Positions 1 to 64,000 of a stretch of DNA of 64,000 nt are shown here, piece after piece (the stretch's first letter is position 1; each line of letters starts with the position of its first letter). This DNA is from an uncultured Clostridia bacterium (GTDB lineage Bacteria; Bacillota; Clostridia; Christensenellales; UBA1242), in NCBI GenBank assembly GCA_944350265.1, contig CALVOG010000001.1, positions 149,470-213,469 on the forward strand, written 5' to 3'. The position numbers and the translations under genes were made by a program. The notes below the pieces were generated by a model. The model was not told the DNA's origin. It ran no database searches and was given only the letters and a program-made list of their open reading frames with translations.

Positions 1-181
1 TTCCTTCTTATCGAATCTCACTTTTCATTTGCGAATTATTTTTATCGCATTTACCAAATTTTTCATTGCTGTTTTACAAATTTTCTCTAAGCTTTTATAT
101 CGCTCACGTCATTTAACCAAAACTCTCAAATAAATTCTTCTTGCACTCACATTATTAATGCAATAAAGAAAATTCAATCGG

Positions 182-688
182 CTATTTCAACCTTTTCAAA
201 AAACTTACCAGCGCACTCACTACTAATAATAACAAAAACGACAAGCAAATTGCAATAGAAATTGAGAAAGAAATTAAATTTAATTTTTGCAAAAGTTGAA
301 AGATAAGGACGAAAAAGAGCGAATATGCAATAACAAGGTGAAATCTTTGCCCACAAATGATGCAACTTAAAACGCTTGCCGTAACCCACGCAAGGAGGAC
401 ATAAATAGATAAAAACGCTTCCGTCGCCGAAAGAATGCTGACGCCTCCACCCGCTCCTGTCAAAAACAATCCCGCGCCCAAATAAAAAGCGCTGTCAAGC
501 TTAAAGAAGCGACCTTTCAAAATTTCAAAAAGACCGACTAATAGGCAAAAAACATAGAACCAAAGCGTGCGATACTCTTTAAAAAAGATGACGTTAAGCG
601 CGATAAAAACAAAATAAATTATAAGAAAAAGAAGAAGCATTGCGCTTAGTATTTTCGACTTCTTAATTCCATAAATTCGTCCTCTCAT
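182..688 (-). CDS. hypothetical multi-pass membrane protein (168 aa)
   Basis: Uninterrupted ORF with several hydrophobic helices (LLLFLIIYFVFIALNVIFF, FYVFCLLVGLF, LFLTGAGGGVSIL). No family recognised. Confidence 0.45.
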   Translation of the reverse strand: MRGRIYGIKKSKILSAMLLLFLIIYFVFIALNVIFFKEYRTLWFYVFCLLVGLFEILKGRFFKLDSAFYLGAGLFLTGAGGGVSILSATEAFLSIYVLLAWVTASVLSCIICGQRFHLVIAYSLFFVLIFQLLQKLNLISFSISIAICLSFLLLLVVSALVSFLKRLK

Positions 689-892
689 AAAAAAAGTTTG
701 CGAATAATTTTACATTATATTCATTTAGCACCGTGACACTACCACGTTTTTGTATCTTACGCAACGAACCTTACAAACTCAAAATGTTGAAATTGTTTAT
801 TGCATACTACACCATATGTTGTGGTGGTATGCAAAATTTTTGTCTTTTTTAATAATTTTTTTGAAGATTTTGTAAATTTTTTTGAAAAACGT

Positions 893-921
893 TTGCAAAT
901 TTTTTAACAGTGTGCTATAAT
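893..921 (+). promoter_or_regulatory. sigma-A type promoter of the Rho-like gene
   Basis: TTGCAA (893-898), 17-nt spacer, extended -10 TGcTATAAT (913-921). AAAGGAG RBS and ATG at 945 follow. Confidence 0.5.
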
Positions 922-944
922 CAAAATGTATAAAGGAGAAAAAT

Positions 945-2102
945 ATGAAAACAATTAATTTTGAAGGGCTTACCCCTCCACAACAAAGATGCTTAACAGT
1001 CATTCAATCTGTTGGTATCTATGAACTTCGTGCGCTTGCAAGAGTTTTTGGCGAATCATCACCAACCACTCTTAGACGTAACGAGCAAATTGAATACATT
1101 ATGAATGTCATTATCTCTGGCAAGGACCTTAAACCTATCCCTCTTCGCCAAGGTAGACCTTACAAGGAACTCAGCAACATTGAGCCAATTTTGGAAGAAC
1201 TTTCCGAAATCACTGGCAAGGATTACACCTTGAAGAAGAACCAAGAGAAAGCAAAATCTTACGGCAAAATTTTCAACTTTAAGCAAATCGAGCAAAAAAC
1301 GGTGGAGCAAAAACTTTTCCCAATCACTGTTAAGGGTATCGTTATGGCTAACCCTGACAAGACCCTCTATGTTTTGGGCGAAAATTCCATTCCTGTGCTT
1401 GTGAAGAATTTTGACAAAGTGCGCCCGTTTGACTATATCGTTGGAACGGCAGTTGTTATGAACGAAAGCAAGGAATACATACTCGACGTTATCGACACAA
1501 TCAACTTCGTTAACTACTTAAGTTACGAGCCAAAAAATGTCACCTTCACAAAATCTCTCCCTTCTCAAGGTGTGAAGGTTGGAAAGAGCGAAATCAAACT
1601 TGGCGGAAGATATGTGCTTAACCAGTCAAAACTCACCGAAAGCGCAATCAAAACCCTTCTTACGACCCTCAAAAAGAACAAGGTAATCTCCATCGCCCTT
1701 GCAAGTAATGTTATGTATGAGGACAGCGTGGCGCTTTCAAATATGGGATTTGACAACATCTTTATGCTTAAGTATGATGACGAGCCAAGCGCGTATGACG
1801 ACAAGGTGAATTTGCTCATAGAAAGTGTTAAGCGCTTGCAAGCGGTTGGTTTAAATGTTGCAGTTTTTGTGCACGATGTTGTGACAATCGCCCAAACACT
1901 TGACGCTTTCAACAAAAACTCGCCAAAATCTTACTATAACCACGCTGATGAAACAACAACTCAAATAAAGGAAATTGTTATGCTTGCAACGAGCAATGTT
2001 GAAAACAGCACCACCCTCTTCGTCACAAATGAGGACGGCGATTCAAGCGACCCGCTTTATGCCACTTGCATTGCAAAAGTTTCGACAAAAATTTCTCTTT
2101 AA
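945..2102 (+). CDS. Rho-like protein with degenerate ATPase motifs (385 aa)
   Basis: By-eye alignment to E. coli Rho. Rho_N-like IYELRALARVFG..RRNEQIEYIMNVI. OB-fold-like VKGIVMANPDKTLYVLGEN..RPFDYIVGTAVV. LGGRYVLNQSKLTES sits where Rho has GQRGLIVAPPKAGKT, so the P-loop is lost. KYDDEPSAY matches TFDEPASRH. VAVFVHDVVTIAQTLD matches VIILLDSITRLARAYN. The last ~80 aa of Rho are absent. Confidence 0.5.
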   Translation: MKTINFEGLTPPQQRCLTVIQSVGIYELRALARVFGESSPTTLRRNEQIEYIMNVIISGKDLKPIPLRQGRPYKELSNIEPILEELSEITGKDYTLKKNQEKAKSYGKIFNFKQIEQKTVEQKLFPITVKGIVMANPDKTLYVLGENSIPVLVKNFDKVRPFDYIVGTAVVMNESKEYILDVIDTINFVNYLSYEPKNVTFTKSLPSQGVKVGKSEIKLGGRYVLNQSKLTESAIKTLLTTLKKNKVISIALASNVMYEDSVALSNMGFDNIFMLKYDDEPSAYDDKVNLLIESVKRLQAVGLNVAVFVHDVVTIAQTLDAFNKNSPKSYYNHADETTTQIKEIVMLATSNVENSTTLFVTNEDGDSSDPLYATCIAKVSTKISL

Positions 2103-2127
2103 TTCCACCTTATTGCATAAAATATTA

Positions 2128-2159
2128 AAGCACGCCCAAGTAGGTGTGCTTTTTTATTT
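2128..2159 (+). terminator. rho-independent terminator
   Basis: AAGCACGCC-caagta-GGTGTGCTT stem (9 bp, one G:T) followed by TTTTTATTT, 26 nt after the stop at 2102. Confidence 0.6.
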
Positions 2160-2187
2160 GACTTAAATGGTGTTTTTCTCTATAATT

Positions 2188-2274
2188 AAAGAAGATTTAT
2201 ATTAAGTTTTAATATGAAAGAAGATTTATATTAAGTTTTAATATGAAAGAAGATTTATATTAAGTTTTAATATG
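2188..2274. repeat. 3 perfect tandem copies of a 29-bp unit upstream of lgt
   Basis: aaagaagatttatattaagttttaatatg at 2188-2216, 2217-2245 and 2246-2274, all identical. Confidence 0.95.
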
Positions 2275-2294
2275 AACGCAAATGTAGGTGAATT

Positions 2295-3134
2295 ATGAAC
2301 TTAATGACTAACGGATTTTATCTTTTCGGTCTACCCATCCATTACTATGGCTTAATAAGCGCCCTCGGCTATCTCACTGGTGTTGTGGTTGTTTGTCTTT
2401 ATGCCAAAAAAAGAGGTTTTAACGCTGACGACATCATAACGCTTGCTTGCTTTGTTATTCCACTTGCGATTGTTGGCGCGCGAATTTATTACGTCCTCTT
2501 CTCGCTCGACGAATTTTCTAACTTTTGGGATGTCTTCAAAATTTGGGAAGGCGGGCTTGGCTTCTATGGCGGACTTATCGGCGGAGCGCTTGGCGTTGTT
2601 ATCTACTGCGCAATCTTTAAGAAAAATTTTCTCAAACTCGCCGACCTCGCCGTGACAGGGCTTATCATCGGGCAAGGAATTGGACGATGGGGCAATTTTG
2701 TCAACCAAGAAGCGTTCGGCTATTATGTCGACAACCCGAATTTGCAGTGGTTTCCTTTTGCGGTGTATATCGACAGTTGTCACCAAGCGGGTTGCGCTTG
2801 CCCTGGGCACGGCTGGCACCTTGCCACATTTTTCTATGAATTTATGAACAACCTTGTCATTTTCATCGTTTTAAGCATACTTCTTTTCAAAGTTAGGTTT
2901 AGGTGCGACGGAATGCTCGCCTCCTGCTACCTCATTATGTATGGCGCCTGCCGTTTTGTGGTTGAGGGACTTCGAATGGACAGCCTCCGCTTTGGACCTT
3001 TTAGGGTGTCACAACTTGTCAGCATCGCCCTCATAATTTGCGGAATTGTTTACATTGTCGTCTGCCTTGCTTGCGTAAAAAAGAAGCGGACGCCCGACGA
3101 AATCATTATGCACGTTCTTAAAACCGACCCATAA
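2295..3134 (+). CDS. lgt: prolipoprotein diacylglyceryl transferase
   Basis: AGGTGA RBS. Lgt signature GQGIGRWGNFVNQEAFG, GLGFYGGLIGG, multi-TM protein of 279 aa. Confidence 0.9.
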   Translation: MNLMTNGFYLFGLPIHYYGLISALGYLTGVVVVCLYAKKRGFNADDIITLACFVIPLAIVGARIYYVLFSLDEFSNFWDVFKIWEGGLGFYGGLIGGALGVVIYCAIFKKNFLKLADLAVTGLIIGQGIGRWGNFVNQEAFGYYVDNPNLQWFPFAVYIDSCHQAGCACPGHGWHLATFFYEFMNNLVIFIVLSILLFKVRFRCDGMLASCYLIMYGACRFVVEGLRMDSLRFGPFRVSQLVSIALIICGIVYIVVCLACVKKKRTPDEIIMHVLKTDP

Positions 3135-3366
3135 ATTAATTTGAATCTGTTAAATGTTTAATAACCAGCCACAAATCTATGTGTTCAGTAACTAACTGCA
3201 AACGTTACCGACTAAATGCTCTTTAATCTACCTATAAACGTTAAAACCAACTAATAATCAAACTAATTATTATAATAATCGACTAAATTTTAAATGCTGA
3301 CTAATCTTCTAATAACGAATCATAAATTGATTTAGAATAGAGAAATTATTAAAAATTGGAGGAATT

Positions 3367-4098
3367 ATGAAAAAAACTGTGATTATAACCGGCGCTTCTG
3401 GCGATATTGGCAAGGCGCTGGCGGAAAAATTTGCAAAACTTAACTACAACCTCGCGCTATGTTCAAACGCACGCAATGTTGAATATGACGACGAGTTGAA
3501 GGAAAAATACAAAATCGACATCAAAAACTACAAAATGGATATCGCCGATTTTCAGCAGGTGGAAAGTGTTTTTTCTAAGATTTTTGCCGACTTTGACGCT
3601 GTCACCGCGTTAGTGGCAAATGCTGGAATAAGCGAAAAGCGAAAACTGATAATCGACGTCACAAATGAGGAAATTAACCAACTTGTGGATGTAAATCTCA
3701 AAGGCTCAATCGTTTGCGCGCGTGAATTTATCAAGCGCAATATGGATAACGGCGGAAAGATTGTTTTCGTCGGGTCTTTTGTTGCAAACTATGGCTGTGC
3801 GTGCGAAAGTGTTTACAGCGCAAGCAAGGCTGGGCTTGTTGGCTACACAAAGGCGCTTGCCAACGAACTTGGCAACTTTGATTTCACTGTGAATATTGTG
3901 AACCCCGGCTTTATCGACACAAAAATGAACAATAATCTCTCCACTGCCGAAAAGGTGGACATTGAGGATATGACGCCTCTCGCCCGCCTCGGTGAAGCGG
4001 AAGATGTGGCAAATGCAGTCGCCTTTCTTGTGGAGGACTCGGGCAATTTCATAACAGGGCAATCGATAAATGTTGACGGCGGATACATACCTCTCTAA
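3367..4098 (+). CDS. short-chain dehydrogenase/reductase (FabG-like oxidoreductase)
   Basis: GGAGG RBS. TGASGDIGKA (TGxxxGxG), NAG, YSASK (YxxxK), PGFIDT. 243 aa. Confidence 0.85.
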   Translation: MKKTVIITGASGDIGKALAEKFAKLNYNLALCSNARNVEYDDELKEKYKIDIKNYKMDIADFQQVESVFSKIFADFDAVTALVANAGISEKRKLIIDVTNEEINQLVDVNLKGSIVCAREFIKRNMDNGGKIVFVGSFVANYGCACESVYSASKAGLVGYTKALANELGNFDFTVNIVNPGFIDTKMNNNLSTAEKVDIEDMTPLARLGEAEDVANAVAFLVEDSGNFITGQSINVDGGYIPL

Positions 4099-4168
4099 AT
4101 TTAGCGCGCTTTTTAGTCCAAATCACATTTCATATTCAATACTAAACATAACAGGAAACACAATTAAT

Positions 4169-4574
4169 AAGTGGTAGTTTTATAATTTTTGTAAGCTGTT
4201 CTACGACCATTCTTCGCTGGCGACGCTATCGCTCCTTGCTCAGAATGACATTTAAGTGTATTTCCTTCGGTATGCGCTTTATTATAACCACACTGTGCCG
4301 TTTTTGATGTTGTATTCTTCCATCGTTTAGCGCGCTATAATGCTTTTACCGTTAGACAAGGCAGTTGTTTGTCATTCTGAGGCAACGCCGAAGAATCTCG
4401 TCGTAGCACAACCCGCGAATGTCTATTTTATCCACTTTTCATATGTTTAATCCATACTCTATTTCGTCAGCAAAACACGGCTAAGCCCAAAACTCCCCAA
4501 ACATCCAAGCGCGCTTGGTCATTCTGAGCGAAGCGAAGAATCTCGTCGTAGCACCCGCCCGCGAATGTCTTAAC
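4169..4574. repeat. mosaic intergenic repeat cluster L1 (B-rev 4169-4256, Y-like spacer, W+X+Z 4330-4436, palindromic box 4505-4518, X+Z 4518-4572)
   Basis: X core gtcattctgag..gaagaatctcgtcgtag at 4371 and 4518 (forward) and its B variant at 4201-4250 (reverse). Z box gcccgcgaatgtcta is present. The locus lies between convergent genes. Confidence 0.9.
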
Positions 4575-4663
4575 CATCCCCTTTGCCCAAGTGCAACTAA
4601 TCTACACTCAAAAATGCTTAGCGCTAAATGAGCGTTAAGCATTTTATGTTAAAGTTTTAAGCA

Positions 4664-5119
4664 TCAAAACAAGCCGATAATGTAATAAATAAGCCCAACA
4701 AGCGCGCTCGACAACACCCCGAACACGATAACAGGTCCCGCTATGGTGAACATTTTAACGCAAATGCCGTAAATTATCCCCTCATCTTTATACTCCACCG
4801 ACGGGCTTGTGATGGAATTTGAAAAACCCGTGATTGGCACAATCGTTCCGCCACCTGCAAACTTGCCGATTTTGTCGTATACCCCGATGCCTGTGAGGAA
4901 GGATGCGATGAAGATGAGAACGATTAAAGTGTATGCCCACGCCGTCGACTGTGAGACATTAGGAAAAAGATATAGGATAAGGTCGTTAATTCCCTGTCCC
5001 AAAACGCAAATCAAACCGCCCACCCAAAAGGAGTTAAAAAGGGTCGGCCACGGACGTGTTTTGGGTATTTTTGCATTGACATATTTGTTATACGCCTTGT
5101 TTCTTTCCTTGATTTCCAT
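4664..5119 (-). CDS. spoVAC: stage V sporulation protein AC (SpoVAC/SpoVAEb family)
   Basis: Strong by-eye match to B. subtilis SpoVAC: FWVGGLICVLGQ, LTGIGVYDKIGKFAGGGTIVPITGFSNS, AGPVIVFGV. Start moved to MEIKERN (5119), which has a GAGGT RBS. The track ORF extends to 5227 through a tandem repeat. Confidence 0.8.
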   Translation of the reverse strand: MEIKERNKAYNKYVNAKIPKTRPWPTLFNSFWVGGLICVLGQGINDLILYLFPNVSQSTAWAYTLIVLIFIASFLTGIGVYDKIGKFAGGGTIVPITGFSNSITSPSVEYKDEGIIYGICVKMFTIAGPVIVFGVLSSALVGLIYYIIGLF

Positions 5120-5159
5120 ATTAACCTCATAATAAGTTTTGCCAAACATAAAAAACTTA

Positions 5160-5362
5160 AACCAAATCTCATAATAATTGTCGAAAATAAAAAACATAAA
5201 TCTAATTAACTTATAATGGATTGCCAAGCGTTAACCAAATCTCATAATAATTGTCGAAAATAAAAAACATAAATCTAATTAACTTATAACGGATTGCCAA
5301 GCGTTAACCAAATCTCGTAATAATTGTCGAAAATAAAAAACATAAATCTAATTAACTTATAA
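5160..5362. repeat. 73-bp tandem repeat, about 2.8 copies
   Basis: aaccaaatctcataataattgtcgaaaataaaaaacataaatctaattaacttataatggattgccaagcgtt starts at 5160, 5233 and 5306, with 1-2 mismatches per copy. Flanked by a ~45-bp direct repeat (5121-5167 and 5412-5458). Confidence 0.9.
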
Positions 5363-5508
5363 TAAGTTTTTCAGCGTATTAAGTTGCTGAGCGTAAATAA
5401 TTTAAAATAAATTAACCTCAAATAAGTTTTTCCAAATATTAAAAACTTAAACCAAAAAAGAATAAACTGCCAATAATAACACAAACTAGAGTTATACTTG
5501 GAGGGAAT

Positions 5509-7227
5509 ATGAAAAATAAAGTAGTTTTAGGTGCGATTGTTTTGCTTCTTTGCGTCACCACTCTGGGCTGTAACAACTCATCAAACGCAATGATTAAAAC
5601 CAATCTGTCAAGCCAACTCGACAAAACCAACAACTCAATCGCAACTGTGAAAAGCGTGAGCGCAAGCGACGTGGAACTAAACAACAAAACCCAGATAACG
5701 GACGAAAGGAAGAGCGCAAATTTTCAAAACACCCTTGTCCGCGCGCAAAATTCTCTTGAGGCGGAAAGATATTTGAAGAGCGAAATTCAGCACAAAACTG
5801 CGTTTATCAAAAAGTATTTACAAAAAGAGGACTTAAAATTAAAGCGAACCGAATTGAACGCGCTTAAAGACCTCACCGCCACCCTCTCCGCATATAACGA
5901 CAATGTTGCGCGTTCGAGCAACGAGTTCAACTCAACCTATCGTAACTATAACACGATGAAAAAAGGTGCGTTTAAGAACATTGACCGCGTGAACGCAAAA
6001 CTAAATAAAATTGCTTCAAATTCGAATGCGCGCTGTGCCTATTACATCAACATACTAAGCACCCTCGACGAAATGGAAGGCATTTTGGGCATAGATGAGG
6101 AATATCTTAGCGACCTTAAAGAAAACTTTGAATTAAACAGTAAGCAGTTTGAAACCGAGGAGAAAAGCGAAGATTTTGAAATAAAAAATGGAAATGATTT
6201 GAATGGCAATGATGAAGATAAAAATAACGAAATCAAAAATAACGAAATGGAAGAAAATGAGAATGGTGTTAACAGCAAAATAGCAAATGGTGATAGGAAT
6301 GAGATTAACGAAATTGAAAATAACAAAGATAATAAAGTTGAAAATATTGAAAATGACAGAATTGAAAATATCAATAATGATAGAATTAAGAATAAAGGGA
6401 ATGATAAAATCAAAAATGATAAAAATAGCAAATTAGAAAATAATGAAAAAGATAACAAAATTGGTGATAAGAACAAAGTTGGAACTGACACGAATGGTAA
6501 GAATATTGATACAAACCTAAATAACAAAAAAATTAAAGATACGGAAATAAAGGAGAAAAATAATATTGCTGAAAATGAAATTGCAAGCAACAATAGCGAA
6601 TTTAAAAGCGATAAGAGAAGCGAAAGTAAATTTGATAAGATTAATAAGAACGATAATGTGATTGAAGATTCAATAGGCGAGAATGTCAACGTGATTGATA
6701 AAGTTAGCAATAGAAAAGAAAAGAAGAATTTTGAGAAAAACAAGAGCGCTGGCAAGATTGATAATGGCAAAAGTGGAAAATGGAAAAAGAATATCGACAC
6801 CTATCGCCCGCAGGAGGAAACAACCGAGGAGTTGGTTTATGAAACGCCATATAACACCGACACCTACGCCCCTCTAAGAAAAAACATCGACACCTACCGC
6901 CCATACAACAATGGCGCGATTGCTGGACGATATGGATATTATAATAGACCATATGGTTACCCGCCGTATAATGGAAACTACGCGCCGTATAACGGAAACT
7001 ATATGCCATATGGTGCCTACAGCACGCCTTATGGTGGATACAATTCCAACAATATCAACCGCCTAACCACCCCAATTTACGCCAGCACGCAAAACATAGA
7101 GGATGAAAATAAGGGTGAAAATTTGGAAAACAAAACAGAAGAAGCCAAAAGTGTGATGGCGAACCTATCGAGTGACGATGAGGACCGCGTTGTTAAGCAA
7201 AATTGCCGTGGCATTGTCACATTTTAA
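5509..7227 (+). CDS. lipoprotein with N/K/D/E-rich low-complexity core and Tyr/Asn/Gly/Pro-rich C-terminal region (572 aa)
   Basis: GGAGGG RBS. Signal peptide plus lipobox LLLCVTTLGC. Central ENIENDRIENINNDRIKNKGNDKIKND-type degenerate repeats. KNIDTYRP occurs twice and PYNGNYAPYNGNYMPYGAY is present. Confidence 0.7.
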   Translation: MKNKVVLGAIVLLLCVTTLGCNNSSNAMIKTNLSSQLDKTNNSIATVKSVSASDVELNNKTQITDERKSANFQNTLVRAQNSLEAERYLKSEIQHKTAFIKKYLQKEDLKLKRTELNALKDLTATLSAYNDNVARSSNEFNSTYRNYNTMKKGAFKNIDRVNAKLNKIASNSNARCAYYINILSTLDEMEGILGIDEEYLSDLKENFELNSKQFETEEKSEDFEIKNGNDLNGNDEDKNNEIKNNEMEENENGVNSKIANGDRNEINEIENNKDNKVENIENDRIENINNDRIKNKGNDKIKNDKNSKLENNEKDNKIGDKNKVGTDTNGKNIDTNLNNKKIKDTEIKEKNNIAENEIASNNSEFKSDKRSESKFDKINKNDNVIEDSIGENVNVIDKVSNRKEKKNFEKNKSAGKIDNGKSGKWKKNIDTYRPQEETTEELVYETPYNTDTYAPLRKNIDTYRPYNNGAIAGRYGYYNRPYGYPPYNGNYAPYNGNYMPYGAYSTPYGGYNSNNINRLTTPIYASTQNIEDENKGENLENKTEEAKSVMANLSSDDEDRVVKQNCRGIVTF

Positions 7228-7334
7228 CGTTTGCGTTGTTCAATCATAATTAGGGCTATTGGTAAGAGGTTAAGTAAACACAAAAAATATGCTTGACAAA
7301 GCCAGTTGATTTTAACCAGCATAAAAAATAAAAA

Positions 7335-7369
7335 GGAGTTCTACTTTTTAGCAGTAAAACTCTTTTTTT
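7335..7369. terminator. bidirectional rho-independent terminator between convergent genes
   Basis: GGAGTTcTAC-tttttagca-GTAaAACTC with an A-run before and TTTTTTT after. The same hairpin recurs at 58086-58118. Confidence 0.6.
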
Positions 7370-7428
7370 CAAAATTGCTTAAACATCAATTTTTTATCAA
7401 ATGCTTTTGATTTTTTTAGCCAAAAGTT

Positions 7429-8004
7429 TTAAAATTGAACTTTTGGAGCAACCTTTTCTTGCTCAGCAATCTCAAAAAGGTCTCTCTTTTCAAACTTAAA
7501 CCACTTTGCAATCATATTGGTTGGAAAAGATTCTCTTTTAATATTATAAGTTTTCACGCAACCATTATAATATTTCCTCGAAACAGAGATTTCCTCTTCC
7601 AAAGTTTTCAAAGTTTGTTGCAAGTCCAAAAAGTTTTGATTTGCTTGTAATTGAGGATAGTTTTCAGTGACAGCGAACAGCGATTTCAATGTGTTTGTAA
7701 GCACATTTTCGCTCTCCGCCCTTTCAGCGGTTGTTGACGCATTCATACAAGAATAGCGCGCCTGCATAACGCCCTCGAGAGTTGCCTCTTCGTGTTTTGC
7801 GTAACCCTTAACGGTTTCCACGAGATTAGGGATGAGGTCGTATCTTTTTTTCATATAAACGTCCATAGTGGAATACGACTCATCAACGTTATTACGAAGG
7901 CGCACGAAAGCGTTATATTGCACCCAAACCCAAACGCCGAAGATAACACCGACTAAAACAACCAAGCCCAAAATAACAAGCACAACGATAAGTCCAATGC
8001 TCAT
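7429..8004 (-). CDS. lemA: LemA family membrane protein
   Basis: N-terminal TM segment then LemA-type sequence (YNAFVRLRN.VDE..S..DV..KRRYDLIPNLVETVKGYA.HE..T...V..AR). 191 aa. Confidence 0.8.
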   Translation of the reverse strand: MSIGLIVVLVILGLVVLVGVIFGVWVWVQYNAFVRLRNNVDESYSTMDVYMKKRYDLIPNLVETVKGYAKHEEATLEGVMQARYSCMNASTTAERAESENVLTNTLKSLFAVTENYPQLQANQNFLDLQQTLKTLEEEISVSRKYYNGCVKTYNIKRESFPTNMIAKWFKFEKRDLFEIAEQEKVAPKVQF

Positions 8005-8057
8005 AATCTCCCTCCTAGAATAATTATATCATAAACAAACACAAAAATGAAACTAAA

Positions 8058-11000
8058 TTAACCAATTTTTTGTTTCTTTTTTGATTTTTTAAGAGATAAA
8101 ATGATGATGCTGACAACCATAGCGAAAAGCGCAAGGCACATCATAACAAAGAGGATGAGTCTTATGCCCTCGAAAAGTCCCTCGCCTTCTTTTTCGAACT
8201 GCACAAAAATCTCGGTGTCGCAGGTTATGCTCGAAAGCGCAACTAAGCCATTTTCGCTCTCCACTTTTTTGCCGTTGACGTAAACCGCTTTCACCTCGTA
8301 GCCCTCTTGCGCCTCGATTGGCACGATTAAACTTTCACCGTAATCCACGCGTTTACTGCTTTGCCCCGACGTCACTCCGCCCGCGCCGTAATTAATGGTG
8401 ACAACAAAAGATTTTTTTTGCGTTCCAATGCTAACGATGTGGTCGCTAAGAACATTCTCAATGGTGTAAGTGTTTTGCAAAGTTTGGCGAACGCCGTCAA
8501 TCTCAACATACGTCACAAAATACGCATCTTCAACATCCACCGAAAAAGTGAAGGAGTTGTTTCTTTTAACAATCACAGTTTTGCCCAAAACTTCGCCGTC
8601 ACATAGCGCCGTGGCGCCCTCAGCAAGCGAAAAACTAACGTCAAACTCCTCAATCGGCAAAACGGACGCATCGATGGATAGGTTTTCGCTTATATCGCTA
8701 ATTGTGAAACTGCCGTTTATAATTTCCACGCTTTCGCCGTTAGCCGTAACTGAAGAGATGTAGTAACTAGCCTTAGGTTCAACAACAATTTCGTAAGTTA
8801 AATCGCCGTAAAGTTTAAAGCCGTTTTCCGCTTTCATATTGTCGATATACACATCAAATTCGCCGTCATTGACGCTTAAAACATACTCCTCTTCGCCACC
8901 TGTAAGCACAACCACACTTATAACATCGGTGGAAAGCATCTTGCCAAATTCGTCGTAGATGTATAATTTGAAAGAATAACTATCTGCCTGCAAATCTTTG
9001 AATGTAAAAGTAATTCTATACTCATCCTCGCCGACATTTTCAATTATGCTTTCAACTTCTTTGGTTGCAGTTGGATAGTCAAATAAATTCGACTGTTCAA
9101 GCCTATATAAGTAGTTATCTAAATCAAATTTTGGAGCGTAGAAGTGAAATTCAACCGTCGCCTCGCCCGAACTTTTGTAGGCCACGCGTGTTGGATATCT
9201 CTCCAAAAAGCGCATATCCAAATTGACATATTCGTCGGCATAATCTTTCAAACGTTCTTCGAAATTGCTGGAAGAATAGGCGTAAATCGTCTTTGCCTTA
9301 AAGTATGAATCTTCAAAAGTTGTTAGGTTTGCGCCAAGAGTTAGCGAATTTAGCGCTAAATCGTCAAACGCGCCTTCTTTTATTGTTGTTGCATATGAAA
9401 GGTCGAGGTCGGTGAGTTTTTGGCAACCTTTGAAGGCATAATTTCCAATCGTATATGCGTTCTCAAGCATAACAGTTTCTAAGGCTACGCAATCGGCAAA
9501 AGCGTAACTGCCAACCATTCGAACGCCCTCACCTTTCACCGATTTAAGCGAAGAAAGCCCGTAAAAAGCGTAGTCACAAATTTGCAAACACGAAGAGCCA
9601 AATGTCACATTCTCCACCTTAGACTCAGCAAAGGCGTTGCTTTGAACACTGGTTATGGCGACCCCAGAAATCTCGTTCGGCACCGAAAGCGTTGTGAGCG
9701 AACCATTGTAACTTACAAGTGCGCCAGAGTATCCATTTCCGCTAACCACATAGCAACTTTCAAGGTCGATATGGTCGAAATAGTAAATTTTCGACGTGGT
9801 TTTACTTTTGGCAACAATGTTTCCGTCGTCAGCATAGACATACGCCACCGCAGTTACCTTGGTGGTCTTGCTTATCTCAATTGGCGAAAGATACTCATTC
9901 GACTCCTCGCTTGGTAAAGTTTCGTCGAGGGTGTAGTAGATTGTGTAGTCGCCGTCGTAGTCATATGATAATTCCAAGGTGATAGGCTCTTCCTTTTCGC
10001 CCTCTTCCACGCTGAACGTCACCTCGCCCAGCATTTCCACGCCAATGTTTGCAATGTTCACACATCCATAGCCGTAGTAGATATCTTTCCCCTCGTCGCC
10101 AAGGTCAATCGCATTTTCGAAAAGAAGGTTTTGAATTTCCTCGTTCGACATCGACGCGTATAGCGGGTTCGAAAGGAGGTTCGCAATCGACGCCGTCACG
10201 TGCGGAGCCGCCATTGATGTGCCAGGCAGTTCTTTATAGTGATTGATTCTTCCGTCGTTACTGTCACCGCCCACTTTGTATGAACTTTTAATATAACTGC
10301 CAGGCGCGCAAAGGTCAACCGTGGAGCCGTAGTTTGAATAATCTGCCACGCTAAGCCCGCCCTCAGCGGATGGATTTTCGTCGAGTGCCGAGACGGTGAT
10401 GACCTCCTTATCCATATTTGCTGGCGCGTTTGCCGATGTTTGATAATGGCTATTCCCCGCCGAAACCACCGCCATAATATTCGACGCATACGATTTTTCC
10501 ATTGCTTTTTCAAGCGACGAAACGCCCGTCACAGGCGAGCCGTCCTTCGATTCCACACCCAAACTCATATTTATTACGCGAATGTTTAGCCCAGAATTTT
10601 TGAGGCTGATGACATATTCAATCGCCGTCACAATCATTGCAATCGACCCAGTGCCGGTGCTTTTAAGCACTTTGCAAGGAATGAGAACGACGTTTGAAAG
10701 TGTTTGGTCAACAATTATTCCCGCGGTGTGCGAGCCGTGGCCCTCGTCGTCCTCAATATCGGTGGTGATGTTATCCTTATTACTCGACGTCACACCCACA
10801 AAATTCCTGCCATATGTGCTTGAATAACGCCCGGTCAAAAGTTCGTGCCGTGTGTTGACACCGCTGTCTAAAATCGGCACGTAGACGGTTTCAAGTTCGC
10901 TTTCGTCATAGTTTCGCGTGAGATATGAGAGATATTCGCCCACGCCCGTATACTTTGCGCCCCACGAAAGGAAGGTTTTTGTGGCGCTTGCCGAAACTTC

Positions 11001-12125
11001 GTCATTTCCTAACTCGCGCTCGGTGGAATTTGCTGAGGTTTTTGTTAAATTATCAGTTAAATTGATATTTTCGGCGCTTAAATTTTTTGCCGAATCTTCC
11101 GCTGTGTTACTTGTTTTCGTGTCTACCATATTTTGCGCAGTGGTAAGTGAGTTTGAAGAGAGATTTGCGGTGCTTGCTAAATTTTTCGCAGTGTCTACCT
11201 TTTCTGTGTCATTCAAAGAATTTAAAGACGAGCAGTCTGTTGAATTTTCCACAGAATTGTCTGCCGAATTGTCCAAACAGTCACTTTCAGCCACATTTTG
11301 AGTGTAACTTTCGCTGTAATAGACGCTGTCGTATGCAACCGATTCAACGTAAGAGAGGTTGCTATAATAGGAAAAAGCCTCGTCGGTCGCGCTACTAGAG
11401 GAGTATTGATAGATATGCCAGCCAAGCCCCTCGGCGTAGTCTTTCGTTTTATACGGCTTTAAATCGCCCTCGTAATAAACTATAATACGATTGGTGTAAA
11501 GTTTGGAAAGAATGTAGTTTTCCGCCGTTTCGGTGACAATATATTTCGTGTCATTAAGGTTAATAAACGCCCTGTTTTCGGTGCTTTCAGCCTTTTTTGA
11601 AGCTTCAATCGCACTCGCCGAGGCACTTTCGACGCCCACATCGCTCGCCTCACAAACATCACCACTTCTCGCAACATCACCCAACAAAACCTCACTGGTC
11701 GTGCTTACAGCCGAAAGAGCCTCGCCGTTCTCGCTCGTATTGTTATTGGAAGCGTTTTCTCCTTGCGCACTAATTTCGTCCGCATAAACAACATTTTCAG
11801 CAATAGAGGCGCTGTCAACAACGCCGTTAATCATATCCTCATTTAAACTCGAAGCCTCAACAAACACCTCTCCGTCTATTTCAATAGCGTCATTCTTGCT
11901 GATAACAACGCGTTCCTCTCGCACATCGCCGAATTTCGCGTATAACTCGCTAACCTGGTCATAAAACTCCTCAAATGTGCCAGAAGAATATATTGGGGTC
12001 AAATTAATTGCGCCTAAAAAACTCAAAAACGGCAACAAAATTATAACGGCAATGATAACGCAAAGCGCGCGCAAAAGTCCGCTAATTCCTATATTATATC
12101 TCTTTCTAACCCCAACATTCATCAT
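8058..12125 (-). CDS. cell-surface subtilisin-like (S8) serine protease with BspA-type leucine-rich repeats, Ig-like repeats and C-terminal TM anchor (about 1355 aa)
   Basis: Catalytic triad motifs ILDSGVN, HGSHTAG and GTSMAAPHV. LRR_5-like segment (AFADCVALETVMLENAYTIGNYAFKGCQKLTDLDL). C-terminal TM segment plus KKSKKKQK. Start set to MMNVGVRK (12125), which has a GAGGA RBS; the track ORF begins at 12212. Confidence 0.8.
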   Translation of the reverse strand: MMNVGVRKRYNIGISGLLRALCVIIAVIILLPFLSFLGAINLTPIYSSGTFEEFYDQVSELYAKFGDVREERVVISKNDAIEIDGEVFVEASSLNEDMINGVVDSASIAENVVYADEISAQGENASNNNTSENGEALSAVSTTSEVLLGDVARSGDVCEASDVGVESASASAIEASKKAESTENRAFINLNDTKYIVTETAENYILSKLYTNRIIVYYEGDLKPYKTKDYAEGLGWHIYQYSSSSATDEAFSYYSNLSYVESVAYDSVYYSESYTQNVAESDCLDNSADNSVENSTDCSSLNSLNDTEKVDTAKNLASTANLSSNSLTTAQNMVDTKTSNTAEDSAKNLSAENINLTDNLTKTSANSTERELGNDEVSASATKTFLSWGAKYTGVGEYLSYLTRNYDESELETVYVPILDSGVNTRHELLTGRYSSTYGRNFVGVTSSNKDNITTDIEDDEGHGSHTAGIIVDQTLSNVVLIPCKVLKSTGTGSIAMIVTAIEYVISLKNSGLNIRVINMSLGVESKDGSPVTGVSSLEKAMEKSYASNIMAVVSAGNSHYQTSANAPANMDKEVITVSALDENPSAEGGLSVADYSNYGSTVDLCAPGSYIKSSYKVGGDSNDGRINHYKELPGTSMAAPHVTASIANLLSNPLYASMSNEEIQNLLFENAIDLGDEGKDIYYGYGCVNIANIGVEMLGEVTFSVEEGEKEEPITLELSYDYDGDYTIYYTLDETLPSEESNEYLSPIEISKTTKVTAVAYVYADDGNIVAKSKTTSKIYYFDHIDLESCYVVSGNGYSGALVSYNGSLTTLSVPNEISGVAITSVQSNAFAESKVENVTFGSSCLQICDYAFYGLSSLKSVKGEGVRMVGSYAFADCVALETVMLENAYTIGNYAFKGCQKLTDLDLSYATTIKEGAFDDLALNSLTLGANLTTFEDSYFKAKTIYAYSSSNFEERLKDYADEYVNLDMRFLERYPTRVAYKSSGEATVEFHFYAPKFDLDNYLYRLEQSNLFDYPTATKEVESIIENVGEDEYRITFTFKDLQADSYSFKLYIYDEFGKMLSTDVISVVVLTGGEEEYVLSVNDGEFDVYIDNMKAENGFKLYGDLTYEIVVEPKASYYISSVTANGESVEIINGSFTISDISENLSIDASVLPIEEFDVSFSLAEGATALCDGEVLGKTVIVKRNNSFTFSVDVEDAYFVTYVEIDGVRQTLQNTYTIENVLSDHIVSIGTQKKSFVVTINYGAGGVTSGQSSKRVDYGESLIVPIEAQEGYEVKAVYVNGKKVESENGLVALSSITCDTEIFVQFEKEGEGLFEGIRLILFVMMCLALFAMVVSIIILSLKKSKKKQKIG

Positions 12126-12216
12126 AAAAATCCTCTTTAAAAATTTGTAGGTGACGCTGTTAAACTCTAAATGCTTGTTGCACAAGATATGGCTAAACAC
12201 GCGACATATCAATGTT

Positions 12217-12690
12217 ACCTAGCGTGCAGTATTGCCTCTACCGCTAGGACTGCCACCCTGTTTGTCATTCTGAGCGAAGCGAAGAATGGATGTAGGTGAC
12301 GCTGTCACATTCTAAGGTTTCGCGTGTTAGACGGTGTCGCTTAAACCGAAGGCTAGTTACTCTATCACCGCCCGCGAACGTCTAATCCATCTTCTTATTG
12401 TCGAAGCGGAAGAATGGACGTAGGTGACGCTGTCACATTCTAAGGTTTCGCGTGTTAGGCTGTGTCGCTTAACCAAAAACAATGCAGTTTAATGTCATTC
12501 TGAGCGAAGCGAAGAATCTCGTCGTAGCACCAGCCCGTGTATGTCTAATCTATCCTCTTTTTTTGTTGGCAAATTACAGCCAAACTTTAAACACTCATCT
12601 CATCCAAGCGCGCCTTTTTCAATGTATGTCTAATCCATCCTCTTTTCCCCAGCCAAACACGGCTTATATGTGCCAACAATCCCACACGCT
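12217..12690. repeat. mosaic intergenic repeat cluster L2 (W-X-Y-Z-X'-Y-X-Z chain)
   Basis: X at 12262-12295, Y (gtgacgctgtcacattctaaggtttcgcgtgttag...) at 12296-12365, Z at 12366-12390, partial X at 12399-12423, second Y at 12424, full X at 12492-12527, long Z at 12528-12615, and an extra Z fragment to 12667. Confidence 0.9.
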
Positions 12691-12947
12691 TATGTTTATA
12701 TATAATAACTTACATATATACATACATTAATATTATATCCCCCAAATCGAAAAAAATCAAACAAATCAATCGGTTTAATAAAAATTCCGTCATAGTTTTC
12801 TTATTTCTTCTTTCAAAATAATTTGAACTGAAGTAAAAATAGGAAAACAAAAAAATAATTTGAACTGTAAAATGAAATAAGAGTGAAGAGAGAAAAAAGA
12901 AAAAATAAGAGAACCAAAAAAATAATTCGAAGAACGAATTATTTTTT

Positions 12948-13075
12948 TGGTGCGGGCGGTGGGGGTCGCTCCGCGGATAGTAAGGCTTCGCTGGCTGTTC
13001 CGCTATCACGCCGGGGCGGGCGAACGCAAACACAGTTGCCTTCGCTACTCCGCCCGTTCGACCCGCTTACAAACT
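12948..13075 (-). repeat. tRNA-Leu 3'-end-derived 128-nt unit U1
   Basis: The first 21 nt (tggtgcgggcggtgggggtcg) are identical to tRNA-Leu positions 56-76 including ACCA. The remaining 107 nt are GC-rich and hairpin-forming. A hairpin terminator lies at 12916-12948. Confidence 0.85.
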
Positions 13076-13387
13076 TTAATAAAAAATAAAAAGTAAAAAA
13101 TAAGAGAACAAAAAAATAATTTGAAATTCAACCACACTCTTACATCGCTCTCCTTGTAAGAGAGTAGCGACCTACTCGCCAACGAAGTGCGAGTTGCGTT
13201 TGGTCGCTAAAAGAAAAAACAAGCGAAAAGGCGATGCAACGGAAGAAACGGCTCTTCATTTCAACTTTTGCCTTACGTCAAAAGTCTTACCATTCGTTTG
13301 TTTCTTCCTTATTCCAAAAAATGCGTAAAGCATTTTTCGGAGACCTAAACGCTTGTTCGAAAACGAGCAAAAGTGCAGTTTTTTCTT

Positions 13388-13515
13388 TGGTGCGGGCGGT
13401 GGGGGTCGCTCCGCGGATAGTTGGGCTTCGCTGGTGGTTCCGCTATCACGCCGGGGCGGGCGAACGCAAACACAGTTGCCTTCGCTACTCCGCCCGTTCG
13501 ACCCGCTTACAAACT
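13388..13515 (-). repeat. tRNA-Leu 3'-end-derived 128-nt unit U2
   Basis: Differs from U1 at 4 positions only (gtAAggc vs gtTGggc, ggCTgtt vs ggTGgtt). Lies 440 bp from U1 in the same orientation as the tRNA. Confidence 0.85.
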
Positions 13516-13516
13516 T

Positions 13517-13550
13517 AAATAAAAAAAGAAAGTTCCTCTTTTCAACTTTC
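13517..13550 (-). terminator. terminator of tRNA-Leu
   Basis: On the minus strand: GAAAGTT-gaaaagagg-AACTTTC followed by TTTTTTTATTT, starting 7 nt after the tRNA CCA end. Confidence 0.55.
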
Positions 13551-13556
13551 TTCGTT

Positions 13557-13638
13557 TGGTGCGGGCGGTGGGGGTCGAACCCACACTCTTTCGAACATGC
13601 CCCTTAAACATGCGCGTCTGCCATTCCGCCACGCCCGC
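13557..13638 (-). tRNA. tRNA-Leu, anticodon reads AAG (82 nt, CCA encoded)
   Basis: Hand fold. Acceptor GCGGGCG/CGCCCGC. Leu-type D arm GCGGAATGGCAGACGC. Anticodon stem CATGT/GCATG with loop TTAAGGG. Variable arm TTC-GAAA-GAG-T. T arm GTGGG-TTCGACC-CCCAC. Ends in ACCA. Confidence 0.85.
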
Positions 13639-13657
13639 ACAACATATTTGCTTTTCT

Positions 13658-13686
13658 ATTATATTAATTCCTACGAAAAAAGTCAA
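13658..13686 (-). promoter_or_regulatory. sigma-A promoter of tRNA-Leu
   Basis: Minus strand TTGACT, 17-nt spacer, TATAAT. The -10 ends about 20 nt upstream of the mature 5' end. Confidence 0.6.
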
Positions 13687-14320
13687 CAATTTTTGATAAA
13701 ATTATTAAATATTTTTGCGCAAAGTATAATTTTGCGTGGCTATGCGCGCTTGCATTATTAGAGAAGTTTGAATTTTTTAAAAGGAAAAAGCCCTGCCAAT
13801 TTATAGTATCTACATACGCAATAAAAAATGTGCATTAATAGAAGCGCGAATTTACGGAAATTAGCCCGACTTTTGAACGGTTTGAACAAAAGGCTCACGC
13901 TCCGTTTACAAAATGCACCAGTGATAAAGCACCTGCCTTATCAGCCATATGATATCACATCAATAAAGGCATAGTCAAGTAACGAAAACTTTTTTAGGAA
14001 TTTGCTAATTCTTTATTCACTAAAACGCGCCACCAACTCTAGTCTGTTTATAAACCAATAATAAAGTTCCACAAAAAAGATTTTTGCTTATTTTGTTAAA
14101 CTTTATTAACCTAAAACAATCTTCCTCTTTAAAATAAGAACATTCATCGGTAGATTGACTTTATGTTTCGAGATATTTGTAAATAAAAAAGCCTCGCCTA
14201 TGCCAGCGACAATTAATCATTAAACCAATCAACAATCTATTAAACGCCACAAAAGGATGGTAAATAATTATATAGAAAAATTATGACGTCACCGCGCCAT
14301 TAAATATTAAAGAAGATTTT

Positions 14321-14704
14321 TTACTTCTTGCTTTTCTTCTTATTTTTTTTGTTTGCCTCTTCAACAAGGTTATAATATTCGTCAAAAACCTTAACCGCAG
14401 TTGCCTCGTCCTGTTCTGGCACCAAAACTGTTGGACGCTTTGTTTCATCAGCAAGGAAAACGATGGCTTGGTCGTCCTCAACGCCCTCAAGTTTGTCGAT
14501 AGGCTTAAGAATCACATAGATTTTTTCGTTGTAAGGGATAACCGCAACCTGCTCAAAGCGGATTTGCCTCCCCTCCTCGTTTTGAAGAACAAGGTCCTCA
14601 TTGTTGTTTTCGTCCAAGATGACATCCAAGATGTCGAAATCGCTGAGTTCTTGTTCAACCTCGTTGGAGATTTCCTCCACCTTTTGCATTTTTTTCTTAT
14701 CCAT
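14321..14704 (-). CDS. DUF1292 (UPF0473) family protein
   Basis: Acidic 127-aa protein with the core RFEQVAVIPYNEKIYVILKP...DDQAIVF. It follows ruvX, as in Firmicutes yrrK-yrzB synteny. Confidence 0.75.
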   Translation of the reverse strand: MDKKKMQKVEEISNEVEQELSDFDILDVILDENNNEDLVLQNEEGRQIRFEQVAVIPYNEKIYVILKPIDKLEGVEDDQAIVFLADETKRPTVLVPEQDEATAVKVFDEYYNLVEEANKKNKKKSKK

Positions 14705-14713
14705 AACTCCTCC

Positions 14714-15133
14714 TTATTTTCTTCCATCCAAGAAATTTTGCAAAATTATTTGCGCGGAAACTTTGTCTAAAAGCGCCTTGCGTTTTTCCCAAGGGATGCG
14801 CGCCTCTTTCAAATATTCCTCCGCCTCAAATGATGTGTAGCGCTCATCTTGGTAGAAGATTTCAATTTGCGAAGCCTCAAAAAGTTTTTCGCCAAAATCT
14901 CTCACTTTTTGCGACATTTCGCTTTCGGTGCCGTCGGCATTAAGAGGTAAGCCAAGAACAATGTGGCGAACGTCCTTTTGGCGCGCATAATCAACCAAAA
15001 AGGCAAGGTCGTCTTTCTCACCTTTACATCTATAAATGCTGTCAGCGGACGCAATCGTCCCCGACAAATCGGAGAAAGCGATGCCAATCCTCGCATTGCC
15101 AAAGTCTAGCCCCATATACCTATCATATTGCAT
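14714..15133 (-). CDS. ruvX: Holliday junction resolvase-like pre-16S rRNA nuclease RuvX/YqgF
   Basis: MGLDFGNARIGIAFSD, IVLGLPLNADGTES, DERYTS. 139 aa. Confidence 0.9.
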   Translation of the reverse strand: MQYDRYMGLDFGNARIGIAFSDLSGTIASADSIYRCKGEKDDLAFLVDYARQKDVRHIVLGLPLNADGTESEMSQKVRDFGEKLFEASQIEIFYQDERYTSFEAEEYLKEARIPWEKRKALLDKVSAQIILQNFLDGRK

Positions 15134-15464
15134 ACTTCACCAATATTATTTTAAGACAAATAAAAAGAATAGTCAAACGATTTTTAAAACTTTCTAAAAT
15201 GGGAGTTGAAAAATTAAACCAAATTGCACTCGAATAGCAAAATAAGCAAAGCCAAATTGACTAAGCAAAGCCCTTCACTCTTAAGCCGATAAAATAACGT
15301 GGCACGCCTTATAATGTTAAAATTAAGGTTTAAATTTAATTTTTCCTCTTTTTCTCTTATTCGAAAAAAAACTCTAAAAATTTTGATTTTTGGTTAAAAA
15401 TTATTAAAAAATGCACTTTTTTTCACTTTTTTTGCGTTTTTTAAGGCTATTTTTTTAAATTTTT

Positions 15465-17954
15465 CTATTTGCAATCATAAAGCGTCTTGCCAACACCTAT
15501 GTTAACTTCAAGCGGAATTTGATAAGTCTTTACATTTTCCATACACTCTTTAACAATCTTCGAAACCTCGTTAAGTTCTTCCTTTTTAACATCAATAACA
15601 AGTTCGTCGTGGACCTGCAAAATTATGTGACTTTCAAAATTTCTCAGCTTCTTAAATGTGGCAATCATTGCAAGTTTTATGATGTCGGACGCCGTGCCTT
15701 GAAGAGGCATATTCATTGCCACCCTTTCGCCAAAATTGCGCACCATATGATTCGACGCTTTAAGTTCTGGTATCATTCTTATCCGCCCAAAATCGGTTTT
15801 CGCATAACCATTAACTTTAGCAAACTCAATGTTGGCGTCCATAAAACTTTTGATTTTTGGATAGCGCTCAAAATACGACGCAATGTATTCCTTCGCCTTA
15901 TACCGAGAGGTTTTGATGTTTTGCGAAAGTCCAAAGTCGCTGATGCCATAAATTATCCCAAAATTCACCGCCTTCGCGTCTCTTCGCATTGTGTTTGTCA
16001 CCTCACTTAGAGGCACATTGAAGATTTCGCTTGCCGTTTTTGTGTGAATATCAACGCCATTTTGATACGCCTCAATCATCGAATCTTCATTCGCCATATT
16101 TGCAAGAAGCCTCAGTTCGATTTGACTGTAATCGGCAGAGAGTATCAGCCCGTCTTCAAATTTAGACACAAATATCTTTCTTAAATTCCGCCCTTCCTCG
16201 TTGCGAGTTGGAATGTTTTGCATATTTGGTTCCGACGACGAAAGTCTGCCTGTGTTTGTCAGCGTTTGGTTAAAAATGGTGTGGATGACATTCCCGCGCG
16301 TTTTTATAAGGTCTTTATAAACATTAATATAAGTGCTTTTTAATTTATAAAGTTTTCGATAGCGAATGATATCGTTCACAATTTCGTGTTCAAACCTAAG
16401 TTCGTCTAAGATTGCAAAACTTGTGGAACGCTTCTTGTTGTTGTAAGGCACGATTTTCAATTTGTCAAACAAAATTCCAGCCACCTGCTTTGGTGAATTG
16501 ATGTTAAAATTTTCGCCCGCCTCGGCATAAATCCTCTCAGCGATTTCCGCAATTTCCTCGCTTATTTTTTTGTCGTATTCGCCAAGCGCAACCTCGTCAA
16601 TTTTAAAACCTTTTTCCTCCATATCAGCCAAAACTTTAACAAGTGGAAGTTCAATATTATAGTAAACAAAGTCGACATTTTTTGCCTTAATTTCCTTCTC
16701 AAAATCTTTCCTATATTTAAAATATTCGCCAACATTTTTCTCGTCATTTTTATTAAAAGAGGAAAAGCAAACATAGCGCGCAATTTCAATATCAAAGCAA
16801 TTTTTTAGAAAAATACCGTATTTTTTTAAAATTTTTATATCTTTTTTCGCATTTTTTGTGATTTTTACGATTTTTTCATTTTCAAAAACATTTTTCAGCA
16901 TTTTAATAACTTCACCCTCGTCAACATTCGAAGAGAATAAATCTAGGTCTTTTTTAAGAAAATATAAATGCTTTTTTGAGGCAAATTTAAGTTCCTCTAA
17001 ACTATAGGCAAACTCATCGTCAATCTCGTCTATGAGATTTGAAACGACGCTAATATTATCAATCAAAACCTCACTTAATGCCTCTTCTTTTTTAGGCACC
17101 TCGCCAAAAAGTTCAGCGCGCTTTAAGAAGGAATTAAAATTCATTTTTTCAAAAAACTCTCTCACCCTCTCGCTAAATGGAAAGACGTATTTAAACTCTT
17201 CAAAATTCACGTCGATATCACAATCGGTTTTAATTGTCGCAAGCGTTTTTGATAGATATGCGCTCTCCTTGCCAGCAATAAGTTTGTCTTTAAGTTTACC
17301 AGTCACCTCGTCGATATGCGCATACACCCCGTCAAGCGTGCGAAATTTATCTAACAGCGAAAGCGCAGTTTTTTCGCCAACGCCAGCAACCCCAGGGATG
17401 TTGTCAGACGAATCGCCCATCAGCGCCTTCAATTCAATAACACCACTCGGCTCAAAATTGAACTTATTTTTAATCGCACCTCTATCCATCACCTCAATTT
17501 CAGTGACGCCCTTTTTAGTTAGCCACACAACCGTGTTGTCACTAACAAGTTGCAACAAATCTCTATCACCAGAAAGAAGGATGTTTTCATTTTGCGAGTG
17601 GACGGAAAGCGTGCCGATGATATCGTCCGCCTCAATCCCGTCAAACTCCAAAACCTTAATTCCCATCAGCGCTAACATATCTTTAATAATAGGAAATTGT
17701 TTGATTAAGTCTTGCGGAGTTTCCTTTCGCGTGCCTTTATAATCTGCGTATATTTGATTGCGAAAAGTTTTGCGCGCGTGGTCAAACGCGACAGCAATGT
17801 AGTCGGGCTTTTGCTCAACAATAAGTTTAACAAGGATGTTTGCAAAGCCGAACACCGCACCCGACGGCTCACCAACCGCGTTTGTGAGATATGGCATAGC
17901 ATAATAGGCACGGTTAGCCAAACTGTTACCATCAACAATCAAAAATTTTTCCAT
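15465..17954 (-). CDS. polA: DNA polymerase I
   Basis: 5' nuclease domain LIVDGNSLANRAYYA and GDSSDNIPGVAGVGEKTA. Polymerase motifs LSADYSQIELR, RRDAKAVNFGIIYG and QVHDEL. Start set to MEKFLIVDG (17954), which has an AAGGAGAA RBS. Confidence 0.95.
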   Translation of the reverse strand: MEKFLIVDGNSLANRAYYAMPYLTNAVGEPSGAVFGFANILVKLIVEQKPDYIAVAFDHARKTFRNQIYADYKGTRKETPQDLIKQFPIIKDMLALMGIKVLEFDGIEADDIIGTLSVHSQNENILLSGDRDLLQLVSDNTVVWLTKKGVTEIEVMDRGAIKNKFNFEPSGVIELKALMGDSSDNIPGVAGVGEKTALSLLDKFRTLDGVYAHIDEVTGKLKDKLIAGKESAYLSKTLATIKTDCDIDVNFEEFKYVFPFSERVREFFEKMNFNSFLKRAELFGEVPKKEEALSEVLIDNISVVSNLIDEIDDEFAYSLEELKFASKKHLYFLKKDLDLFSSNVDEGEVIKMLKNVFENEKIVKITKNAKKDIKILKKYGIFLKNCFDIEIARYVCFSSFNKNDEKNVGEYFKYRKDFEKEIKAKNVDFVYYNIELPLVKVLADMEEKGFKIDEVALGEYDKKISEEIAEIAERIYAEAGENFNINSPKQVAGILFDKLKIVPYNNKKRSTSFAILDELRFEHEIVNDIIRYRKLYKLKSTYINVYKDLIKTRGNVIHTIFNQTLTNTGRLSSSEPNMQNIPTRNEEGRNLRKIFVSKFEDGLILSADYSQIELRLLANMANEDSMIEAYQNGVDIHTKTASEIFNVPLSEVTNTMRRDAKAVNFGIIYGISDFGLSQNIKTSRYKAKEYIASYFERYPKIKSFMDANIEFAKVNGYAKTDFGRIRMIPELKASNHMVRNFGERVAMNMPLQGTASDIIKLAMIATFKKLRNFESHIILQVHDELVIDVKKEELNEVSKIVKECMENVKTYQIPLEVNIGVGKTLYDCK

Positions 17955-18173
17955 AAATTCTCCTTTTGTGATAAAAAAATGGTTTTTTATCAGTTTTTTT
18001 ATAAAAATAACAACATTTTTTTGCAAAATTAATGTTTTTTTAAATCGTTTGTTTTTTTATTATTCGCCAACATCGCTTAAAAACCACTTGTTGCGAACTA
18101 TGAAAAAAAGCAAAAATTATGCCTAGATAGTTAAAAATGAGTGGCAAGTCTAATTTAAAACATTGCGCTTATC

Positions 18174-18467
18174 TTACTTAAACAAGTCAAAAATTTGATT
18201 AGGGCAGGCAAGCACAATGATATAGATAAGAATAACAAAAATAAGAATGATGAAGAACGCAACTTTTAGTGGACTGCCTGCAAAATTGACGAGCGCAAAA
18301 GTGAAGATGATTGCCACCCCGCCAAAGCTGACAATAAAATTAAAGACGCCCTGAAAGCCACCCATATCAGGCGCCCAACCTGCTTTTTGAATGAACACAT
18401 TGACAATCAAAAAGCCGATATAAATTATGGCGCAGATTGACAAAATTGTGTAAGCAATTTTTTTCAT
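18174..18467 (-). CDS. small membrane protein (97 aa, 3 TM)
   Basis: GGAGGTGG RBS. Three hydrophobic helices. No family recognised. Confidence 0.5.
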   Translation of the reverse strand: MKKIAYTILSICAIIYIGFLIVNVFIQKAGWAPDMGGFQGVFNFIVSFGGVAIIFTFALVNFAGSPLKVAFFIILIFVILIYIIVLACPNQIFDLFK

Positions 18468-19150
18468 ACCACCTCCTATTGCGATATAATAACACGACTT
18501 TTAAAACATTAGACCTAAATTAAGTTTTATTAGAAATAGCAGGTAAATTATGATTTAGTTATAGTTAATAAAATTTGATTAGTGATGTGAGTAATCCATC
18601 TTAGAATGATTCAAGAGCTGTCAACAGTTTCAAACAAACCTAGTAGATTTTGTAGGAACCGCCGTGAGGAATTATAAATCAGCATTTGTGGTTATTAAAA
18701 AGCATTTTGAATTGCTATGTTACATTCCTATGTTATTATGTTTGTCATTAATATAATATACTATTTTATTAACTAAGAATAGTCTAGCACAAACAACAAA
18801 TCATTTTCAAGTAAATCAATCAATAATTTTTGAAACATTCTTAGACATCGCTATCATTTTGCGAATGATTAAATTTCAGGCGGATAAAATTAAAGCGTTT
18901 AAAGCGCGATTAAAATATATTTCATAACCGATTTTAAGCGAACGAAAACTTTAGCCTTAAGAAAAAATAAGCCGAACGCCGTCGTTTTAAATATTCATAT
19001 TTATGTATAAATATTCACTCTCTTAAATCAATTTTTAAATCTTATTGATTTTAATAAAAAATTTTTAAAAATAAAAAACGTATTTTTAGGTTTGTTTTTT
19101 AATTATTTTTTAAAATAAATTGATTTTTTAATTAATTTTGTATCTAGTTT

Positions 19151-19190
19151 ATAAAATAAAAAATAGTCAGCAAGTTTTTTCCTGCCGACT
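19151..19190 (-). terminator. rho-independent terminator ending the phage-like operon
   Basis: Minus strand AGTCGGCAGG-aaaaaa-CTTGCTGACT (two G:U pairs) followed by a T-run, about 57 nt after the holin stop. Confidence 0.6.
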
Positions 19191-19246
19191 ATTTTTATTT
19201 TTTAATGTATATTTATGCATAAACTTTTTTAATTATACCACCATTA

Positions 19247-19834
19247 TTAATTGTCTTTATCGACCAATGTTTTATTATCCATATCATCTTGCGCATAGGA
19301 TTCTAAGCCGTCTTGCGAATTGCTGGAAGTTCTTTCGTTGTCCAAGCGTTTTTCAGCTTTTAACTTTTCCTCTTTCAAGTTTTCATTGCTCAAATTTTTA
19401 TCGTCAAAATTTGTATCATTCAAGTTTGCATTCAAGCTTTCATCTTCCAGGTTTGCCACATTCAAGTTTTTGTTGTTTGAGCCCTTATCTTCCAAATTTT
19501 CATTGCCCAGACTTTTATCATCCAAATTTGTATCATTTAAGTTATTATCGTTCAAACCAATGTCTAATTTGTTAATGTTCAAACTTTTATCTTCCAAGTT
19601 TTTATTTTCAAAGTTTTCATCATTCTCGTTTGAAGTGGCGCTGTTTTTGGTTTCTTTTGTTATAAAGCCCAAAACCACCAAAAGCCCCGCTATCGACATT
19701 ACAACATCCTCAACAATCTTATTGTCAATTTGAAAGTTAAAAATCTTGCCAATACAATTAATGAAAAGAACAAGGGCGCCAGAAAACGAAATCCAAAAAC
19801 TGTAACTTTTCATCCGCTCAAACAACTTCTTCAT
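19247..19834 (-). CDS. phage holin (Phage_holin_1/phi LC3-like N-terminus) fused to an NLxDx pentapeptide-like repeat tail
   Basis: The segment KSYSFWISFSGALVLFINCIGKIFNF...VMSIAGLLVVLGFI resembles LC3-type holins. About 20 five-residue NL(N/E/D)D(K/T/E) repeats follow. Start set to MKKLFERM (19834), which overlaps the upstream stop. Confidence 0.6.
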   Translation of the reverse strand: MKKLFERMKSYSFWISFSGALVLFINCIGKIFNFQIDNKIVEDVVMSIAGLLVVLGFITKETKNSATSNENDENFENKNLEDKSLNINKLDIGLNDNNLNDTNLDDKSLGNENLEDKGSNNKNLNVANLEDESLNANLNDTNFDDKNLSNENLKEEKLKAEKRLDNERTSSNSQDGLESYAQDDMDNKTLVDKDN

Positions 19835-20054
19835 CCTCAGCCTCATCACATCTAAGAAATTCTTTTATTTCACAAACCTCCTCCTTCACCTCTTTTAGAA
19901 TGTTTAAATTTTCGGTTAAATTTTCAATCGTTTCAATGTATTGCGCCTCTCGCCGTGAAGAGTCTTTAAGTTGATAGAGAAACAACCACACGAACAAAAT
20001 TGCAAACACGCCATTACTTATCACTATGCTTACTATCTCTTTCCAAAGTTCCAT
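19818..20054 (-). CDS. BhlA/UviB family holin-like protein
   Basis: One N-terminal TM segment (IVSIVISNGVFAILFVWLFLY) then a charged coiled tail (SSRREAQYIETIENLTENLNILKEVKEEV), typical of the BhlA family. 78 aa. Confidence 0.6.
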   Translation of the reverse strand: MELWKEIVSIVISNGVFAILFVWLFLYQLKDSSRREAQYIETIENLTENLNILKEVKEEVCEIKEFLRCDEAEDEEVV

Positions 20055-20151
20055 TTGCCACCTTCTAAAATTTGTTTTACCATAACACCATCTCCTTTTT
20101 TTAACAAAAAATCTTTCTTTTGAAATTTAAGATAGCATTTGTAAATCAATC

Positions 20152-21657
20152 TCACGAAATCACATCGAACACAATCATCGGTTTTGAAATATGGCAGTTT
20201 GCTTCATTTGTTTTAAAAACGAATTGAAAATTTTTGCCGTTAACAGAAACGCTCTTTCTTTCTTCCTTTTCGCTTCCGTCAAAGGAATAGGTTTTCGTTT
20301 CGACATCGCTGACAACCTCCACCTCGCACGCATACCTACTATTTAAGATTATCTCCTTAACCTTTTTATTCTTTCCTTTATATCCTAAGTCCGTGACAAA
20401 AGAACGCCAACTTTTTTCGGTGGAAATATCGAAGATTTTGCCACTACGCGTAAGTTCGCCAATCTTGCCAACATTCGCACCATTGAAGCACGCCACAACT
20501 TTGCTAAAATAAGGCGTGTCGACGGCGATAATTTTGTTGATATCCACCCCGCGCAAAACATCCACCTTGCCTGTTTCGATATCCACCTCAAAAAGCGCAT
20601 TGTTTTTAAAAGAGGACGCCTCGCATCCAACATCCTCGCCATCGCCAAAGTCGCATTTCGTTGCCAAATAATACTTCCCGTCCAAACAGCAAGCGGACGC
20701 ATTTTGGTTATCTAAGTTTTTGAAAAAGTGGTCATATTCCTCACAAATTTTCTTCACACTTGTGCCGTTAAACGAATACAGCCCCTCTCTGGTCACAAAA
20801 TAGATAACCTCGCCACAAACGCAAATGGATTTTTCGTAAATTTTCGAAGTGGAAAGATAGAGGTGCGTGAAAGAAAACTCGCCCTTTGTGGTATACGCCG
20901 AAATTTTGGTTATGCCGTTCTCGCGGAAGAGGTAAACATAGTCGTTGAACACCGCAAGTTTAGTGAACGCGCCCATCGAATCTAAGAACTCAATCACACT
21001 ACCCACATCGTCCGTCCACTCTCTCACGTCCAAATTTTGGTGATAGATAAGCTCGTTGCGATTGGTGTTCGTTATGCCAAACGCCATACCATAATGCACA
21101 ACAAGCGAAAGTAGTGGCGGAACATCAGCAAATCTTTGCGTTGTGTAGGCGCTCGAAAAGATAAGCCCATTAGAATCGAAAAATAAGAGACAATCATACT
21201 CGCCAATTCGATACGGAATGGTGGCGAGAATATTTTGAAAAAGAAGGCTGGACTTCGACAACGGCTCGCCATCAGCAACATCGATAAGAAGTAGGGTCCA
21301 AATTTGGTCGCGCTGGTCCTTAATCACCAAGTGGTAGTAATAGCAGTCGTCGTCGATATCCAAATACCTAAAATAGTCAATCGACCTAACCTCGGTTATC
21401 GTTTTTGAGGAAAGGTCGAAGGGATGCACATTTTCTAAGTCATCCTCGCTTGCTGGCACATTTAGAACTTTAAACCCAAGCCCCGTTTTAAGCGCGCCGT
21501 CAAGTGGTGAAAAATTATAAAAAGTTTTGCATTCGTTCGGCTTAGAGATTAAGTCGTCCTCATTAGAGACCACCCCTTCGCCAAAAACTGAAAAAGTGAT
21601 GTTTTTTTCCACAGTCTTTTTGTGCTTTTTAAGGTTTTTATAAAAAATCAAAACCAT
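20152..21657 (-). CDS. phage structural protein, beta-propeller-like (501 aa); sits where a podovirus tail hub/nozzle would be
   Basis: Start overlaps the upstream stop by 10 nt. Repeated YxF / YYLA / GLYSFNG strand-like motifs. No family recognised, so the role is inferred from gene order only. Confidence 0.3.
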   Translation of the reverse strand: MVLIFYKNLKKHKKTVEKNITFSVFGEGVVSNEDDLISKPNECKTFYNFSPLDGALKTGLGFKVLNVPASEDDLENVHPFDLSSKTITEVRSIDYFRYLDIDDDCYYYHLVIKDQRDQIWTLLLIDVADGEPLSKSSLLFQNILATIPYRIGEYDCLLFFDSNGLIFSSAYTTQRFADVPPLLSLVVHYGMAFGITNTNRNELIYHQNLDVREWTDDVGSVIEFLDSMGAFTKLAVFNDYVYLFRENGITKISAYTTKGEFSFTHLYLSTSKIYEKSICVCGEVIYFVTREGLYSFNGTSVKKICEEYDHFFKNLDNQNASACCLDGKYYLATKCDFGDGEDVGCEASSFKNNALFEVDIETGKVDVLRGVDINKIIAVDTPYFSKVVACFNGANVGKIGELTRSGKIFDISTEKSWRSFVTDLGYKGKNKKVKEIILNSRYACEVEVVSDVETKTYSFDGSEKEERKSVSVNGKNFQFVFKTNEANCHISKPMIVFDVIS

Positions 21658-22205
21658 CTCCGTTTAGGAAGGCGCAACTCGCTTTTCTTACGTGCAAGCA
21701 CGAACAAACTTTCCTTGAAGCGCTCCTCAAAGATTTCCGCGTCCTCGCCCAAGCCATCAAAAAGAAGATACTCGCTCGCCATTCCGTAGGCATAAATTCT
21801 TGCCGACAGCCCGCAGTTTAGTTCCACAGTGTCGCTAAGCGCAAGGTCGCCCGGCAAAAAGGAATAGGTGATTTTTTTAGCGTGACCGAACACCTCGATG
21901 TAGTTTGGATACGCCTTATATCGCACATTTTGCCCAAAACTTCCCTTAAGCGCAAAGATATTTATGACCTTTTTCGTCAAATTTGAATAGTTTAATATGG
22001 AATTTTTAACATCTATATTTTCAGTATGTAAAAAAGGGAGATAGTCAGATGCTATCTCTTGGTTGACAAGATTAAAACACCTGACTAATGTGTTCACCCG
22101 CTCATTCTCCCCGTCAGTCAAAGAATCGTTATTCTCCAACTTTGATGCGAGTTCCTTTTCGCCTATAAATAAGGCGGTGTAAATCACCAAATCTTTAACA
22201 ATCAT
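21648..22205 (-). CDS. phage structural protein (185 aa); sits where a head-tail adaptor would be
   Basis: Start set to MIVKDLV (22205), which has a GGAGG RBS and overlaps the stop of the 106-aa gene. The role is inferred from gene order. Confidence 0.3.
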   Translation of the reverse strand: MIVKDLVIYTALFIGEKELASKLENNDSLTDGENERVNTLVRCFNLVNQEIASDYLPFLHTENIDVKNSILNYSNLTKKVINIFALKGSFGQNVRYKAYPNYIEVFGHAKKITYSFLPGDLALSDTVELNCGLSARIYAYGMASEYLLFDGLGEDAEIFEERFKESLFVLARKKSELRLPKRRWF

Positions 22206-22515
22206 ACAATCTTGCCTCCGCTTCATTCAAAATTCGGTGACTCTTAACTTTAAGATTCCTCGCGTTTTCCTCTTCAATTTCCTTGAATAACTCATCCCTC
22301 TTCTCGCTCAGCGTTTTCTTAGTTAGAAAGAGCGTGCGCTCGTCGAGAGAGTCGAAGGGCAAAGTGAGGCAAAAGGTGTTATACTTCTGCGCTCTATTAT
22401 GAAGTTCGAAAACTTTACGCTCAATATTATAAACAACGAAGTAATCCTTATCGATTTCTTTTAGTCTTTTAACGATATCTAAGCAATCACTGTCAATTTC
22501 AAATGAATTTTTCAT
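22195..22515 (-). CDS. hypothetical phage-module protein (106 aa)
   Basis: Intact ORF, co-oriented and translationally coupled to the next gene. No family recognised. Confidence 0.4.
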   Translation of the reverse strand: MKNSFEIDSDCLDIVKRLKEIDKDYFVVYNIERKVFELHNRAQKYNTFCLTLPFDSLDERTLFLTKKTLSEKRDELFKEIEEENARNLKVKSHRILNEAEARLYDC

Positions 22516-22772
22516 ATTTTTTCCTTTTATTTAGTTAAGTTCGGCTAATTAAATTAGTTTTTGTGGTTAATGTTGGTAAATCTTATTAAAACTGCATCTT
22601 AGATAGGTTATTCAGTATTAAACTTACTTTTAGGTTACTATTATTAAGTTCTTCCTTTTCTAGTTTTGCTTTTTCCTGCTACTACTATGTTGCTCACTTT
22701 TATGTTTCATAAGGATAACCTTTCTTAAAGAAGCGCATTTTAATAAGAGCTTAATAGTTTTTTTCTATATAA

Positions 22773-23990
22773 TTAGGCGTCACTACCACTAGAGTCGTCG
22801 CTTGGTGGAGTCAAAGTTTTGGCGATTTGCATAATCTTACCCTGTCCGCAAGGTCTTTCGCAAAGAAGTTCGCAGTATTTAACAAGCGTTGCAGTGTAAG
22901 TTGCATATCCAGGATTTTGTCGCAAAATTCTGCCCGACTCATCTTCAAGCCACTTCCAATCACAAAGTTGATACATTGTGAAATCGTTGGTGTTAAGAAG
23001 ATACATAACACCTGACTTAACGTGCTTTTCGCCAACCACAGGAATACCGTTATAGGTTATCGTCTTATATCCACCCGCAAGTTCTGCAATGTCAACGTTA
23101 CGTCGATAAGCCGAAAGGTATTCTTGGTAAACCCTTTTCGTTCCAACGTCAGTTGCGATGTAGTTAATTCGTGAGCCAGATGTCATTTCCACGGCATCGA
23201 TACCTTCTTGGATAAGCGTGTCGCTGATGTAAACCTTTCCGCTATTCCTTTTGTATGGATTAAGCCACTTGTAGTCAGTCTTATTGAGCCCATAATAGGA
23301 ATTGATAGAGAAAAGCGCCTCAATACCCGTGATTTCCTTATCCTTGGAGTTTGGAATGTATGCCTTAGTGCCAGCGCCGATTTTATAAGATGAGAAGTTC
23401 GCTTTATCAAGGTAAACCTTTGCGTTCGCCTTGTCAACATACTCAACCATATACACCCCAGCGGCATCGCTGAATGTGCCGTCGTAACCGCGAAGTATTA
23501 ACGGCATTCCTTCAACCACATTGCCTGGAATATCCACAACCAAACTCTTTTCGCTTTCGTTTATCTCAGTTACTGAGAAAACTTCGCCTGAACCCATACC
23601 GTAAATCATTCTGCCAAGATTGAAGTTTCCTGCCTCAATAAGGCGTTGCATTTCGTCGTTTAAAAGGTTGACAAAGCTTGTGATGTTGTTGGAAGTCGCT
23701 CTAATTGCCTTGTCGGAAATTTCCAACTGTCCGTAAAGATTTTTAAGTTCCGCAACAAATTGAACATATTTTGTCGAACGCGGGTCTGGTAATTTACCAT
23801 CCTCAGCACCCGCAGCAAATCCGCCATTGATACCAACTGGCGCTGCCTTTCGAATTTCTTTGCCATAGATGTTGCTTGTGGAATGTTTAATCATTGAAAG
23901 AAGTGGGTTTGCCACCAAATTAAGTTGATTGGAAATAACGCCCAAATAGACATTTTTTAAGGCGTTTTCCGCACTTTGTAATGTTACCAT
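22773..23990 (-). CDS. phage major capsid protein (HK97-fold family)
   Basis: 405 aa, directly after the scaffold gene. Contains the capsid-family pattern KYVQFVAELKNLYGQLEISDKAIRATS...LLNDEMQRLIEAGNFNLGRMIYGMGSGE. Confidence 0.7.
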   Translation of the reverse strand: MVTLQSAENALKNVYLGVISNQLNLVANPLLSMIKHSTSNIYGKEIRKAAPVGINGGFAAGAEDGKLPDPRSTKYVQFVAELKNLYGQLEISDKAIRATSNNITSFVNLLNDEMQRLIEAGNFNLGRMIYGMGSGEVFSVTEINESEKSLVVDIPGNVVEGMPLILRGYDGTFSDAAGVYMVEYVDKANAKVYLDKANFSSYKIGAGTKAYIPNSKDKEITGIEALFSINSYYGLNKTDYKWLNPYKRNSGKVYISDTLIQEGIDAVEMTSGSRINYIATDVGTKRVYQEYLSAYRRNVDIAELAGGYKTITYNGIPVVGEKHVKSGVMYLLNTNDFTMYQLCDWKWLEDESGRILRQNPGYATYTATLVKYCELLCERPCGQGKIMQIAKTLTPPSDDSSGSDA

Positions 23991-24005
23991 TTTTTGCTCC
24001 TTTTG

Positions 24006-24719
24006 TTAGGAAAGTAAGTCAAAAAGAAAATTTTTCGCTTCCTCTAAGGTCGAAGGTTTTTGAGTGGCAACTTCTGCCACCCTGTTCCCCTTCGCCGATA
24101 TGATGATTGGTGACTTATTTTCCGCTAATTGATTTACATAGTTTTCAATCACTGCATTTTTGAGGTCATCATTGCTCAAAATGTAGTTTTTGACAGCCTC
24201 GTCACTTTTGTTGCCACGAATTTGGTTGAACACCATCTCCGCCCAAGCAAAAGAGAACGGGTCGTCCATTTTTTTTAGACTATCATCGTTTTTGACTTTT
24301 TCTTTGAGTTCTTCGCTATATTTTGTTGCCTCGCCGTTCGATAAGAGGAACTTTGAAAGTTTTTCGTCCAATTTTTCTTCATTTTCCTTATCTTCCAAAG
24401 CCTTGTCTCTTTCTAAGGCGGATAGTCTTTGGCACTTTTTTGTGAACTCTTTTTCGAGGTTGTTATATGCCTCCAAAAGCGCTTCCGCGTCCTTAAACTT
24501 ACCAACCGCATCCCGCGCTTCGGTTTTTAGTTTTTCCTCGTTTACCGCATCCCGCGCTTCGGTTTTTGCCTCTTCCTCGTTTTGGGAGTCCGCCGATTGT
24601 TCTTGTGCGCTTGGTGCGCTTTCCACCTCACTCACCAAATCAACATTCTTAGGCGATGCGCCATCCTCGTCGTCCAAGGTTAAATCTTCGAATTGTTCCC
24701 AATATTTTTCGTCGTCCAT
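24006..24719 (-). CDS. phage scaffolding protein
   Basis: Acidic, coiled-coil, 237 aa, between portal and capsid. DUF4355-like EALLEAYNNLEKEFTKK segment. Confidence 0.6.
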   Translation of the reverse strand: MDDEKYWEQFEDLTLDDEDGASPKNVDLVSEVESAPSAQEQSADSQNEEEAKTEARDAVNEEKLKTEARDAVGKFKDAEALLEAYNNLEKEFTKKCQRLSALERDKALEDKENEEKLDEKLSKFLLSNGEATKYSEELKEKVKNDDSLKKMDDPFSFAWAEMVFNQIRGNKSDEAVKNYILSNDDLKNAVIENYVNQLAENKSPIIISAKGNRVAEVATQKPSTLEEAKNFLFDLLS

Positions 24720-24720
24720 C

Positions 24721-26556
24721 TTATTCTCCTTCTTTTAAAAGTTTTTTGTGAGCCATAATATGCTCCAAAAAGTTATTTTCAATCTCGCTGGTTGCGTTCT
24801 TTTCGTATTCGCCAGAAAGCATAAACGCAATATGCTCATCGATGTGAAGTTTGTTATCGTCAATCACTTTAACATCCACCTTTTCGCCGTCTAACAGTGC
24901 AAGGTTTTCGTTGTCCGCCCGACGAGTGTGAAGAGCCTGCAAGTTTTTGGCGCTCTCCCAATTACCAAAGCCCAAAATTTCCAAAATCTTCCCTTTAACG
25001 CTTTCAGTTAACTTGCCGTTCTCGTCATAGAGAATGCCCTTATCTAAGAGCGTATAAATCATATTTCGCCTTTGCGTTAAGGTTTCAGCGCCGTCACTTT
25101 CGGTTTCAAACTGAACGTCGTCACTTGAAATATCGCTCGACTTAAAGTAAAAAATCTCTGGCGAACCATTGTCTCCAACAATTTTAAGTAGACGCGGAAT
25201 GTTGGCAAACTGCTTATACAGCCTTAAAATTTGCTTACCAATACTTTTAATCGCACTCTTTATGCTGTCGGTTGTGAAGGAAAGCCGAGTTTGGTTTTCG
25301 TCTAAAAGTAATTCAAGTGCCACACCGCTCACCGACGCTGAAATGGTGGTTAAATCGCCCATTTCCGACATTCCGCACAAAGTGGTAAATTCCTCCAAAA
25401 GTTTTTCCTCTTCCTTTTCAAATGCGGTTGGCAAATTTTCGTTTGCAAGGTATTTTGGCGCGTCCGCACCTTGGCGATACACCAAAATTTTCCCAGGCGC
25501 TAAACCTTCATCCTCCAAATTTTCCACATCCACACTGCCATCCTCAACCGCCAAAACTCCCAAAGTGAGCCTATTAAGAAATTCGTGCTTGCGATTTTTA
25601 ACCGCGTTATATGCCCGTTGAAGAGGTATCATTCTTTCAATCAAACTTCTTCCCCAAAACGAGCCAACCTCGTCACAACAAACCTGCTTCACAAATGGGA
25701 AATCTCGCTTGCCGTCGATGCCGTTGACGTATGGCAATTCACCGTCAAAAACAAGCTCGTCGCCTGCAACGATGATAAGCCGTCCATTCGGCGCGTCCTC
25801 ACTTGGACGGATGTATTTTTCGATAACGAGGTTCGCATCCCTCTTCACGCTCGCATTAAGTTTGGTGCCAATGCCGTTATATCCAAGCCCGCCTGTTGAA
25901 TACGAGGCGTCGAGCGAGAACACGTTGATGTCCTTCCCTTCCACACTCACGCCATACATCTTTTCAATCTCTTTGGCGGAGTAGACTTTCGCGTGAATTA
26001 CGCTTTGGCAGTCCTCCAAACTTTCCGCCGTGACGCTATCGGGGTAGATTTCAAACGGCGAGCAAACGGCAATGTCCACATCGCCCGCTTTAATCTTCCG
26101 TCCGCTGTCCTCAATCGCCACAACCTGCCCTAGGTTTGGGTTCCAAAGCACCTTATAGAAGCAAGTTCCGCAAAGTTCGCTCCACTTTGTGGCTTGGTTA
26201 ATCTTCTTGGAAAGGCTATGCTTTGCCGACACCGAATCCAAAATTTTTTTGGAAAGTTTTGCCGTGTAAACATCCTTTTCATCGTTCGTCGCTGGCACAA
26301 CGTAAAGTTTCGGTCTTATCGCTGAAAGTTTGGAAAGGCGTAAATCAACCTTTGGTGCGATATGGTTGAAAACCTCTCGCTCTTGCCAAAAATACTGCCT
26401 GTCCATATCCTCCACAATACCACCAAAACCAATCGTCGAAAATTGGTTGCCCATATAGAAGTCCATATTCAACTTCCACTGCGTTTCAAACGGTTTTCGC
26501 TCGATTGCGCGACGCTCAAAATCTTCTAAAACCTCTTTAACCAAATCACTTTTCAT
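24721..26556 (-). CDS. phage portal protein
   Basis: About 611 aa, in the position upstream of scaffold and capsid, with a portal-like N-terminal segment (QWKLNMDFYMGNQF). Start set to MKSDLVKEV (26556), which has a GGAGG RBS. Confidence 0.7.
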   Translation of the reverse strand: MKSDLVKEVLEDFERRAIERKPFETQWKLNMDFYMGNQFSTIGFGGIVEDMDRQYFWQEREVFNHIAPKVDLRLSKLSAIRPKLYVVPATNDEKDVYTAKLSKKILDSVSAKHSLSKKINQATKWSELCGTCFYKVLWNPNLGQVVAIEDSGRKIKAGDVDIAVCSPFEIYPDSVTAESLEDCQSVIHAKVYSAKEIEKMYGVSVEGKDINVFSLDASYSTGGLGYNGIGTKLNASVKRDANLVIEKYIRPSEDAPNGRLIIVAGDELVFDGELPYVNGIDGKRDFPFVKQVCCDEVGSFWGRSLIERMIPLQRAYNAVKNRKHEFLNRLTLGVLAVEDGSVDVENLEDEGLAPGKILVYRQGADAPKYLANENLPTAFEKEEEKLLEEFTTLCGMSEMGDLTTISASVSGVALELLLDENQTRLSFTTDSIKSAIKSIGKQILRLYKQFANIPRLLKIVGDNGSPEIFYFKSSDISSDDVQFETESDGAETLTQRRNMIYTLLDKGILYDENGKLTESVKGKILEILGFGNWESAKNLQALHTRRADNENLALLDGEKVDVKVIDDNKLHIDEHIAFMLSGEYEKNATSEIENNFLEHIMAHKKLLKEGE

Positions 26557-26773
26557 TTTTCCTCCTTGATATCGCTCTGTTGGGTTTAAAGTGCGACTCC
26601 ACTGCCTTTGGCACGAAAAGTTTGGCAAGTTCTTCATAGAGCGATTTCAAACACTCTTCGCAAAACGCAAACTCGTTTCGAATAAACCCGCGAGTTGAGA
26701 TGTAATATTTTGCAAGGTGTCGACAACCACTTGAATCGCACTTAACAATATGGCGACATTTTTCAACTTTCAC
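26546..26773 (-). CDS. small Cys-rich (zinc-finger-like) protein, 75 aa
   Basis: Cys residues at positions 6, 12, 17, 38 and 41 (CRHIVKCDSSGC ... CEEC). It occupies the slot where a large terminase is expected and overlaps both neighbours. Confidence 0.45.
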   Translation of the reverse strand: MKVEKCRHIVKCDSSGCRHLAKYYISTRGFIRNEFAFCEECLKSLYEELAKLFVPKAVESHFKPNRAISRRKNEK

Positions 26774-27038
26774 TTTTTTCCTCCTTTAATAATTTCAAAA
26801 GTCGCTTTTTCTCTTTTTTAAGTTCGGTAAGAGTCATATGTGAAAGTTCGTCGTCAAAAACGCCCTCCTTTTCCATTAAAATCTTAACGGCGCTGATATC
26901 TGGCGGGTTATATTTCTTCGTCACCTTGCGCCTATTTAAAACTTCGTTGCCGTCTTTGTCGAGTGTGTATTCTTCCACCACCTCGTCGCTGGAAAAGCCG
27001 AGTGCCTTTTTTAAAAGTGCCTTTCTTATCTCCTCCAC
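26763..27038 (-). CDS. small terminase-like / phage DNA-packaging accessory protein (91 aa, GTG start)
   Basis: GGAGG then 4 nt then GTG. The segment KALGFSSDEVVEEYTLDKDGNEV..RKVTKKYNPPDISAVKILME resembles the C-terminal part of Firmicutes phage TerS proteins (pattern ...K.V.PD..A.IFWLKNR). Confidence 0.35.
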   Translation of the reverse strand: MEEIRKALLKKALGFSSDEVVEEYTLDKDGNEVLNRRKVTKKYNPPDISAVKILMEKEGVFDDELSHMTLTELKKEKKRLLKLLKEEKSES

Positions 27039-27068
27039 ACAACCTCCTTTTTTGCAACTTTCGCTTAA

Positions 27069-27097
27069 AGTTTAAAAGCAAAACTTCGCTATTTCAA
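27069..27097 (-). promoter_or_regulatory. candidate sigma-A promoter of the phage-like operon
   Basis: Minus strand TTGAAA, 17-nt spacer, TAAACT, about 30 nt upstream of the GTG start. Confidence 0.35.
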
Positions 27098-27273
27098 GTT
27101 TTTATGTCACAAACCACAACTTGCGGTGTTAAAATTTTATCAATGCGTAGTTTTCTTCAACACATTAGTTTCGCTTATATGGCACACTCTTTTAATTTTT
27201 ATAACAAAAATAGATATAGCCTTTCGGCACAATTTTTTCTAAGGATAATATGATGTTATTGTAGAGGCAAAAG

Positions 27274-28041
27274 ATGAATGAGATTTTGAAGTTCGAAAAC
27301 GTAAACTATTTTTACCAAACTAAGGATGATGAAATTTTCGCAATCGATAATTTGAGTTTCAACGTGCTTGAAAATGAGTTCGTTTCTATTGTTGGTCCCA
27401 GCGGTTGTGGCAAAACCACAATTCTTTCCCTAATCGCTGGGCTTCTTTCGCCAAGTTCTGGCAAAGTTATGCTTGACGGCTCCACCAAAATCGACAGGCG
27501 AAAAATTGGATATATGTTCCAACGAGATATGCTCTTCGATTGGCGCTCGGTTTGGAAAAACATCACCCTTGGGCTGGAACTTAAAAAGGAAGACGTGAAG
27601 AAAAAACTTGAACTTGCCGAAGAACTCCTCAAAAAATACAACCTCTACAATTTCAAAAACAAAAAACCATCCTCGCTGAGTGGTGGTATGCGACAGCGCG
27701 TGGCACTCATTCGAACCCTTGTTTTGGAGCCTAGACTGCTTCTACTTGACGAGCCGTTTTCGGCACTTGACTACCAAACTCGCCTTAACCTTTGCGACGA
27801 TGTTTACGACATCATAAAAAAGGAAAAAAAGACGGCAATTTTGGTGACGCACGACATTGCCGAAGCGATTTCAATGAGTGATAAAATAATCGTCCTATCC
27901 TCACGCCCAGCACGCGTCAAGGACGAAATTACCTTAAACCTAGCGGGCAAAACGCCACTCAAAAAGCGAGATGATGACTCTTTCCGTGGATACTTTGAAA
28001 AGATTTGGGGAGAACTTACAAATGAAGAAAAAAATAACTAA
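27274..28041 (+). CDS. ABC transporter ATP-binding protein (NitT/TauT nitrate/sulfonate/taurine family)
   Basis: Walker A GPSGCGKTT, signature LSGGMRQRV, Walker B LLLDEPFSALD, H-loop VTHD. Confidence 0.85.
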   Translation: MNEILKFENVNYFYQTKDDEIFAIDNLSFNVLENEFVSIVGPSGCGKTTILSLIAGLLSPSSGKVMLDGSTKIDRRKIGYMFQRDMLFDWRSVWKNITLGLELKKEDVKKKLELAEELLKKYNLYNFKNKKPSSLSGGMRQRVALIRTLVLEPRLLLLDEPFSALDYQTRLNLCDDVYDIIKKEKKTAILVTHDIAEAISMSDKIIVLSSRPARVKDEITLNLAGKTPLKKRDDDSFRGYFEKIWGELTNEEKNN

Positions 28042-28825
28042 TTTTTCATTAGCACACAAAAAATATGTAAAAAAACTGAAAAAAGATAAGTTTTTGGTGA
28101 TTTTTTTTAGAATTTTTGTGTTAGTGGCGTTTTTGGGCTTGTGGGAACTTCTAACTTACACCAAAGCGCTCGACCCATTTTTCGTGTCCAGCCCGTCAAG
28201 AATTATAAAACAACTTGAAAGTATGATTTCTTCTGGCACGCTTTTTCATCACACCTTTGTGACGCTCTATGAAACCCTCATCGGCTTTCTTATTGCAACC
28301 GTCTTAGGCTACCTCATCGCGGTCGGGCTTTGGTGGAATGAAAAAGTGCGAAAGGTGTTTGAGCCATACATCGTCGTTCTCAATTCTCTGCCAAAAATCG
28401 CCTTAGGACCGATTATCATTCTTTGGGTGGGTGCTGGCACAAACGCGATAATTTTGATGTGCGTTTTAATATGTATCGTCATCACCACAATGAGTATGCT
28501 TTCGGCGTTTTTAAATTGCGACGAAGGGAAAATTTTACTTCTTAAAAGTATGAACGCCAACAAATTTCAAATTCTTTGGAAACTCATCCTCCCCGCATCA
28601 ATGAAAGACTTTATCTCGGTTTTAAAAATCAATGTTGGAATGAGTTTTGTGGGTAGCATTATGGGTGAATACTTAACAAGTAAGGCAGGGCTTGGCTATC
28701 TTATCGTCTACGGCGGACAAATTTTCAAAATCGACCTCGTGATGAGCGCCACCTTCATTCTTTGCATTCTCGCCTATCTTCTATACGCCATCGTCAGCCT
28801 TATTGAAAAGAAGTATCGAAACTAG
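28022..28825 (+). CDS. ABC transporter permease (NitT/TauT family, BPD-type)
   Basis: Six TM segments. Start set to MKKKITNF (28022), which overlaps the ATPase stop by 20 nt. No binding-protein gene is adjacent. Confidence 0.75.
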   Translation: MKKKITNFSLAHKKYVKKLKKDKFLVIFFRIFVLVAFLGLWELLTYTKALDPFFVSSPSRIIKQLESMISSGTLFHHTFVTLYETLIGFLIATVLGYLIAVGLWWNEKVRKVFEPYIVVLNSLPKIALGPIIILWVGAGTNAIILMCVLICIVITTMSMLSAFLNCDEGKILLLKSMNANKFQILWKLILPASMKDFISVLKINVGMSFVGSIMGEYLTSKAGLGYLIVYGGQIFKIDLVMSATFILCILAYLLYAIVSLIEKKYRN

Positions 28826-28846
28826 GAGTTAAAACAGCAATAGCTA

Positions 28847-29162
28847 ATGTGGTATCATTAGAATTTTGTAAGCCGTTCTTCGACGAGATTCTTCGCTGGC
28901 GTCAGCGTTGCTTCCTTGCTCAGAATGACAAATAACTGCTTTGCCTTCGGTATAAGCGACACTGCAAACACATGACACTTTAGTAAGTGATAGCGTAGTT
29001 GTAACATAACTCATAACGTAAGGCGACACTGCTAAATGTCATTCTGAGCGAAGCGAAGAATCTCGTCGTAGCACCCGCCCGCGTATGTCTATTCTATCCT
29101 CTTGTTGCTAGTAAAACACGGCTAAACCCAAAACGCACCTCACATCCAAGCGCGCTTGGTCA
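28847..29162. repeat. mosaic intergenic repeat cluster L3 (B-rev, Y-rev, X, long Z)
   Basis: B-rev at 28847-28930, reversed Y fragment at 28925-28995, X at 29037-29071, long Z ending in the palindrome ccaagcgcgcttgg at 29146-29159. Confidence 0.9.
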
Positions 29163-29424
29163 TAAAAAAATACTTAGCGTAAAGATAAACGCTAAGCATT
29201 TTTTAGAATTGTTAAAATGATGTTTTTTAGAGTTTGTATAACGCAACTGACGCTAAGCATCACAATATTCACTCAAAATTCGAACCCCACTAAATCCTCA
29301 ATAAGGTTTGCATTACAAAAATAATTTCACAACACTCACTAAAATTCGAACCTACACTAAATCATTTAACAGCCAAATGACACTTATAATAAATCTCGCG
29401 CTAGGCTAAATCTCGCAACTCACA

Positions 29425-30066
29425 CTAAGCCTCAGCCTCTTCTTGCTGAGTAAATTCAACCTCATAGGTGATGTGAACAAAGAAGTTTTTAACAACCTCG
29501 TCGTTGTCGTTTAAAAAAGCGTAATAAAAATATCCGTCGTTAGTGTCCGCGCTTCCCTGACAACCCCACTCGCCGTCGACGCCCAAAAGCCACTCAACAT
29601 CCATAACCACGTAGCCGTTTTTAACATTTTCGATTGCGCCTTCAAGCGTTTTATTTTTGCTGACAATTTCAAACTTCGTTGCCTCGTCAGGTATTAAAAG
29701 TTGAAGTTCGAAAAAGTCGGTGTGGTAACTTGCCGTTGTGTCGTCGTAAATTTTGTTTCCATCGGCGTCCATTGGCGTGGAATTTTTTTCGCAGTCCGCA
29801 ATTAAAACACTGCCCGCCACCTTAACATTAAACTCTGTCAACTCGCCATATTCACCAAATAACTGCACTCTTTCTGCCGAATCGTTTTCCGCCAAAAAAG
29901 ATTTTTTTGCACTGGTCTCAACCGTAGCTGTCACACCAGGAACATTCATAACGCCCTGCACGCGCACCTCGTCAGGCTCACCGCCACCGCACGCCGTCAA
30001 AAGGAAGAGCGCTGGAATTAAAAATAGCGCAAGCAAAATTGCCGAAAATACTTTTGATTTTGTCAT
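29425..30066 (-). CDS. lipoprotein of unknown function (213 aa)
   Basis: Signal peptide plus lipobox LFLLTAC. No family recognised. Confidence 0.6.
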   Translation of the reverse strand: MTKSKVFSAILLALFLIPALFLLTACGGGEPDEVRVQGVMNVPGVTATVETSAKKSFLAENDSAERVQLFGEYGELTEFNVKVAGSVLIADCEKNSTPMDADGNKIYDDTTASYHTDFFELQLLIPDEATKFEIVSKNKTLEGAIENVKNGYVVMDVEWLLGVDGEWGCQGSADTNDGYFYYAFLNDNDEVVKNFFVHITYEVEFTQQEEAEA

Positions 30067-30120
30067 AATTTTTACCTCATAGAGTAATATACCACACTTT
30101 CAAGTTATTTGCAAACAATT

Positions 30121-30333
30121 TTCAAAGATTAAAAATTAATTTCATTTTCGTTTCAAGTTTTAGCAATTAATTTTGTTCTCATTTCAAGATTACAGATTAA
30201 TTTCGCTTTCATTTCAAGGCTATAGATTAATTTTGATTTTATTTCAAAGTTTATCAATTAATTTTGATTTCATTTCAAGATTACAGATTAATTTCGCTTT
30301 CATTTCAAGGTTTATCAATTTATTTTGGTTTTT
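30121..30333. repeat. about 30-bp tandem array, 7 units
   Basis: Units tttcaag(a/g)(t/c)ta(c/t)agattaattt(c/t)g(c/a)tttca. Units 3 and 6 are identical (30182-30211 and 30273-30302), which gives a 91-bp higher-order period. Confidence 0.9.
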
Positions 30334-31306
30334 CAATAATCTTTTTCTTTTTAAAGGAAAATAAAAAGAAGAAAAGTTCGCATATGCCAAGCACCGACGC
30401 GAGCGGATAGAGGTTGGAAACAATAAGTGAAAACCCAATTTCGCTTATAAGAAACGGCAAAATTATGGCAAAAAATGCTCCCCAAAAATCATTTTTACTA
30501 AGCCCGTCAACTGACGATTTAATCGTTAAACAAAGCGAAAAAAGTGTGGTTATGCATCCAATCAAAATCACCGAATAGCAAAGGAGAAAGAAGAGAAAAT
30601 TGTTTTGGCAGAGGAACAAAAAAGGCATATCAGCGTCATAACTGTTGGCGTGCGAGATTAGCACAAAATTTGCAAAAATTAGAAACACCAAAAGCAAAAA
30701 CGACGTTAAAAAACTCACCCAAAACACTTGCTTTTTGTTTAACCCCACACCTGCGCGACTGACAATGAATGTGCTTGTTGAAAAGTTTAGCGCAACATAG
30801 AGCGGGCTGTAAAAACAACCGAGTGGCGCCATACTTAACTCTGAAATTTCCACTTGCTGAAAGGACGCATAAAAAAGCACAATGAGAAAGACAAAAACAC
30901 AAATCGGCATAAGAAAAAAAGTCACTTTTTCGAGCGCATTAATTCCTTTAAGCGTGATGAAGAATGTGATGAGAAGAAGTCCCGCGCAAAGCAAAACATA
31001 CATAACTGAATTCGAAAATTTAAACAAACTTTTAAGCCCCGCAAACATTGACGAGGTGAAAACTATTGAAATAAAAATCAAAATTATGTTGACAATTTTA
31101 AGTTTCTCCAATCGCTCTATCACAAATTTCCCCTTAGATAAAAAGAGGTAAAAAAGGAGGAAAAACAGCGCCGACGCTAAGAAGATATATAAATAGGAAA
31201 GCGCGCCAAACCGCGTGAAAAAAACAAGAATTTCCTTGCCACTTGAAAAGCCCGACCCAACGATGGTGCCGAACAATAAAAACACAGTTAAAAGCACCTT
31301 GCGCAT
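30320..31306 (-). CDS. YkvI-like multi-pass membrane protein (328 aa)
   Basis: N-terminal FGTIVGSGFSSGKEILVFF resembles the YkvI/transporter family. About 10 TM segments. Confidence 0.5.
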   Translation of the reverse strand: MRKVLLTVFLLFGTIVGSGFSSGKEILVFFTRFGALSYLYIFLASALFFLLFYLFLSKGKFVIERLEKLKIVNIILIFISIVFTSSMFAGLKSLFKFSNSVMYVLLCAGLLLITFFITLKGINALEKVTFFLMPICVFVFLIVLFYASFQQVEISELSMAPLGCFYSPLYVALNFSTSTFIVSRAGVGLNKKQVFWVSFLTSFLLLVFLIFANFVLISHANSYDADMPFLFLCQNNFLFFLLCYSVILIGCITTLFSLCLTIKSSVDGLSKNDFWGAFFAIILPFLISEIGFSLIVSNLYPLASVLGICELFFFLFSFKKKKIIEKPK

Positions 31307-31450
31307 AAAAAATGTTTATGTTACAACCGCGAAAAAAAGACGCCTTACTTAAAACAAAAGCTCTATTAATAATCCAAGTATGCATATTCTTAAAATACAT
31401 ATTGAAATAAATTCTTTTTAAGAGGTAATTGTAAAATCTTTGAAAGCAAT

Positions 31451-31530
31451 ATCTACGACGAGATTCTTCGCTGGCGTCGCATTGCTTCTTGCTCAGAATG
31501 ACATTTAGCGGTATCACCGCGGTATAAGTT
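31451..31530. repeat. mosaic repeat L4 (single B-rev copy)
   Basis: Sequence: ctacgacgagattcttcgctggcgtcgcattgcttcttgctcagaatgacatttagcggtatcaccgcggtataag. Confidence 0.85.
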
Positions 31531-31609
31531 AAATTACAATCACAACTATTTACTTCCCTAAAACACAGCCAAAAGTCGAAGTGTATTTTTGAATGTTTAC
31601 GAATTAAAT

Positions 31610-32203
31610 TCAAATGAGGCTATAGATTTCGTTTCGATGTTTATAAGCATACCTTATGCACCTTTGATGAGCGTCGTCAACGCTTTGTGTTCCGTGCGTT
31701 TTCGAACCTTTAAAATGTAAGCAAAGATGCCCGCCGAGGTCATTTTCGCCCTTGTTCTCGCCGTGAGGAAAGCCAGCAAGCGACGCGCAAAAGAAAACAT
31801 TTTCGCCATATTCAACAAATACGGGGCGACGCTCCCACGACGGCACTCCGTCATAGATTTCAGCAAGAAGCATCGTGTTATTTTGGTCAATCGTTTCAAT
31901 GTCAGCGTGATTTTTACCGCCCACCCGCTCAACAAAAATGCAAATACCCGACTTAATATCAATAATACGAAAGGGCGTAAAATTCTTCAAAATTGCGTTT
32001 GCCGTTTCCCAATCAATGCACAGAACTTTGATTTCATCGTCAAATTCCAGCGCAATTTCGTTCTCTCTTAAGTTATTAATTTCAATTGCATTTTTTTCGG
32101 TTATGTTGGTGTAGTTCGAAAAAATAGGATAAGGAAATAGACAGGCAAACAACCCTGCCGATAGCGAAAAAACAATGATATAAATAAGCAATTTTGTGCG
32201 CAT
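31610..32203 (-). CDS. hypothetical exported/membrane-anchored protein (197 aa)
   Basis: N-terminal TM/signal segment. No family recognised. Confidence 0.45.
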   Translation of the reverse strand: MRTKLLIYIIVFSLSAGLFACLFPYPIFSNYTNITEKNAIEINNLRENEIALEFDDEIKVLCIDWETANAILKNFTPFRIIDIKSGICIFVERVGGKNHADIETIDQNNTMLLAEIYDGVPSWERRPVFVEYGENVFFCASLAGFPHGENKGENDLGGHLCLHFKGSKTHGTQSVDDAHQRCIRYAYKHRNEIYSLI

Positions 32204-32339
32204 AAAATTAGTTTACATAAAAATTCCATTTTAATGCTTTCAAACTAAATTTTCTTAGATATTCACAAAATATTTACGCAAACCAAATTAATTTTCCATA
32301 AAAATTTTTACGCAAGCCTTATCAAATTTTCGCAATAAT

Positions 32340-32438
32340 TCCTATAATAAGTTTTCAAAATCCTATAATAAGTTTACAATCCTATAATAAGTTTACAATC
32401 CTATAATAAGTTTACAATCCAATAATAGGTTTTCACAA
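32340..32438. repeat. 19-bp tandem repeat, 5 units
   Basis: tcctataataagtttacaa is identical in 3 copies (32361, 32380, 32399), flanked by two degenerate 21-bp copies. Confidence 0.9.
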
Positions 32439-32657
32439 TAATTCAAATTTCCTTAAACTTTACTATCATTAAATAACATTCGTATAAAAAATTAATAAAT
32501 TTCTCTAATTTTTTTAAACCAAGCCTTTTAAAACAAATATTTTTTATCATTAAATTTAATTTTAAAAAAAACAAGATATGGTGGTATTATGCATTGCATA
32601 CTACACTATATCTTGTGCATTAACTAAAAAATTACGTAGAATTAAGTTTAAGCCGTT

Positions 32658-33092
32658 TTATTTATTAATGCCTTCGCGCGCATTGATTTTGGCAAGATAT
32701 TCCTTCTTTTTTGCCCTAATTCCAATATCTTCAATTTCGCCAACGCGAGTCACCTCTCTAAGCCAAAGTTCGTTGTCTTTATACCTTTCATCTTTCTCTT
32801 CCAAGGTTGTTAAATAGTTAAAAACGCTCTTTGAAGCGACGTTATATAGCCTCAACATCTCCACCTTGTTTTGCGCGATTTTTTTTGGTAATACTAGGAA
32901 AATTTCTGGGCAAATTTTAATCATCTCTTCGCAAGTTTGCGTGTCATAATCGTCGGTAAGCACCTTGTCGTCCATACTCACAAAGTTGACAGCAAGATAT
33001 TCTCGCGTAACATCATCAACGAACATATTATTGCCCTCGTTGCCAAACTTATCCACATATTTTCGTCCATCTAAAAACATTTTTGCTTTCAT
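32658..33092 (-). CDS. hypothetical cytoplasmic protein (144 aa)
   Basis: Intact ORF with an AAGGAGTG RBS. No family recognised. Confidence 0.45.
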   Translation of the reverse strand: MKAKMFLDGRKYVDKFGNEGNNMFVDDVTREYLAVNFVSMDDKVLTDDYDTQTCEEMIKICPEIFLVLPKKIAQNKVEMLRLYNVASKSVFNYLTTLEEKDERYKDNELWLREVTRVGEIEDIGIRAKKKEYLAKINAREGINK

Positions 33093-33158
33093 AAATTCAC
33101 TCCTTCGTTTTTAATTTTATCACACTTTTTGTGAAATTGCAATACCCCTAATGAACAT

Positions 33159-33893
33159 TTACACATATTCCACTTTTTTTAGATAAAGTCCGTTTGGTGG
33201 CATAGTTTTCCCAACCAAACTGCGGTCACCTGTTTTGAGCGCCATATTGATATTTTCCTCGCCGATTTTATCTATTTGAAGAAGAGTGCCAACGATAATT
33301 CGAACCATATTATATAGGAAGCCGTCGCCTGTGATTTCAAAAAGAATGCGACTGGCGCTCTTTCTAATTTTAAGGTCAAAAATCTCCCTTTCGTGGGTTT
33401 TCACCGTGGCATTGGACGCGCAAAAAGCCTTGAAATTATGTCGCCCAATGAAGATATTGCTTGCGCTTTGCATTCTTTCAAAGTTGATTTTATAAGGATA
33501 ATATGTCACGCGGTCGTAGTCAATGGCGCGCCTCGTTTTTCTTGTGTCAACAACATAAACATATGTCTTGCGCTTAGCAGAAAACCTAGGGTGAAAATCA
33601 ACAGGTGCCAAACCCACTTTTTTCACCACAACATCCTGCGGAAGCAACTTGTTTAGCGCAACTTTGAAGTTTTGAAGAGGTATTGGCGAGTGCGTTGAAA
33701 ATGTTGCAACCTGCCCCAGCGCGTGAACGCCTTTATCGGTGCGCCCACTCCCCTCCAAACTAACCTCCTCACCCGTCAAAAGCGCAATTTTTTCCTCTAA
33801 AACTCCCTGCACAGTGCGCTTAGATTTTTGTTTTTGCCAGCCGAAAAAATTTGCTCCGTTATACTCAACCAAAATTAAAATATTTCTTTCCAT
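33159..33893 (-). CDS. truA: tRNA pseudouridine(38-40) synthase
   Basis: YNGANFFGWQKQ, catalytic GRTDKGVHA, FLYNMVR. Start set to MERNILIL (33893). Confidence 0.9.
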   Translation of the reverse strand: MERNILILVEYNGANFFGWQKQKSKRTVQGVLEEKIALLTGEEVSLEGSGRTDKGVHALGQVATFSTHSPIPLQNFKVALNKLLPQDVVVKKVGLAPVDFHPRFSAKRKTYVYVVDTRKTRRAIDYDRVTYYPYKINFERMQSASNIFIGRHNFKAFCASNATVKTHEREIFDLKIRKSASRILFEITGDGFLYNMVRIIVGTLLQIDKIGEENINMALKTGDRSLVGKTMPPNGLYLKKVEYV

Positions 33894-33967
33894 ATTCCTA
33901 TTATATAGCCCCAGCATAATTTTGTCTATATTTTTTGCAAAACTTTAGAAAAACACTTTTTAAATGT

Positions 33968-34051
33968 GAATTGTTTATTTAAGAAAAAGCAAGACCTCAA
34001 AGATAAAGCGAATTGTTTGTTTTAGGAAAAACAAGACATTAAAGATAAAGC
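33968..34051. repeat. 2 x 42-bp direct repeat upstream of the PFOR promoter
   Basis: gaattgtttatttaagaaaaagcaagacctcaaagataaagc and gaattgtttgttttaggaaaaacaagacattaaagataaagc. Confidence 0.85.
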
Positions 34052-34153
34052 ATTAAAATGCTGGCAAATTGAAATCAATTAAATTTAAAAATCTTAGAAA
34101 CTTCCAAAAACTAGAAAATTGCGCACAAATTTTTGCTTTTCCCTCATAAATAT

Positions 34154-34182
34154 TTGACAAAAAAGTTGTAAGATTTTAAAAT
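34154..34182 (+). promoter_or_regulatory. sigma-A promoter of PFOR gene
   Basis: TTGACA (34154-34159), 17-nt spacer, TAAAAT (34177-34182), then AAAGGAGAA RBS and ATG at 34201. Confidence 0.55.
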
Positions 34183-34200
34183 TGTTTAAAAGGAGAAATT

Positions 34201-37200
34201 ATGAAAAAAACAATAGACGGAAACACGGCTGTCGGTATGATTGCCTATAAACTTGCAGAGGTCATCCCAATCTATCCAATCACCCCATCCTCGCCAATGG
34301 CGGAATACTGCGACGGCGAACTCGCAAAAGGAAAAAAGAATATTTTTGGCACCCTTCCAACTCTCGTTGAGATGCAATCGGAAGGTGGAGCGAGCGGTGC
34401 GCTTCACGGAAGTTTATCAACTGGCGCACTTTCCACCACTTTCACTTCAAGCCAAGGGCTACTTTTGATGATTCCTAACCTATACAAAATGGCAGGCGAG
34501 CATCTCCCAGCCGTTCTTCATATCGCCGCGCGCACTGTTGCCACCCACGCCCTCTCCATATTCGGCGACCACAGCGATGTTATGGCAGTGCGACAAACTG
34601 GCGCGATACTTTTATGCTCAAACTCCGTGCAAGAGGCGCACGATTTTGCACTCATCGCGCACATTCTTGCCCTCAAAACTTCCTTGCCCGTCGTTCACTT
34701 TTTTGACGGATTTCGAACATCGCACGAAATACAAAAAATAAACATCATCACCGACGACGAAATTAAAGCACTTTTGCCAACCGAGGATATTAAGAGATTC
34801 AAACAAAGCGCGATGACAAGTAAGTCACCATACCAAAAAGGCTCCTCGCAAAACCCAGATGTATTCTTCCAAAACAGAGAAAAAAGCGCGTCCTCATATG
34901 AGAATGTTGCAGAAATATTAACGGAAATTTTCAATGATTTTGCGCGCGTTGTTGGCAGGAAATATGCCCCGCTTGAATATGTTGGAAGCAAGAACGCTGA
35001 AAATGTCATCGTGTGTATGGGCTCATCAGCGGAATGCGTTGAGGAGGTTTTGCTTGACAAAACTTTTGAGAACACCGCCCTTTTAAAGGTCCATCTATAC
35101 CGCCCGTTTTTGTATGACGCGCTCAAAATGATTCTCCCAAAAAGCGTTAAAAAGGTTATAACGCTCGACCGAACGCGCGAATTTGGTGCGCGTGACCCGC
35201 TCTACCTCGACGTTTCGAATGCGCTTAAAGGTTCGTTGTCAGTGGCTGGCGGACGCTACGGACTTGGCGGAAAGGACTTCACCCCGTCAATGGTTGCTTC
35301 CGTCATTGAAAATTTTAAGGATATGAAAGACGATTTCACTGTTGGCATCACAGATGATGTTAATTTCTCTTCGCTTAAAGAAGTTGACTACGCGCCAAAA
35401 ACCAAAAATTTCCAAATGAAGTTCTACGGGCTTGGCTCCGACGGCACGGTTTCGGCAAGCAAAAGCACGATTAAGATTTTAGGCGAAGAATTGGATAAGT
35501 ATGTGCAGGGATATTTTGAATATGACAGCAAGAAGTCGGGCAGTCTAACAAAGTCGCACATACGCGTCAGCGACAGCCCAATTAAGGCGACCTACCTTGT
35601 TAAGGACGCCGACATCATCACCATCAACAACTTCTCTTTTGTGCATCGCTATAATTGTCTTGAAGGGCTAAAAGAGAATGGCATTGTGCTTTTTAACACC
35701 ATCTTTTCGGCTGAAGAGGTGGATAAAGTTTTGCCAGCGCTTTACAAGAAAATTTTAAAGGAAAAGAACGCCAAAGTTTATGTTATCAACGCGCAAAAAA
35801 TTGCTGAAGAAGCGGGGCTTAAAAACAAAATCAACATCATTATGCAAACCGCACTTTTTAAGGTTGCAAAGATAATTGATTTCGATGTTGCATACGCTGA
35901 AATTCAAAAATATGTTGAACTCACCTATGGCAAAAAAGGTAAAAAGGTGGTGAAAAATAACCTCACCGCAATGGCTCTCGCCGTTGAAAAAATTGAAGAG
36001 GTCGATGTTAAAAAACTGACGCCTACTGGAAGCGATTTGACGCGCAAAAATATAAATGATGAGTTTTACGGCGAAATAATGAGTAAGATTGAGCGCCTAA
36101 AAGGTGACGATATTCCTGTTTCCAAGTTCGACGAGCGAGGTGTTGTTCCGCAAGGCACCGCCGATTTTGAAAAGCGCGGAATCGCCAGTCACCTCCCAAA
36201 ATATCTGCCCGCTAACTGCATTCAATGTGGGCAATGTGTTATCGCCTGCCCGCACAACGCCATTAAAGCCGTGCTTGTTAAGGCGGAAACTTTGGAAGAG
36301 TTGGAATTTGCAAAGGCGTTTGGTATGAACGGCTATCTTTACCGCATACAAGTTTCGCCCGAAGATTGCACAGGTTGCGGAGTTTGTGCAAATGTCTGCC
36401 CAAGTAAAAACAAGGCACTTGTGATGACGCCTGCAAACGAGATTTTGGAGGAAGAAAAGAAAAATTACGCCCTCGCAAAAACGCTTAAAACCGAAAAAAC
36501 CACCCCATTTTCCACCGATTTCCCAAAAGGTTTGCAGTTTAAGGACTGCTATTTCGGCTTCTCTGGCGCGTGCGGAGGCTGTGGTGAAACGCCATATATT
36601 AAACTCGCAACAATGCTTTTTGGCGAGAAAATGATTATCGCAAACGCAACGGGCTGTTCGAGTATTTACGGCGGTTCCTTCCCGTCCTGTCCGTATTTTA
36701 AGGATGAAAACGGCAGAGGACCAGCGTGGGCAAACAGCCTGTTTGAGGACAATGCGGAGTTCGGGCTTGGAATGAAGTTGGGCACAAAATATCTAAACGG
36801 CAACGAGAGCGTTTGGATTATCGGTGGTGACGGCTGGGCATATGACATTGGCTACGGCGGACTCGACCACGTTTTAAACAGTAATGAAAACGTCAACATC
36901 TTGGTTTTAGACACCGAAGTTTACTCCAACACTGGCGGACAGGCAAGTAAGTCCACCCCGCGCGGAGCAATGGTTAAATTTGCAAGCGCTGGCAAGAAAA
37001 CCAAGAAGAAAGATTTGGTTGCGCTGGCGATTGCTTCCAAAAATTGCTATGTGGCAAGCGTTAGTTTGGGCGCTGATATGGCGCAGTGTATTAAGGCGTT
37101 CAAAGAGGCTGAGGCGTTCGATGGGCCGAGCATAATCGTCGCCTACTCCCCTTGTGTGAACCACGGCTTTGATATGTCAACCACTATGGATGAGATGAAA

Positions 37201-37434
37201 AAAGCGGTTGCGTCGGGTTATTGGCAACTTGTTAGATATAATCCAAACGAAGGCGTCGTGCATATCGACTCCTCCGCCGATTTTGAGAAATATGAAGAGT
37301 TTTTAAGCGGTGAATCGCGCTATTCCGCCCTCAAAGAAATGAAGAAAGAGGATGCGGAAAAAATGCTTGCAAAGAGTAAAACCGACGCAGAACAGCGCAT
37401 AAAAACGCTAAAAAGCCTCGGCACTCAACAATAG
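34201..37434 (+). CDS. nifJ: pyruvate:ferredoxin (flavodoxin) oxidoreductase, single-polypeptide type
   Basis: N-terminal DGNTAVGMIAYKLAEVIPIYPITPSSPMAE. Two 4Fe-4S motifs, CIQCGQCVIACP and CTGCGVCANVCP. TPP motif GGDGWAYDIGYGGLDH. At 1077 aa it is about 90 aa shorter than typical NifJ. Confidence 0.9.
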   Translation: MKKTIDGNTAVGMIAYKLAEVIPIYPITPSSPMAEYCDGELAKGKKNIFGTLPTLVEMQSEGGASGALHGSLSTGALSTTFTSSQGLLLMIPNLYKMAGEHLPAVLHIAARTVATHALSIFGDHSDVMAVRQTGAILLCSNSVQEAHDFALIAHILALKTSLPVVHFFDGFRTSHEIQKINIITDDEIKALLPTEDIKRFKQSAMTSKSPYQKGSSQNPDVFFQNREKSASSYENVAEILTEIFNDFARVVGRKYAPLEYVGSKNAENVIVCMGSSAECVEEVLLDKTFENTALLKVHLYRPFLYDALKMILPKSVKKVITLDRTREFGARDPLYLDVSNALKGSLSVAGGRYGLGGKDFTPSMVASVIENFKDMKDDFTVGITDDVNFSSLKEVDYAPKTKNFQMKFYGLGSDGTVSASKSTIKILGEELDKYVQGYFEYDSKKSGSLTKSHIRVSDSPIKATYLVKDADIITINNFSFVHRYNCLEGLKENGIVLFNTIFSAEEVDKVLPALYKKILKEKNAKVYVINAQKIAEEAGLKNKINIIMQTALFKVAKIIDFDVAYAEIQKYVELTYGKKGKKVVKNNLTAMALAVEKIEEVDVKKLTPTGSDLTRKNINDEFYGEIMSKIERLKGDDIPVSKFDERGVVPQGTADFEKRGIASHLPKYLPANCIQCGQCVIACPHNAIKAVLVKAETLEELEFAKAFGMNGYLYRIQVSPEDCTGCGVCANVCPSKNKALVMTPANEILEEEKKNYALAKTLKTEKTTPFSTDFPKGLQFKDCYFGFSGACGGCGETPYIKLATMLFGEKMIIANATGCSSIYGGSFPSCPYFKDENGRGPAWANSLFEDNAEFGLGMKLGTKYLNGNESVWIIGGDGWAYDIGYGGLDHVLNSNENVNILVLDTEVYSNTGGQASKSTPRGAMVKFASAGKKTKKKDLVALAIASKNCYVASVSLGADMAQCIKAFKEAEAFDGPSIIVAYSPCVNHGFDMSTTMDEMKKAVASGYWQLVRYNPNEGVVHIDSSADFEKYEEFLSGESRYSALKEMKKEDAEKMLAKSKTDAEQRIKTLKSLGTQQ

Positions 37435-37460
37435 TCTACCGCGTAATTGGTATGTTTAAA

Positions 37461-37700
37461 GTTGCTTAGCGTGCCACAACACTTATGCTGTTAAGACTAT
37501 TGATTAATTTGTCATTCTGAGCGGAGCGAAGAATCTCGTCGTAGCCACCACCCGCGTATGTCTAACAATTCCTCAGTGGCAAAGCCACATTTTGATGTTT
37601 CGCGCATTGCGCCCTATCGCTAAATCAATGGCGCTTGGTGGCGAAGCCACATTTTGATGTATTGCGTGTTACGCTTTATTGCTTAAATCAATCGTGCTTA
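37461..37700. repeat. mosaic intergenic repeat cluster L5 (W-X-Z then two tandem Y-type units)
   Basis: X at 37508-37545 (core gcggagc). Y-type units start at 37576 and 37638 (62-bp period) with hairpins GTGGCaaaGCCAC and GTGGCgaaGCCAC. Confidence 0.85.
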
Positions 37701-37809
37701 AAAACAATACACTGCTTAAAAAAATTGCCGAAAAAAATTGACTTTTTTCACATTATTTATTATTATATAACTAAATAAGACATAACATAATCATATTTTA
37801 GGAGAAAAA

Positions 37810-38541
37810 ATGGAAGATATTTTCAAGTCTTGGCTGGTGGAAACGCCAATCGCTCACAGAGGTTTGCACGATAAAACACACCCGGAAAATTCACTTGGCG
37901 CTTTCCAAAGAGCGTGCGAAAGTGGTTACGCAATCGAACTTGACGTGCAACTGCTTGCCGACGAAACCGTTGTTGTTTTCCACGACGAAAGTTTGTCGCG
38001 TATGACAGGCAACGATGGCTATTTGAAGTTTTTAAACAAAGAAGATTTGAAAGTTCTCTCATTAGGCGGAACGAAAGAGCATATCCCAACTTTCGAAGAG
38101 GTGCTTGCCCTTGTTGACGGTAAAACTCCCCTTTTAATTGAGATTAAAAATCAATTTAAGGTGGGAAAGTTGGAGCAAAAAGTTATCGACCTTTTGAAAG
38201 ATTATAAGGGCGAATTTGCGGTGCAGTCGTTCAATCCGTTTTCGTTGAACTACTTTAAGCATCACGCGCCAAGCATTCTTCGCGGTCAACTTTCTGGCTA
38301 TTTCAAAGGCGAAAAACTCGCATATTTCAAGAAATTTTTGCTGAAACGTATGGCATTCAATAAGAACATAAGCGAGCCACACTTCAATTCTTACGACGCA
38401 ACCACCCTCCCGAACCGCTTTGTGAAAAAATATAAAAATTTGCCACTGCTTGCGTGGACTGTGCGCAGTAAGGAAGATTATTTAAAAGTTGTGAAGCATT
38501 GCGATAACATTATTTTTGAAAACTTCATCCCAGAGATTTAA
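37810..38541 (+). CDS. glycerophosphodiester phosphodiesterase (cytoplasmic UgpQ-like)
   Basis: IAHRGL, ENSLGAF, ELDVQL, HIPTFEEVL, LLIEIK. 243 aa, no signal peptide. Confidence 0.85.
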   Translation: MEDIFKSWLVETPIAHRGLHDKTHPENSLGAFQRACESGYAIELDVQLLADETVVVFHDESLSRMTGNDGYLKFLNKEDLKVLSLGGTKEHIPTFEEVLALVDGKTPLLIEIKNQFKVGKLEQKVIDLLKDYKGEFAVQSFNPFSLNYFKHHAPSILRGQLSGYFKGEKLAYFKKFLLKRMAFNKNISEPHFNSYDATTLPNRFVKKYKNLPLLAWTVRSKEDYLKVVKHCDNIIFENFIPEI

Positions 38542-38550
38542 GCGTAAAAT

Positions 38551-38690
38551 CACCTATATTACCCGCCCGCGAATGTCTAATCTTTCCTCTTACCGCCAAC
38601 TAAACACGGCTAAACTTTAAACACCTCACTTACCCAAGCACGCGGGCATTCTTAGACAACCCCGAAGAATGGTCGTTTATGGTGATTTTA
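38551..38690. repeat. mosaic repeat cluster L6 (long Z plus diverged X)
   Basis: acccgcccgcgaatgtctaatctttcctc ... aaacacggctaaac ... cccaagcacgcgggcattcttagacaaccccgaagaatggtcg. Confidence 0.8.
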
Positions 38691-38720
38691 ATGCGCCACA
38701 AACTAATGTCAAAAATAAAA

Positions 38721-38748
38721 AACTCCACTAGATGTGGAGTTCTTTTTT
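38721..38748. terminator. bidirectional terminator between convergent genes
   Basis: AACTCCAC-tagat-GTGGAGTT with an A-run before and TTTTTT after. Confidence 0.65.
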
Positions 38749-38818
38749 AATGAAATTTACAATATGGTATGAAGAAATTCGTTGAGTTTTTCTCGCTGAT
38801 ATCGTCAATTTTTAATCA

Positions 38819-40564
38819 TCACAGTGGAAGGTCTTTCTTTTCGAACCTAAACACACCAATAATGAAAGTCACAATGGAGATACCCACCAAGATTGCGAAC
38901 TTCCACGCAAAAGCAATGGCGCCTTCGAGTATGGAAACGGTGTCGAAGAGTGAGATAATGGAGAAATAGTTAAACACATTCATTGCGTCAATCCTCATTG
39001 CGGACGGCACAACATTCGAACCGAAAAGCCCCAAAATTGTGCATACCAGCATAAAGATTGAAAGCCCGCCACCAATCGACATTGAGTATTTCGAGCGGTT
39101 GAAGATTGCCGAGCACATAAAACAATAGCCCGCAAAAGCGAAAGCGGTTAAGAATGCGCCCAAATTAAAGAAGCAAATCTCCGCGAAGTTTATGGCGAAA
39201 TTATTTCCGCCCACCACCCAAATGGAAATAACGCTTGTGATTGTCACCAAGAGGAACATTGCAAAAAGTGAGAGCATAAGGTAAGCCATTTGCGTCACTG
39301 CCACCGTGCGCCTTTTGGTTGGAGTGGAAAGAACGTATGCCATCGAGCCGGAATCCACTTGCCCAGCCAGCAAGCCGTTTGCCACCATTATCACAAACAC
39401 GAGTGGAAGCAAAAGCCCCGCGATACGGTAGAAAATCGAGCCGATAATAAGCCCATAGATATCCATATTGCCAAGTTCTTCAAGTGCCTCACCAACATCA
39501 GGCGGAATTTGGTCGGTTATACTCTCCACCGCCTCACTTCGTGCCTTGTCCTTAATTTCGGCTTGTGTTAGGTCTGGGTATTTTTCGGTGTTAGAATATT
39601 CGTCAAGCCAAAGTTCGTAGGTGCTAAGCGCGGTGTTAGCCAAAACCTTTGCAACAACGCCGTATTGCTCCGCGGTGTTAAGTTCCTCTTCCGTGGCATT
39701 CTCCTCGCCGTTTGGAAGATACTTAGCGCGCGCCTCTTCGTATATCATATTGATAACATACGCCTTTGCCTCTTCCTTAAACATTTCCTCGTCATAAACA
39801 AAGTCGTCAGCACTTGCCTTCTCAGCATAGGACGAAAATGCGTCGTTTGTGAGTTTTTCTGCTTGCTTGGCATACTCGCTTGCAACCGCCTCTTCTTCGC
39901 CCTTTTCGATATATAGTTCATATGCCGTCATCCCCGCATATTCAACAAAATTTTCTTTTAATGCGTCTTTTAACTCATTAAGAGCCTCTGCATATGCAAG
40001 TTGATATGCTGGGTTATCCGCGCCGTTGGTATACGTGTCATCAACATAATCGGCTGGGTTTGGCAAAGTAAAGGTTGGATTGTCGTCACGCACCATAAAG
40101 AGGATATAGAAAAATTGCGCAAGTTCTTCCTCCGTCATATCCATTCCCATAAGAGACACAAGCGGTGCATACTTCGACGAAAGGCTCAAACTTACCTCAC
40201 TTTTGAGCGCATCTTTCTCGGCGTCGGTAGGATTTTCCAAAGCGTCAACGGCGTCCGCGTAATCTTTAACCAGGGTTCCATACATCCCTCCCAACGCACC
40301 AAAAGTTTGAGGGTCGTTGATATTATGCGCAAACGTCACCGAAAGATTGTAAGCGTCATAACTGTCAACGGTGTTTTCCTTTAAAAAGCCTTCCTGGCCT
40401 GCCTCGGTGAACACACCTTTAAGCGAATCGCGTATGTCATTAATCGCCAAACTTCCAAGCACGATGATGACAATGGCAAGCATAACGCACGTTGCCACGG
40501 TGACGCACAGCCACTTCACCCAGTTTGCCTTCATAGACTGTTTAAAAAGCGCCTTACTAAACAT
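38819..40564 (-). CDS. ABC-2 type transporter permease with large acidic extracytoplasmic domain (581 aa)
   Basis: One N-terminal TM segment, an acidic domain of about 330 aa, then 5-6 C-terminal TM segments. Translationally coupled to two upstream ABC ATPase genes. Confidence 0.65.
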   Translation of the reverse strand: MFSKALFKQSMKANWVKWLCVTVATCVMLAIVIIVLGSLAINDIRDSLKGVFTEAGQEGFLKENTVDSYDAYNLSVTFAHNINDPQTFGALGGMYGTLVKDYADAVDALENPTDAEKDALKSEVSLSLSSKYAPLVSLMGMDMTEEELAQFFYILFMVRDDNPTFTLPNPADYVDDTYTNGADNPAYQLAYAEALNELKDALKENFVEYAGMTAYELYIEKGEEEAVASEYAKQAEKLTNDAFSSYAEKASADDFVYDEEMFKEEAKAYVINMIYEEARAKYLPNGEENATEEELNTAEQYGVVAKVLANTALSTYELWLDEYSNTEKYPDLTQAEIKDKARSEAVESITDQIPPDVGEALEELGNMDIYGLIIGSIFYRIAGLLLPLVFVIMVANGLLAGQVDSGSMAYVLSTPTKRRTVAVTQMAYLMLSLFAMFLLVTITSVISIWVVGGNNFAINFAEICFFNLGAFLTAFAFAGYCFMCSAIFNRSKYSMSIGGGLSIFMLVCTILGLFGSNVVPSAMRIDAMNVFNYFSIISLFDTVSILEGAIAFAWKFAILVGISIVTFIIGVFRFEKKDLPL

Positions 40565-41471
40565 TTTGCCCTCCTTTCAACTCTTTTTCAAGCACCTTTT
40601 TGAAGTGCTTTTCAAGGTTATACTTAACTTCTGCAATAAACTTCAACTTATAGTTTTTAAGCGACCGAAAAAGTTTGTTAATCTCGCCGTCGTCAATTTC
40701 CACAGTCACTTGGAAATATTTTTCTTGGTCGCGCACAATTTTATATTTAAGTTTCTTAAATTTTTGATAATCTTCCTTGTTTAAAAATTCGATTTTAAAG
40801 GATTTTATTGTGGAATTTTTCAGCGCGTTGACGTCGGCAATATCAATAATCTTTCCCTCATATATGAGCGCCACTCGGTCGCAAGTGGTTTCAAGTTCGT
40901 CGAACATTTGACTGCTCATAAGAATGGTCTTTCCGCGCTTTTTCTCTTCAAGTATTAGTTCCAAAAAAGTTTCGCGCATAAGTGGGTCAAGCCCCGTGGT
41001 TGGTTCGTCCAAAATGAGGATGTCCTTATCCGCCATAAGTGCCGCAACGATTGCCGTTTTTTGCTTCATACCCTTACTCATCCTCTTCAAATTTGCCGAC
41101 GGGTCAAGTTGAAGGCGTTTCACAAGTTCGTCCGCGCGCGACATATCATTAAGTTTTAAAAGTTCCGCTTGCGCCTTTAAAAATTCAATTCCCGTTGAGA
41201 GGTCTGGGAAGGCAATCTCGCCAGGAATGTATGCCACATTTTCCTTAATTTTGCACGAATCTTTCCACGCGTCCAACCCTTGCACAAAAACCTGCCCGCG
41301 CTTTGGCTTAATGAAGCCCATTATGTGGCGGATTGTGGTGGTTTTACCGCTCCCGTTCGTGCCGACAAAGCCGAAAGTTTCACCCTTTTTCACAAAAAAA
41401 CTGACATCGAAAATACCGCGCCCGCCACCGTAGTCCTTTGTGAGGTGTTCTGCCTTAATCACTTCTTCCAC
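40557..41471 (-). CDS. ABC transporter ATP-binding protein
   Basis: GTNGSGKTT, MSKGMKQK, LILDEPTTGLD, plus a C-terminal extension of about 80 aa. Confidence 0.85.
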   Translation of the reverse strand: MEEVIKAEHLTKDYGGGRGIFDVSFFVKKGETFGFVGTNGSGKTTTIRHIMGFIKPKRGQVFVQGLDAWKDSCKIKENVAYIPGEIAFPDLSTGIEFLKAQAELLKLNDMSRADELVKRLQLDPSANLKRMSKGMKQKTAIVAALMADKDILILDEPTTGLDPLMRETFLELILEEKKRGKTILMSSQMFDELETTCDRVALIYEGKIIDIADVNALKNSTIKSFKIEFLNKEDYQKFKKLKYKIVRDQEKYFQVTVEIDDGEINKLFRSLKNYKLKFIAEVKYNLEKHFKKVLEKELKGGQNV

Positions 41472-42415
41472 AGCATACCTCCATAGTTTTTATCCTCCTT
41501 ATAAAAGGTCATAAAATAGTCCTCAAGCGTCAATTTAAGTTCGGCAAACGATTTGATTTTATACTTTGCAATCTCGGCAACAAAATCGTTCACCTCGCTG
41601 TCATTCACCGCAACGTGGACGGATAATTTTTTCTTAAAAACATCCTTCACGCCAAATTTTTTCACCAAATCGTCCTTCATTTTGGCTTTTGGGAAATTCT
41701 TTATAAATTCATCCAAATCTTTCTCGCTTTCAAATCTCACATCATAAACCTTGTTTTCGTTATGCTTAATGAAATTTGTGTTGAAGATTGTGACGATTCT
41801 TCCGTCCTTAATTATGGCAATTCTATCACAAGTCGCTTCAACCTCATTGAACATATGCGAAGAGAGCAAAATGGTTTTTCCGCGCTTTTTCTCCTCCTTA
41901 ATAAATTCAATAAAAACCTGTTGCATAACTGGGTCAAGCCCACTTGTTGGCTCGTCTAAAATAAGCACCTCAGGGTCGTCCATAAACGCCACCACAATGG
42001 CAAGTTTACGCTTTTCGCCCAAACTCATACTCTTTGTGGCAACCGCAGGATTGAGGTCGAACTTTTTAAGAAGATAGATGAGCCGTTCCTTGTCTTTAGT
42101 TTTACGTAAATCGCCCATCATTTTGATAAATTCCCAGCCTGTCAATCCCTCAGGAAGCGCGATTTCGCCTGGCAGATAGCCCACGTTTGAGAGGATTTTG
42201 TGATAGTTATGAAAACTCTCTAGGTTAAACACCCTCGTCTCACCCTTTTGCGGACGCGAAAAGCCCATAATGTGGCGGATTGTGGTCGATTTTCCCGCAC
42301 CGTTTGGACCTAAAAAGCCGAAAACTTCTCCTTCGCGTATGGAAAAATTCACGTCAAACACACCTCTGCCGTGTCCGTAGTCCTGCGTCAAGTGGTCAAC
42401 CGTAATGATATCCAT
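41459..42415 (-). CDS. ABC transporter ATP-binding protein (paralog of the downstream ATPase)
   Basis: GPNGAGKST, MSLGEKRK, LILDEPTSGLD, plus a C-terminal extension. Confidence 0.85.
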   Translation of the reverse strand: MDIITVDHLTQDYGHGRGVFDVNFSIREGEVFGFLGPNGAGKSTTIRHIMGFSRPQKGETRVFNLESFHNYHKILSNVGYLPGEIALPEGLTGWEFIKMMGDLRKTKDKERLIYLLKKFDLNPAVATKSMSLGEKRKLAIVVAFMDDPEVLILDEPTSGLDPVMQQVFIEFIKEEKKRGKTILLSSHMFNEVEATCDRIAIIKDGRIVTIFNTNFIKHNENKVYDVRFESEKDLDEFIKNFPKAKMKDDLVKKFGVKDVFKKKLSVHVAVNDSEVNDFVAEIAKYKIKSFAELKLTLEDYFMTFYKEDKNYGGMLWKK

Positions 42416-42490
42416 ACGCCCTCCTCATTGTATATATATTATATAACATTTATAGAAAAAATCAAATAAAAAATGAAAGATTTTTAAAGG

Positions 42491-42650
42491 TAGTGGCGAA
42501 GCCACTTTCTAAGGTATCGCATATTAGACTGCGTCTGTTGCGCAAAAGGCTAATTTACCTATCACCGCCCGCGAACGTCTAATCTTTCCTATTTTTGCTA
42601 GAAAAACACAGCTAAACATAAAACACCTCAACAATCCAAGCGCGCTTGTC
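42491..42650. repeat. mosaic repeat cluster L7 (Y plus long Z)
   Basis: The Y hairpin is GTGGCgaaGCCAC. Then caccgcccgcgaacgtctaatctttcc ... aaacacagctaaac ... atccaagcgcgcttg. Confidence 0.85.
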
Positions 42651-42682
42651 AAATGCTCAAACCGTGCCGATAGCACTTTCAT

Positions 42683-44641
42683 TTATTCCATCATCTTTAA
42701 GATGTCGCCCTCCGAAATAATCTTAACGCCCAGCGCCTTCGCCTTATCCAATTTACTGCCCGCCTCTTCGCCTGCCAAAACAAAAGAGGTGTTTTTTGAA
42801 ACTGACGACGAAACCTTCCCGCCGTGTTTTTCAATGAGCGCGCTCATATCAGGGCGAGAGTAATGCGGAAGGGTGCCTGTCAGCACGAAAGTTAGCCCCT
42901 CAAGTTTATTCGACAGCGCGACGCTTTCATTATCCAAAATGCTAACCCCAAGCGAAAACAGCCTGTCAATCTCCTTCAAATTTTCCTCGTCGGCGAAATA
43001 TTCCACAATATTTTTTGCAATAATCTCGCCAACATCATCAACGCGCACAAGTTCTTCGACGGTTGCCTTTTCAATATTTTCCAGCGTTTTAAACTCCTTT
43101 GCGATGTCCTTCGCCGTCTTTATGCCCACCTCGCTTATGCCAAGCGCATAGAGGAAGCGGTAAAGTTCCACCTCCTTTGCCTTTTGAATGGATGACACAA
43201 TGTTTGTCGCCTTTTTCTCCTTAAATTTTTCTAACGTCATAAGTTGCTCGGCGCTCAATTTAAAGAGGTCGGAAAACTCATTGACGCCAAGGTCAAGGTG
43301 GAATTTTTCCAGCGATTTTTCGTTCAGCCCCTCAATATTCATCGCCTCACGGCTGACAAAATGAGTGAGACGCGAAATTATTTGTTCCACACAGCCGTCG
43401 CGATTTTTGCAGTAAAGAAGAGGACCTTTCTTCACAAGTTTTTCGCCACAGCACGGGCAAAAAGATGGCTCAACAATCTCCTTTGAATTGTCGTATTTTT
43501 CAGCAAGCCCCAAAACTTCTGGGATAACCTCGTTCGAGCGACGAATAAAGATGCGTGAGTTAATCATAACGCCCTTTTTGCGGATGTCCTCGATGTTGTT
43601 AAGAGTTGCTCGCGATATATTCGCGCCCGCAAGTTCAACCGGCTCCAAAATCGCGGTTGGCGTAACCTTTCCCGTTCGCCCCACCTGCCAAACGACGTCC
43701 TTTAAAATTGTGGAGGTTTCAAGCGCCTCAAACTTAAACGCCATCGCCCATTTTGGGAATTTGTTGGTGTAGCCAATCTCTTCGCGGTGCGCCGTTTCGT
43801 TAAGTTTAATCACCATACCGTCAATCATAACGTCAAGTTTATCCTTAACCTTATCCACCTTTTCGATTTCCTCTTCTGCCTCCTCGGCGGTTTTCACAAC
43901 CTTAAAATAATCCCCCGTCAAAAAGTGGTTTTCCTTCAAAAAGTTATGCATATCAACCTGCGAAGAAAAATTTTTGTTTTCGGCGTAGAGAACTTCATAG
44001 CAAAAGAAGTCAAGTTGGCGCTTAGCGGTTTCTTTTGGGTCCAAATTTCTTATCGCGCCCGCCACGCCATTTCGCGGATTTTTAAGAGGCTCAACGGCGT
44101 TTTTATTATAGCGGTTAAATGCGCGCATTGTCATCATACCCTCGCCTCGCACCAAAAGTTTGCCTTTAAAAGGAACGGACAGCGGGACGCTTTTGATGGT
44201 TCGCACCTGCTCGGTGACCACTTCGCCAACCTCGCCATTTCCTCTTGTTGTGGCGCTTTTAAAAAGCCCGTTTTCATACTCAACAACAATGGTCAGCCCG
44301 TCAAATTTATACTCCAAACTGAATGTTGGATTGCTTTGAAACTCTGCCATATCGCTCATAAACTTTTTCAAATCGCCAAATGAGCGCACCTTATTCATTG
44401 AGTAAAGCCGAACGTCGTGCTTCTTCTTTTCAAACTTATCAAGCGCGCTTCCGCCCACCCTTTGAGTTGGCGAATTTGGTAAAATCACACCCGTTTCCTT
44501 TTCCAAATCGACAAGTTCGTAGTATAGCGCATCGTATTCCTTATCGGAAATTGTTGGTGCGTCGAGGTCGTAGTAATATTTGTTGTGCTTATTAACCTCA
44601 TCCACCAAAAATTTCATACGTTCCAATTTGTCCATTCCCAT
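42683..44641 (-). CDS. ligA: NAD-dependent DNA ligase
   Basis: Adenylation site EYKFDGL, Zn finger CPCCGEKLV..YC.N..C, HhH region, C-terminal BRCT (FVLTGTL). The RBS lies within the pcrA stop region. Confidence 0.95.
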   Translation of the reverse strand: MGMDKLERMKFLVDEVNKHNKYYYDLDAPTISDKEYDALYYELVDLEKETGVILPNSPTQRVGGSALDKFEKKKHDVRLYSMNKVRSFGDLKKFMSDMAEFQSNPTFSLEYKFDGLTIVVEYENGLFKSATTRGNGEVGEVVTEQVRTIKSVPLSVPFKGKLLVRGEGMMTMRAFNRYNKNAVEPLKNPRNGVAGAIRNLDPKETAKRQLDFFCYEVLYAENKNFSSQVDMHNFLKENHFLTGDYFKVVKTAEEAEEEIEKVDKVKDKLDVMIDGMVIKLNETAHREEIGYTNKFPKWAMAFKFEALETSTILKDVVWQVGRTGKVTPTAILEPVELAGANISRATLNNIEDIRKKGVMINSRIFIRRSNEVIPEVLGLAEKYDNSKEIVEPSFCPCCGEKLVKKGPLLYCKNRDGCVEQIISRLTHFVSREAMNIEGLNEKSLEKFHLDLGVNEFSDLFKLSAEQLMTLEKFKEKKATNIVSSIQKAKEVELYRFLYALGISEVGIKTAKDIAKEFKTLENIEKATVEELVRVDDVGEIIAKNIVEYFADEENLKEIDRLFSLGVSILDNESVALSNKLEGLTFVLTGTLPHYSRPDMSALIEKHGGKVSSSVSKNTSFVLAGEEAGSKLDKAKALGVKIISEGDILKMME

Positions 44642-44642
44642 T

Positions 44643-46751
44643 TTAATCCTCCATTTTTTCTAATTTCGCCATATTTAGCATAAGTTCTTTCACGTTCCCT
44701 GAAAAGTCAATCTTGCCAACCATACCGTCGGCGGAAATATCCAACATCTCGCCCTCACCAAAGCGAGGATGAATAACCTTGTCGCCAACTTTTAAGCCCG
44801 AATCGAAGAACTCTTGCGCTTTATCTTCCTTTTTCTTCTTCTCTTTTGGCTTTGGTAAGTTTTTTTCAACGATGTTAAGTTCCTTTAAAAATTGGCTTTC
44901 CGTTTCGTAGTTTGACTTGCCATACATAAACCGCTTCGTGGCGTGAATGAGATAGATTTTTTCTTCGGCGCGCGTGATTGCCACATACATAAGTCGCCTT
45001 TCTTCCTCCATTTCGCTTGGTAAATTCATTGCGCGCGAGAGTGGAAAAATGCCCTCTTCAAGCCCAACCACAAACACGACGCGAAATTCAAGCCCTTTAA
45101 CCGCGTGGACGGTGGAAAGACTGACATAGCCGTCGCCCTCCATATCATCTTGGTCGCTTTTAAGCATCACACCTGAAAGGTAATCAGCGAGCGTCGCACC
45201 CTCATTTTCCGCCTCAAACTCCTTAATTGACGCCAAAAAACTGTCGATATTGCGCGATTTGTTGATGTTTTCCTCGTCCTTGCCCGCGTATTCGAGGTCA
45301 ATTTTGAAATCTTTTATCACCCTTTTTGCGAAATCATAGAGCGACAAATTCTCGCGCTCCTTATCTAATTTTCGATAATTTTCGACAAAATTCTCAAGTT
45401 TTTTATATAGTTTATGACACTTAAATTTTTCGCTTAAAATATAGTTCAAAATTCCGTCCTCAGCCTCAAGTTTAAGTGTGTTAATCGCCACATCGCCGAC
45501 CCCGCGTCGTGGGAAATTAATAACTTTTAAAAGCGAAATTTCGTCCTTTTTATTGACAAAAATGGAGAGATAGGCAAGCAAAATCTTAATCTCTGCGCGT
45601 TCAAAAAACTTCAGCCCGCCGTAGACCTTATATGGAATATTATACGCCAAAAGCCCCTCTTCAATCGGGCGCGAAAGTGCGTTTATTCGCATAAGCACCG
45701 CAAAATCACTCAGTTTATATCCCTCTTCGCGTAATTTTTCAATCTCCGTCGCCACAAAAAGTGCCTCATCGCGCTCATCAAACGCGGAATAAACAACAGG
45801 CGGAAGCCCATCGTCTTTTTCCGTCCAAAGTCTTTTTTCAAGGCGCTCTTTGTTGTTCGAAATAACATTATTTGCAAGGCTCAAAATGTTCTTCGACGAG
45901 CGATAATTCTGCTCTAATTTAAACACCTTCACGTTATCAAAATCGTTTTTTAGGTTGAAAATATTGTGAAAATTGGCACCGCGCCACGAGTATATGCACT
46001 GGTCCTCATCGCCCACAACAAAGAGGTTTTTATGCACCGACACCAAAAGTTTAACAAGTTTATATTGCACCAAGTTTGTGTCTTGAAACTCGTCGACCAA
46101 AACATACTGAAAGCGGTTGGCATAGCGACTTAGCACCTCGCCGTAGTTTTGAAAAAGAAAGAGGGTTTTGTTTAAGAGGTCGTCAAAATCCAAACTGTTG
46201 TTCTTTTTGAGGCGCTCTTCATACATAAACACCGCGCGCATATATTCCTTCAGCGCCCGTTCGTTGCCATATCGCATCAGCGACAAAAAATACTCCTCAA
46301 TGTCAAGCCCCTTGTTTTTAATGTTGTCGATATGATGTTCGATTTTAGCCACATCGTCATCGCCTAGTTCCAATTCCTTAACAATCTCTTTTATGATTTT
46401 GTCGCGGTCGTTTTCGGCAATTATGGTGAAATTTTTGTCGTAGCCATCCAAAAAATCGATTTCTTGGCGAAGAATACGCACGCACATCGAGTGAAAGGTG
46501 GAAATCCAAACATTATGGTCGCACATCTCTCTCACGCGTTCCTTCATCTCATTTGTTGCCTTGTTTGTGAAAGTTATCGCCAAGATGTTGTAAGGCGAGA
46601 TATGTTTTTCGGTGAGAAGATAGCAAATTCGATGCGTAAGAAGGCGAGTTTTGCCACTACCCGCACCTGCCGTCACCAAAACGACGCCGTCGGTTTCGTA
46701 AAGCGCCTTTTTTTGTTCGTCATTCAAAGAATTAATGTCATACTTATTCAT
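44643..46751 (-). CDS. pcrA: ATP-dependent DNA helicase PcrA/UvrD
   Basis: Walker A AGAGSGKT, VDEFQDTN, VGDEDQCIYSWRGA, QNYRS. 702 aa, in the pcrA-ligA gene order typical of Firmicutes. Confidence 0.9.
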   Translation of the reverse strand: MNKYDINSLNDEQKKALYETDGVVLVTAGAGSGKTRLLTHRICYLLTEKHISPYNILAITFTNKATNEMKERVREMCDHNVWISTFHSMCVRILRQEIDFLDGYDKNFTIIAENDRDKIIKEIVKELELGDDDVAKIEHHIDNIKNKGLDIEEYFLSLMRYGNERALKEYMRAVFMYEERLKKNNSLDFDDLLNKTLFLFQNYGEVLSRYANRFQYVLVDEFQDTNLVQYKLVKLLVSVHKNLFVVGDEDQCIYSWRGANFHNIFNLKNDFDNVKVFKLEQNYRSSKNILSLANNVISNNKERLEKRLWTEKDDGLPPVVYSAFDERDEALFVATEIEKLREEGYKLSDFAVLMRINALSRPIEEGLLAYNIPYKVYGGLKFFERAEIKILLAYLSIFVNKKDEISLLKVINFPRRGVGDVAINTLKLEAEDGILNYILSEKFKCHKLYKKLENFVENYRKLDKERENLSLYDFAKRVIKDFKIDLEYAGKDEENINKSRNIDSFLASIKEFEAENEGATLADYLSGVMLKSDQDDMEGDGYVSLSTVHAVKGLEFRVVFVVGLEEGIFPLSRAMNLPSEMEEERRLMYVAITRAEEKIYLIHATKRFMYGKSNYETESQFLKELNIVEKNLPKPKEKKKKEDKAQEFFDSGLKVGDKVIHPRFGEGEMLDISADGMVGKIDFSGNVKELMLNMAKLEKMED

Positions 46752-46844
46752 ACCTCATATCTTATCACAAAACGAAAAAAACACAAAGCAAAAACAACAC
46801 TTTGCGCAATATTTTTAAGGAAAAATAATTAGGTGGTTTAAGGC

Positions 46845-47135
46845 TCCACATCCAAGCGCGCAATGTATAAATCTAATTGTCGCGTGGTAACACTTATACC
46901 GATAGGACTATTGGTTTATTTGTCATTCTGAGGCGAAGCCGAAGAATCTCGTCGTAGCACCCACCCGCGTATGTCTAATTATACCTCTTAAAATATAAAA
47001 TTGCACTAGTGTCGATACCCACTGACTTTTTAAGTGGTAGTTTTAGAATTTTTGTAAGCCGTTCTACGACGAGATTCTTCGCTGGCGTCGCCTTGCTCCT
47101 TGCTCAGAATGACATTTAGCGATATTTCTTATAGC
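46845..47135. repeat. mosaic repeat cluster L8 (Z end box, W, X, Z forward; B reverse)
   Basis: X at 46919-46956 (core ggcgaagcc) and B-rev at 47028-47122. Confidence 0.9.
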
Positions 47136-47215
47136 GTGTTAAGCATATTATAAAAGCGCACCTCTTTTCAACCATTCAAGTGCGCTATAATAAAAAAAGA
47201 TTTAAAAGTTTCCTT

Positions 47216-47611
47216 TTAAACCTTTGCCAAAATATCTTTTTTCATTCTCTCAAACTCTTCATCGCTGATTGCGCCCGAGTCTTTAAGATTTTTAAGTTTT
47301 GCCAATTTTTCAGTGGCATCATCATCGCTTTGCTTTGTTTGTGTTGGATGAACATCCACAACGACTTGCTGATTTTGCTCACCTGTCCCTACGCCTGCGC
47401 CTGCGAGTTGTTCATTTGGTATGCAAAGCATAAAAATTCCGCCCAAAAGACTGCAAAATAGAAGCACGCAAACACCTATACCCACAAGTTCGCTTCTATC
47501 CTTTGCGGAATTTATTTTGCTAAGCCCAATACCACCAACAATAAGAGGTAAAATGGCAATGCAACCAAAAATCATACCCAAAATAATAAACACTTTTGCT
47601 GCTGTTTTCAT
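47216..47611 (-). CDS. membrane protein with C-terminal SHOCT domain
   Basis: Two TM helices, then EKLAKLKNLKDSGAISDEEFERMKKDIL (SHOCT motif). Confidence 0.7.
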   Translation of the reverse strand: MKTAAKVFIILGMIFGCIAILPLIVGGIGLSKINSAKDRSELVGIGVCVLLFCSLLGGIFMLCIPNEQLAGAGVGTGEQNQQVVVDVHPTQTKQSDDDATEKLAKLKNLKDSGAISDEEFERMKKDILAKV

Positions 47612-47649
47612 CTCTTCTCCTTTGTTATTGTTATGATTGTATCACAAAC

Positions 47650-47935
47650 TAAGTGCATTTGTCCACTAAATGAGCAAAATAATAAAAAAAATTTGATGTA
47701 ACCCGCATTTTAGATTTTTTGATTAAAAACACGAGTTTGCATTTAAGATTTATTGATTAAATAAGTTTGATATAGCCCGCGTTTAAGATTTATTCACTAA
47801 ATGTAAAAAAGTTTAGTTTGGTTACGCTTAAGTTTTTTATTATATAGAGTCACGCTTAAGTTTAACTATATAAACAATAATAAAATAGATGTTTGCTATT
47901 ATGCGCTTTAAAATTGATTACTAAACAAAATAATA
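47650..47935. repeat. degenerate 35-50 bp repeats (6-7 units)
   Basis: The core gc(a/g)tt(t)aag(a)ttt(a)tt(g/c)a(t/c)taaa recurs at about 47654, 47704, 47739, 47776, 47824, 47851 and 47903. Confidence 0.6.
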
Positions 47936-47967
47936 AAAAAACTTTTGCGAAAATCTCACAAAAGTTT
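47931..47967 (-). terminator. rpsU terminator
   Basis: Minus strand AAACTTTTG-tgagattttcg-CAAAAGTTT followed by TTTTTTATT, directly after the rpsU stop. Confidence 0.65.
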
Positions 47968-47973
47968 TAAATT

Positions 47974-48168
47974 TTAGCCTCTTTTTCTGGCTCTTTTTCT
48001 TGCTGCTTCAGATTTTTCCTTTTTCTTCACGCTTGGCTTCTTGTATTCTTCTTTCTTTCTAATATCGCCAATAATGCCGTCTTTTTGGCACTTTCTTTTA
48101 AATCTTTTAAGCGCGCTTTCCAAACTTTCGTTCTCGCCAACCTTAACAGTCGTCAACCTTCTCACCAC
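47974..48168 (-). CDS. rpsU: 30S ribosomal protein S21
   Basis: [49 protein letters not shown]. The exact start is uncertain because the N-terminus is 6 aa longer than usual. Confidence 0.9.
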
Positions 48169-48349
48169 CTTTCAATTTATAATTTACCCTAAGAGTATAA
48201 TGGATTTGTATGCAAAAAGTCAAGTGTTTTGTGAAAATAATTCAAAAAACAGCCATTTTATCGAACTTTTAACGTAAATTTGAATTATTCAGCCTCAAAC
48301 ACAACGAGTATTGCATTAAATATCTCATAAAAAATTTTTGTAAAACAAC

Positions 48350-48378
48350 TTGACAACCATTTACTTTTATGCTACAAT
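48350..48378 (+). promoter_or_regulatory. near-consensus sigma-A promoter
   Basis: TTGACA (48350-48355), 17-nt spacer, TACAAT (48373-48378), then AAAGGAGAA RBS. Confidence 0.6.
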
Positions 48379-48402
48379 ACTAAGTAAAGGAGAAATAGTG
48401 AT

Positions 48403-49206
48403 ATGAAAAAGTCTAAAAAAATTATTAAAAAATTAACTCGCTTTGTGGATAAAGCACTTTACCCACTAGACCGAGAATTTAACACCTTCGATTCTCTTGG
48501 GTCTACTACAGAAGTTGTTCTCAATAAATTTGCGTTACTTGACGAAATATATCAAAAAGAAGTTGTAACTGACAAAGATATTTTATTGGCAACTGAAATA
48601 ATGGAAGAACTCGTAGAAGATGTTAGTTATATTAAAGGATTTGAGAAAGACAAGGATGTTCAAAAATATAAGAATGTTTTTGATGAGATTCTCCCCTTAG
48701 CACAAGAAATGATGGATGAAATTGGCAAAAAGGAGATTTCAGATAATTCGCCTATAATTGCTAAAGCTAATGATATTATATTGCAAATGAAAGATATTAA
48801 CAAAAGTAGCGCTAGTTGTAGTAAAAGATTAGAAGAAATTATTAAAAAAGATAACAATAGGGGTGCTATCTCGAATGCTCATTTTGAAGGTGATGATTTA
48901 GAATTACTAGCAAATCTTGATTTATTAGTAGAACTAAATAACTCACTTAGTAAATTAGAAACAATCGACAAATTTAAAGAAGAATTAACTTCTCTTAAAA
49001 AAGATGCTAACGATTATGGTAGAAAACTTTTTGCGACGATTCTTAATGAACAAGCCAGACTTGAAGCATTAGATGCCAAGTTAAATCCAGATTACAAAAT
49101 GTTTGACGCAAGATGCAGTGAACGATATACAAATCCATTTGTTGAAAATGAACTTAAAAAAGAATCCACCACTCAAAAAGACAAAGACGAAGTTATAAAA
49201 GTTTAA
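48403..49206 (+). CDS. hypothetical cytoplasmic coiled-coil protein (267 aa), low-GC singleton
   Basis: Intact ORF with its own promoter and terminator. Spot count gives about 32% GC. No family recognised. Confidence 0.5.
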   Translation: MKKSKKIIKKLTRFVDKALYPLDREFNTFDSLGSTTEVVLNKFALLDEIYQKEVVTDKDILLATEIMEELVEDVSYIKGFEKDKDVQKYKNVFDEILPLAQEMMDEIGKKEISDNSPIIAKANDIILQMKDINKSSASCSKRLEEIIKKDNNRGAISNAHFEGDDLELLANLDLLVELNNSLSKLETIDKFKEELTSLKKDANDYGRKLFATILNEQARLEALDAKLNPDYKMFDARCSERYTNPFVENELKKESTTQKDKDEVIKV

Positions 49207-49251
49207 GCGTTAAGCCAAACTTTATTTGATTTTTCAATTAATATTTCAATA

Positions 49252-49300
49252 AAACATACAACTATAAGTGTAACATTTAAAGTTGTATGTTTTATTTATA
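49252..49300. terminator. bidirectional terminator between convergent genes
   Basis: AAACATACAACT-17 nt-AGTTGTATGTTT (12-bp perfect stem) followed by TATTTAT. Confidence 0.65.
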
Positions 49301-49305
49301 ACTTT

Positions 49306-50307
49306 TTACAAATTCCCTAGAACGCTTTGGAGTAGCGCTTGGTCGGAGAGAAGTTTGCCCGCGCCCATAATTGTGATGTAGTCGGCGTCGCTCGAGATGT
49401 GGACGGGATATTTAAGATATTGTTTAAAATAATTATCAAGCCCTTGCAGTTTTGCGCATCCACCGCACACCAAAATTTTGTTATTGATAATATCCGTGAC
49501 AACTTCTGGCGCGAGAGTGTTAATGGTGGTGTCAACCGCGCGCAAGATTTCGCTATAAAACGGCTCTATGGCGCTTTGAAGTTCCATTGAATGGATAACA
49601 ACTGACTTTGGCGACTTATTTTTAACATCCACGCCCGTGACTTCCATATTCAAGGTGTCGTTTTCGTAAAGCGAGCCGACGTCGTTTTTTAATATTTCCG
49701 CGGTTGGAAGCCCAATGACAAGTTCGTCCTTAAAAGCGAGGTAGTTGACGATGGAGGCGTCAATCGACTTGCCACCAATCGAAAGCGTTGCGCCCTTCAA
49801 AATTGTGGACATATTAACAACGGCGATATCGGTGTAAGTTCCGCCGATATTGACAACCATATTCACCGTCGAGCCGTCGATTTTTCGCCCCTCACCGATA
49901 AGCGAGCATAGCACCGCTGGCACGAGTTCAACTTGTCCCATATTGCACGCCTCACACACGCGAAGAATGTTATCTTTTTCGCGCGCCGAAAGTCCGCACG
50001 GACAAAGGAACAAAACATTGTCCTCAAACGGCTTAAAATTGACCTTTGAGAGGAAGGATTTTAAAAGCACCACGCTATACTCAAAATTCGAATGCTCGCC
50101 ATAAACGCACGGCGTGAAGATTTCAATGTTGTCCTTAGTTTTGCCGATAAGTTTTTTGGCGTCCTGCCCAAGCGCGATAACCTTATATCCCTCTTCGGTC
50201 GGCTCAGCGCCAACAAGGGTGGGCTCTTTAAGCGCCAGCCCCTGCCCTTTCACGTAGATATTGGTGTAACCTCCGCCCATTTCAATGGCAAACTTATATT
50301 TTTTCAT
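49306..50307 (-). CDS. mreB: MreB/Mbl family actin-like protein
   Basis: IEMGGGYTNIYVKGQGLALKEPTLV (MreB has [24 protein letters not shown]), NIGGTYTDIAV, LVCGGCAKLQGLD. No mreC or mreD is adjacent. Confidence 0.75.
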   Translation of the reverse strand: MKKYKFAIEMGGGYTNIYVKGQGLALKEPTLVGAEPTEEGYKVIALGQDAKKLIGKTKDNIEIFTPCVYGEHSNFEYSVVLLKSFLSKVNFKPFEDNVLFLCPCGLSAREKDNILRVCEACNMGQVELVPAVLCSLIGEGRKIDGSTVNMVVNIGGTYTDIAVVNMSTILKGATLSIGGKSIDASIVNYLAFKDELVIGLPTAEILKNDVGSLYENDTLNMEVTGVDVKNKSPKSVVIHSMELQSAIEPFYSEILRAVDTTINTLAPEVVTDIINNKILVCGGCAKLQGLDNYFKQYLKYPVHISSDADYITIMGAGKLLSDQALLQSVLGNL

Positions 50308-50315
50308 ATCCCCTC

Positions 50316-51452
50316 CTAAACTTTAAAAGTGGTTTTAACGATTTTGTCGGTTAAAATGTCGATTGAGTTAAGCGAAAAAGTGGTGCCTTCTTCAAGTGAG
50401 TAAAGCACATTGAATAGGTCGCAAAGAGTGGTGACGTTTTTCGAGTAGCCATTGTAGCTTATGCTTGTTATAATATGATTTGAAAGAAGCGTGCTGTCGC
50501 CCATCACAAAATCTTCAAGTAAAAGCACTCCATCGCGCGAAAGGTATTTTTTCAAAACGCTGTCACTAAGTGTCAGCCAACCATCATCGTAAAAAATTTG
50601 GTTTTCGTTCAATTTATATTTAAGGCGTATTGAAATTTCGTCCATATCAAGTCCACGAATACCAAAATCACAAAGAGCGTTATCTTTTAATCTTTCCACA
50701 ATCACGCTGGCATTTTTGGTTGCAACGGCGTAGTAATCGGCGCTGTTAATGTTATCGTCATTGACGGCGTAGGCGTAACTTAACCCAACAAGTTTGCCCG
50801 ATTTATCGAAAATTGCGCCCTGAGAAGTGGTTTTATAGTTATCAACCACAAAAGATATGCTGTTTGGCACAACAAAGTCGACAACATCAATTTCGTCGTA
50901 TGTTTTAGTCACATAGCCCGTGTTATGCTTCACGCTTTTCGCCTTGTTGATGTTATTTTCACTAAAAGGGTTGCCAACCGCAAGATACCCGCTCGAAAAA
51001 ATGGAGGTGTTCAAGTCACCCGTTTTAACATACGGCAAACTGAGCGAGGAAGTTTCGTCGAAGTGGTCGTAAAGTTTTAAGATTGCCAAATTTAAAGCGT
51101 CATTTTGAAAGACGATTTCACCGTCAAAAACATCGCCACTATTGTGATATAACAAGATTTCCTCGCCGTCATATTCGTCAAAGTTACGGCTAAACGTGAC
51201 AACATAGCCACTCTCATCAACGTTGACGCCTAAGAAGTCCTCGTCACCATAGCGAACCGAATAACTCGCCTCCAAATACATCTCTCCAATCTCGTCATCG
51301 CTTAGAACATTAAAAACGGAGAGTTTGCCGGTGATGTCGTTAGGACGAGCGAAGTAAAAATAAACTGCCACCGAAAAATAACAAAGGATGATGCCCAAAA
51401 GCACCATACCAATAATCACAAAAACCTTTTTAACAACATTCCCTTCCGTCAT
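50316..51452 (-). CDS. membrane-anchored HtrA-like (trypsin fold plus PDZ-like) protein, catalytic His/Asp apparently substituted
   Basis: N-terminal TM segment. By-eye alignment to B. subtilis HtrA: GYVVTFSRNF vs AYIITNNHVV, NLAILKL vs DLAVLQI, TTSQGAIFDKSGKLVGL vs GNSGGPLLNTDGKIVGI. Confidence 0.45.
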   Translation of the reverse strand: MTEGNVVKKVFVIIGMVLLGIILCYFSVAVYFYFARPNDITGKLSVFNVLSDDEIGEMYLEASYSVRYGDEDFLGVNVDESGYVVTFSRNFDEYDGEEILLYHNSGDVFDGEIVFQNDALNLAILKLYDHFDETSSLSLPYVKTGDLNTSIFSSGYLAVGNPFSENNINKAKSVKHNTGYVTKTYDEIDVVDFVVPNSISFVVDNYKTTSQGAIFDKSGKLVGLSYAYAVNDDNINSADYYAVATKNASVIVERLKDNALCDFGIRGLDMDEISIRLKYKLNENQIFYDDGWLTLSDSVLKKYLSRDGVLLLEDFVMGDSTLLSNHIITSISYNGYSKNVTTLCDLFNVLYSLEEGTTFSLNSIDILTDKIVKTTFKV

Positions 51453-51460
51453 TTTCTCCC

Positions 51461-52942
51461 TTAAATGATTTGTAAATTCTTTTTAAAGGTCTTTTTAAAA
51501 TCGTCGGTGAGTTTCATACTTTGCATAATTTCCAACTGCGGGTCACCGTTGACCACCGTTTTCATTATGATAGAGTCGCCCAAAATGTCACAAATAACAT
51601 CCTGTATCGTTCCCTTACGAGAAAAATTGAGGCACACGGAAAGTTTCACAAGCACGCCCAATTTACGCACTGCATCAACATCCTCATCGTCCAAAATTTC
51701 CTTATATTTCAAAATTTCTGGCAAGTTGAAATTATCCAAATTCTGGCACTGACAAATGAATCCAGCAAGCAAAATATCCTTTTGTGAAGCGCCCGCAATG
51801 TTTGCGTTCATAATGGCATAGAAACCGTGTTTTTCATAGTTTTTAAAGTCGATAAACTTGCCACAATCATACATAAATGACGCAATTTTAAGTGGTTTAA
51901 TTAAATTACGCGAAAGTTTATGCACCACTTTGAGTTGTTTGAAAAGTAAGACCGCCATTGTGTAGACGTTATAGTTCGCAAACAAGCCTTCTTTGCGAAA
52001 TTCGTAGTAATTATCCAAACTATTCAGCACCAAATCGGAGTATTTTTCAGTTGGCGTTCCCACCAAATTCTCTAAAATCTTGCCTTCTGCCTTGTCAGCG
52101 TCGGTGACAACCACATTCCTAGCGCCAAAAAAGTTGAAGATAGCGCTTATTATTGCCAGCCCGCCCTGCACGCTGTCACTCCCTTCAAAGGAAAGCCCTT
52201 TAATCTTCTTAACCTTTTCGATGTCTAAGTCCTTAGCGAACTCCAACACCTTCTTAACGCCCTCAGCCGAAAGGTCGTAGTTATTGTCGATATCAATAGG
52301 ATAACGCAAAAGTTTTTTTGCCACCTTTGAAACATCCAAAAATGGCACGCCCGCGCCAACAATACCTTCCTCTTCGAAATTGACAACAAACGAGCAACCT
52401 TTAAGTTCCTTTTTGAAGAAGTTTATCATATCTTCAATCTTAGAATACTTTTGCGTCAAGTTGATGTAGCCATACGGCACAACGAAAGTGTCGAAAGCAC
52501 TGCGCCTGTTATACCTAATTATATATGTCGAGTAGCCCATAATATACACGCAAACGCCCTTTGGCATATCCACCTTGGCGTTCACGGCGTTATAGATATC
52601 CTTCACCACCTCGTCGTCGCCCGTTATGTTGAAATTGATGCCTGTGTGCGTGTAAATCTCGTCCAAAAGTCCGCGATAGTTACGCGCCTTCACAACAACA
52701 TTCGACGCAAACGCCACAATCTTTGAAACATTGAAATTTTCGACCGTATAGCGATAAATTCCAAGAATTTTCAAAATATCGGCGCGCGATTTTGGCGAAA
52801 ATAAGCAATCTTTTAAAAGGTCTTTTGTAAGGTCGTAAGGGTTGACAACGTCCTCAATAACGCGATAGCGCCCCTGCCTTGTTTGCACAATTTTAAGTTC
52901 CAATTTGCGCTCAGTAAGTTCAATCAATGCCACATTATCCAT
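51461..52942 (-). CDS. Ppx/GppA-like phosphatase with HD-like C-terminal domain, divergent motifs
   Basis: AFASNVVVKARNYRGLLDEIYTHTGINFNITGDDEVVKDIYNAV matches the Ppx-GppA core (ATSA.R.A.N...F...I....G....VISG.EEA). The N-terminal DxGSNS position reads ELTERK. Confidence 0.55.
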   Translation of the reverse strand: MDNVALIELTERKLELKIVQTRQGRYRVIEDVVNPYDLTKDLLKDCLFSPKSRADILKILGIYRYTVENFNVSKIVAFASNVVVKARNYRGLLDEIYTHTGINFNITGDDEVVKDIYNAVNAKVDMPKGVCVYIMGYSTYIIRYNRRSAFDTFVVPYGYINLTQKYSKIEDMINFFKKELKGCSFVVNFEEEGIVGAGVPFLDVSKVAKKLLRYPIDIDNNYDLSAEGVKKVLEFAKDLDIEKVKKIKGLSFEGSDSVQGGLAIISAIFNFFGARNVVVTDADKAEGKILENLVGTPTEKYSDLVLNSLDNYYEFRKEGLFANYNVYTMAVLLFKQLKVVHKLSRNLIKPLKIASFMYDCGKFIDFKNYEKHGFYAIMNANIAGASQKDILLAGFICQCQNLDNFNLPEILKYKEILDDEDVDAVRKLGVLVKLSVCLNFSRKGTIQDVICDILGDSIIMKTVVNGDPQLEIMQSMKLTDDFKKTFKKNLQII

Positions 52943-52960
52943 ATCTAACTCCGTTAAAAA

Positions 52961-53128
52961 TTAATCCAATTTAATTGCGCCCACAGGACAACTTGCCTCG
53001 CACGCGCCACAGTGAATGCACTTTGTTTTGTCGATGACCGCTTTGCCGTCCTTATCAAAACTGATTGCGCCCACAGGACAAATGGAAACACACGTTCCGC
53101 AACCGATACATTTTTCTTTATTAACCAT
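52961..53128 (-). CDS. 2x[4Fe-4S] ferredoxin (55 aa; below the ORF-track length cutoff)
   Basis: Hand translation gives MVNKEKCIGCGTCVSICPVGAISFDKDGKAVIDKTKCIHCGACEASCPVGAIKLD. GGAGG RBS. Two CxxCxxCxxxCP motifs. Confidence 0.85.
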   Translation of the reverse strand: MVNKEKCIGCGTCVSICPVGAISFDKDGKAVIDKTKCIHCGACEASCPVGAIKLD

Positions 53129-53160
53129 AGTTTTTGCCTCCGTTTAAAATTTACAAATTA

Positions 53161-53189
53161 AATATAGCACAAAAAAGTGATTTTTGCAA
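53161..53189 (-). promoter_or_regulatory. sigma-A promoter of the ferredoxin/ppx-like/htrA-like/mreB-like operon
   Basis: Minus strand TTGCAA, 17-nt spacer, extended -10 TGcTATATT. Confidence 0.5.
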
Positions 53190-53234
53190 GCGTTTTAAAA
53201 ATAACCGAAAAAAAATTATGCACTTGGCATAATT

Positions 53235-53744
53235 TTAAAAGTCGTCATCCTCGTCGTCCTCTTCCTCTTCTTCGTCGTCATCCTCGTCGTCGTCAAAGTC
53301 GTCCTCATCATCCTCTTCCTCTTCTTCGTCGTCAAAATCTTCGTCGAGGTCAATCTCTTCGTCCAGCGAGTCGTCAAAACCGATGTCGGTGTCGATTTCG
53401 TCGTCTAACATATCGCTGTCGCCAAGTTCGGTGACGGAAGCCATATCGCCGGTTTCCTCATCCTCGTCAACAACCTCGTCCTCATCTCTATTAAGATAAT
53501 CTTCCCAGTCGGAACTAAGTTCGCCGTCCTCGGTTTGGTGTTCTTTTAAGCAAGTTGAGCACATAATCTCGTCTGGCGAGATGTAGTTGGTTTTGCAAAT
53601 AGGGCAAAGTTCAAGGTCAAGGTCGCTTGTGTATTCATCCTTCTTCGCGGAAAGTTCCGCCTTACAAACACTGCAAAGTTTGTCTTTCTTCTCAATATAA
53701 TTAAGTTCACATCTTGGACATCTAATGTAAACAGGTTTTCTCAT
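53235..53744 (-). CDS. double zinc-ribbon protein with about 100-aa poly-acidic tail
   Basis: Start set to MRKPVYIRC, which has a GGAGGG RBS. Motifs CPRC..17..CSVC and CPIC..14..CSTC. The tail is Asp/Glu-rich and ends DDEEEEEDDEDDFDDDEDDDEEEEEDDEDDDF. Confidence 0.6.
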   Translation of the reverse strand: MRKPVYIRCPRCELNYIEKKDKLCSVCKAELSAKKDEYTSDLDLELCPICKTNYISPDEIMCSTCLKEHQTEDGELSSDWEDYLNRDEDEVVDEDEETGDMASVTELGDSDMLDDEIDTDIGFDDSLDEEIDLDEDFDDEEEEEDDEDDFDDDEDDDEEEEEDDEDDDF

Positions 53745-53824
53745 AATCCCTCCTAATATCGCTCTTATTCTACAAAGAAAATTTCCTATTGTCAACTAAA
53801 TTTTGATATTTTTTCACAGATTTT

Positions 53825-54445
53825 TCAAACATTTTTCGCATTTTTTAGGTTCGCCTCGGCTTGTGACGGGCGGATGTAAAGCGGTTCCAGCCTGCTTGGT
53901 GAAATATTTTCTCCTCTTTGCACTTTCAATAGGGCAAATTCGGCAAGTTTTTCAGGGCTAAACTCCACAACTTCGGCGTTTTTTAGGCTCAAATCGTCCT
54001 TCAATGTGATATATTTTCCATTTTCGTCAAGTTTATCCACCATTTTTTCGGTTTCCACCTTTTCGCCGTTTTCGAAGGTCGCCACAAAATAGAGCGAAGA
54101 TAGAGCATTGAGAACGGTGTGGACGCGTTCGGTGTGTCCGTATATATATGCCATAAGTTCCAAACTTGTTATAGGATAGATTTTAAGGTCGTTTTTGACG
54201 CACGAAAGCGCTTTCACAATCGCCACGCCAATCCTTATTCCTGTGAACGAGCCAGGTCCAACAACAACGGCAACGCTGTCGATATTTCGAAAAACAACGC
54301 CCGCCTCCTCGCACATTTCGTCGATATTTTTAAGCACATTTTCAGCGTGCTTACTTTTCGCGTCAATAGTTCGAAAAAAACTCTTTTCGCCCACAACAAG
54401 CGCCAAATCCGCGTCCGCAAACGCCGTGTTAATTGCAAGAAGCAT
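53825..54445 (-). CDS. tsaB: tRNA threonylcarbamoyladenosine biosynthesis protein TsaB
   Basis: LAINTA..DADLAL, VVGPGSFTGIRIGVA. Overlaps tsaE by 17 nt. Confidence 0.85.
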   Translation of the reverse strand: MLLAINTAFADADLALVVGEKSFFRTIDAKSKHAENVLKNIDEMCEEAGVVFRNIDSVAVVVGPGSFTGIRIGVAIVKALSCVKNDLKIYPITSLELMAYIYGHTERVHTVLNALSSLYFVATFENGEKVETEKMVDKLDENGKYITLKDDLSLKNAEVVEFSPEKLAEFALLKVQRGENISPSRLEPLYIRPSQAEANLKNAKNV

Positions 54446-54875
54446 TTTCGCCCTCCGTTAAAATTATTTTTCGCCTACGTTCTGTCACCTTTTCAATCTT
54501 AACAACAAAATCAACGTCCTTAATTAAGCCCGCCACATTTTCTGGCCACTCCACAAAAACAACGCCGTCAAGTTTAGATTTATCGAAGTATTCGTCAAAG
54601 CCCACCGCCGACGCCTCTTCTGCCGAAGCAAGCCGATACATATCAAAGTGGTATATTGGAAATTTGCCCTCATAGATGTTAAGAAGCGTGAATGTTGGGC
54701 TTGTCACCGCGTCGTTAGAGCCGAGATATTTAGCCAAACTCTTAACAAGCGTGGTTTTACCCGCGCCAAGGTCACCCGTGAGAAGAACAATCTTTGGCGG
54801 AGTTAAAAGTTTACTAAACGCTCGCGCAAAGTAGTCGATTTGTTTTTCATTTATGATATCCATTTGAACTTTCAT
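54429..54875 (-). CDS. tsaE: tRNA t6A ATPase TsaE
   Basis: LTGDLGAGKTTLVK, SPTFTL, YHFDMYRL. Confidence 0.9.
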   Translation of the reverse strand: MKVQMDIINEKQIDYFARAFSKLLTPPKIVLLTGDLGAGKTTLVKSLAKYLGSNDAVTSPTFTLLNIYEGKFPIYHFDMYRLASAEEASAVGFDEYFDKSKLDGVVFVEWPENVAGLIKDVDFVVKIEKVTERRRKIILTEGENASCN

Positions 54876-55219
54876 ATCTTTTCCCTTTCCTAATTGTTTT
54901 CTATTATTCTTTTACTCTAATTATTCTTATACCCTAATTACCTAACTTTATTTAACTCTTTTTACTTTATTTAATTAATTTATCTCTCTATTTATCTCTC
55001 TATTCACTCTTTTTTTATTCTCCCTTTATTTCAACCTGCTTAATATCTTTTCTTATTTAACCACTTTTCTTACCACTTTTAATCTTTTTTTTGCCTTTTT
55101 ATTTATCTAACCACTTATAAAATTACTCTATTCAACCACATAAGTAAATTGTAAATCTTTATGCCTATATTTTAACTACTACATATATTATAACCGCAAC
55201 ATTTTCATTTTTCTATTAA
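54876..55219. other. 344-nt G-depleted (plus strand) intergenic tract
   Basis: My count gives 7 G in 344 nt, with none between 54897 and 55036. T is roughly half of the bases. No ORF. Confidence 0.9.
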
Positions 55220-55792
55220 CTACTTATTTTCTTTTTTAGGTTCTTTCTTCTTTACGTAGTCTTTTTTAAAGGTGAAAATTAAAAGAAGAAGCCCCAGCGC
55301 ACCCATCATCATTCCAAGCCCAGCGCCTGCAAGAACATCGGTTAGGTAGTGCTTGCCAAGATACATCCGCGACAGCATAACAAGCAAGACGTAAACAACA
55401 AGCGACACCGTGATTAACGCTCGCGCACCCCGCCCCTTCATCACTGAGAAGAGGTAGAAGCCCAAAAACATCGCAATCAGCACTGCGCAAACCGTGTGTC
55501 CGCTTGGCATACTGAAACTCGTCACCTTGTCGCCGATGCTGACGATGGTGTCGTATGCGTTAAAAGGGCGCTCGCGCATAAAGTGGTTTTTAAGCGCCGA
55601 CTGCACAAGGTATGTGAAGCCATAAGTGAGGAGAAAGAAAAAGGCGTATCTTCGCTTAAAGATAAGAAAGAAGATAACAAGCGCCACCGCGCCGACGTAA
55701 CTGCCAACAAGCGAAATCACTTGAAAAGCAACATCGAAGAATGGTGTTCGCCCGCCCTGCAAAAATTCAATTATTCTCGCCTCAAAACCCAT
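55220..55792 (-). CDS. PAP2 family phosphatase (undecaprenyl-diphosphatase/BcrC-like)
   Basis: KxxxxxxRP (KNHFMRERP), PSGH (SMPSGHT), SRxxxxxHxxxD (SRMYLGKHYLTD). About 6 TM segments. Confidence 0.8.
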   Translation of the reverse strand: MGFEARIIEFLQGGRTPFFDVAFQVISLVGSYVGAVALVIFFLIFKRRYAFFFLLTYGFTYLVQSALKNHFMRERPFNAYDTIVSIGDKVTSFSMPSGHTVCAVLIAMFLGFYLFSVMKGRGARALITVSLVVYVLLVMLSRMYLGKHYLTDVLAGAGLGMMMGALGLLLLIFTFKKDYVKKKEPKKENK

Positions 55793-55886
55793 AGAGATAT
55801 TTTAGCAAAAAGATGAGAAAAAAACAACATTTATTCGACAATATTTTCCTAAATCACTCACTTTTTTAGTTTTGCACGCGTTTTGA

Positions 55887-56575
55887 GGTGACACTGTCAC
55901 TTTTTGTGGTGTCGCGTGCTAGGCAGTGTCGCTTATACCAAAGGCAGGGCAGTTATTTGTCATTCTGAGCGTAGCGAAGAATCTCGTCGTAGCACCAGCC
56001 CGCGAACGTCTAATAATTCCTCTTAAGAAACACTTGCTTAAGAAACACTTGCCACGCAATACCATTTCTACCGCTAGGACTGTCAGCCTATTTGTCATTT
56101 TGTGCGGAGCGAAGAATGGTCGTAGGTGACGCTGTCACATTCTAAGGTGTCGCGTGCTAGGCAGTGTCACTTATACCGAAGGCAAGGCAGTTATTTGTCA
56201 TTCTGAGGCAACGCCGAAGAATCTCGTCGTAGCACCAGCCCGCGAACGTCTAATAATTCCTCATAAAAAATGCTTAGCGTTTACTTTACACTAAGCGTTG
56301 TATTTTAAAATTTTAAGCACTTGCTTTTAATATCTATTCGTCAAAGTGGTAATTTTAGAGTTTTGTAAGCCGTTATACGACGAGATTCTTCGCTGGCGTC
56401 GCCTTGCTTCTTGCTCAGAATGACATTTAACGATATCGCTTTGTGGTTTAGGTTATTTTGCAAACATACTATATCATCCATCACCAAGCCCGCGGACGTC
56501 TAATCTTTCCTATTTTTATTTGCAAAACGCGACTAAGCCACATATCAATCATCCAAGTGCGCTTGGTCCTCGTCA
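55887..56575. repeat. mosaic intergenic repeat cluster L9, the largest (Y-X-Z, W-X-Y-X-Z, B-rev, long Z)
   Basis: X cores at 55958, 56096 and 56197 (forward), B-rev at 56341-56440, long Z at 56475-56567 whose end box overlaps the recombinase stop region. Confidence 0.9.
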
Positions 56576-57603
56576 TAAATTCGCACTTTTTTTGCCACAT
56601 TGCGCCTTAAATCGTCGCTTATCGCTGCATAGTGCTTCTTGGTTGTGTTGACGTCCTTATGCCCCAAAATATCCGCAACGATATAGATATCGTTAGTTTC
56701 TCGGTAAAGATTCGTGCCGAAAGTGGAGCGCAATTTATGTGGTGTGATTTTTTTCAGTGGTGTGCTTTCATAGGCAAACTTTCGCACAATATTTTCCACC
56801 GCGCGCGTGCAAATGCGCCTGTTTTGAAGCGACAAAAACATCGCCTTTTCGTTTTCGCCGATAGGCAAAGTTTCGCGCAGTGAAAGCCACTCCATAAGCG
56901 CATATTTAACGTCGTTTGGATAATATAAAATGGTTTGATTTCCGCCCTTTCTTGTCACCTTGAAAGCGTTTTGCTGAAAGTCGAAATCTTCCACATTAAG
57001 CCCCACAAGTTCGCTGACACGTATGCCCGTGCCAAGGAAAAGCGTGACGATGGCGTTGTCGCGCACCTTCGTGTTTTTGTTGTAATTTCGCTGGCGTGCG
57101 GAAAAGGTCGATGGCTCCCAAACCGCGTCTAAAAGTTTTTCCACCTCGTCGCCCTCAAGCCTAACAATACCCTTTGTGTGGAGTTTTGGCGTTGGCACCT
57201 TGCTGACCACATTTTTGGAAATAAGGTCGTGGTTAAAGAGGTAGCGGAAAAAACTGCGAATGCTGGCGAGTTTGCGCGCCTTGCCGTTTTCGGTGTTGCG
57301 AAAAACCTTGTCGCCCACCGTGTAGTAACTTAAATACGAGAGGTAACTTTCAATATGACGCGCCTCCAAACTGTCAAGGTCTTTAAGCGTTATGTTCGCC
57401 TTGTCCTTATTTAAAACATAGCGCGAAATATAGTCATAAAAAATCGACAGGTCCATCGCATAATTTAATCGCGTAAGCGAAGAAGTTGAAAGTTCCATAC
57501 CCGTGAAAAAATCATAGCAATATTCGGGCAAATCGGCAAGATAGGAGCCGATTTTTTGCATATTATCCAAATCTCTTTTCTCAAAATACGACAGCGTTTT
57601 CAT
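56545..57603 (-). CDS. tyrosine-type site-specific recombinase (XerC/XerD/phage integrase family)
   Basis: Catalytic residues in GTGIRVSELVGL (R), TPHKLRSTFGT (HxxR) and LGHKDVNTTKKHYA (H..Y). SAM-like N-terminal domain. Start set to MKTLSYFEK (57603). Confidence 0.8.
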   Translation of the reverse strand: MKTLSYFEKRDLDNMQKIGSYLADLPEYCYDFFTGMELSTSSLTRLNYAMDLSIFYDYISRYVLNKDKANITLKDLDSLEARHIESYLSYLSYYTVGDKVFRNTENGKARKLASIRSFFRYLFNHDLISKNVVSKVPTPKLHTKGIVRLEGDEVEKLLDAVWEPSTFSARQRNYNKNTKVRDNAIVTLFLGTGIRVSELVGLNVEDFDFQQNAFKVTRKGGNQTILYYPNDVKYALMEWLSLRETLPIGENEKAMFLSLQNRRICTRAVENIVRKFAYESTPLKKITPHKLRSTFGTNLYRETNDIYIVADILGHKDVNTTKKHYAAISDDLRRNVAKKVRIYDEDQAHLDD

Positions 57604-57687
57604 ACAATAATTATACCAACATCGCCAAAAAAAGTAAAACAAATTTAGCGCAAAAAGCGTTTAACTGCGATTAAGTGCCATCCGCTC

Positions 57688-58020
57688 AAAGTGGTAATGT
57701 TTGAGTTTGTGTAAGTGAGTTCTACGACGAGATTCTTCGCTAGCGTCACTACCGCTCCTTGCTCAGAATGACATTTAACGGTATCGCCTTACGGTATGCA
57801 CACTGCGTCGTTTTTGATGTTGTGTATTCTTCTATAGCTTAACGCGCAGTAACACCTATACCGCAAAGACTATCACGCTATTTGTCATTCTGAGGCGAAG
57901 CCGAAGAATCTCGTCGTAGGTGACACTGTCACTTTTTGTCGTTTCGCGTGCTAAACATTATTGCTTACATCAAGAAAAACCACAATATCATCACCCGCGT
58001 ATGTCAAATTATTCCTCTTT
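57688..58020. repeat. mosaic intergenic repeat cluster L10 (B-rev, Y-like, W, X, Y, Z)
   Basis: B-rev at 57688-57780, X at 57884-57919 (core ggcgaagcc), Y hairpin GTGACactGTCAC at 57920, Z remnant cacccgcgtatgtcaaattattcc. Confidence 0.9.
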
Positions 58021-58085
58021 AGAAAAAAGCAACAAAACGCGCAAGGGTTAAATCATTTTTAAACTAGCGTAATAAAAAAGAAAAA

Positions 58086-58118
58086 GAGTTCTACTTTTTA
58101 GCGGTAAAACTCTTTTTT
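58086..58118. terminator. terminator-like hairpin, second copy of the 7335 hairpin
   Basis: GAGTTcTAC-tttttagcg-GTAaAACTC followed by TTTTTT. One-base difference from 7336-7369. Confidence 0.5.
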
Positions 58119-58503
58119 AATTAGTTTGAAAATTTATAAACAAGATTGCAAACTTTTGAAACTAGCAGAAAATTTAGAATTTTGCCAAAGTGACAAAATC
58201 CTTTTTTTATTTAGCATGCATACTAATATGTTTACTATATTTTCTAAATATTATAGTCATGTTATCATATAGAGAATAAGAAAAAATCAATTTACGCTGA
58301 CTATTATATTTTATTTATGTTATAATTAGATTATAAAATTTTATTTAAATGTTAGAGATTTATTATGAAAAGTTTCAACTATGTAGAATGTTTATATAAA
58401 AACAGGAGAAATTTAAAAAGACTAAAATAAAGACAAAATAGAACTAAAAAAGGAAATTTGTAAATTTTGGAGTATATGTATATTATCTTTGCTTGGAGGT
58501 TTT

Positions 58504-58980
58504 ATGCGAATAAAAGACAATCTTAATAATAAGAAAATTAAATATGAATATGTGTCAAAAAAAGGTTATGGATTTGAATTAGATAATCCAATTCAAGTTG
58601 CAAAAGTAAATGATATATATTGGCTTTTAAAAAATATATATTTGAAAAATTCTTGCGGGAAAATCATTGATTATGACAGACGTTCAATGAAAAGTTCGTT
58701 ATATAGGGGTTTGGTAGACAATTTTGAAGTTTTGTTTGAAATTAAAAATGGAAGTGAATTAGAATATAAATTATATGATTTATTTTTTTGCGCATATCCC
58801 AAACTTGAAGATGAAAGAACAGAGACTGGATACATATTAGAAAATTTTAATAAAGGTATTGAAATTCCAAATGAGTTTCAGTTAATAGATAAACAAATAA
58901 TAAATGGACAAAACAAAATAAATTGTAAACTATATATTTTTTTTAATTTTGATTTATTTAACTATGCCTCAACATTATAG
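58504..58980 (+). CDS. hypothetical cytoplasmic protein (158 aa) in low-GC island
   Basis: GGAGG RBS, then 3 nt, then ATG at 58504. Its 3' end overlaps the convergent lipoprotein gene by 19 nt. No family recognised. Confidence 0.45.
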   Translation: MRIKDNLNNKKIKYEYVSKKGYGFELDNPIQVAKVNDIYWLLKNIYLKNSCGKIIDYDRRSMKSSLYRGLVDNFEVLFEIKNGSELEYKLYDLFFCAYPKLEDERTETGYILENFNKGIEIPNEFQLIDKQIINGQNKINCKLYIFFNFDLFNYASTL

Positions 58981-61160
58981 TAGCCAAGTGCAATTCCCAT
59001 GAAACCTTCATTCTTTGTGATAGGGAAAAGTAGACCTATTTCACTTGCATCTTCTGCAAAAATACCACTTGTGCTTGGAACAGTTTCAGTCCCTGTATTT
59101 GAACTGTTGAATTGAATCAAAGAACTGTTCTGAATGTTTTGTAAATCAATATTACCAAGAGCATAACTTGCAAGCGGATCGCCATCTACCATAAAGAGTG
59201 GAGCACCTGTTGAACTTGAAGCGGATGCATACGCCGAATAGTAAGGATCAGTGCTTTCAAAATTGATAACTTCTACGCCATCTATAGTTAAACTCCCTCT
59301 AATTGGAATTGATGTTGGACCTTCTGCACTTGAATGTTTAAACAATACTTGGAAGTTGAGATATGAATATTCGCCTTGGCTTTCAGCAATCAAAGTCTTA
59401 GTATTCAAAGATTGAGAACGGAAAAGTTTATCAATACTTGTAATCATAGAGATGTAACTTTCTGCACCATGTTGAACAAACCATGACTCTGTTCCGTTGA
59501 CCAAAGATTCAAGAGTGGAATTTTCTACATTTATATATGTTGGAAGTCCATCCTTAACAGTCTCAGTGTTTGCTTTATAAATATGGTCAGCGATAATTGC
59601 AGGTCCACCTGAATTCGTCAATTCACTATTTATGATATCAATTTGCCCAGCGCCCCACGCATAGATGTTGCAGTTATAACTATCGGTTGCCACAACATTA
59701 TTTATCAATGTATAGCAGTTATTTCTATATAAATGATAATTGCTGTTATTTCCTTGTGGGAAGAAACTGATATAAAATGATGTAATATTCATATTATCTA
59801 ATGTTGTATTTATATTACCAGTCTTCATCATAATAAGTCCACCCGCTTTAACTGTTGTCAAAATTTCATTTGCACCTTCTGCGGCTGTTGACTTGTTAGC
59901 ATTACCAAAAAGATTAAAGTTTTTGATAATTGCAACAGAATTATTTTTATAATCCTCTTCTTCAAGAAGCCCACTTGCTGTTCCTTCTATCATAAATAAT
60001 TGAGCGTGGCTTTCACCACCGCCAGGCTGCCATGTGTTTGAAATATATGTAACATAAGGCATATCACTTGCATCAATAGAATAATAATTTCCAATCATAC
60101 TGAAAGTTTCGTTTTTGCCAACATTGTGTTGCAGTATGCTAGAATAGTCTTTAAATGAACCATCAATATCATTAGCATTCAAAATATCATAATCAGATTG
60201 ATTTGTAGCACCAAAAGCATCCATTTCTTCTTCTGTATAGAAGAAACTACTTGGAACACTATCTTTTGTAATTGTTAAATCTGTATGCAAAATAATGCTG
60301 TCAACATCTGTTGATATTCCATTTTCAGATTGAATTTCTGCCCATGGAGAATTTGAACGATTATCCATTGCAGAAAGATCTGCAACATCATAAACATTCC
60401 ATCCATCCACAACTTCAACTACAAAAGAGAAAGATGGGTTTACAACGTCAGTTGCAAATGGATAACTATCTGCTACATTCATAGTAATTCTAAATGTGTT
60501 GTTTATTGCATTTTCAGTAAAATCAAGAGTTTGATTTTCATTATCCACTTCCACGTAATATGCAACATTCGAAACAGCAGAGAAACTGTCACCTTCTAGA
60601 ATTTCAATAGTGGTTTCAGTCGTAAAGGTTGAAAGTTGGTTTATGTCACCGCTATCAAATAATGCCAAAACTTGAGGCTTGAATATAAATTCATTGGCAT
60701 CACCAACATAATAAGCACTTGTTGAATCTTTAAATAAAGTTTTATTAGCGTTGAAATCGCTTATCACTTCAGGTGCTGCAACGCCATAAACATTTAAAAC
60801 GCCGACAGGCACAACCATCACATTAACTTGAATTTCGTGACTTTCTTCATCTTCAGTGCCCAAATTTTCTGTATATGTAATAACTAAAATTCTTTCCCCT
60901 TCGGTGGAAGTGTCGATTGTGGAAAATGACAAACTTTCATCACTTCCTTCAATTTCTTCAGTTGATTCGTCATCATAAGAAATAACAACAACCACATTTG
61001 AAAAATTTGGTGTTGAACCAACATTCACTGTTGGCATTGTCCCATCCTTAATGGCCATACTAACAAATTCTTTATTTGGATCATCACCACAGCAACCTGA
61101 CACTAAGAATGCCACACCAAATGTAAAGACCATAAGTAAAGCCAGCATAATCTTTTTCAT
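58962..61160 (-). CDS. large surface lipoprotein, N-terminal Ig-like domain plus probable right-handed beta-helix (732 aa)
   Basis: AAGGAG RBS. Lipobox FLVSGC. Ig-like segment (VNVGSTPNFSNVVVVISYDD..ERILVITYTE). Repetitive N/G/S/T-rich strands (NIYAWGAGQIDIINSELTNSGGPAIIADH). Confidence 0.6.
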   Translation of the reverse strand: MKKIMLALLMVFTFGVAFLVSGCCGDDPNKEFVSMAIKDGTMPTVNVGSTPNFSNVVVVISYDDESTEEIEGSDESLSFSTIDTSTEGERILVITYTENLGTEDEESHEIQVNVMVVPVGVLNVYGVAAPEVISDFNANKTLFKDSTSAYYVGDANEFIFKPQVLALFDSGDINQLSTFTTETTIEILEGDSFSAVSNVAYYVEVDNENQTLDFTENAINNTFRITMNVADSYPFATDVVNPSFSFVVEVVDGWNVYDVADLSAMDNRSNSPWAEIQSENGISTDVDSIILHTDLTITKDSVPSSFFYTEEEMDAFGATNQSDYDILNANDIDGSFKDYSSILQHNVGKNETFSMIGNYYSIDASDMPYVTYISNTWQPGGGESHAQLFMIEGTASGLLEEEDYKNNSVAIIKNFNLFGNANKSTAAEGANEILTTVKAGGLIMMKTGNINTTLDNMNITSFYISFFPQGNNSNYHLYRNNCYTLINNVVATDSYNCNIYAWGAGQIDIINSELTNSGGPAIIADHIYKANTETVKDGLPTYINVENSTLESLVNGTESWFVQHGAESYISMITSIDKLFRSQSLNTKTLIAESQGEYSYLNFQVLFKHSSAEGPTSIPIRGSLTIDGVEVINFESTDPYYSAYASASSSTGAPLFMVDGDPLASYALGNIDLQNIQNSSLIQFNSSNTGTETVPSTSGIFAEDASEIGLLFPITKNEGFMGIALGYYNVEA

Positions 61161-61403
61161 AAAAAACTCCTTATCTCAATTTATGCAAACATGAACACAT
61201 CTGCATTTGACAATTTCAGTATAAACAATTTGAAATAAAGTTGTCAAACAATTTTCTAAAAAAATATTTTTTTGTTTTTTTAGTTAAAAAAAATTTAACA
61301 ATTTTATTTTCTTCTAATTTATGAAAATTATAGTAAAAATTTAAAGTTTTATACCTTTTTTTGCAAAAAAAATGGATTTTACATCATTTTATAGACTATT
61401 TTT

Positions 61404-61440
61404 TGTAAAAAGAGGTTTGAAAATTTCAAACCTCTTTTAT
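61404..61440. terminator. terminator after the Big_2 protein gene
   Basis: AGAGGTTTGAAA/TTTCAAACCTCT perfect palindromic hairpin flanked by A- and T-runs. Confidence 0.6.
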
Positions 61441-61467
61441 TACTATTTTAAAATATTTATAGGAAAA

Positions 61468-61866
61468 TTATCTATTTATTGCCACAATCCAAACAGTCTC
61501 AGAAGCAATCGTCCCATCCGTAGATGCTATACGAACTACAATAAGTCCAGGGGAATTAAAGACAACTGTTCCAAGATCAGTCACTGTAGCCACTGTTTGA
61601 TTTTCGTCATAAATAAATCTTACATCTTTATTTGTGGCATCATCAGGAGTTACACGATAACTTAGTTGAACACCGGTGTTACCTTCAATATAATCAACAA
61701 TAATCATCTTATAATCACCCATATCTCTTGCTTCTTCGTTTATACATTCAATTTCTCTCACATAAATAATATTGCTGTAAACTACCTGTCTCATACCAAA
61801 GAAACCAATAATAAGAATTGAGGCAATATAGACCAAACCAATAACAATTAAAACCGACTTTTTCAT
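61468..61866 (-). CDS. membrane-anchored Big_2 (bacterial Ig-like group 2) domain protein
   Basis: N-terminal TM segment. The segment YRVTPDDATNKDVRFIYDENQTVATVTDLGTVVFNSPGLIVVRIASTDG matches the Big_2 pattern. Confidence 0.65.
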   Translation of the reverse strand: MKKSVLIVIGLVYIASILIIGFFGMRQVVYSNIIYVREIECINEEARDMGDYKMIIVDYIEGNTGVQLSYRVTPDDATNKDVRFIYDENQTVATVTDLGTVVFNSPGLIVVRIASTDGTIASETVWIVAINR

Positions 61867-61867
61867 A

Positions 61868-63565
61868 CTATTTTTCCTCCCTGTATGGTCTTAAATAATA
61901 GAGTTTTATTTTGGTAAAGAACATATAGACTCTGTAGGCCACAAAGATAAATGAGAAGAAAAAGATTTTCCAATAGACAGTGTTCGCATTTTCGTTTAAT
62001 AAAAATAGTGATATTCCACAAACCAAAATTGCAATGATAAACGCAATTAATATTGACTTATTCTCGTTTGGATTATTGATGTTTTGTCCAGTAGTTTGAT
62101 ATTGCTCAAACTGCGGATTCATAATATCCATCTCTGCGCTCCAAAAAAGATGCCCAGTAAATAAACATAGCAAACATAATATCAACATAATGGTGTTGAA
62201 AACACTTAAACCTGCAAAAGATTCAAACACAAGAGTGGCAGCAATAATTGAACAAATCATAACCACCCAATTTATAACTAGTTTTGGCAAAAGAGATATG
62301 TAGTATTTTTGAGGATTGGTTTTATAAAGATAATGAGCATTTCCCTCTTCGCTATAAACTTTCGCCAAAGCAGAATTGCTAGACAATGAAAATAAAACGA
62401 TTATTAAAATGTTGAATGCGATAGTCATGTAAGTTCCAGCAAGTCGAACTGACATAGCCGAGAAAATTCTGTTCAAAAAGAGAATGGCGACTGGCAAGCC
62501 TATTGCAATTAAAAGCAGTGTATAAAGTTTTGTTGGCGTTCGCATGATGTCAATAAATTCTTTTTTAACGCCTGACCAAAATGAAGGCAATTTATGGTTT
62601 TTATATTCATTTTCAATGATTTTTTTCTGATATTCGAATGGTTTTGACGCCATTTTGAAAAATAATGGACGAACAATTAAAAAACTCAAACCTAAAACTA
62701 TTGCAATACCAACTATAAATGATACTAGATAAATCAAAGTGTTTAATGTAAAAATTTGAGCAGAAAGATTGACCACTGTTCCAACCATCATAGTGGTTAA
62801 GCAAGTGAACGGATAAAATATTCTAGCAAAACCAGCCAAAAAGTCTTGAATATCCCAAAAAAGTGTCCCCCAACTTCCGACAATATTTATGTCTTCTGGA
62901 ATGATATTGATAAGAGCCACTATCCCCCAAGTTACAAGCCCAATAAAAACAGCCACGCTCACAAGTTCGACAATTCTATTTTTCTTCAACACTATTGCAA
63001 TTCCCATAAGAGGAATACTAAATAATGCTCCCAATGCAACTGGAACAAGAGCAACAATAAACAGGCAAACGAGAAGCCATGGATAATAATAAAATGGAAG
63101 ACTATTCACAGCACCAAATGCAATGAAAAGTGGCAAAATAAATGTTACACTTTTGATGAGTTCATTTATGTAATAAACAATAAGTTTTGATATAAATATT
63201 TTTGTTTTTGTAACAGGGAAAGTCAAAAGTATTTGATTATCACGAGCAAAATAAAACGATTTCATAAGTCCAAATGAACAGGTAATAATAGATAGCAACA
63301 TCATAATAGTAAAAATAAAGACTAACACATTGTTAGGAATAGTCAAACTAAAAGAGAAAATACGCAAAACACTAGCAAAATAAAAGACAAAGTATATTGC
63401 AACTGTAAGTGCAATAAAACCAATCAACATAAGTGACAATCTCAGGAAAGCCTTTTTCTTGTTTTTAAGGAAATTCAAATTTATCTTGTTTTTGAGTTGC
63501 ATCATAACAAGTGCTTTCAACGAGACATAATCTTGATTTTTCTTTTTTACTTTTGTCTCACTCAT
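61868..63565 (-). CDS. ABC exporter-type multi-pass permease (565 aa, about 13 TM)
   Basis: Highly hydrophobic. Its ATG overlaps the upstream ATPase stop (ATGA). Assigned from its coupling to the ABC ATPase. Confidence 0.55.
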   Translation of the reverse strand: MSETKVKKKNQDYVSLKALVMMQLKNKINLNFLKNKKKAFLRLSLMLIGFIALTVAIYFVFYFASVLRIFSFSLTIPNNVLVFIFTIMMLLSIITCSFGLMKSFYFARDNQILLTFPVTKTKIFISKLIVYYINELIKSVTFILPLFIAFGAVNSLPFYYYPWLLVCLFIVALVPVALGALFSIPLMGIAIVLKKNRIVELVSVAVFIGLVTWGIVALINIIPEDINIVGSWGTLFWDIQDFLAGFARIFYPFTCLTTMMVGTVVNLSAQIFTLNTLIYLVSFIVGIAIVLGLSFLIVRPLFFKMASKPFEYQKKIIENEYKNHKLPSFWSGVKKEFIDIMRTPTKLYTLLLIAIGLPVAILFLNRIFSAMSVRLAGTYMTIAFNILIIVLFSLSSNSALAKVYSEEGNAHYLYKTNPQKYYISLLPKLVINWVVMICSIIAATLVFESFAGLSVFNTIMLILCLLCLFTGHLFWSAEMDIMNPQFEQYQTTGQNINNPNENKSILIAFIIAILVCGISLFLLNENANTVYWKIFFFSFIFVAYRVYMFFTKIKLYYLRPYREEK

Positions 63566-64000
63566 TTATCTTCTTTCTCCGCTTTTTCAATAACATCCAT
63601 AATTTTATTAAAACTTTCATCGTTATTTAAATCAGTTTTTCTGCTAAAACTAAACAAATTTGCAAATTTTTTGTGTTTTTTCTCATTATTTTCTAAATTT
63701 GCTGCAGATTTTATATCTCTTATATCAACTTTGACAGCATCGTTACTTCCACTTTCAATAGTTCTCATATAAAAGTCTTCCAGTGTTTCACCAGACAAAA
63801 TGATATCATCAACGCTCTTTTCTGTGAGAATTTTTCCTTTCTTGATAATTGCTATCTTGTCACATATTCTCTCAACAACATCAATTATATGAGAGCTGAA
63901 AAAGACAATATTCCCTTCCTTAGCATGTTGCTTCATACATTCTTTTACTTGAAAAATACTATTTGGGTCAAGACCTGTTAAAGGTTCATCCAAAATCCAA
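63562..64000 (-). CDS. ABC transporter ATP-binding protein, C-terminal part (runs off the window)
   Basis: Walker B/D-loop MDEPLTGLD and H-loop FFSSH at the window edge, then a charged C-terminal extension of about 100 aa. Confidence 0.75.
   Translation of the reverse strand, partial: WILDEPLTGLDPNSIFQVKECMKQHAKEGNIVFFSSHIIDVVERICDKIAIIKKGKILTEKSVDDIILSGETLEDFYMRTIESGSNDAVKVDIRDIKSAANLENNEKKHKKFANLFSFSRKTDLNNDESFNKIMDVIEKAEKEDK

Follow-up and report, generated by a model that had tools for sequence, protein, structure and literature searches.

What kind of element are the short repeats that crowd the intergenic regions of this locus, and how have they spread where no transposase is in sight? 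The initial annotation described a family at ten loci making up about 5% of the window, by which we mean the whole 64-kb stretch of DNA that was analysed. Self-BLAST identified the same ten loci as the main interspersed repeats of the window, with lengths, in order, of 533, 428, 383, 180, 124, 131, 160, 277, 683, and 453 nt, and a coverage of about 3.35 kb (3352 nt, 5.2% of the window); the hand tally in the initial annotation was about 3.1 kb.

A mosaic of hairpins and linkers

The modules named X, Y, Z, W, and B were recovered where the annotation had placed them, and can be defined more closely (Table 1). B is a long-loop form of X followed by a tail (T), and always lies on the strand opposite to short-loop X; W shares homology with the 3' part of Y; and Z comprises two modules, Z1 of about 32 nt and Z2 of about 55 nt, the latter with the palindrome CCAAGCGCGCTTGG at its end. 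The module maps bear out the proposed BIME-like mosaic, made of REP-type hairpins in alternating orientation and a few recurring linker modules whose order differs from locus to locus.

Table 1. Repeat arrays, X hairpins, and the adjacent recombinase gene in the window (rc, reverse complement).
Feature	Positions	Strand	Composition or remark
Array 1	4131..4663	.	between convergent SDR and SpoVAC genes; + reading: rc(T), rc(X-long), rc(W), V1, W, X-short, Z1 (internally duplicated), Z2, X-short, Z1; then terminator-like hairpin
Array 2	12195..12700	+	upstream of subtilase gene: W, X (variant tail GGATGTAG), Y, Z1, truncated X, Y, X-short, Z1, Z2, Z1/Z2 fragment
Array 3	28832..29214	.	head-to-head doublet: rc(T), rc(X-long), rc(Y), X-short, Z1, Z2
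Array 4	31383..31562	-	solitary long-loop X, degenerate flanks
Array 5	37452..37700	+	downstream of PFOR: X-short, Z1 fragment, two Y variants (hairpin GTGGC-AAA/GAA-GCCAC)
Array 6	38540..38690	+	Z1, Z2, degenerate X (GGGCATTCTTAGACAACCCCGAAGAATGGTCG)
Array 7	42480..42652	+	Y variant, W-like, Z1, Z2; W-Z1 junction without X
Array 8	46845..47190	.	tail-to-tail doublet: Z2 tail, W, X-short, Z1, spacer, rc(T), rc(X-long)
Array 9	55880..56575	.	Y, X-short, Z1, linker, W, degenerate X, Y, X-short, Z1, terminator (56272-56296, - strand), rc(T), rc(X-long), V2, Z1, Z2
Array 10	57666..58118	.	head-to-head doublet: rc(T-like), rc(X-long), V1, W, X-short, Y, Z1
X short-loop	4371..4406	+	loop GGCAACGCC
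X short-loop	4518..4551	+	loop GCGAAGC
X short-loop	12262..12295	+	variant 3' tail GGATGTAG
X short-loop	12494..12527	+	
X short-loop	29038..29071	+	
X short-loop	37511..37544	+	loop GCGGAGC
X short-loop	46922..46957	+	loop GGCGAAGCC
X short-loop	55959..55992	+	loop GCGTAGC
Degenerate X	56092..56125	+	TTGTCATTTTGTGCGGAGCGAAGAATGGTCGTAG
X short-loop	56197..56232	+	loop GGCAACGCC
X short-loop	57884..57919	+	loop GGCGAAGCC
X long-loop (B)	4197..4251	-	tail variant GGTCGTAG
X long-loop (B)	28876..28931	-	
X long-loop (B)	31453..31502	-	
X long-loop (B)	47064..47113	-	
X long-loop (B)	56373..56426	-	
X long-loop (B)	57722..57772	-	
Xer-like tyrosine recombinase, 338 aa	56545..57561	-	conserved housekeeping gene, single-copy and beside spoIVB in relatives; does not belong to the element

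The copies, all of them called intergenic in the initial annotation, are nearly so. Array 3 lies between the stop codon of a + strand ABC permease gene and a bidirectional terminator (29173-29196), and the exception is the Z2 end of array 9, which overlaps the stop region of the recombinase gene and, as its reverse complement (56545-56568), supplies the last seven codons and the stop. The statement that no mobilising gene is present holds for transposases, the window containing no transposase, RAYT, or GIY-YIG gene, but this tyrosine recombinase between arrays 9 and 10 had been overlooked. As a candidate mobiliser it is ruled out: its orthologues are single-copy, their identity falls off through 99, 87, 82, and 80%, and the synteny with spoIVB is kept in relatives without the repeats. 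The window also holds a phage portal gene (24721-26637).

Structure and class of the X hairpin

X, the conserved core of the repeats, is a hairpin of 34-52 nt that reads TGTC-ATTCT-GA-(GC-closed loop)-GA-AGAAT-CTCGTCGTAG. The 64-kb window contains 12 exact matches to its core pattern, GTCATTCTGAG-N(5-30)-GAAGAATCTCGTCGTAG, vs none in 100 shuffles. A hairpin-aware scan of the window gave ten intact short-loop and six long-loop copies, which with three degenerate ones (12390, 38648, and 56092) confirms the earlier count of 13 X and 6 B, where none would be expected. In the stem, ATTCTGAGC faces GCGAAGAAT over nine positions, seven of them Watson-Crick pairs and the rest a tandem G.A pair. Across 12 variants every cell pairs, with compensatory change in two pairs: the outer stem is ATTCT/AGAAT in the window, ATCCT/AGGAT in cyanobacteria and in a relative with 87% recombinase identity, and ATGCT/AGCAT at a metagenomic locus (L035), and the inner stem is GC/GC, GGC/GCC, GCC/GGC, or GT/AC. 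The two GA dinucleotides are invariant, and the loop is either 3 nt (GAA, GGA, GTA, AAC) or a hairpin insert of at least 20 nt. The stem is preceded by (T/A)TGTC in most copies (TGGTC in two, window 4516 and L021 3886) and followed by a 3' tail, CTCGTCGTAG or GGNCGTAG; GTC-ATTCT...AGAAT-C is found in 15 of the 19 window copies, and the subfamily with the GGNCGTAG tail has G for C. A GTAG is conserved beside X, on its 3' side after a 6-nt spacer and not at the 5' foot, and is missing from Y hairpins that no X precedes (55888 TGAG, 37576 CTCA, 37638 CTTG). By DNA nearest-neighbour parameters X alone is a weak hairpin (z about 0), and single units fold no better than shuffles; inverted short/long doublets, of which the window has three head-to-head and two tail-to-tail, fold strongly into hairpins of about 200 nt (z = -6.4 and -8.7).

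A match to a known family, which the initial annotation considered would undo its claim, exists for X, and the other modules match nothing described. Judged by its sequence, X is classed as a TGTC-tagged REP of the CGTC superfamily (PMC3733652) within the hairpin class related to NTS and Ssn (PMC11893778), and the mosaic is a new Gram-positive example of a known intergenic type, not a new kind of element. In CGTC REPs, one end of the stem-loop carries an unpaired CGTC tag, in many cases as TGTC or CCTC; the stem of 8-9 bp opens with an A-T and then a T-A pair, the loop has 4-5 nt, and the 3' tail is short with consensus CCA, other loop lengths being noted for some families (Di Nocera 2013, PMC3733652). 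They are numerous, intergenic, and arranged as dimers that are head-to-head or tail-to-tail and in many cases heterodimers; no tyrosine transposase was found associated with them by Di Nocera et al. (PMC3733652). X has the TGTC tag, nine stem positions beginning A-T and T-A, the unpaired 3' tail, and the copy number, location, and dimers (19 copies in 64 kb, five short/long doublets), and like CGTC-1 to CGTC-4 comes with no associated transposase in the about 84 kb examined. Unlike in those families, its loop is 3 or more than 20 nt, its tail is CTC..., and conserved modules, rare beside CGTC-1 to CGTC-4, flank it regularly. The superfamily was reported from Proteobacteria, Chlorobi, Bacteroidetes, Spirochaetes, and Thermotogae, Firmicutes being listed for neither REP superfamily (PMC3733652); a Clostridia-type Firmicute as host may be a new point.

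The second comparison is with the Neisseria NTS/dRS3 hairpin, which is bound and cut as single-stranded DNA by the GIY-YIG nuclease SsnA; the three bases upstream of the palindrome (GTC) are required for cleavage, and the C after it for binding (Chenal 2025, PMC11893778). X and NTS (CGTCATTCCCGCGMAVGCGGGAATCYRG) have in common 5' GTCATTC and 3' GAATC, including both the cleavage GTC and the binding C. The likeness to NTS and to the Neisseria intergenic mosaic elements (NIMEs) in which it occurs (PMC11893778, PMC3733652) extends to the 5' (C/T)GTC tag, the ATTC stem start, the closing GAATC, and an orientation given by non-palindromic flanks, as well as to high copy number, almost entirely intergenic location, clustered arrays interleaved with other repeat families, and variation among strains. 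X differs from NTS in its invariant tandem G.A, its GNA-type triloop or long inner hairpin, and its longer 3' tail (CTCGTCGTAG), and the system differs from that of SsnA in its host, a spore-forming Clostridia-type Firmicute, and in that no ssn gene was seen here in about 84 kb. The published SRM pattern, HGTCWYN(0-2)YYVSBRHN(0-5)WNVSBRGN(0-2)RNCYNB (PMC11893778), had no match in the window and recovered canonical NTS as a control; it fails on X because the tandem G.A violates its S and G positions. Most Ssn homologues are from Gram-negatives (PMC11893778), and the portions of that paper's text available to us mention no Firmicutes, Clostridia, Bacillus, or Gram-positive hosts.

Hairpins of the X subclass flank ssn genes in other organisms. 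Plasmid p1 of Planktothrix agardhii (L034) encodes an Ssn homologue of 94 aa (48% identical to gonococcal SsnA, E = 1e-18), and on both sides of the gene lie TGTCATTCTGAG-TGAAAC-GAAGAATCTC hairpins, each with an inverted long-loop partner. Two further genes of the Ssn subfamily (metagenomic L035; L036-L039) are flanked likewise, so that in three independent contexts the hairpins bracket GIY-YIG (cd10448-type) genes and not Y1 genes. These doublets share with the window the arrangement TGTCAT-NNN-GAG...CGAAG-NNN-ATC, 90-97% identity to the X core, and the pairing of a short-loop with an inverted long-loop hairpin; they differ in having neither the tail CTCGTCGTAG nor W, Y, Z, T, and V, and in the stems of their partner hairpins (ATTCT vs ATCCT). 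In a search for the ssn gene of this species with the Planktothrix Ssn as protein query, all of the 120 matches listed were at least 78% identical to the query, and every named organism among them was cyanobacterial. No GIY-YIG gene occurs in the window and about 20 kb of co-specific flanks (about 84 kb). A YazA/UPF0213-type gene seen in Subdoligranulum (L032) belongs to a different GIY-YIG subfamily.

Strains, relatives, and chromosome strand

Strains with 99% identical recombinases differ by whole modules, namely a 113-nt unit, a swapped spacer module, and a 515-nt block. Two of them (L004 and L005) carry in array 10 an extra W-X-Z1 unit of 113 nt, at window position ~57657, and have V2 in place of V1 as the spacer module of that array. 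The unit begins CACCACAAC... and ends ...TTTAGAAAGA, with a junction ambiguity of 1 nt; in the strain comparison it showed no terminal inverted repeats and no target-site duplication longer than 1 nt, and its insertion site has no homology to it. The 515-nt block of L021 is not a clean insertion, since about 24 nt of the empty site have given way to it. An orthologous X copy also differs in its loop, GCGTAGC in the window vs GGCAACGCC in L004.

The high density noticed in the initial annotation was borne out and proved specific to the lineage. The relative at 87% recombinase identity has few copies and lacks array 5 (spacer of 72 nt there vs 375 nt in the window), and those at 82 and 80% have none in 21 kb of each: the expansion is recent, lineage-specific, and limited to one species. 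Local duplication, raised earlier as an objection, is ruled out, the copies being spread over at least 84 kb and present on another contig. W, Y, Z, T, and V are restricted to this species, and the modules other than X had no counterpart in plasmid or phage collections. X alone is common to several phyla (a Chloroflexia MAG, Calothrix, Planktothrix, Hymenobacter). Exact-pattern scans gave no match in viral contigs and one each in GTDB species representatives (the Chloroflexia MAG) and JGI metagenomes. A protein search with a spurious X-Z read-through ORF had a single match (P0121), which led to a further locus (L027/L028), and a full-text literature search for the repeat sequence and its encoded peptides yielded nothing relevant.

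The two forms of X keep to opposite strands of the chromosome. In the window, short X is on the + strand in 11 of 11 cases and long X on the - strand in 6 of 6; with the flanks and other strains, the intact copies give about 14/16 and 8/8. The orientation tracks the chromosome strand and is the same whether the adjoining genes lie on + or -, that is, it does not follow transcription, as expected of a process acting on single-stranded DNA. This opposition of short-loop and long-loop copies may be a new point.

How the modules may have spread

The reading that we consider probable is a lineage-specific, NIME/BIME-like mosaic around X, in which an Ssn-family nuclease, whose gene would lie outside the DNA examined, nicks X and recombination repair spreads the modules. 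X would fold when DNA becomes single-stranded at replication forks or during repair or uptake, into a 5-bp A/T-rich stem, the tandem G.A pair, and a G/C stem of 2-3 bp with a triloop, or with the longer inner hairpin of B. The small GIY-YIG nuclease would bind it in a strand- and sequence-specific manner and nick that single strand a few bases to the 5' side of its TGTC tag; as nicks recur and are repaired by recombination between copies, X would spread along with its passengers W, Z1, T, Y, Z2, and V. The expected outcome would be shuffled modules, scar-free gain and loss of units between strains, and inverted doublets of short-loop and long-loop copies. What we infer here is the presence of a cognate Ssn in this genome, the cutting of X by it, and nicking as the driver of the spread. 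Against this reading stand the absence of a GIY-YIG gene from the about 84 kb, the failure of the SRM pattern on X, the mainly Gram-negative hosts of the published Ssn homologues, the weak folding of X alone, and the 515-nt block that is not a clean insertion. Nuclease-driven copying is shown for no Ssn in the portions of the Ssn paper available to us, which raise only an analogy with insertion sequences (PMC11893778).

Could a different enzyme have moved the repeats? That they are REPs or REPINs mobilised in trans by a domesticated IS200/IS605-type Y1 transposase (RAYT) elsewhere in the genome is unlikely, even if several features would fit: they are hairpins, their inverted doublets form the long, strongly folding structures described above, a conserved GTAG adjoins X, the 113-nt unit comes and goes without target duplication, and the strand bias resembles single-strand transposition. 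Strand bias of such a kind is known for single-strand transposition (IS608). Like REPINs with their RAYTs (Bertels and Rainey 2011), the repeats form long hairpins as inverted doublets, are inherited vertically, make up populations specific to a lineage, and contain no transposase inside the element. Against a RAYT, the GTAG lies 3' of X after its spacer, unlike the 5' foot of GTAG REPs, and the 5' tag is TGTC; Y1_Tnp domains are absent from the roughly 40 window ORFs scanned; CGTC-family repeats lack an associated tyrosine transposase (Di Nocera 2013, PMC3733652); and the hairpin class is linked elsewhere to GIY-YIG, not Y1, genes. A further comparison is with the BIMEs of E. coli (REP types Y, Z1, and Z2 with linker motifs; GTAG-3 family). 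GTAG-3 REPs also place GC- or GGC-closed loops next to long ones and form heterodimers with unequal loop lengths (PMC3733652), and BIMEs resemble our arrays as mosaics of hairpins in alternating orientation with short and long GC-/GGC-closed loops, non-complementary dinucleotides between stem and loop, conserved linkers, and arrays placed after genes or between convergent genes; they differ in having GTAG instead of 5' TGTC and a RAYT where a GIY-YIG partner is presumed here, and show no sequence similarity.

Just as improbable, in our estimate, is that no dedicated enzyme is involved and that the modules are decaying relics, shuffled and spread solely through gene conversion, homologous recombination, and DNA taken up from other strains. 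Blocks are indeed swapped or replaced between strains with flanking homology, the differing loop of the orthologous copy (GCGTAGC vs GGCAACGCC) looks like gene conversion, and no enzyme gene was seen in the approximately 84 kb. However, the flanks and GA/GA core of X stay constant from phylum to phylum, whereas its loops and the adjoining modules drift, which argues for recognition by a conserved protein; in addition, the 113-nt insertion is clean, at a site without homology to the unit, and the expansion is recent and confined to one species.

We regard it as quite unlikely that the units act mainly as RNA, whether as terminators, as stabilisers of 3'-UTRs, or as genes for small RNAs. In favour of this, effects of REPs on mRNA are known (PMC3733652), several arrays are probably transcribed, being placed after a stop codon and ahead of the terminator, and one Y variant is terminator-like, with a hairpin followed by TTTTTGT. 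On the other side, no repeat matched an Rfam family, at the gathering score or at E<=5, single units do not fold better than shuffles, the orientation is fixed to the chromosome strand whichever strand the neighbouring genes use, and promoter-like and terminator-like sites are no commoner than in shuffled sequence; the terminator scan placed true terminators beside the arrays, not inside them. Finally, MITEs of a DDE-type insertion sequence (RUP, or Correia and BOX, to which the initial annotation had likened the modules) would be small, numerous, intergenic, and variable between strains as these are, but are very improbable given a 113-nt unit without terminal inverted repeats or target-site duplication and no transposase in the 84 kb examined.

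Returning to the Ssn-type nuclease, a coupling of its activity to replication could account for the strand rule, with short-loop X running 5'-3' on the lagging-strand sequence and long-loop X on the leading; this remains a doubtful extension. Either cleavable hairpins would be tolerated only where they are unexposed on the lagging-strand template, or nick-primed copying would be strand-specific. Were nick-primed copying true, a GIY-YIG nuclease would drive a new transposase-free class of mobile repeats, in a Gram-positive gut anaerobe.

REP-like hairpins and Ssn nucleases have so far been described mostly in Gram-negatives. If the family is truly Ssn-linked, the system would reach a spore-forming gut lineage of Clostridia, where its repeats take up about 5% of the DNA; the published pattern would miss a tandem-G.A hairpin subclass present also in cyanobacteria, Chloroflexi, and Bacteroidota, so that surveys would undercount such systems; and the whole-unit differences among strains with 99% identical proteins would offer natural material on transposase-free spread and replication-tied orientation. 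In practical terms, the arrays give rise to spurious ORFs, can change gene ends, and break short-read assemblies, one Logan contig stopping exactly at an X copy.

Extent and anatomy of the repeat family

The repeat family is real and dense. GC-rich modules are common to 55887-56575 and nine further loci, and the ten loci and share of about 5% claimed in the initial annotation were recovered by self-BLAST, where they total 3352 nt (5.2% of the window) and constitute its main interspersed repeats. The core pattern GTCATTCTGAG-N(5-30)-GAAGAATCTCGTCGTAG had 12 exact matches in the window versus none in 100 shuffles. A hairpin-aware scan found 10 intact short-loop and six long-loop copies of the hairpin core, X; with three degenerate copies counted, it reproduces the 13 X and six 'B' (long-loop) copies tallied by hand. 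Logan contig ERR4096320_29168, assembled from short reads and including the PFOR gene, ends at its position 5146, exactly inside the X copy after that gene; the repeats break assemblies.

X consists of TGTC, ATTCT, GA, a loop closed by G/C, GA, AGAAT and then CTCGTCGTAG, with the two GA dinucleotides opposed in a tandem G.A mismatch. Short loops read GC-GAA-GC, GGC-GAA-GCC, GGC-AAC-GCC or GCC-AAC-GGC; in the long-loop form, a 22-25 nt insert is the loop, closed by GC...GC. Over 12 stem variants all cells pair, with compensatory change in two pairs and GA/GA invariant. The module map shows W-X(short)-Z1 (about 113 nt) as the recurring unit on the + strand and W'-X(long)-T on the - strand. Further, optional modules are Y, a 5-bp hairpin (GTGAC-GCT-GTCAC, covarying to GTGGC-GAA-GCCAC), Z2, which ends in the palindrome CCAAGCGCGCTTGG, and the spacers V1 and V2. 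X itself is optional between W and Z1 (42491-42650 and 12296-12400 are without it). Inverted doublets of short and long X are frequent (three head-to-head, two tail-to-tail) and are predicted to form hairpins of about 200 nt as single strands (z = -6.4 and -8.7); for single units, folding is no stronger than in shuffled sequence.

Strand rule, strains and relatives

In the window, every short-loop X lies on the + strand and every long-loop X on the - strand. When intact copies from the flanks and other strains are added, the rule is kept by about 14 of 16 short and all eight long copies, and in another contig of the species short X is on + four times and long X on -. Since the rule is the same beside genes on + (PFOR, GDPD, SDR, ABC permease) and on -, X orientation follows the chromosome strand and not the direction of transcription. 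GC skew of the + strand is negative in 28 of 32 2-kb windows, with a cumulative curve falling almost throughout, and the majority of genes are on the - strand; the window therefore most likely belongs to a single replichore in which + is the lagging-strand sequence. A strand rule for short and long hairpins is not reported in PMC3733652 or PMC11893778.

The host is a Clostridia-type Firmicute; the window encodes SpoVAC/SpoVAEB, DUF1292 and PFOR at a G+C of about 40%, and among named relatives 'Clostridiales bacterium' MAGs are closest. The arrays are shared by contigs of the same species, with some differences. In two of these contigs (L004 and L005), a W-X-Z1 unit of 113 nt is cleanly inserted between AAACGCT and TTTTGCGC, with a junction ambiguity of 1 nt and no inverted ends, and the spacer module differs from that of the window; in a third (L021), a spacer that is empty in the window holds a 515-nt block, which replaces about 24 nt. 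The relative with 87% recombinase identity has few, strain-polymorphic copies, including a compensatory ATCCT/AGGAT stem, and is missing the array after PFOR (spacer of 72 nt versus 375 nt in the window); no copies occur in 21 kb of each of the 82% and 80% species. The W, Y, Z, T and V modules are confined to the window's species, and X alone is found beyond it.

The Xer-like recombinase gene between arrays 9 and 10 is single-copy, conserved and adjoins spoIVB in the 99, 87, 82 and 80% relatives, a constant neighbourhood that rules it out as an element-borne gene. At 56545-56568, its last seven codons and stop (..YDE-DQAHLDD*) are supplied by the Z2 palindrome, read as its reverse complement; as the protein ends ..YDE* in relatives without the repeat, a repeat insertion has rewritten the 3' end of the gene.

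The class of X and its partner genes in other phyla

Di Nocera et al. (PMC3733652) distinguish two superfamilies of REPs, one with a GTAG tag and one with a CGTC tag. CGTC repeats have a CGTC/TGTC tag, an 8-9 bp stem starting with A-T pairs and a short tail, frequently form heterodimers and have no associated transposase; Neisseria dRS3 is a member, found in mosaic intergenic arrays (PMC3733652). The Neisseria NTS is CGTCATTCCCGCGMAVGCGGGAATCYRG (Chenal et al., PMC11893778). SsnA, a 94-aa GIY-YIG nuclease, binds it as single-stranded DNA and cuts a few bases upstream; critical positions are the three bases that precede the palindrome and the C that follows it, and Ssn genes are typically bracketed by NTS-type hairpins (PMC11893778). 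X and NTS have GTCATTC and GAATC in common. The published degenerate pattern (PMC11893778) does not match anywhere in the window, as the tandem G.A in X violates it. Judged by sequence, the repeat core is a member of this already described class (PMC3733652; PMC11893778), so that for X the modules do match a known family, an outcome the initial annotation had set against its proposal. No Rfam family matched the repeats; the gathering run returned nothing at all in the window, missing a tRNA at 13557-13638 that the evalue run scored at 47.7 bits versus a gathering score of 29, and fast filters can thus miss true matches.

BLAST of W-X-Z1 against plasmids matched the X core alone, in Calothrix, Planktothrix and Hymenobacter. 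With gonococcal SsnA as query, itself recovered with NTS copies on its flanks, tblastn found a homologue on Planktothrix agardhii plasmid p1 (48% identity, E 1e-18), in the same record as the X-core match and less than 250 nt from it. This gene has TGTCATTCTGAG-TGAAAC-GAAGAATCTC hairpins on both sides, and each of these hairpins has a long-loop partner in inverted orientation whose stem is ATCCT. Two more genes of the subfamily, on metagenomic contigs, have similar flanks: one (L035) with an ATGCT stem and oppositely oriented short and long loops, the other (L036-L039) with ATCCT upstream and ATTCT downstream. From these flanks and the stem covariation it follows that, in other phyla, an Ssn subfamily has X as its repeat partner. 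Matches listed for the Planktothrix Ssn were all at least 78% identical to the query, and the named organisms all cyanobacterial; the exact X pattern was found in a single GTDB representative and a single JGI contig. The p1 gene and its hairpin arrays (L034, 1-5261) have an MmeI-type restriction-modification gene on one side and DISARM drmA on the other, and the L035 gene is flanked by type I restriction (HsdR-like) and HsdM genes; each of the two lies in a defence island.

Origin of the arrays and other features of the window

The arrays are most likely a NIME/BIME-like mosaic with an Ssn-type single-strand hairpin as core, whose modules would have spread and been shuffled by nicking at X and recombination. 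What makes this noteworthy is the Gram-positive host, a hairpin subclass missed by the published pattern, and the strand rule. RAYT-driven REPINs are an unlikely alternative, as GTAG is on the wrong side of X and this hairpin class is tied to GIY-YIG genes elsewhere. Recombination alone, with no enzyme, seems just as improbable an origin. Neither the window nor about 20 kb of flanking DNA from the same species yielded a GIY-YIG or Y1 transposase gene, in line with the earlier statement that the window has no RAYT. A primary role of the arrays at the RNA level is slightly less probable than either of these two rivals. The proposed likeness to BIMEs is borne out by the module map; that to Correia- or BOX-type MITEs fails on the ends of the 113-nt unit, and a MITE of a DDE-type insertion sequence is very improbable.

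Terminators of the form GCTTAGCG...CGCTAAGC recur beside several arrays. The block at about 19.2-26.6 kb, whose ORFs are otherwise without Pfam match, is probably a prophage remnant.

Further features of the window
Feature	Position (strand)	Description
AT-rich tandem array, intergenic, unrelated to mosaic	2156-2299	29 nt x4, upstream of lgt
AT-rich tandem array, intergenic, unrelated to mosaic	5131-5456	73 nt x3
AT-rich tandem array, intergenic, unrelated to mosaic	30125-30331	30/31 nt x6-7
Terminator-like sequence, 48 nt	7321-7368; 58072-58118	AAAAAGAGTTTTAC.GCTAAAAAGTAGAACTC..., distant spacers, 94% identity
Direct repeat, 153 nt	12942-13094; 13381-13533	95% identity, 440 nt apart, beside tRNA-Leu(aag) 13557-13638(-)
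P22-like portal protein	24721-26637 (-)	
Asp/Glu-rich ORF	53235-53795 (-)	9-12 nt periodic repeats, low-complexity acidic protein

Just past the right end of the window, strains ERZ4767222 and ERZ4767223 (L025/L026, 1-2500) have a rolling-circle Rep gene (PF23343 REP_ORF2-G2P), and another strain (L024) has other genes at this site; the region looks like a strain-specific integrated element.
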